DNA of 26,008 nt from a virus (Duplodnaviria; Caudoviricetes), in IMG/VR virus record IMGVR_UViG_3300017765_000043, positions 1 through 26,008 of that record. One strand, 5' to 3'. The translations under genes were made by a program, and so were the position numbers. The notes below the pieces were generated by a model. The model made no database searches and was not told the origin of the DNA. It was given only the letters and a program-made list of their open reading frames with translations. Below are positions 1 through 26,008 of the stretch, piece after piece (within the stretch, counting starts at the first letter, position 1; every line of letters starts with the position of its first letter).

Positions 1-71
1 CCTTTAGCATCTTTGTGTGTGGTGCCGTGAAATATAGTACCGTCTTTTTTAAAATGTGGAACACCTTTCAT
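1..71 (-). CDS. Small His/Lys-rich phage protein, partial (runs off window start)
   Basis: Manual translation from ATG at 71-69: MKGVPHFKKDGTIFHGTTHKDAK..., open to the window edge. Starts 4 nt after the stop of the upstream gene. Confidence 0.7.
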   Translation of the reverse strand, partial: MKGVPHFKKDGTIFHGTTHKDAK

Positions 72-75
72 AATA

Positions 76-207
76 TTATTTTTTAGATTTGTTACCCCAA
101 TTTTTAGCACCAACTTTTCTACACTTTGCAATAGCGCCACTAGCATATGCTGACGGGAATACTTTATACCTTGCTTTTACTTTTTTATAACATGCATCTT
201 TTGCCAT
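76..207 (-). CDS. Small basic 43-aa protein with two Cys (not in ORF track)
   Basis: Manual translation MAKDACYKKVKARYKVFPSAYASGAIAKCRKVGAKNWGNKSKK-TAA. ATG lies 2 nt after the stop of the giant gene, matching the tight operon spacing. Confidence 0.8.
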   Translation of the reverse strand: MAKDACYKKVKARYKVFPSAYASGAIAKCRKVGAKNWGNKSKK

Positions 208-209
208 AA

Positions 210-3200
210 TTATTTTATTTTTCTTTTTACTATTGTTCTGCCTTTTCTTCTTTTTACTTGTTTTTCTTTTTTATCTTTTTCATTTTCTATTCCTAATTCC
301 CATGATCCCCATCCCATCAATAATGCCGTGCTTTGCCACCATTCTGCTTCATCACTCATTGCCGCTTCTATATTTTGTGCTTTTCTTAATGCTCTGTCTA
401 ATGGAACATTAGTTGTAGCAGATATTATATTCGCTCCCGCTGATAATGCTGGATTATCTAATTTAGGTTCAAATATGTTTTCAGGTGTTGTATAACCTAA
501 TGAATATCCTGCGCCTCTTAACTTACTTACTTTAGAATATATAGGGGGAGATATTGTTAATGCTTTCCACGCAGCATCTTGAAAATTAGGTCTTGGCCTA
601 TTCATTCTATTTGCAATATCCGTAGCTATATTTTTTACCGCCACAGCTGCATTACCAGTCATACCCATACCCCTTAATAATGAATCAGCCATACCATTAG
701 CTATTTGACTATATTTTTCAATTTCTTTTTCTTCTTCGTCATCTTCTGAAAATGCTAAAGCAAATAAAGCCTTTTGCATTGCATTAAATATTAAGTTTTG
801 TATTGTACTATAATATATTATTTTACTAACTTTTTCCATTCTATTGCCCCTACCAGCAACTAAATCTTGTGCATTCTTTTTAATAATTCTATTATACTGC
901 ATTGGTGTATTAGCAAAAGCTAAAAATAATCTACCAGCATTACTCGCCTGTTGTTCAGATATTCTATCAGGCCTACTTGATTGTTGTGTTTCTTCAGTTA
1001 TAGCTTTAAAATCTACAAATGCTTTTTCTGTAGCTTCAGTTTCAGATAAACCTTGCTTTATGTATGTTTTAATTCTATTTCTGTACATTGAAGCGCCACC
1101 TGATGCAATAGCAAAACTATCAGCTATTTTTGTAAATATAAATCCTTTATTTAATAATAAACTAATTGTTCCTTGTATTCCACCTTTTTCAGCAGCTAAT
1201 GCTAATTCACTTTCATTTACATTAATTTTATTACCACCTCTTCTTTCTTGCAAGTAATCTGAATTAAATATAGTTTTAAAATCAGACCAATATTGTTTTT
1301 GATTTGCAAATGCTTTTGCAGCCTGCAAAGGATTATTATCGCTGAAGTTTAAATAGTTTATGTTAGATATTGTCTGAAGTACAGCAGATCTGGTATTTAA
1401 GAACATGATTGCACCAACAGAACCATTTACCCAATCCAAATAAGATTGTAAAACTTTGTCACCACCCCATTTTCTATTTGAACCAATCTTCATTCTTTCT
1501 AAAGTTTTAGTTAAATTAGTTACCCATTCTTTACCGTAAGCTGCTTCTAGTTTATTTAAATTTTGTTTGTTAAATATTTGATCAACATTGTTTTGCCAAA
1601 CTTCTAAATGTTTACTTCTTTTAGATGAATTCATTAATGTTATTAAATCAGTAGCTATATTTCCAGCCATCCAATTATTTTCTGGTTTTTTATAACCATC
1701 ACCTTTAGTTATGCTTAATAACTCGTCAGCAAACTGCAATAATTCTTTATCGCTTTTAACTTCATTAATTAACTCTCTAGCATCTGTTTTAGATAACCCG
1801 GGAACTTTATTGCCCTGTCTAGCCCATATAAATGCTCTTACAGCCTGATCATTCGTAAAATCACCGCCTTTAGTAAATTGTTTTAATTTTTTAGGTACAT
1901 TGCTTAATTTTTTCTTCAATGCTCTAAAATCCTCAAACATTGCTGCTCTTTCTCGTGTTATGTTTTCATTAGCAACGTTATATGGTGTATATAAGTTATC
2001 TTGATAAAACTTTAATTGTTTTTCACCTTCTTTGCCTTTAGCTAATGTTTTATGCATCAAACCAGCAAAATCTTCAGCACCAGGTGGTACAAAATAATCG
2101 CCAAAACTTTTTCTTACTGTTTTTGCCCTTGCTTCTGCTTTAGCTTCACTAAATACTTTTTGTGCGCCTATACCTGTAGCTTTTTCTAAAAAGTTATTAA
2201 AATCTTTATTTAAATCTTTTGAATTATATTTTTCTTTAATTTTATTTTGTATTGTTTTTTCAACTTTTTCAACATTTTTAACAATATCAATATTACTTAT
2301 ATTTTCTTTGATATTTAAAATATTTTTAAGTCTTTGATTTGATTTTAATATAGGATTTTTAACGTTTTTTTCATATATAGAGTTATCAAAATTAGATTCT
2401 ACTAATAGATATTGTTCTGCTTGTTTTTTATTTTTAAATCTAAAATATTTAGAGGTATTAGTCCTACCTTCTTTATCTATTATATCAAATTGTTTTTTAT
2501 ATCCATAAATACCAGAAAAATCTTCTACAATATTAGAATCAAATTTACTAGAAATAATAGATAGTAAGCTTTCAAAGGACTGTTGGCTGCTGGATTTAAC
2601 ATGTTCTAATTTAATTGTTTTGCCGGCTTTGCCAAAATAAAACCCATTTAATATTACTAAATCTCTTTCTCCTTTAATATTACTAGAGTTAAATCTTTTT
2701 AATTTTATCATATAATCAAGCCTGGACTCAAATTCTTTTTGATTTTTAGAACTATATAGGTAGTCTGTTAAAAAATTATTAAAAGCATTATAAGTATTTT
2801 TAACATTAGTATTTTGTTGTTTTAATGCTTCTAAATTATTTTTAGCTATTTGTATTTTTTGTTCTTTTGTTTTAGCTTTTGAAATTTCTTCCTGTAATTT
2901 TTCAAATTTTGTTGCAGTTATAATTTCTGTTATATTATTAAATAAATTACTAGTTTTTTCAGAAATCCAATTTGCTTTTTTATTTTTTCCAAAATTATCA
3001 TAAAATTTTTGTGTTTTGCCATCCCCGGTTGATCTTCTATGATAACCAAATAATCCTGTAAAAAAAGTTTTATTACCTTTTAATAAATTACTATTCAAAG
3101 GTAATAATTCAGATAATTTTTCACTATGCCCTTTAAACTCATCAGTTATATTTTTATCATTTACATTTAGTCTATTTTTTGATATATTTTTTAAAGTTTC

Positions 3201-3239
3201 TGAATCTTTTAATTTAAAAGATAATTTATTTTTATCTAT
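210..3239 (-). CDS. C-terminal half of giant predicted ejection/internal virion protein (track ORF 210..3098; frame is open up to 3239)
   Basis: 962-aa track ORF with only a TTG start. The 47 codons upstream are stop-free and in frame with 3240..6131. Helical, with a C-terminal hydrophobic segment (IIYYSTIQNLIFNAMQKALFALAF). Last large gene of the tail operon. Confidence 0.7.
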   Translation of the reverse strand: MDKNKLSFKLKDSETLKNISKNRLNVNDKNITDEFKGHSEKLSELLPLNSNLLKGNKTFFTGLFGYHRRSTGDGKTQKFYDNFGKNKKANWISEKTSNLFNNITEIITATKFEKLQEEISKAKTKEQKIQIAKNNLEALKQQNTNVKNTYNAFNNFLTDYLYSSKNQKEFESRLDYMIKLKRFNSSNIKGERDLVILNGFYFGKAGKTIKLEHVKSSSQQSFESLLSIISSKFDSNIVEDFSGIYGYKKQFDIIDKEGRTNTSKYFRFKNKKQAEQYLLVESNFDNSIYEKNVKNPILKSNQRLKNILNIKENISNIDIVKNVEKVEKTIQNKIKEKYNSKDLNKDFNNFLEKATGIGAQKVFSEAKAEARAKTVRKSFGDYFVPPGAEDFAGLMHKTLAKGKEGEKQLKFYQDNLYTPYNVANENITRERAAMFEDFRALKKKLSNVPKKLKQFTKGGDFTNDQAVRAFIWARQGNKVPGLSKTDARELINEVKSDKELLQFADELLSITKGDGYKKPENNWMAGNIATDLITLMNSSKRSKHLEVWQNNVDQIFNKQNLNKLEAAYGKEWVTNLTKTLERMKIGSNRKWGGDKVLQSYLDWVNGSVGAIMFLNTRSAVLQTISNINYLNFSDNNPLQAAKAFANQKQYWSDFKTIFNSDYLQERRGGNKINVNESELALAAEKGGIQGTISLLLNKGFIFTKIADSFAIASGGASMYRNRIKTYIKQGLSETEATEKAFVDFKAITEETQQSSRPDRISEQQASNAGRLFLAFANTPMQYNRIIKKNAQDLVAGRGNRMEKVSKIIYYSTIQNLIFNAMQKALFALAFSEDDEEEKEIEKYSQIANGMADSLLRGMGMTGNAAVAVKNIATDIANRMNRPRPNFQDAAWKALTISPPIYSKVSKLRGAGYSLGYTTPENIFEPKLDNPALSAGANIISATTNVPLDRALRKAQNIEAAMSDEAEWWQSTALLMGWGSWELGIENEKDKKEKQVKRRKGRTIVKRKIK

Positions 3240-6131
3240 TTATTCATATAAATTAACTTTATTTATTTCAGAACTAAATCTACTCCCTTGTTTTCCTAAA
3301 TTAACTTGATTTTCTATTGCGTCTTTTATTGCAGAAGATAATTCATTAACATCTATACCTTCTAAATCATTTTCATTTTCTAAATAAGAATTAATAACAT
3401 CAACCGCAGCTTGTGATTGAGCACTAGTTACTTTGCCTTTTAATGATTTTTTAAAAGCTGTTATAGCTTTACTTATAGCTTCAGCAAAAGTATTACCTGC
3501 TTGAATTGCTGTTTTTAAAGTTTTAAGAGCAATTTTAACACCTTTTGTTATAGGTATTATTCCTGACTGGAGAGTTGTTTTTTCAAAAGTTTCTATTTGT
3601 TCTATTGCTCTATCTATTTTTTCTAATAACTTTGGTATTGCACCCTCAGGTATCTCTTTACCTTGCAGTTCTTGTCTTTCTAAAAATTCTTTTTGAACAT
3701 TAGGATCAGCTAAAACTTCTGCTATTGCATCTTTACCTATTTCTTGTGATAATATACTAGCTAACCTTTTCTTTTTAGCTCTTAAACCATTTAATGCACC
3801 TTCAGTATAAAAATTAATAAATTCTTGTTTAGTAGGTGTTTTATATTCAAATACGCCTTTACCAGCGGCATCACCTTCTTGCATTGTTTCTCTACCAACT
3901 TGCTTAGCCTCAAACAAAGCTAACTTATTTTTCACAGAATTAGGGATAGCTTTAATTATAGCATCGTAGTTAACATCCATAAATGTTGTAAACCTACTGT
4001 TTTGTTCTTGTTTATTATTAAAGTTGCCGCCCATTTCTTCAAGAACAGCATCAGCTATTTTAAAATCAGCAGCTTTATTTATAGCGGTTAGTATTTCATT
4101 TTTATCTCTACCGCTTTTTTCTATTATACCTGGTAATTTACCTTTTAATATTTGTGTAGCATCTTTTTGTACAGATTCTTTTGTAATGCCGGCTATATCT
4201 CTTAGCTGTTCTTTTGCTTTTGGCTCTGTTCTTACAAAATCTAAAACCTCTTGAGTAGTATCGTCTAATTCAATTCTTGATTCTCTTATTTCAGTTACAT
4301 CTTGTGTAAACTGTTCGCCTAACACTCTTTTCGATGCTTCTATAGCTCTAGCTGGTAAAAATTTATTTATATATCCTGCTAATGGTCTTCCGCTGTCTGG
4401 TTTATATTCTCTTATTAAATCTAAAATACCTCTTTCACCTGTTTCAATTTCATCTCTTAAAAGTTGTTCATCATAATTAGGTGCTTCTCTTCTTTTTCTT
4501 ACTAAATTATTGGTAATAGGTTTAAACTTTTCAAGTATTTCAAATGCCCCATCTACGCCTTTTTCGTCATATATTTTTTGTACTTCGTCAGATGCTTTTT
4601 TATTTTTACTTTCTTGTACTTTTTGTTTTACTTCTGTATTAGTAACATTAGGCCCAAAGTTTAACATTAATATAATGGCTTTTTGCTCGTTATATTGTTT
4701 GTCTACTTTTTTTTCTTGTTTGCTAATTATTTTATCAATTTGATCTTTTACTTCAACATCTTTAGCTAAATTTTTTTGTCTTTTTAATTCTGAAATTTTA
4801 AATTTATTTTCAACATATTCAGATAATTCAGTATTATCAAATGACTCAAGAACTTGTTTATTTAATATTTTGTTATTTACAACACTTTTTTGCAGCTCTA
4901 ATATTTCATCTAATATAGCTTCATTAGGAGCCTTAGCGTATAAATTTTCTAATTCTTTAATTTTTTTAGCGGACTCTAAAGTTTGTTTTGTTGCAGCAGT
5001 TGGAGAAAGTTTTTCTAATGTATAAGACTGCATAGGCGGGTTATTATTCATACTAGCCAAAGGTGCACCTATTATAAAACCTGTAATAAAAGTTTCAAAT
5101 CCTCTTTCTACTATATCTCCTACATTATAAGAACCATCTGGATTTCTATACATATCAATATTTCTATTATCCCCCCACTCATAATCTATACGTCTATTTA
5201 CTTCTTGCGCTAAATTTTCAGAAGCCCCTTCTAAAGTACCTCCTGTTATAACTTTTCCAGCTAAAGTTTTAGTAGCATTTTTATATAAATTTTTAGCAGC
5301 ATTAGGTGTTATTTTTGAAAAAACTGTATTACCAAATCCTTTTAAAATACCTCTTGTAACCAACTCGCTAACTAATTCCACCCCACCTTGACCTGTTGAT
5401 ATAGCTAATGTAGATAAATCACCTGCCGCGTTTGGGTCCGCATCTGTTTTTTCTTTATATGCACTTCCTGATGCAGAAGCAAATAATGTTGCCATTCCGG
5501 CAGGCCCCGCGAAAACAGACATCACACTAGGTAAAGCTTCTATAACATTATCTGTAATTTTATCTAAACCGTCTAAAGCATTTCCTTCTTCGCTAAAAAA
5601 TTCATCATATACAGATCTATCAGCTTCTTCATAAACAACATCTTTCATTTTGCTAGAAAGATCTTGAATTTTGCTAGTTCCAGCTCTTAAAGGTTCTAGT
5701 AGTCCTGTGAAATCTTCTTGTATATTATTTAAAAGCAGATTCTGTTGTTCCTGAGTAATTTTGCCTTGTTCAACTAATTGAGTAGATCTGTATTTTGTTG
5801 CTGTTTCAGATACACCTTTTATGTATTCTAAAGCTTTTGTACCAAAATCAGAAAGACTTGCCGCAAATCCAATTTGTTTTCTAAATGGAATAAAACTACC
5901 TGGAAGTCTTGTGCTAGCTAATTCTTTTAGTGAATCCGAAGAACCAGGATCCGAAGTGAAATCCATATCGGGCGCTACAGTTTCCTCCACAACCGCACCC
6001 GGTGTTGTGGGATCTGTCTTTCCCGGATCTCCATTTTTCATAATTTGAGCGCCGGGAGAAATAGAAACAAATTTATCTACTTCATTTTCAGGAACATCGT
6101 ATTCCTTATTATTATATAAAACTTTAATCAT
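3240..6131 (-). CDS. N-terminal half of giant predicted ejection/internal virion protein; contains sigma70 region-2-like segment
   Basis: 963-aa ORF with Gly/Ala-rich hydrophobic segments (ALPSVMSVFAGPAGMATLFASASG; FITGFIIGAPLA), coiled coils and a sigma-like motif at aa ~529-602. Position is equivalent to the largest podovirus ejection protein. Confidence 0.7.
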   Translation of the reverse strand: MIKVLYNNKEYDVPENEVDKFVSISPGAQIMKNGDPGKTDPTTPGAVVEETVAPDMDFTSDPGSSDSLKELASTRLPGSFIPFRKQIGFAASLSDFGTKALEYIKGVSETATKYRSTQLVEQGKITQEQQNLLLNNIQEDFTGLLEPLRAGTSKIQDLSSKMKDVVYEEADRSVYDEFFSEEGNALDGLDKITDNVIEALPSVMSVFAGPAGMATLFASASGSAYKEKTDADPNAAGDLSTLAISTGQGGVELVSELVTRGILKGFGNTVFSKITPNAAKNLYKNATKTLAGKVITGGTLEGASENLAQEVNRRIDYEWGDNRNIDMYRNPDGSYNVGDIVERGFETFITGFIIGAPLASMNNNPPMQSYTLEKLSPTAATKQTLESAKKIKELENLYAKAPNEAILDEILELQKSVVNNKILNKQVLESFDNTELSEYVENKFKISELKRQKNLAKDVEVKDQIDKIISKQEKKVDKQYNEQKAIILMLNFGPNVTNTEVKQKVQESKNKKASDEVQKIYDEKGVDGAFEILEKFKPITNNLVRKRREAPNYDEQLLRDEIETGERGILDLIREYKPDSGRPLAGYINKFLPARAIEASKRVLGEQFTQDVTEIRESRIELDDTTQEVLDFVRTEPKAKEQLRDIAGITKESVQKDATQILKGKLPGIIEKSGRDKNEILTAINKAADFKIADAVLEEMGGNFNNKQEQNSRFTTFMDVNYDAIIKAIPNSVKNKLALFEAKQVGRETMQEGDAAGKGVFEYKTPTKQEFINFYTEGALNGLRAKKKRLASILSQEIGKDAIAEVLADPNVQKEFLERQELQGKEIPEGAIPKLLEKIDRAIEQIETFEKTTLQSGIIPITKGVKIALKTLKTAIQAGNTFAEAISKAITAFKKSLKGKVTSAQSQAAVDVINSYLENENDLEGIDVNELSSAIKDAIENQVNLGKQGSRFSSEINKVNLYE
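5969..6024 (-). promoter_or_regulatory. Predicted programmed -1 ribosomal frameshift signal: slippery G_GGA_AAG plus H-type pseudoknot
   Basis: Minus strand reads GGGAAAG-ACAGATC-CCACAAC-AC-CGGGTGC-G-GTTGTGG-AGGAAACTGTA-GCGCCCG. The heptamer is in X XXY YYZ phase (CCG GGA AAG). Stem 1 is CCACAAC/GTTGTGG; stem 2 is CGGGUGC/GCGCCCG. Confidence 0.75.
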
Positions 6132-6133
6132 AA

Positions 6134-7564
6134 TTAATTTTCTATTAGAAATTGATTTCTATAATTATCTTGAAATTTAGCATATGCTTCATCTATATTT
6201 TTCTTACTTTGCAATTTTGTTTTTTGTGCAGAAGAATATTTTGTAGCATCTATTATTTCAGTAAAAAATTGTCCAAATTTTTCTCTATTGGTTAAATCTA
6301 TTGATTGATCTTTTTCTTCTGGTAATTTAAGAACTATTTTTGATATATCATCTGGCTCTCCGGGTCTTAGCGGTCCAAAAGGAATTGGTCTATCATATCT
6401 AGCTCCAAAACCTTCTTCAGTAACGCTTTTTATTACTATATCACTATACATACCCGCTGGATCCATCAAAAATTCTTCAGTAAATTCATTAATATCTTTT
6501 TCTTCTGTATCTTCTTTACTTTCAGTACTTGATATTTTATCACCAACTCGTGGAACTTTTTCTAATATTTTATCAGTAAAAGCTTCTTTTACTTTATTTG
6601 TTTGTTCAGGCGTACCTTCCCAAGAGCCATAGCCATATCTTTCTCCATTTTCATCAACTAGAATATCTTCATAAATTTGTTTACCTCTTGTATTAATTAT
6701 ATCCGTGCTAAAATCTTTAGTTAATGTTTGTTTCCAAGTGTTAATATTATTATCTGTTAAATATCTATAACCATTTTTTGCACCAGTAGCAAAAGCTTTT
6801 CCATCTTTAGTTAAATTTGCAGCATATTTATCTATTGATCCTTGATCTTGTTCCCAGGAATATTTTGTTTGGGGTCGATATAAATTTTTATCATCAAATA
6901 TATCAGACATTTTCATGCTTACTTTATTCATAGGTATGTCATCAATATTTTTATAAGAACCATCCATGTATTTATCAAAATCAACTTCGTAATATTCTAT
7001 ATATGGCTGTAAATCTTCATCATAAGAAACATTAAAATTACTATTAACTAATGCTTTATCTCTTGACCATAGTTTGAAATCTTTATCGCTTTCTCTAATT
7101 TGTGTTATACTAGGCATTTCACCCTCAGCTTTTTCTTTTACCCAATTAGCAGCGCTTTCTGAAATTAATAAAGCATTGTTTAATTTATTTTTCATCGCAG
7201 AATGACCATCAAAATCCAAAACAGTTCCATCTTTTCTTGGTTTTTGTGTTTTAAAATCTACTTCATTTTGGTACCACATGTTTGCCAATTCATTATATGA
7301 TTGCTGTGTTTGCTCTCCTGGGTTAGGATTGGCTTTATATAAAGAATTTTTATATTTTAATTGGCTGTCTAAAGCATCTGCTTTTATTTTATTTAATTTA
7401 GCAGCATCTTGTTGTTTTTTTAATTTATTAGTTTGTACAACTTTTGCAACAGCTATTGCTCCACCAGCTAACGCTTCTCCAAAACCACCCTTATATCTTA
7501 TAGGTGTAGGATTTGCATATGCTCCGTAGTTATATGATCCGGGTGTTACTCTTGGTAATGCCAT
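6134..7564 (-). CDS. Predicted ejection/internal virion protein (476 aa)
   Basis: N-terminal Gly/Ala hydrophobic stretch (GGFGEALAGGAIAVA) followed by a coiled coil. Lies between the small and giant predicted ejection proteins. Confidence 0.55.
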   Translation of the reverse strand: MALPRVTPGSYNYGAYANPTPIRYKGGFGEALAGGAIAVAKVVQTNKLKKQQDAAKLNKIKADALDSQLKYKNSLYKANPNPGEQTQQSYNELANMWYQNEVDFKTQKPRKDGTVLDFDGHSAMKNKLNNALLISESAANWVKEKAEGEMPSITQIRESDKDFKLWSRDKALVNSNFNVSYDEDLQPYIEYYEVDFDKYMDGSYKNIDDIPMNKVSMKMSDIFDDKNLYRPQTKYSWEQDQGSIDKYAANLTKDGKAFATGAKNGYRYLTDNNINTWKQTLTKDFSTDIINTRGKQIYEDILVDENGERYGYGSWEGTPEQTNKVKEAFTDKILEKVPRVGDKISSTESKEDTEEKDINEFTEEFLMDPAGMYSDIVIKSVTEEGFGARYDRPIPFGPLRPGEPDDISKIVLKLPEEKDQSIDLTNREKFGQFFTEIIDATKYSSAQKTKLQSKKNIDEAYAKFQDNYRNQFLIEN

Positions 7565-7576
7565 AATTATATTTAT

Positions 7577-8173
7577 TTAAGGGTTTTTAAAGAAACTAGC
7601 AGCGGAATCTATTAAACTGGTTGTATTAGTGCCCATTGCGCCTAAAGCATCAGCTCTTTGTTGCCCAAATTGTTGTACTAAACTAGCTTGCCTAGACAAA
7701 TCAGCAACATTTCTTTGTTCTCGAGCTTGAAATTGGAATGTTTTACCTAATATATCAGCTTCTTGTATTCTTTCAGACTGCGCTATTCTTTGCTGTTGAG
7801 CAAACTGTTCCCCTTGTGCTCTTAATCTAGTGTTTTGCGCTTCTTGTTGTTCTATTGTAGAGCTAACACTCATTTTGCTTCTTAATGCCGCCTGTGCTAA
7901 CGCTGTTGCTCCACTAGCCCCAGCACCTGTAGCTCTTAGCGTATCTAATGTGTTTGCTAAAGATATATCAGTTTCTTCAGCTTGCATTTCAGCTGCTTTA
8001 GTTGCAACCTGTAAATTAGCAAATGGATTACTTACCATATTACTTAAATCAGTTACATTTTCATAAGGGTTTATTATAGGCTGCCTATCTTTAACAAGTT
8101 TATTTAATGCATCCTGAGCTTTGCCCTGTTGCTTTCTTGCTTTGCCCGCATTTATTGCACTGAATATTGCCAT
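7577..8173 (-). CDS. Small Ala/Gln-rich predicted ejection (DNA-transfer) protein (198 aa)
   Basis: Helical Ala/Gln-rich sequence with an ATGAGASGATALAQAA glycine-zipper-like motif. Follows the GNAT-like gene, as in podovirus tail operons. Confidence 0.6.
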   Translation of the reverse strand: MAIFSAINAGKARKQQGKAQDALNKLVKDRQPIINPYENVTDLSNMVSNPFANLQVATKAAEMQAEETDISLANTLDTLRATGAGASGATALAQAALRSKMSVSSTIEQQEAQNTRLRAQGEQFAQQQRIAQSERIQEADILGKTFQFQAREQRNVADLSRQASLVQQFGQQRADALGAMGTNTTSLIDSAASFFKNP

Positions 8174-8176
8174 TTG

Positions 8177-8575
8177 TTATAAATTTTTTATTATTTCGTA
8201 CGATGGTTTTTCATCAACTAACCATCCTAATTTTTTATGTAAGTTTATTAAACTTTTGTGTCTGCCAATCGTAAATACATGTTTTATACCTTGATCTTTT
8301 AAAACACGCTCTACAGCTTGAATTAAGAGCGTTATCGCGTCTTTTCTGTCACTTTCTCTATATTCTGGATTAGATATTATCCATTCAAGTAAAGCGGCCT
8401 TAGAATTGGTCATATATACATAACCTGCTACTATACCAACATTATTTTTTTCAACTATAAAACCAGTATCTGGTAAAAAAGTTTTAGGAGGGGCTTGCCA
8501 TTCCGGCCATGCATCCCACCATTTCACTAGTGTACTGTAGTCCTCATCATTGAGTCTACGAATATTTAATTTCAT
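8177..8575 (-). CDS. GNAT-fold (acetyltransferase-like) protein
   Basis: 132 aa with an N-terminal IRRL..EDY..L pattern, ISNPEYR (motif A-like) and LHKKLGW (motif B-like). Confidence 0.7.
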   Translation of the reverse strand: MKLNIRRLNDEDYSTLVKWWDAWPEWQAPPKTFLPDTGFIVEKNNVGIVAGYVYMTNSKAALLEWIISNPEYRESDRKDAITLLIQAVERVLKDQGIKHVFTIGRHKSLINLHKKLGWLVDEKPSYEIIKNL

Positions 8576-9832
8576 TTAACTTGATTTTGTTATATTATGC
8601 GATACAGTAAATAATTCAACACCTGTAGTGGCCCTATTTTCCATTTTTACTGTTGTAAAAAATCCTTTTAAACCCGATGTACTAAACTGTAAGCCATTGT
8701 CTCCTGTAATCTGTCCGTCGCCATCACTTGTATCTTTATTCATTAATTGAGAATAGTATTTATTTTCTTTTTTAACAAATTGTGGTATTATATCTCCAGA
8801 TAAAGTTGTATCATCTGAGCCAGATATTTTGTAAGATTGTATATTTAAATCTGTAATTGATGTTTCCATAGACCAATTACTATCACCTTCATAATTTATA
8901 CTATTAAAGTTTTTAACAAAAGAAGGTTCTGCATTAGCCACAAAAGTTATATGAGAAGGTGAAAATGTATTATTATTTAAATAAAAATTATTATAATCAA
9001 CATCATCACTGTAATGTTTCCACAAATTATTGCTATTTAAACTATAAAAATCTTTATTTAAACTAAAAACAAAATCTGGTTTATATATATAAAAACTTAC
9101 CCAGCCTCTAACATTTTCATCAAAAACTAAAGTATTATAACCTCCTTCAATTTCATTTGTAGGGCCTTGCAATGAAACAACATATTCTTCAGAGTGATCA
9201 TCATAACCGCCAACTATCTTAGTTACGTTTTTAAGATTATCTCTAAAATAATCTCTCATGCCATTTGCTGATATTTCAGTAATACCGTCTCTTGATAATC
9301 TAAGTATTGCTCCTCTACTTTTATCAGCAAAATATTTTCTACCACCTTTAAAGGCAAAACTTTCTGGATTTTTACTAATACCATATTTTCCTAAATAAGG
9401 TATTACTTGACCAATCACAGCGGCACCTGATGCCGTAAGCTGTCCTCCTTCAGCAGTAAATAATGCATCTTTATCAATTAAAGCATAACTTACTTTATCT
9501 TCTTGTAATATATTTAAGTTAGTGTCCTCAGCATGTAATTTCTGTATACTACCATCTGCAGGATCAACAGCCCTTGTTATAGGCTCACCCCCACTAAATA
9601 CATTTGTTCTATTTATATCTGTTCTAGAATTATAAATACCAGAATATATTAAAGCATTTTCTCTTGTTGTTTCGGCATATGTATCGTCTACTAAATGCGC
9701 TTTAGGCCCAATGCCTACAAATGGCTCATTATAGCCGCCTTTTATTCTTGCTTCTTCTACATACAAAGTGTTTGTAGTTTCTGATCTTAAAATAAATGTA
9801 TTAAAAAATTGAACTTCAACTGTATAAGCCAT
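8576..9832 (-). CDS. Tail muzzle/stabilization protein, C-terminal part
   Basis: Beta-rich. GKYGISKNPESFA..YFADKSRGAILRLSRDGITEIS..GMRDYF and FDE..GWVSFY motifs resemble the C-terminal region of crAss-type muzzle/stabilization proteins. Confidence 0.75.
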   Translation of the reverse strand: MAYTVEVQFFNTFILRSETTNTLYVEEARIKGGYNEPFVGIGPKAHLVDDTYAETTRENALIYSGIYNSRTDINRTNVFSGGEPITRAVDPADGSIQKLHAEDTNLNILQEDKVSYALIDKDALFTAEGGQLTASGAAVIGQVIPYLGKYGISKNPESFAFKGGRKYFADKSRGAILRLSRDGITEISANGMRDYFRDNLKNVTKIVGGYDDHSEEYVVSLQGPTNEIEGGYNTLVFDENVRGWVSFYIYKPDFVFSLNKDFYSLNSNNLWKHYSDDVDYNNFYLNNNTFSPSHITFVANAEPSFVKNFNSINYEGDSNWSMETSITDLNIQSYKISGSDDTTLSGDIIPQFVKKENKYYSQLMNKDTSDGDGQITGDNGLQFSTSGLKGFFTTVKMENRATTGVELFTVSHNITKSS

Positions 9833-9863
9833 ATTATAAATTATTACATTTTTTATTACTATT

Positions 9864-12800
9864 TTAACCTATTTGTTTTACTACAACAACACCACTACTA
9901 GTTGTTTTGAATACAAATAATGGCTCATTAGCTTGGCAATAGGAAGGACCACACATAGAATGGAAATTTCCGCCTGATCCGTTTGAAGCAGCCCCACTGT
10001 TAAATACAGCTGTTCCTGTTGCTGAGTCGTAAACAGTATCTCCTATTTCAGGTAAATTACCAGCAGGATTGCCGCTTGTATTTTCAAAATAAACTTGCAC
10101 AAGCGTTGGTTCATTTACAGCAGTAGACGCAGATGTATAACCACTATTACTTCTCCAAAAAGCTGTTCTTGATGCAGAGCTAACGGTTATGCTTAAAGTA
10201 TCTGAAGCTGTAGCATTTGCAATATCAGAAACTTGAATTGTTAATGTATAAGAATCACCTGATGTTACACTAGAGGCTGTACTTAGTACTCCTGTAGAGG
10301 CATTTATACTAAATTTACCAGCGCTATTACCACTTGTAATAGAAAATGTTAAATTATTAGTATTTGCACTTGTTTTGGCACTTCCGTTTGTACCTGTTAT
10401 TGTTCTAATTGCTGTTCCAGATATTGTAGATGCTGGTATAGTTAAAGCAATACCTACATTTATTGTTGGGTTGCTATTTGTAACGGATATAGATTTATCT
10501 TGTATTAAAGTATTTCCTCCATTATCTGTAACTTTTATTCTTATAGTATAATCATCTGTATTTGTATTTGTAAATTCAAATGCTTCACCAGTTAATAAAT
10601 TACTTCCGCTTATTGTAAACGCGCCGGATCTGTTTGTTCCATTTGCATCTGTTATAGATATAATAGTATAAGATGGTGTATTTACAGGATTACTATTTGT
10701 GTCTGTTGATGTTATTGCAGCTACAGTGCCACCGCTTGCTGTTGCTTCTGCAAAAGATGAAGCTGATAAAGCTATACTTGAAGGCACAACACCTAATGTT
10801 TCTGTTATAGCAGCATTTAAATGTGAAACTAAACCGGCTGTTGAAGTTACATAATAAATATCTAAAGCAGATTTAAAAGGATCAGTTTCTAATACAACTA
10901 AATTATCAAAAGTAGTGCTAGAAGCGTGATTTCTTCCATATCCATCTGGCAATTCAGCCAATAAAGGTCCTTTTTCATTTAAATAAAATTCATCAGTACT
11001 ACTTGAACCAAACCCCTGTTCTTGGTTAGTTCCAATTGAAATAACATCAATAAATGAATTTCCTGATTGTTGTGTTTGTGTACCAGTTAAATCTAATATT
11101 TTAGGTAATAGTCTAGTTTGTGAACCTTGCGTACCTGTTTCGGTATTGACATCAGTTACGTCTCTAGGCACTTTATTTACATTGTCTCCATGCAACACTA
11201 GCCATGATCTTACATTACTTGTGGGTATATTATCAACTATTGTTGGAGCATATACATTATAATATTCTTGTTCCGATTGTTTAATTACAACTTTATAAGA
11301 ATACCAACCTAACGGATTTGTATCTGCTTGATAAGCATCGCCTATTGTATTATTAAAAGTAATTTTTAGTGCAGAGTGTGTCCAAGAACTTGCTCCATTT
11401 GTAACAGTTCCTGTTTTAGGGTCTACAAATGTAGTGCTAGTCGTTGGTAAAAATACTGTTGATTGTCTTCCATATCTATCAGATAAAACTAAGCCAACAG
11501 AATATTCTCTATTTGATTTTACTGAAGATAATAAATATTGATCATTGAATTTTGTTTGATCACCATTTGTTATTAAAAATGAACTTTTATTAACGGCAGT
11601 ATCTAATGATCTATTTTGTTTAAAATTACCATAAATAACTCTATTTCCACTAACCTCTTGTGCATGAGCTTTTACAGGTATAACATCTGAAATTCTAATT
11701 AATTCAGATTCTGGTAAAGTTTGTATAGGCTTTATTGAGTTATATATATATTTATAACCATATATTAATTTACTAATATTGTTAGATATAGGCTCAACCC
11801 TATGCGTTATATCGCTTTTAATTTCATTAAAATTTAAAGTTTCTACAACTTTCAAAGCGGCACTATCCGATTCAGAATATAATATTTGTATTTTTTTAAT
11901 TTGCATTTTATCATCATAATCAGCTACATTATTAAAAAAATATAATCTTGTGTTATTTATAATTGATGGTGAAACACTAGTACTTGTAGTTAATGTTGTT
12001 GTTTTATTTCCACCATTTACAATATATTCATCACCTTTAGCAGTTAATAAAATATCATTATCAGATATTGAACCATTAGGATTATCTATATTATGACTAG
12101 TACCAGTTAATATTCCATTTGCATCACACGCACCAACATTTGATTTGTCAATATTAGAAGGCAAATCAATAAATAAAGCAACTCTATTAGCTAGATTTTG
12201 CATTGATTCCACTATTGTTTCTTTTACAGCGTTACTTTCATCTGTAGATGACAATATACCCGCGTCGTTCGCAACAAAAGTTGCATTATTAAAATTTTTA
12301 CCTTTACCGGGATGAAAGCAAGTTTGTGTAAATGGGGATATTAACGAATATTCATTATTTTCATATTGAAATCTATACGCGAATTTAACAAATTTATCTC
12401 TTATATGCAAACTACCGACATCAGAGCTGCTCTCAGCGCTCATGGTAACCTTAGGGGGAGATGGCGGAGAATATTGTGCAACACTAATTTTATCTTCTAA
12501 ATAATTATCATTAAGATAAAAAGTGCCAATAGCCTGTCCTGTTGCTTGAGATAAATTTATTCTTCTTGGTTGATTATAATTATCAGTCCAAAATAGTAAA
12601 TTATCAATTAAATTAACATGTAATACAGGATGATTTTTTGAAAAATTTAATCTAAAGCTATCTATTATAGCTTGCGGAGAGGTATTTGGTTGATTTGCAT
12701 TCCAATAATATATAGCGCAAACTGTAGGAGTGCCGTTTATACTTGATGTAGCATATGACATATCTTTAGAACTTACAGTATCATTGCCTGTAAAATTTGT

Positions 12801-13055
12801 TACAAACCAAAATATTTCACCAGTCAAAGAAACTTTATAATAACCAATTGTTTCAACACCAGAAGCTAAATTAAGAGGCGTAGCATTATATGCATAATTA
12901 TTTCCTTTAATATTCTGAACAGCACCCACATCAGAATTTTCAGATTTAGATATTTGTATATTTTGTGCATCTCTATACTGGCCGTTAGGTAATAATCTAT
13001 CATCAAGGTCTTTATTCATTTTACCTTGAAGAAAATTGTTTTTAATTTCTGGCAT
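9864..13055 (-). CDS. Tail muzzle/stabilization protein, N-terminal part, with C-terminal cadherin-like domains
   Basis: N-terminal NNFLQGKMNKDLDDRLLPNGQYRDAQN, LLFWTDNYNQPRRIN, KFAYRFQYENNEYSLISPF and GNRVIYGNF motifs. Cadherin-like repeats at ~10175-10790. Confidence 0.75.
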   Translation of the reverse strand: MPEIKNNFLQGKMNKDLDDRLLPNGQYRDAQNIQISKSENSDVGAVQNIKGNNYAYNATPLNLASGVETIGYYKVSLTGEIFWFVTNFTGNDTVSSKDMSYATSSINGTPTVCAIYYWNANQPNTSPQAIIDSFRLNFSKNHPVLHVNLIDNLLFWTDNYNQPRRINLSQATGQAIGTFYLNDNYLEDKISVAQYSPPSPPKVTMSAESSSDVGSLHIRDKFVKFAYRFQYENNEYSLISPFTQTCFHPGKGKNFNNATFVANDAGILSSTDESNAVKETIVESMQNLANRVALFIDLPSNIDKSNVGACDANGILTGTSHNIDNPNGSISDNDILLTAKGDEYIVNGGNKTTTLTTSTSVSPSIINNTRLYFFNNVADYDDKMQIKKIQILYSESDSAALKVVETLNFNEIKSDITHRVEPISNNISKLIYGYKYIYNSIKPIQTLPESELIRISDVIPVKAHAQEVSGNRVIYGNFKQNRSLDTAVNKSSFLITNGDQTKFNDQYLLSSVKSNREYSVGLVLSDRYGRQSTVFLPTTSTTFVDPKTGTVTNGASSWTHSALKITFNNTIGDAYQADTNPLGWYSYKVVIKQSEQEYYNVYAPTIVDNIPTSNVRSWLVLHGDNVNKVPRDVTDVNTETGTQGSQTRLLPKILDLTGTQTQQSGNSFIDVISIGTNQEQGFGSSSTDEFYLNEKGPLLAELPDGYGRNHASSTTFDNLVVLETDPFKSALDIYYVTSTAGLVSHLNAAITETLGVVPSSIALSASSFAEATASGGTVAAITSTDTNSNPVNTPSYTIISITDANGTNRSGAFTISGSNLLTGEAFEFTNTNTDDYTIRIKVTDNGGNTLIQDKSISVTNSNPTINVGIALTIPASTISGTAIRTITGTNGSAKTSANTNNLTFSITSGNSAGKFSINASTGVLSTASSVTSGDSYTLTIQVSDIANATASDTLSITVSSASRTAFWRSNSGYTSASTAVNEPTLVQVYFENTSGNPAGNLPEIGDTVYDSATGTAVFNSGAASNGSGGNFHSMCGPSYCQANEPLFVFKTTSSGVVVVKQIG

Positions 13056-13061
13056 GTATTA

Positions 13062-14162
13062 TTATTTAATTGTTTTAGCTTTCCCTCTCATAACCTGGGT
13101 AAGTTCACCTAATTTTAAACTAGATAATCTTAATTTTGCGTTTCGCATGGCTGCTCTTCTTTCTCTTCTAAATCTATTTATTATATATTCTGGAAAGTTT
13201 GCTTTTGCGCTTGCAACACCATAAGTTATATATTTATATATTGCGTCTTCAGCAAATTTATGTACTTTCATTTCAGCATCTGTTCCCATTCCATCAGATA
13301 CATATTTTATTGTAATTACTTTTTCGGCTAAATCAGAGCTAAAGCCAATGCTTCCATTTGTTTCATCAATAATAAATACACCATTTTTTTGTGCAATTTC
13401 TGGTTCTAATCCAAATCTTTTACCAAATTCTATAATTCTTTCACTATTTCTATCTGCGTCATAACTAACATCTTCATTTGAAACTGCTCCGTTTATATTT
13501 TTAACATCGAATGCTTGAAATCTTGTATCTGTAACGGGTGTACCTGTTAACAAGCTATCATCATTATCATATAAGTAATTATAATCACTATCTTGTAATA
13601 TTGATTGAGATGGTTTAGATGTATATCTTGCGGGATATATTATATGCTCAATACCTGCTTCATCAACGTGTGATATTCTCACATAATGCACGTAGTCCTG
13701 TGGCATCGGCACTGATAAGCTTGTGCCAACTTCTATTTCTTGTATTTTTTCAACTCTTGAAATATCATAGCTAAATTCTTGTATACCTCTTTTAGCATGA
13801 AATAACACATCGCTTCTTTTTGTTGCGTTTATTAATTTGCCATCCCCTACGTATGCAACCATATAGTTATTTATAATATCAGCTAATGGTGTATATCTAT
13901 AACTACCTAATTTTTGTTCTTTAAGCTTTACTATTACAACATCACTCACCGCTCTACCTGTTGCAAATGTAATTACACCTGTGCTATTATTATATGAATA
14001 CAGATCATCATCAATTTCTGAATTATTAACAAATATTAAAAATTTACTTTTAGCCGTTGGCAACGGATCAAATGTTAATGTAAAACTTGTTTGATTAGCT
14101 GTTGCTGTAAACTTTTGACTAGTATTATAATACTGATATGCTGTTTCCGTTATAAATGCCAT
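13062..14162 (-). CDS. Tail ring/adaptor structural protein with small N-terminal beta-sandwich
   Basis: DVLFHAKRGIQEFSYD and PQDYVHYVRIS motifs typical of tail tubular/ring proteins. Immediately upstream of the muzzle gene. Confidence 0.6.
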   Translation of the reverse strand: MAFITETAYQYYNTSQKFTATANQTSFTLTFDPLPTAKSKFLIFVNNSEIDDDLYSYNNSTGVITFATGRAVSDVVIVKLKEQKLGSYRYTPLADIINNYMVAYVGDGKLINATKRSDVLFHAKRGIQEFSYDISRVEKIQEIEVGTSLSVPMPQDYVHYVRISHVDEAGIEHIIYPARYTSKPSQSILQDSDYNYLYDNDDSLLTGTPVTDTRFQAFDVKNINGAVSNEDVSYDADRNSERIIEFGKRFGLEPEIAQKNGVFIIDETNGSIGFSSDLAEKVITIKYVSDGMGTDAEMKVHKFAEDAIYKYITYGVASAKANFPEYIINRFRRERRAAMRNAKLRLSSLKLGELTQVMRGKAKTIK

Positions 14163-14165
14163 TTA

Positions 14166-14912
14166 TTATGAATTTTCTAGTTGTATTGTTTTATTTTCTT
14201 CTTGAGCTGCAGCTTGTACTATTGTAGTATCAGCTATTATTAATCCAGCATATTTTAATATACCTAATATTAATTGAACTTTGTCTGAATCATGTAGCGT
14301 AAAATCCACTTTACCTGTTGTAGGTATCACACTTCCACCTGTGCTTGTTGAAAATGTTAATGCACCTGTAGTAGTATTTTTTTCATATGCCCACACTGGG
14401 TCAGCAGGTGTTTTTATATATTCAATAAGTAAATTACCCAATGCCCAACTACCACTTGACAACGCTGGTTCCACAATAATATCCGTAGCTCTCTGATAAT
14501 ATACAGGAAATGATGTTGTAGGTTTTGTAAAGGGCGAAGATAATAAATAAGATAAACTTTTTTTATTTACTTTTTCTAACTGAATAGTTTTATTAGTTAT
14601 ACTAATATTTATTGTTTTATATAAATCTGTAGGTAAAGTGCCAATACCATTTGTTAAAGTAATATCAGCTTGCGCAAAAAAAGGATCTATTTTTTGTTCT
14701 ATTTTTTCAGGTATATTACCATAATCTTCAACAGCTCTTCCAGCATTATGCTTTATAACTGCACGATTATAATCATAAAAATGTTGGTCTAGTATATCAA
14801 GTTGAACTTGAGAACCTATTTTATTAAATTCTTCAGGTGTTAAAAAACCTCTTGATTCTTTATTTAATATTGATAATACTGTTTTGTATACTGCATCAAC
14901 TGATATTGCCAT
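14166..14912 (-). CDS. Tail ring/head-tail adaptor protein
   Basis: N-terminal helices (ILNKESRGFLTPEEFN), LPTDLY and EYIKTP motifs, C-terminal helix. Lies between the capsid and tail genes. Confidence 0.6.
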   Translation of the reverse strand: MAISVDAVYKTVLSILNKESRGFLTPEEFNKIGSQVQLDILDQHFYDYNRAVIKHNAGRAVEDYGNIPEKIEQKIDPFFAQADITLTNGIGTLPTDLYKTINISITNKTIQLEKVNKKSLSYLLSSPFTKPTTSFPVYYQRATDIIVEPALSSGSWALGNLLIEYIKTPADPVWAYEKNTTTGALTFSTSTGGSVIPTTGKVDFTLHDSDKVQLILGILKYAGLIIADTTIVQAAAQEENKTIQLENS

Positions 14913-14925
14913 AATTTTAATTTAT

Positions 14926-14961
14926 ATAATGATTAAGCCGCCGTAGCGGCTCAACCACTAC
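14926..14961 (-). promoter_or_regulatory. 16-bp RNA hairpin with cUACGg tetraloop (stabilizer, processing site or atypical terminator)
   Basis: GUAGUGGUUGAGCCGC-UACG-GCGGCUUAAUCAUUAU. Four G-U pairs form only on the minus-strand transcript. No U-tract follows. Confidence 0.75.
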
Positions 14962-14965
14962 TGAC

Positions 14966-15769
14966 TTATTTTAGTCTTTTTTCAATTGTTTGATAGATTT
15001 CAATACCCTCATCAGTTTTAAACCAAGCAGCTAAAGCTGAATATGGATTTTCATCAAATGGTACTGTAAATAATTTTCTATCATTACTTGCCCATTTAAA
15101 TGTTCTTTGATCTGCTGAAAGTGTAATCAATCTATTTTCAACCGCTTTAATTCCTAAGTTTCTTATATTGATATTATCGTCATTTGCTAACTCTAAAAAT
15201 AAAGCTGGATTTTGTTTAGCCATAATAAGTAAGTCTCTTTTTAACTCTTTGGATGTCATTTTTGAAACTTTGCTACCGGCCTCAGTTCTTACAATAGCCT
15301 CAGCATGTTCAATATCCATTTCCATTGCCGCTGATAATGCTTCAAATTCTAAACTTATTATATCTAAATCATCTGCAGCTACCGCTTCTGTATCAAGCTC
15401 TGCGTATGAACGATTTTTTTCTGGATGATAATTTGAAAGAATTTTTTGTAAAACTGTTTTTTCTTTTGATACATTTAAAACGCCGTCTCTAAATACAATA
15501 TGGTCAAGTCTTATCTCGCCTTTAAATTCATCTACAAATGGTGTTTTTTGATTTAGTGTGTATTTGATTTCTCTTTCATATCCTTTTTCTTTGTCAAACC
15601 ACATTATTCCTTTAGATTTTAATATATATACTATAGGTTGTTTATCGCCTAATAAATAATATTGTCTATCTTTTCTTTCCCAAGTATTTTTAACTACTTG
15701 TTGTTTTTTTGGTGGAGCAACCATTATTGGTTGTTCAACAGCCACCTCTGCTTTTTGTTTTTTTGCCAT
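14966..15769 (-). CDS. Conserved hypothetical protein, probably virion-associated (267 aa)
   Basis: Intact ORF directly downstream of the major capsid gene, with a helical C-terminal half. No catalytic motif recognised. Confidence 0.55.
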   Translation of the reverse strand: MAKKQKAEVAVEQPIMVAPPKKQQVVKNTWERKDRQYYLLGDKQPIVYILKSKGIMWFDKEKGYEREIKYTLNQKTPFVDEFKGEIRLDHIVFRDGVLNVSKEKTVLQKILSNYHPEKNRSYAELDTEAVAADDLDIISLEFEALSAAMEMDIEHAEAIVRTEAGSKVSKMTSKELKRDLLIMAKQNPALFLELANDDNINIRNLGIKAVENRLITLSADQRTFKWASNDRKLFTVPFDENPYSALAAWFKTDEGIEIYQTIEKRLK

Positions 15770-15800
15770 GATATAATATAATAAAAATGTTAATAGAGGT

Positions 15801-15832
15801 AAAAATTACCCCCGTAGTTACAACGAGGGTAA
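15801..15832 (-). terminator. Intrinsic terminator downstream of major capsid gene
   Basis: UUACCCUCGU-UGUAACU-ACGGGGGUAA (10-bp stem, one G-U pair) followed by UUUUU, 15 nt after the capsid stop codon. Confidence 0.8.
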
Positions 15833-15847
15833 AATTTACTTTAAATA

Positions 15848-17275
15848 CTACTTAAATAATACAAAGTTATTAGCAGCTTGAGTAACTAAACATCTTTCTG
15901 ATAAATAATGAACACTCATTAAGTCATCACCCGATGTAGATGCTCCACCTACTGAACCCGTAATCCAAGATTTCATTTTCCTGTCATCTGCTTCGGAAGC
16001 TCTGTATCTTACGTGTAAGAAAGGTCTTCTAATGTTAGATCCTAAAATTTGATCGTATACAGATGAAGTTCCAGCTGGTACTAAAACACCTTTAATGTCC
16101 GCAAATAAACCTCTTGTAGACTTGTTGTTTAAGTATTTCCAGTCAGTTTTATAAAAGTCATAAGATCCTCTTCTAAATCCAGAAAAACCTAAATTTAAAG
16201 CCATATCTTGTGAATTTTCAAATACACCAAAAGATGTACCTCCACTAAAGTTTGCATTCACTGCACCAAGACCATCATCTAAAATTAGATTTGAGTTTCT
16301 ATCTAAGAATAACATATTTTCTTCAATAGACCCTTGCTTATCTAATTCTTTTAGAATTAAATCAAAGTCAGAGATCACATCAGAAGATGCATCGAATGCA
16401 TCTGTACCGACAATTCCTCTATTTTCTAACGCTGAGAATAAACCTTCAGTTCCTGAGTTAGCTCCTAAAATTGAATCAACACCACCTGCTGTTGTGGATT
16501 TTTCCGCTTCAATCATTGATGTTTCTAAATAATCTTCGAATCTTACTCTTGTGTCACCTTCAGCTTTTAAATACCATAAGTATCCATTTTGTCCACCTTC
16601 GCCTGATACTTCAACCCAACCAATTTGAGCAGCGTCAGAACCAGAAATTTCAAATTTATCTTTTAAAATAATTGGTTTATTTGTAAAAGACTCAAATTCT
16701 GGAGTTACTGATCCATCAATAGCCGGTTGTCCTTTTTTGAATTCAGAACCATAAACAAAGAATGAGCATTTATTCGATCCACTATCAGTTGCCGTATCAA
16801 ACCCTGTAACCGCACCAACTGTAGCAGCTCCTGTATAAGGAATTACTGTTAAAGTAGTTAAGCCTGAGTTTACCTCTGATACGTAACATTTTATAATAGT
16901 TGGAGACGTTTGATTATCAGATAATACAATCGTTTGACCAACTCTTACAGCGTGAGTACCACTGCTTGCAATAGTTATTACGCCTGCGTCCGTAATAGAA
17001 GCATCTTCGTAAGCTAAGTGTAGTCTTCCTTGCTCAGACCAAATAACTTGATCAGAAGCCATAGGCATTTCCGCCCCGACCATTCTTAAAAACGAAGATA
17101 CAGATCTATTTCCGTACTTTTCCACTTCTTCAGAGTATAGCTCTGGTAAATATTGTTGTGACCAGTTTGCCCCACTTGAACCATGGAAGTTTAAATAATT
17201 TGATGCTAGTACCGATTTACTTACATAAGGAGTAAGATCAGTCGGTAAACCAGCAGTAAAATTTACATTTGCCAT
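15848..17275 (-). CDS. Major capsid protein
   Basis: 475 aa. QQYLPELY..EVEKYGNR, WSEQGRLH, GFRRGSYDFYKTDWKYLN and LSERCL motifs. Follows portal and scaffold and is followed by a terminator. Confidence 0.85.
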   Translation of the reverse strand: MANVNFTAGLPTDLTPYVSKSVLASNYLNFHGSSGANWSQQYLPELYSEEVEKYGNRSVSSFLRMVGAEMPMASDQVIWSEQGRLHLAYEDASITDAGVITIASSGTHAVRVGQTIVLSDNQTSPTIIKCYVSEVNSGLTTLTVIPYTGAATVGAVTGFDTATDSGSNKCSFFVYGSEFKKGQPAIDGSVTPEFESFTNKPIILKDKFEISGSDAAQIGWVEVSGEGGQNGYLWYLKAEGDTRVRFEDYLETSMIEAEKSTTAGGVDSILGANSGTEGLFSALENRGIVGTDAFDASSDVISDFDLILKELDKQGSIEENMLFLDRNSNLILDDGLGAVNANFSGGTSFGVFENSQDMALNLGFSGFRRGSYDFYKTDWKYLNNKSTRGLFADIKGVLVPAGTSSVYDQILGSNIRRPFLHVRYRASEADDRKMKSWITGSVGGASTSGDDLMSVHYLSERCLVTQAANNFVLFK

Positions 17276-17293
17276 TTTAATAATTTTTTAGTT

Positions 17294-18556
17294 TTAATAA
17301 TTTTTTAGTTTTAATTTTAGCTTAGAATTACTATCGCCACTTATTGCTCTAACCTTAACGCCACTTGTTTCAACATAACCATCTGCAGTTTTTCTAGGAT
17401 TCATATTAATGTTCTTAGCTTCTGCGGTTATTTGTTTTATTGCATCGGCTTTGCCTTGCTCATAAAAATGATTTGCTAGTGTGTCAGGGTTAGAAGCAGC
17501 AAATAAAGATTTGTGAAAATCCTGTGCGTTAGTAAGCATTTTATCTTCATTAACATATTTATTAAAAACATTTAATAAATCACTTTGATTTTCTTTTACT
17601 TTATTTGCATCATTCACATTGAATCTAAATTTTTTGTCTCCAACTTTGAAATTAAAACCTTTAAAATCATTATTGAAAACTTTATTAGTTTCATTTTTAA
17701 AATGTGATGTTTGCTTTTGAAGTAACTCTTCAGCTTGCTTTTGCTCATTATTATAACGATTGAAAAAATCTATTGCTTTTTGTTGCTCAGGAGCTAACTT
17801 AGAATTCAACTTGACTTCTTTGTAATACTGATCCTTGAGCCCTGTTAAAAAACCTTTAGCATTTGCAACCGCTTCTTTATGAGCTAATTTTTTTCTTTTT
17901 ATTGTTCTATCCTCATCTATTTCTTCATCAAATGAAAATTCATCTTCTATAAGAAATTGTATTTCATCATAGCTTAAATGAGGTTTGGTTTGTTTATAAT
18001 ATTCTGTCAATAATGTGCTATCATCAACATTTGAATAATCTGCGTTTAATCGAGTGTAGTCTTCTAAACTTCCACCTGTTTCTTCCATAAACTTAATCAA
18101 GTCTTGGATATTTTCTGGTAAATTTAATTCTTCTTTAACTTTTGCTTCTTCAACCGATTCAGTTTTACTTTCTTTTTGCTCTGCGGTCGATGCAGCTTCA
18201 TCATCACTAGTTTCTACTTCATTCGTTATTTCTTCTAATATCGGAGTTTCTTTTTCTTCATCCCGCACATCTGCATTACTGATTTTTTCTCCGGTAGGTT
18301 CTTCAGCTTTTTCTTTGATGTTTTGTTTTTGAACTTCTTCGCTAGTTTTGGATTCGTTGCGTACAGGAATCTCATCTGTGCTTTGCTCTGGAACGGCATC
18401 TTTTTGTTGTTTTTGTTCGTTAATTTTGTTTAAATCTAATTTGTACATTCCATCTTCTTTAGTGGATATACCGGCATTTTCTAATACCGTTTCTTCTTTT
18501 TCGGCCATAGACTTTGGTTGTTCGTCTACAGCTGAAACTTTAATGTCTTCTGCCAT
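17294..18556 (-). CDS. Capsid scaffolding protein (predicted)
   Basis: Highly acidic, disordered N-terminus and helical core (FMEETGGSLEDY, HFYEQGKADA). Located between portal and capsid genes. Confidence 0.7.
   Translation of the reverse strand: MAEDIKVSAVDEQPKSMAEKEETVLENAGISTKEDGMYKLDLNKINEQKQQKDAVPEQSTDEIPVRNESKTSEEVQKQNIKEKAEEPTGEKISNADVRDEEKETPILEEITNEVETSDDEAASTAEQKESKTESVEEAKVKEELNLPENIQDLIKFMEETGGSLEDYTRLNADYSNVDDSTLLTEYYKQTKPHLSYDEIQFLIEDEFSFDEEIDEDRTIKRKKLAHKEAVANAKGFLTGLKDQYYKEVKLNSKLAPEQQKAIDFFNRYNNEQKQAEELLQKQTSHFKNETNKVFNNDFKGFNFKVGDKKFRFNVNDANKVKENQSDLLNVFNKYVNEDKMLTNAQDFHKSLFAASNPDTLANHFYEQGKADAIKQITAEAKNINMNPRKTADGYVETSGVKVRAISGDSNSKLKLKLKNY
18235..18399 (-). CDS. Candidate overprinted 54-aa basic protein in +1 frame of scaffold gene
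   Basis: MPFQSKAQMRFLYATNPKLAKKFKNKTSKKKLKNLPEKKSVMQMCGMKKKKLRY-TAG, with A-rich start context CAAAAACAACAAAAAG-ATG. Confidence 0.6.
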   Translation of the reverse strand: MPFQSKAQMRFLYATNPKLAKKFKNKTSKKKLKNLPEKKSVMQMCGMKKKKLRY

Positions 18557-18584
18557 AATAAAATATTATATAATTGTTTAAAAT

Positions 18585-21002
18585 TTATCTCGGATCAAAT
18601 TGCTCTAATCCAAATCCACCTAAATTATCAAATCCCGCGGACTCAAAGTTTTTTGGTGGTTTACCAGATTTTCTCTGATCTATTAATTCACTTTGTTGGG
18701 ATGCTTGTATTTTCGTTCTTTCGTCTTTTCTATCTTCCTTATACTTCTCTTTATTTTTAATCACATCTGCATCGGCTGTTTTAAGCCGTATATTCAATTC
18801 AAATTCAAATTGCATTAATTCTTTTTTAATTTGAGCTTCTCTTTCAAGTTTTGCAATATCAAATTGATTTTGTGCTTCAGCGATTTGCACCTTGCTTTCA
18901 GCAATACCCTGCTGTTTTTGAATATCTGCCGCTGCCGCTGCTTGGGCTGACTGCGCGTTTGATTGTGATTGAGCTTGGATATTTTCCATTTGGATTTGTC
19001 TATCCTTGCTAAATTTTTGCTTTCTTCTTAATTTTAGTAATTGATTAGCTAACTTAAGATTTTTAATTTCTCTTACATCAATAGCATCTTCTAAATTTAT
19101 TTGTTGCTGTTGAAGAGCCATTTGAATATTATTTTCAAGCAATTGTTTTTCTTCTTCGTCCGGTGTTAATTCTAAAAAAATACCAAAATCATGTATATGA
19201 AGATTATATAATTCTTCCAACGTACCTACATTAAATTTACCTAAAGATTGTATAAATGATTTTTTAGTGTTACTGTATTCCAAAACATCAGATATTCTTA
19301 AAGAAACCGCTTCAGCTGTTTTTAATGTTAAATATAAACTAGCTTGCAATATATGTCTTGTAGCTGTATTACTATTAGCTGCTGCTAATTTTTGTAAACC
19401 AACTAACGCATTTTTATCAGGCGTGCTTCCATCTCTTGCTTCATTTAAACCAGTTACATCTCTCATCACTTGTAAATAATAATTGTAACTATTAATTAAA
19501 CTTGAAATTTTTGCATTCCCTCCACCTGCTCTTAATTCTTGAATAGGTACTCTACCATTATTAAATTCACCATCTTGTGTCATTGATCTACCAATAACAG
19601 AACCTGTTTGGAAATACATATTCAATGCTTCTTGCGGATTGTAATTTGTTCCATTACCTAAATCCACTTCAGCAATACCATCCGCATCTAAAAATACCCC
19701 ATCGGGAACCATTCTTGAGAGTACTTGTTGTAATTTAAGATGCGTTATTTGAATCATATCTGCGAACGACGTCATTCTGCCAACTAATGATTCAGGCTTA
19801 CCTTTATATATTCTTGGCGATACAATATTATAACTCATTGCAACTTTAGTTATATCAGATTTCGGACGTGTCATATTAACACATTTTTTCCATTCTAATA
19901 TATTTTCATGCCCAATAATTTTAGCGCCTTGATACAATACTTCAATTGATCTGTTTACTTTTTCAAATCTTGATCTTGTGTCTTTCGGTGGATTAAACTG
20001 GTCTGTTTTTTCAATTGCTTTTTCAGCGCCACTAGATGTTTGTTTTATTTTATAAACTTGATTTTCAAAAGTTTTATATTCAAAATACAGCACATATACA
20101 TAGTTTTTATCTTCAGCGTCTGAAGTTGTATATGATTTATTATATAATTTTAAATTACCACCTTTACCTTCTATTTTTTTTATATCTTCTTCGGTAAGTT
20201 CAGGATAGCGTTTTTTAAGATCAATTAAACTTACTCTTCTTACTTCACCTACATAATATATATCATCAAAATATGGTGATTCGGTATATGAATAAACTAA
20301 ATCTGAAGGATCTACATATTCTAATTTAATACCCTCAGCGGTGTTAAAACTGTTTTTAACAGCCGCAATACCTAAAACAGTTATATCGTAATCTAATCTT
20401 TTCTTTAATAAATGATATTTATTTAAATCAAATATATTAGTTAAAGCCTGTTCTTGTGCAATTTCAGTTGATTGTTTGTAGCTTAGCTGCATGTGAAGTG
20501 ATAGTTCTTGATCGTTTTCTGGTAAATTCTTAGGATCAGTTTTAAAAGTATTTACACCAACTGCTTGTTGTATTCTAGATTTAAAATCTCTAGCGTACAT
20601 ATCACTCATCATGTTTTCTACATATTTAGTTCTTTTCTGTGTAGAAATATCATCAACTGAATATGCTTTTATGTCATATGTTCTTTCAGCAATACCATTT
20701 ACTACTATATCTACAAATTTAGGTATAATAGGAACAGGTTTCCAATCTAAATTTAAATATGATAAATCACCGTTAATGGACAATTCATCTTTGTATTTCT
20801 GTATACTCTGTTCACCTCTTGCATATAGTCTTAATCTGTGAAAATTATCTCTATTTGCAAAATAACGTGTACTCCCTGAGTCTTTTTTGAACCATTCAGC
20901 TTCAATAGCTTTTGCAACTTGCATCCCATATTCATAGGATGACTTTTCTGCATCTGGTACAGCTTGACTTGGAAAAATACCTTTTGTTATTACTTTCGCC
21001 AT
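18585..21002 (-). CDS. Portal protein
   Basis: 805 aa directly after terL. LDWKPVPIIPKFVDIVVNG and RDVTGLNEARDGS motifs. Long Gln/Ala-rich C-terminal coiled coil (barrel). Confidence 0.88.
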   Translation of the reverse strand: MAKVITKGIFPSQAVPDAEKSSYEYGMQVAKAIEAEWFKKDSGSTRYFANRDNFHRLRLYARGEQSIQKYKDELSINGDLSYLNLDWKPVPIIPKFVDIVVNGIAERTYDIKAYSVDDISTQKRTKYVENMMSDMYARDFKSRIQQAVGVNTFKTDPKNLPENDQELSLHMQLSYKQSTEIAQEQALTNIFDLNKYHLLKKRLDYDITVLGIAAVKNSFNTAEGIKLEYVDPSDLVYSYTESPYFDDIYYVGEVRRVSLIDLKKRYPELTEEDIKKIEGKGGNLKLYNKSYTTSDAEDKNYVYVLYFEYKTFENQVYKIKQTSSGAEKAIEKTDQFNPPKDTRSRFEKVNRSIEVLYQGAKIIGHENILEWKKCVNMTRPKSDITKVAMSYNIVSPRIYKGKPESLVGRMTSFADMIQITHLKLQQVLSRMVPDGVFLDADGIAEVDLGNGTNYNPQEALNMYFQTGSVIGRSMTQDGEFNNGRVPIQELRAGGGNAKISSLINSYNYYLQVMRDVTGLNEARDGSTPDKNALVGLQKLAAANSNTATRHILQASLYLTLKTAEAVSLRISDVLEYSNTKKSFIQSLGKFNVGTLEELYNLHIHDFGIFLELTPDEEEKQLLENNIQMALQQQQINLEDAIDVREIKNLKLANQLLKLRRKQKFSKDRQIQMENIQAQSQSNAQSAQAAAAADIQKQQGIAESKVQIAEAQNQFDIAKLEREAQIKKELMQFEFELNIRLKTADADVIKNKEKYKEDRKDERTKIQASQQSELIDQRKSGKPPKNFESAGFDNLGGFGLEQFDPR

Positions 21003-23216
21003 TTATTGTATTATTTTTGAAAAATTGCCTTTATTATCATATTTAGCAAAACTAAAGTTTACTTTATTTTTTAATTGTGTGCTAGGTTTTGGTGTGTATA
21101 AGTTTTTATTGCATGCCATAATAGCAAGCCCTGAACTTATCGCAGCATCAAATTTTGTTCTTTTATTTATATCAAATTTAGCCCAATCATTTAATGTTTC
21201 ATTAAAATATAAATCACCGTAATCGCCATCTGTTTTAATTCCTACATATGAATTTATATAACTTTCAATTGCAGCAGCATGCGCTTGTCTAATGTCTTCG
21301 CTTGAGTTTGGTATACCACCTATCTCTTTTTCAGCAGCTGATAGTTTATTCCAGACTTTATCAGGCCTATTAATTGAATAACCTCTATAACCTCTTCTTT
21401 TTAAATAGTATAACAATCTTGGTTTATTATTTTCTGCAAGTATTGGCATACCATAAAAGTGTAATGCCATAAGTATATCTTCAAAAAACATCTCCGCTGT
21501 TTGCGGCCTAGCTATATATTCTAAAAAAAATCTATTTGTGGGAGCTTCTTCCATACTAAATTTAGTAAGGCCATGCAGTGATCCTTTAGAACCTTTGCCA
21601 TCAGTAGTTCCAGATATATCATAACTATCACAGCCAAAAGCACCAACATGTTCATTTCCTGGGTGCTTGGTTCCATTTTTTACAATTACTCTATTTTGTA
21701 AATTTTTACCTGGTACCCAGCTTACATTAAATCTACCATTTAAATTTGGTACAAATTCTACTTTCGAATCTTTGATCCCATTTTCCCACTGAAAACTGCC
21801 GCGAGTAACAAGAGCAGAGTATCTAGCTTCTTCATTAAAATCAATTTGTTCGTAAATCTTAGCAAGATTAAATATGCTATTTTTAGTTTCATCTCTGAAA
21901 GCATGCTCTTCAGTCCTAGGAAATTGTCTATAAAATTCATTTAAACCGTCTTGATCTCCTTTTAATCCAGCAACTTCATTTTCCCAGTGTTCAATAACCC
22001 CGACATCAATAAGTTCTCCGAAATTATCTTCGACTGCTTTTTTTGGTGTATTGAATACAGGTAATCCATAAGAATCAATGAATCCTTCGAAGTTCCATTC
22101 CATAGGTATGAACAAACTATAGAGTCCTGAACGAGTTTGTCCATTACGGTTTCTTTTTGTGACATTTGAGTCATTGTATAATTTTTTAAAATTTTCACCA
22201 CCTTTGTCTAATGAGTTACTTGTTGAGCCCATCATACATTTACCAATAACTCTTGAGCCTAATCTTAACGTGGTTTTTGTAACTCTCCAGTTGTTGAGTA
22301 TGTTCTCGGGCCTCTCCCATTTACCTGCTTCATCGTGGACGAGGAGGGAAAGCTTTTCACCGTCGTACGAGTTATCTCCTGTGTTTTTCCAGTCGATGGT
22401 AGTATCCAGCCCTGAGAGCTCCTCGGTCCTTTGGTTTGTGAGTATACTCTTTTTTGTAAATTTACTTGCGGGTACACGATAAGCCAATTCTGTCTTAGGT
22501 CTATCCATTCCATCTTGTATGGGTTTAAAAAAGAATGGGTAATTAACGGATATTGGTACGACTTTATCTGTAAACATTTTTTTTGCATCAGATCCTGATT
22601 TTGATAATATACCAAACCTAGAGTCTGAAGAGATGGTAGCTTGGTTAACAGTCTCTGCCGATGCCATGAATGAAAAGCCACTCCGTCTATTTTTGAGGTA
22701 GCACATTCCGTAGCATCTTGTATCTGCTTTGCAAGCTTCCCAGAATATAAAGAATAATCTATTTGCTTCTCTGAAGTCTGGAGCACCCACGTCGATTTTA
22801 GTCCATTGCAGGTACATATAATGAGAGCCAGTGATATAAGTAGGAACATTTTTGTTATAGAACCAATAACCTTCATCACGTTTGGTAAATTCACTATTAA
22901 TATGCCCATTCCATTTTTCTTTAAAATTATTTGGTAAATCTTTCCAGTCAAATATAGTTTTTAATTTTTCTAACTCTTTTGGATAATCTGATTTAGTCCA
23001 TTTATTTTTTCCACTATTCAAATTTTTTGGCACCGGCGGTAATGCTATTTTTAAATTTTGTATATCATATATTTCACCAACCTGTCCAGTGTGACTAATA
23101 ACAACTACATCATAATCTTTATCGTAGCCATATTTCCACTTTTTTGCTTTATTAAGTCTTTTAATAGTATTTATTTTTATAGGCTCTATAACGCGATATA
23201 ACGATTGATTATACAT
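21003..23216 (-). CDS. terL: Terminase large subunit
   Basis: Walker A-like LKNRRSGFS, Walker B LLVHDEAGKW, coupling motif MGSTSN, nuclease motifs FGCDSYD and FDAAISSG. Confidence 0.93.
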   Translation of the reverse strand: MYNQSLYRVIEPIKINTIKRLNKAKKWKYGYDKDYDVVVISHTGQVGEIYDIQNLKIALPPVPKNLNSGKNKWTKSDYPKELEKLKTIFDWKDLPNNFKEKWNGHINSEFTKRDEGYWFYNKNVPTYITGSHYMYLQWTKIDVGAPDFREANRLFFIFWEACKADTRCYGMCYLKNRRSGFSFMASAETVNQATISSDSRFGILSKSGSDAKKMFTDKVVPISVNYPFFFKPIQDGMDRPKTELAYRVPASKFTKKSILTNQRTEELSGLDTTIDWKNTGDNSYDGEKLSLLVHDEAGKWERPENILNNWRVTKTTLRLGSRVIGKCMMGSTSNSLDKGGENFKKLYNDSNVTKRNRNGQTRSGLYSLFIPMEWNFEGFIDSYGLPVFNTPKKAVEDNFGELIDVGVIEHWENEVAGLKGDQDGLNEFYRQFPRTEEHAFRDETKNSIFNLAKIYEQIDFNEEARYSALVTRGSFQWENGIKDSKVEFVPNLNGRFNVSWVPGKNLQNRVIVKNGTKHPGNEHVGAFGCDSYDISGTTDGKGSKGSLHGLTKFSMEEAPTNRFFLEYIARPQTAEMFFEDILMALHFYGMPILAENNKPRLLYYLKRRGYRGYSINRPDKVWNKLSAAEKEIGGIPNSSEDIRQAHAAAIESYINSYVGIKTDGDYGDLYFNETLNDWAKFDINKRTKFDAAISSGLAIMACNKNLYTPKPSTQLKNKVNFSFAKYDNKGNFSKIIQ

Positions 23217-23488
23217 TACTTAGATCTTCTTTCAGCAAAGCCTTTAAATGACTCTGGTTTTTCTTCTATATTTCTTCCCTCAAGTAATGCTTTTTCAATT
23301 TCAATTCTATTTAAAATCTCGAACGCATCGAATATTGCAAGCTTTTTAGTTGCTGCAGCATTTTTTAATCTATCGGCTGAAACATCATCTTCAGTTTCAA
23401 TTATAGGTTCTTTAGCTACTTTTATAAGTTCGTTAACTGCTCTATAGCCAGCTTGGATTATATTCTCTTTCTGTTCCTTCGCGTTCAT
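23216..23488 (-). CDS. Terminase small subunit (predicted); true start probably ATG at 23488 (90 aa), not the track start at 23575
   Basis: MNAKEQKENIIQAG...DRLKNAAATKKLAIFDAFEIL...GFAERRSK. Small helical protein whose stop overlaps the terL start (TAATG). Confidence 0.6.
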   Translation of the reverse strand: MNAKEQKENIIQAGYRAVNELIKVAKEPIIETEDDVSADRLKNAAATKKLAIFDAFEILNRIEIEKALLEGRNIEEKPESFKGFAERRSK

Positions 23489-24026
23489 ACTTAATAGATA
23501 TTGAATTTGTTGGTACTCTATACATTCTCTCACCGTCAACAATAAATTCATATTCACTGCTTGGTGTAAAACCAACTAAATCTTCTTTTTGTATATCTTT
23601 AAGTTTTTTATCAATATACTTTATAATACCACGTAAGGGTATTTCTTTTTCAATAACATCATTTGATTCAATTGGTTTAACAAAACAAAAATCTTTAGGC
23701 GCTTGCCATTTATGATTTCGTTTATATAAAAATATTTGATCTAATGTTACAAAGTATTTGTCTTCTTTATAGTAACTTCTACTATTTTTTTCAATACCTC
23801 TAACATCATACCATCTCCTAAAAACATTATGATGTACAATAACTTCATCACCAACTTGCATTTCAGTTTTCTGTAATTTAGGTGTTGCTACCACTATAGC
23901 ATTACGACTAACATATTGATGGCTAGAAATTTCTGTATTTAACAATAATTCTTGGCCGTCAATATATTTTTTATTATCGTATCTTTCGTTTTTAGGTTTA
24001 ACTATAAAGTTAAATAAACTTTGCAT
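23442..24026 (-). CDS. GroES/Cpn10-like co-chaperonin, apparently two tandem domains
   Basis: FIVKP...AIVVATP...VGDEVIVH, repeated as FVKP...RGIIKY...EDLVGF...EFIVDGERMYRV; both follow the Cpn10 pattern. Confidence 0.6.
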   Translation of the reverse strand: MQSLFNFIVKPKNERYDNKKYIDGQELLLNTEISSHQYVSRNAIVVATPKLQKTEMQVGDEVIVHHNVFRRWYDVRGIEKNSRSYYKEDKYFVTLDQIFLYKRNHKWQAPKDFCFVKPIESNDVIEKEIPLRGIIKYIDKKLKDIQKEDLVGFTPSSEYEFIVDGERMYRVPTNSISIKYEREGTEREYNPSWL

Positions 24027-24245
24027 TAATATTGTAAATTATATTCAACAGCTATAGCCATATTTTTATTAAAATCTTTCCACGGTAATATTTCGTTATT
24101 TTTTTTTAATATAAATAGAAAACTTATTATCTTTTTCTACAATGTCACATATTACGTGCCCACCATATACTTCTTGCCCTACTGCGTAGTGCATAGCGTC
24201 ATTTTTATAATCTCTACCTATACTAATTTTTCTTACCAATGACAT
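24026..24245 (-). pseudogene. Small phage protein (72 aa if corrected) interrupted by one extra A in an A9 run
   Basis: MSLVRKISIGRDYKNDAMHYAVGQEVYGGHVICDIVEKDNKFSIYIKK stops at 24098-24096. Removing one A continues NNEILPWKDFNKNMAIAVEYNLQY to a TAA that overlaps the next ATG (TAATG). Confidence 0.7.
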
Positions 24246-24249
24246 GATT

Positions 24250-24513
24250 TTATTCTACTACTTCGGGTTCTACAACCTCTTTTTCTTCAATTGGTTTGTA
24301 GGTTCCGTCCTGGATATTGATTTGTACTTTACCATACTTTTCTTCCAATTTCGTTTGGAATTTGTTTAAATCAGATTGAACCTCAGTAGCAGCATGATTA
24401 ATCTGGTGCTTTTGTAATTCGAGGTTTCCAATTTGCGTTGCCGCATTGTTTAGTTTCCCTACATATCCTTGTAGTTCTTCTAATTGTTCTGGTGTAATTT
24501 TGTTTTCATTCAT
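24250..24513 (-). CDS. Small coiled-coil protein (87 aa)
   Basis: Heptad-rich helix followed by LEEKYGKVQINIQDGTY. Follows an AT-rich intergenic region. Confidence 0.7.
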   Translation of the reverse strand: MNENKITPEQLEELQGYVGKLNNAATQIGNLELQKHQINHAATEVQSDLNKFQTKLEEKYGKVQINIQDGTYKPIEEKEVVEPEVVE

Positions 24514-24608
24514 GGTTTTAAAATTAAATTATTAAATTATATTTACTTATTTATTATTATTACTTATTTTACTGGTTTTCTAATTTATGTAGTTTCTTCT
24601 ACGGGATT

Positions 24609-24944
24609 TTATTCAACAGTAGAAGCAAAAGGCATATGAAAAGTTGTTTCAGTTGGCGTAATCAATTTTTCAATTTGGCTGTTTAAATTTGCTTTCATTG
24701 AATTTACATCTAATCCATTTTCTAACCAACCAATTATCATTTCTTCTGTAAGATCTACATAAGCCGTAAAATTGGCTACATCGTATTCTACTCCATAAGT
24801 TCCAATAGAACTTACTGAGTGCTCTTCATTTTCATCAGTAGCACTATAGCCCCAATGTACTGTGTATACAACGTTTTCGTTGCCATCTTCTACTGCGACC
24901 TTTGCATCTAATGCATTAATGGTCCATTTGTAAGTGTTTGCCAT
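24609..24944 (-). CDS. Tail-fibre-associated small acidic protein (111 aa)
   Basis: Starts 1 nt after the tail fibre stop. W..I..L, VYTVHW and FTAYVDLTEEMIIGWL pattern typical of small genes that follow phage fibres. Confidence 0.6.
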   Translation of the reverse strand: MANTYKWTINALDAKVAVEDGNENVVYTVHWGYSATDENEEHSVSSIGTYGVEYDVANFTAYVDLTEEMIIGWLENGLDVNSMKANLNSQIEKLITPTETTFHMPFASTVE

Positions 24945-24945
24945 T

Positions 24946-26008
24946 TTAATTATTTATTTGTGATTTTAAATTTTCTATTTCTGCTTTTAATTCTTGTATC
25001 GCACCAACTAATAATGGTACTAATTTAGACTGGTCAATTCCTTGATACTTTTCGTTACCATCTTCATCTACTTCATCTTTATCTCCACTTATAGCTTCTG
25101 GCACTATATCTTGTACTTCGTGTGCTAAAAAGCCATCGTATGTTTTATCAGGATTTGCAATAAAATTAAATCGACTAGGTTTTAATTGACTAACTCTATC
25201 TAAAGCATCAGTCATTTCTACTACATTCTCTTTTAATCTATAATCCGATGATGAACCAAAACTTGTAGTAGAACCATCTGTTATTACACTTCCTACAGCT
25301 CCATTTGGATTTCTGAAAATCACTACTGTTTCAGAACCTGTTGATGAACTTCCAACGTGTAAAATTCTTCTATTATTATCTGCTGCTTCAAAATAAGCAA
25401 AATCATTACCTTTTGTACTCGTACCAAATAATATATCACCACTTGATGATATGCGCATTCTTGAATTACCTGAAGTAAAGAAACCTAACGTATCACTAGC
25501 GGGTCTATATATACCTGCTCCAGACTGAGGTAAAGCCCCAGTACCTGTAATTTGTATTGTACCTGCAACTTTTAAAGTGTCATCAACAGTAGTTTCACCA
25601 TTTATATAAGCAGTTCCGTTTACTTCCAATTTATAACCAGGCGAAGTTGTGCCGATCCCGACGTTGCCGCCAGCTTTAAAAGTTACTTTAGTACTGCCAC
25701 CTGATTGAAAATAATGGTCAGATGTTGCATTATATGACAATGATGCAGAACCTTTTAAACCATAGTCACCACCATTAAATTTTAAATAACCACCTGTAAT
25801 ATCTAATTTTTCATCAGGCGAATCAGTTCCAATTCCTACATTTTGTGATGAATCTATGGTTAATGCTAAAGTACCATTAGTTTCGAATTTTAATGCTCCA
25901 CTCACAGCTTCTAGTCTTGCATTATAAGCGTTGTCAGCAGCATTTCTAAAACTTAAAGAACCTGTACCATCTGAATCTCTACCCACAACCCAAATATTAT
26001 TAGCACTA
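24946..26008 (-). CDS. Tail fibre with C-terminal intramolecular chaperone (peptidase S74), partial (starts beyond window end)
   Basis: NVGIGTDSP and NVGIGTTSP repeats. SSDYRLKEN cleavage motif, GFLAHEVQ, and a terminal coiled coil KLVPLLVGAIQELKAEIE. Frame is open to the window edge. Confidence 0.88.
   Translation of the reverse strand, partial: SANNIWVVGRDSDGTGSLSFRNAADNAYNARLEAVSGALKFETNGTLALTIDSSQNVGIGTDSPDEKLDITGGYLKFNGGDYGLKGSASLSYNATSDHYFQSGGSTKVTFKAGGNVGIGTTSPGYKLEVNGTAYINGETTVDDTLKVAGTIQITGTGALPQSGAGIYRPASDTLGFFTSGNSRMRISSSGDILFGTSTKGNDFAYFEAADNNRRILHVGSSSTGSETVVIFRNPNGAVGSVITDGSTTSFGSSSDYRLKENVVEMTDALDRVSQLKPSRFNFIANPDKTYDGFLAHEVQDIVPEAISGDKDEVDEDGNEKYQGIDQSKLVPLLVGAIQELKAEIENLKSQINN

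Follow-up and report, generated by a model that had tools for sequence, protein, structure and literature searches.

Near the start of a giant, probable virion cargo gene of a marine Flavobacteria-type phage, a slippery heptamer followed by a predicted H-type pseudoknot in all likelihood directs a -1 shift of the reading frame, which in this phage would be carried out by the ribosome. The analysed stretch of DNA, referred to as the window, comprises positions 1 to 26,008 of IMGVR_UViG_3300017765_000043 and its features are compiled in Table 1. Ribosomes that change frame are predicted to terminate after 34 additional codons, giving a short product of 72 residues (38 + 34) in place of the giant protein. 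A previous sequence-only reading of this DNA had proposed a programmed -1 shift with pseudoknot and short second product, and comparative sequence evidence now supports this proposal through conservation of the slip site, covariation of the stems and selection acting on the -1 frame. That recoding takes place and that the short protein is functional is, as a joint claim and leaving its docking role aside, very probable.

Table 1. Features of the recoding cassette and the giant gene, in window coordinates.
Feature	Position	Strand	Remarks
Giant gene, ~1970 codons	210..6131	(-)	probable virion cargo/ejection protein; basis includes synteny with Elemovirus, phi38:1 and phi18:3
Codons 1-38 of giant gene	6018..6131	(-)	common to giant protein and predicted short product; N-terminal domain exchanged among relatives
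Slippery heptamer G GGA AAG	6018..6024	(-)	in phase (X XXY YYZ); codons 36-38 are CCG GGA AAG
Spacer, 7 nt	6011..6017	(-)	between heptamer and pseudoknot
Stem 1 (S1), 5' strand	6004..6010	(-)	pseudoknot detector and covariation
Stem 2 (S2), 5' strand	5995..6001	(-)	encodes G-C when read in the -1 frame; detector and covariation
Stem 1 (S1), 3' strand	5987..5993	(-)	pseudoknot detector and covariation
Stem 2 (S2), 3' strand	5969..5975	(-)	3' of 11-nt loop; detector and covariation
-1 frame tail, 34 codons and TAG	5914..6018	(-)	TAG at 5916-5914
CxCxxxC, -1 frame	5977..5997	(-)	only CxC conserved, mainly in the pseudoknot class
Motif YGxxxG[RK][YW]FFG[IF]T, -1 frame	5929..5967	(-)	conserved; predicted beta-hairpin (model of a proxy protein)

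The position, codon context and phase of the heptamer, as well as the length and stop codon of the -1 tail, are as the sequence-only reading had given them. Its pseudoknot geometry required one amendment: the stems, the spacer and the loops of 2 nt (L1) and 11 nt (L3) are present, whereas the 1-nt L2 (position 5994) had been omitted. Pseudoknot-aware folding, which had been suggested as a check, identified this structure at 7-nt spacing as the top-scoring perfect-helix H-type pseudoknot on both strands of the 26 kb (stacking score -29.1); of 1000 dinucleotide-shuffled versions of the 85 nt downstream of the heptamer, one scored as well. In-phase heptamers alone are common, as 103 are found in 17 ORFs of the AT-rich window. 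Nested folding without pseudoknots gave no significant structure at the site (z -0.71), and Rfam contained no match to the element at gathering score. A run of at least nine A or T is absent at the frame change in the window; since no homopolymer there is long enough for polymerase slippage, we infer that the shift is ribosomal. The heptamer G GGA AAG is also that of lambda G/GT. In E. coli it is very prone to shifting (PMC5009743); the phage host may have a different set of tRNA-Lys.

The cassette is present in 43 members of an unbiased set of 63 distinct full-length homologs, chosen only by the far C-terminus of the giant gene, and a broad set comprises 235 non-redundant cassettes. The slip position is fixed while the heptamer varies (G GGA AAG, G GAU UUU, G GAA AAG, A AAU UUU), with G GGA AAG occurring in 74 of the 235 cassettes as compared to 0.05 expected. 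Six of the 43 unbiased cassettes provide only imperfect sites, e.g. A GUA AAG or A ACU UUU. The two rows nearest to the window carry G GAU UUU in a quick tree; its row labels show the heptamer that is listed first, and a few of them (L039, L083) are incorrect or doubtful. The spacer measures 5-7 nt in each of 65 listed relatives. Within the stems, 96.8% of 562 cells are paired and 11 of 16 pairs display two-sided changes, in an alignment of sequences picked for having a pseudoknot and with statistics that ignore kinship; none of 500 shuffles scored as high, and slid controls were 30-53% paired. The S2 pair anchored on the peptide is G-C in 27 cases, A-U in 18, G-U in 3 and A-C in 4. Among the 163 cassettes outside the poly-A class described below, 57 reach a pseudoknot score of -20 or better as compared to 0.4% of 3260 shuffles, and the remaining 106 contain no perfect-helix pseudoknot by this strict detector. 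RNA evidence was confined to contigs of one metatranscriptome with a small share, which gave no information on the shift. The 20 cassette-less homologs contain neither G GGA AAN nor a run of at least nine A within the first 160 codons, and no copy of the motif was found in the DNA fetched around them. Thus, the product is either dispensable in some lineages or made elsewhere.

The -1 frame of the cassette is under purifying selection, with a pN/pS of 0.31 as compared to 1.66 in the 0 frame. In the seven core columns, entropies at -1 frame codon positions 1, 2 and 3 amount to 0.17, 0.31 and 1.21 bits, respectively, and rare codons are used in the 0 frame: all 29 Thr residues are encoded by ACG and all 18 Leu residues by TTG (background 7% each). 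The Y, G, G, F and G positions of the motif are invariant in the unbiased set. Where the motif pattern matches in viral contigs, the overlapping 0 frame is long or open in 110 of 111 and 114 of 114 cases, and a start codon in the -1 frame exists in only 2 of 235 cassettes. A -1 frame stop is located at most two codons before the slip site in 98 of 224. The conserved core is the C-terminal motif YGxxxG[RK][YW]FFG within the aromatic tail that the sequence-only reading had pointed out, rather than the Cys cluster. Alignment of the homologous 5' ends, likewise suggested there, hence revealed a conserved slip site, covarying stems and a conserved -1 peptide, and none of the sequence-level observations named as speaking against a frameshift (unconserved heptamer or stems, early -1 stops) was made. 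For the C-terminal part of the tail a two-strand hairpin is predicted, albeit with a pTM of 0.33 and from a model of the proxy protein P0031. Searches of the tail against Pfam, PHROGs, PDB sequences and Foldseek returned no family, PDB or fold match.

A second class of cassettes (50 of 235) reaches the same motif via an A9-A10 run, without a pseudoknot and in nearly all cases without CxC; the background frequency of such runs is one in 471 kb of the genes' remainder. All nine GenBank relatives examined, eight of which are cultured, have A9-A11 at this place (phi38:1, Elemovirus, Pachyviridae, Panino), and most of them have a diverged tail. In phi38:1, gp101 is of the A10 form and the -1 frame behind the run contains the tryptic peptide AFGIEFYLWSGSFK. 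The A-run class probably uses transcriptional slippage, i.e. by RNA polymerase, a division like that between dnaX of E. coli and of T. thermophilus. In the four Pachyviridae, the A9 run as deposited puts the start codon out of frame. For Panino, obligatory slippage at an out-of-frame A9 was set aside, as an undercall of the A run is likely in a genome sequenced by Nanopore only (PMC11590407).

The gene order of the window corresponds to that of the podoviruses phi38:1, phi18:3, Elemovirus and Panino, in which the giant gene is the last and largest of three genes 3' of the tail genes. The syntenic counterparts of these three genes in phi18:3 (gp120, gp121 and gp123) are annotated from virion MS/MS. 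The term 'ejection gene' used in the sequence-only reading is therefore backed by gene order and by proteomics of the syntenic phi18:3 gene, but not by homology to a known ejection protein, and we regard the giant protein as a putative ejection or internal virion protein on these grounds. Searches of PHROG, Pfam, PDB and cultured phages provided no match for it; the nearest named Atlas cluster, LPD38 (0.94, 147 shared features), is a lead only. An in-frame TAA at 3242-3240, absent from the earlier note, interrupts the giant gene in the assembly of the window, and a sense codon occupies this place in L001 and in contigs of two other runs (X2, X4). The N-terminal domains ahead of the cassette are unrelated to one another across relatives, and their exchange falls exactly at the cassette, which behaves as a recombination joint. 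No support was obtained for a match between the N-domain and the upstream gene's end: among 227 pairs alike in their N-domains, 201 are dissimilar at that end.

In the mechanism that we favour, slippery site and pseudoknot would cause some ribosomes to slip back by one base, generating the 72-residue product. Short and giant products would co-assemble via their common N-terminal domain, while the tail hairpin would bind a partner in the capsid, the portal/tail or the membrane. The rate of shifting would fix the ratio of short to giant product, thereby applying the logic of lambda G/GT to the start of a gene, and the conserved aromatic tail may help to load or to eject the giant protein. The earlier idea was that the shift sets the stoichiometry of the giant protein; mere tuning of the giant-protein amount would not account for selection on the -1 tail at the peptide level. 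Co-assembly through the shared N-domain with the hairpin docked on a partner is the weakest inference in this scheme and is put forward tentatively.

If the shift is real, the short product could alternatively be a membrane-active cationic beta-hairpin that breaks through the outer membrane during ejection or lysis, rather than an adaptor. The tail is rich in aromatic residues and Gly, carries a median net charge of +5 over 34 residues, is predicted to end in a two-strand hairpin and may resemble hairpin antimicrobial peptides, and the giant gene lies 3' of two smaller genes, the syntenic phi18:3 counterparts being virion proteins. However, the invariant Y, G, G, F and G residues point to a specific partner, not to a bilayer, and 20 of 63 homologs manage without the cassette; this role appears rather unlikely. 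Still less probable is that the tail acts as a nascent-chain arrest sequence at the -1 stop or as a degradation signal, so that the cassette merely limits or times synthesis of the giant protein. Such a function would be compatible with mutually unrelated N-terminal domains ahead and with a stop that is nearly fixed relative to the motif, 14-17 codons after its Tyr in 203 of 235 cassettes. However, the full spread of this distance is 13 to 32 codons, which is more variation than arrest peptides usually allow, and basic C-termini are not typical of degrons.

The short product could also be a metal-binding protein or chaperone like CopA(Z), which is essentially an N-terminal metal-binding domain, with the Cys cluster as its working part; the sequence-only reading had pointed to such a cluster and to possible metal binding. 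CxC is indeed enriched, occurring in 154 of 235 cassettes as compared to 7.8% of background windows, and in 66 of 67 cassettes with a detected pseudoknot as compared to 72 of 106 without; moreover, stem 2 shows variation at the wobble base of the Gly codon in G-C-x-C. However, conservation does not extend to the third Cys of CxCxxxC, no Cys ligand set is shared by all members, L092 and L098 lack Cys, and the poly-A class, which retains the aromatic motif, has CxC in just 2 of its 50 cassettes. In addition, the codons of both Cys residues fall within the stems, so that RNA structure can explain part of their conservation, and the Cys region is of low confidence in the proxy model. The cluster is thus accessory at most, and a metal-binding function is improbable. 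Finally, a conserved DNA or RNA element without recoding (recombination joint, protein-binding site or structure), whose -1 peptide is a mere shadow of a Ser/Asp/Thr-rich linker, would fit the swapping of N-terminal modules right at the cassette and the automatic reading of Ser-Ser-Asp codons as Phe-Phe-Gly, but is highly improbable given that substitutions are synonymous in the -1 and not in the 0 frame, that several slip-prone heptamers and A9-A10 runs alternate at one position, and that in many cassettes the -1 frame becomes open precisely at the slip site and ends shortly after the motif.

Two further candidates were rejected. Standalone in-frame short proteins from a profile search (22, of 58-131 aa) were considered as natural fusions, but the one traced, P0029, is an indel variant: two of its five loci were read and have an open giant frame with the tail in the -1 frame. 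Nine of ten standalone proteins looked up are single-member clusters, and P0031 from this group was used solely as the folding proxy. Most of 120 pattern matches in GTDB represent one enzyme with a matching hairpin, which we take to be Leu/Phe-tRNA-protein transferase (Aat). The likeness is probably convergent: only the 15-column hairpin motif aligns and not the whole enzyme domain; the hhalign P of 7e-7 stems from one profile pair in a set chosen by pattern. A profile search of 1.84 billion proteins returned no Aat.

Several known systems share individual traits with the cassette. In E. coli copA (PMC6771820), a -1 shift also ends translation early, so that the 5' part of the long gene yields a short functional protein, but copA is a bacterial copper pump gene, whereas the phage cassette adds a 34-residue tail under selection. 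The other comparisons draw on PMC5009743. The dnaX gene likewise yields a short isoform, gamma next to tau, by leaving the frame, through a ribosomal -1 shift in E. coli or slippage on 9 A/T in T. thermophilus; in E. coli, however, this cellular gene has its shift far into the coding region, with a stem-loop, a stop one codon after the shift and no conserved new peptide. Lambda gpG/gpGT also derives from a phage morphogenesis gene in which a -1 shift sets the ratio of products with a shared domain and a new-frame part. Yet the lambda shift, in long-tailed phages, occurs close to the 3' end of the gene and lengthens the product, whereas the cassette truncates at codon 38 of ~1970, with a pseudoknot and in a podovirus-type cargo gene; the 3'-end extension and the order of major tail, chaperone and tape measure genes that mark the G/GT family are both lacking. 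Carboxysome csoS2 (Cso2A/B) resembles the cassette in having a frameshift with 3' structure, no Shine-Dalgarno stimulator and two forms of a shell-interior protein, but belongs to a cellular organelle. Finally, T7, T3, Lactobacillus A2 and Listeria A118/PSA recode virion structural genes, some with pseudoknots, but their 3'-end shifts add a domain, often Ig-like, whereas the 5' cassette ends the protein.

Taken together, most frameshifts known from phages lie at the 3' end of a gene and lengthen a tail chaperone, a capsid protein or a tail protein, whereas this cassette truncates at the 5' end. In agreement with the sequence-only reading, which knew of no such case for a podovirus ejection gene, our literature search found no earlier description of a 5' frameshift of this kind in a giant cargo gene. 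The conserved -1 peptide is invisible to gene callers and had no match in the Pfam scan. Recoding also accounts for the fact that the giant gene is annotated in split form in phi13:2, phi18:3, phi19:3, phi46:3 and Panino. With phi38:1, a cultured and globally abundant phage carries the A10 form, and public data for it include RNA-seq of infection (SRP066570, SOLiD) and proteomes (PXD066074 / MSV000098485). It is conceivable, if somewhat doubtful in this generality, that flavobacterial podoviruses (Pervagoviridae, Pachyviridae, Elemovirus and hundreds of uncultured ones) have a small protein of the virion or of its assembly hidden at the 5' end of the giant gene, composed of an exchangeable N-domain and a conserved beta-hairpin and produced by two interchangeable routes, pseudoknot frameshifting or polymerase slippage on A9-A11, and that in Pachyviridae the giant protein arises only from slipped transcripts, with three products per run. 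For Bacteroidota phages, the 235 cassettes provide a naturally varied collection of slip sites and pseudoknots, and the alternation of pseudoknot frameshifting with slippage on A runs would replay the dnaX story inside one virus group.

The sequence-only reading had proposed a programmed -1 frameshift near the start of the giant gene, and the cassette found there, which comprises a slip site, often a pseudoknot, and a -1 frame ORF ending in the motif YGxxxG[RK][YW]FFG, is a real, conserved recoding signal. In the window, the slippery G GGA AAG indeed lies in phase at 6024-6018, the pseudoknot has the proposed geometry (spacer 7 nt, first stem S1 7 bp, loop L1 2 nt, second stem S2 7 bp, L3 11 nt; L2 is 1 nt), and the -1 frame supplies the expected tail of 34 residues, giving a predicted product of 72 aa. 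A purpose-made perfect-helix detector ranks this pseudoknot first among the H-type ones on both strands of the window; of 1000 shuffles, 1 equalled its score. The heptamer alone means little, given that 103 are in phase across 17 ORFs of the window. Nested folding of the site was unremarkable (z -0.71), and Rfam gave no match to the window element.

Conservation of the cassette in homologous genes could likewise be confirmed. Among the best 80 of 372 viral loci, ranked by homology to the giant protein's far C-terminus, 65 contain a full-length gene (63 distinct; hereafter the unbiased set), and a -1 ORF ending in the motif is present in 43 of the 63. The slip sites of these 43 comprise 30 strict heptamers, 7 of GGA/GGU type and 6 that are imperfect only. 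Fifteen loci were left out, as the contig end cuts the gene or the gene is interrupted; four of them still carry the cassette upstream. The 20 homologs without cassette, degenerate L097 included, contain neither G GGA AAN nor an A run of at least 9 within the first 160 codons, and the motif was not found anywhere in the DNA fetched around them. L097 (4603-4728) has the pseudoknot and A GUA AAG but a degenerate tail motif, possibly a decay intermediate. In a tree of the C-terminal domain built by a quick method, cassette presence requires 8 changes, the site type changes repeatedly, and the window (G GGA AAG) clusters with two G GAU UUU genes. According to PMC5009743, an umbravirus is known to shift at G GAU UUU, and G GGA AAG is highly prone to shifting in E. 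coli.

The -1 frame is under selection. Across 39 distinct motif blocks of 13 codons from the unbiased set (of 44 candidates, 4 lacked a regex match), variation is concentrated at the third position of -1 codons, with 0.17, 0.31 and 1.21 bits at positions 1, 2 and 3 of the seven core columns. The 0 frame of these blocks swaps T/M, S/L, T/I/G and E/V/A/D and keeps to rare codons over the motif, Thr being ACG in 29/29 and Leu TTG in 18/18 cases (background 7% each). Along a spanning tree of the blocks 240 changes were counted, 112 of which are synonymous in the -1 frame (22% expected; pN/pS 0.31) and 38 in the 0 frame (24% expected; pN/pS 1.66).

Scans of viral contigs with two motif patterns yielded at least 111 and at least 114 distinct matches. 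A long or open 0 frame lies beneath the motif in 110 and 114 of the matches listed, and the motif is at most 130 codons from the ATG of the 0 frame in 109 and 113, respectively. Together with the unbiased loci and loci found by stem pattern, these matches form a pool of at least 263 cassettes (235 at 90% identity), which is cited for features other than motif invariance, the latter being partly circular here. Since an ATG, GTG or TTG precedes the motif in the -1 frame of only 2 of the 235 cassettes listed, and a -1 stop lies within two codons before the slip site in 98 of 224, independent initiation is excluded and the entry point pinned. G GGA AAG is present in 74 of the 235 listed (0.05 expected).

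Stem covariation was assessed in a MAFFT alignment of 37 sequences, i.e. the window and 36 of the 65 sequences in which a pseudoknot was detected, which were picked for having structure and are related to one another. Here, 96.8% of 562 cells are paired as compared to 30-53% in slid controls, and two-sided changes occur at 11 of 16 stem pairs; 0 of 500 shuffles of these structure-selected, related sequences reached as much. When 59 sequences were anchored solely by their peptide, which is less circular, the variable S2 pair was G-C in 27, A-U in 18, G-U in 3, A-C in 4 and another combination in 7. The sequence of S1 differs wholly from lineage to lineage. Among the pooled non-poly-A cassettes listed, only 57 of 163 reach the strict pseudoknot score, as compared to 0.4% of shuffles; therefore, bulged or different structures, or no structure at all, are to be assumed for many.

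The virus record that forms the window is linear and 42% complete, with terminase, portal and virion genes on its minus strand. By capsid and portal comparison, its nearest GenBank phages are a Manatee Spring podovirus contig, Maribacter phage Panino, Elemovirus, and Cellulophaga and Tenacibaculum phages, with which it has its gene order in common, two smaller genes and then one giant gene standing at the end. In phi18:3, annotation of the syntenic giant gene as encoding a virion protein is based on MS/MS. As the giant protein matched nothing among family, PDB or cultured-phage sequences, we call it a putative ejection protein from the position of its gene. A sense codon replaces its in-frame TAA in the related locus L001 and in contigs of sequencing runs X2 and X4; thus, the gene is one ORF in the population, and the TAA splitting it in this assembly is a variant or an assembly error. 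In loci L040, L058, L073, L088 and L095, the giant ORF is broken farther downstream, through error or a real split, four of them keeping the 5' cassette. Elsewhere in the window, a strong hairpin, likely a terminator, directly follows the stop of the probable major capsid gene (15800-15832, minus strand), and the two ORFs preceding terminase (23216-23575 and 23442-24026, minus strand) overlap by 134 nt with the listed TTG start, an overlap that a later ATG start would probably remove.

Giant gene of the window and out-of-frame A9 runs of GenBank relatives
Feature	Location	Strand	Remark
Giant gene	6131-210	-	one in-frame TAA at 3242-3240
A9 run, start codon out of frame with giant ORF	L478 24119-24400	-	phi13:2
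A9 run, start codon out of frame with giant ORF	L480 7310-7640	-	phi18:3
A9 run, start codon out of frame with giant ORF	L482 8119-8440	-	phi46:3
A9 run, start codon out of frame with giant ORF	L483 10056-10380	-	phi19:3
A9 run, start codon out of frame with giant ORF	L475 about 23720-23900	-	Panino

A9 or A10 takes the place of the heptamer in 50 of the 235 pooled cassettes listed; the remainder of the same genes contains one A run of at least 9 in 471 kb. The run often lies only 4-10 codons ahead of the motif, and 0 of 51 cassettes with A AAA AAA passed the pseudoknot score. Because one extra A leads into the -1 frame, we infer that this poly-A class uses transcriptional (polymerase) slippage, although the ribosome may instead shift on A AAA AAA. 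According to PMC5009743, a stretch of 9 A or T makes bacterial RNA polymerase slip efficiently, and dnaX relies on such slippage in T. thermophilus versus a ribosomal shift in E. coli. All nine GenBank relatives examined have an A run near the giant-gene start. It is an in-frame A10 in phi38:1, elemoA and Gundel, has 11 A (A11) in the Manatee Spring contig, and is an out-of-frame A9 in the five tabulated records, whose deposited annotation shows a small gene and a shortened giant gene. The latter runs may be undercalls, as the Panino genome was sequenced by Nanopore only (PMC11590407), or may reflect obligatory slippage. The -1 tails of the nine are basic, aromatic and Gly-rich but diverged, as judged by eye except for Panino, which alone scored (E 0.003) in a tail-profile scan of elemoA, Manatee Spring and Panino. 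In one further contig, L354 (motif 1072-1103, minus strand), an A8 run puts the motif into the frame of the ATG and the giant ORF out of it, possibly through error.

Recoding as such is known, and the cassette is a variant of it for which no earlier description was found in the main texts of mostly open-access literature; supplementary genome-wide frameshift predictions might include it. In L228-L347, the motif pattern mostly hits, with marginal significance, one bacterial enzyme, which we take to be Leu/Phe-tRNA-protein transferase, at its YGxxxG[KR]CFFGESM hairpin. L231 (reverse strand), a contig assigned by binning to a Flavobacteriales MAG, carries a full cassette and so hints weakly at the host group.

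The N-domains preceding the slip site are of several unrelated kinds exchanged at this site. Proteins P0002-P0004, loci L002/L031, and phi13:2 versus phi18:3 show both the N-terminal domain and the stretch behind the motif swapped at the cassette, which thus serves a mosaic gene as a recombination joint. Predicted short products measure 56-135 aa (median 82) among the pooled cassettes listed. In a model of the proxy P0031, which probably is an indel variant (mean pLDDT 67.6, pTM 0.33; 15-row alignment), the N-domain is predicted to be helical and the Cys linker disordered, with a two-strand C-terminal hairpin covering the motif; a fold search with it gave no match. As rivals to the adaptor role proposed below, the short product may be a membrane-active peptide, or the tail an arrest or degradation signal. 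It may also bind metal, as its Cys pair is enriched (154 of 235 pooled cassettes listed versus 7.8% background), but this pair sits inside the stems, and the poly-A class lacks it (CxC in only 2/50). By analogy with lambda G/GT, we tentatively propose, as a possibility somewhat short of probable, that the short product is an adaptor: it would have the N-domain in common with the giant protein, its hairpin would dock on a partner in the virion or membrane, and how often the shift occurs would set the ratio of short to giant product.
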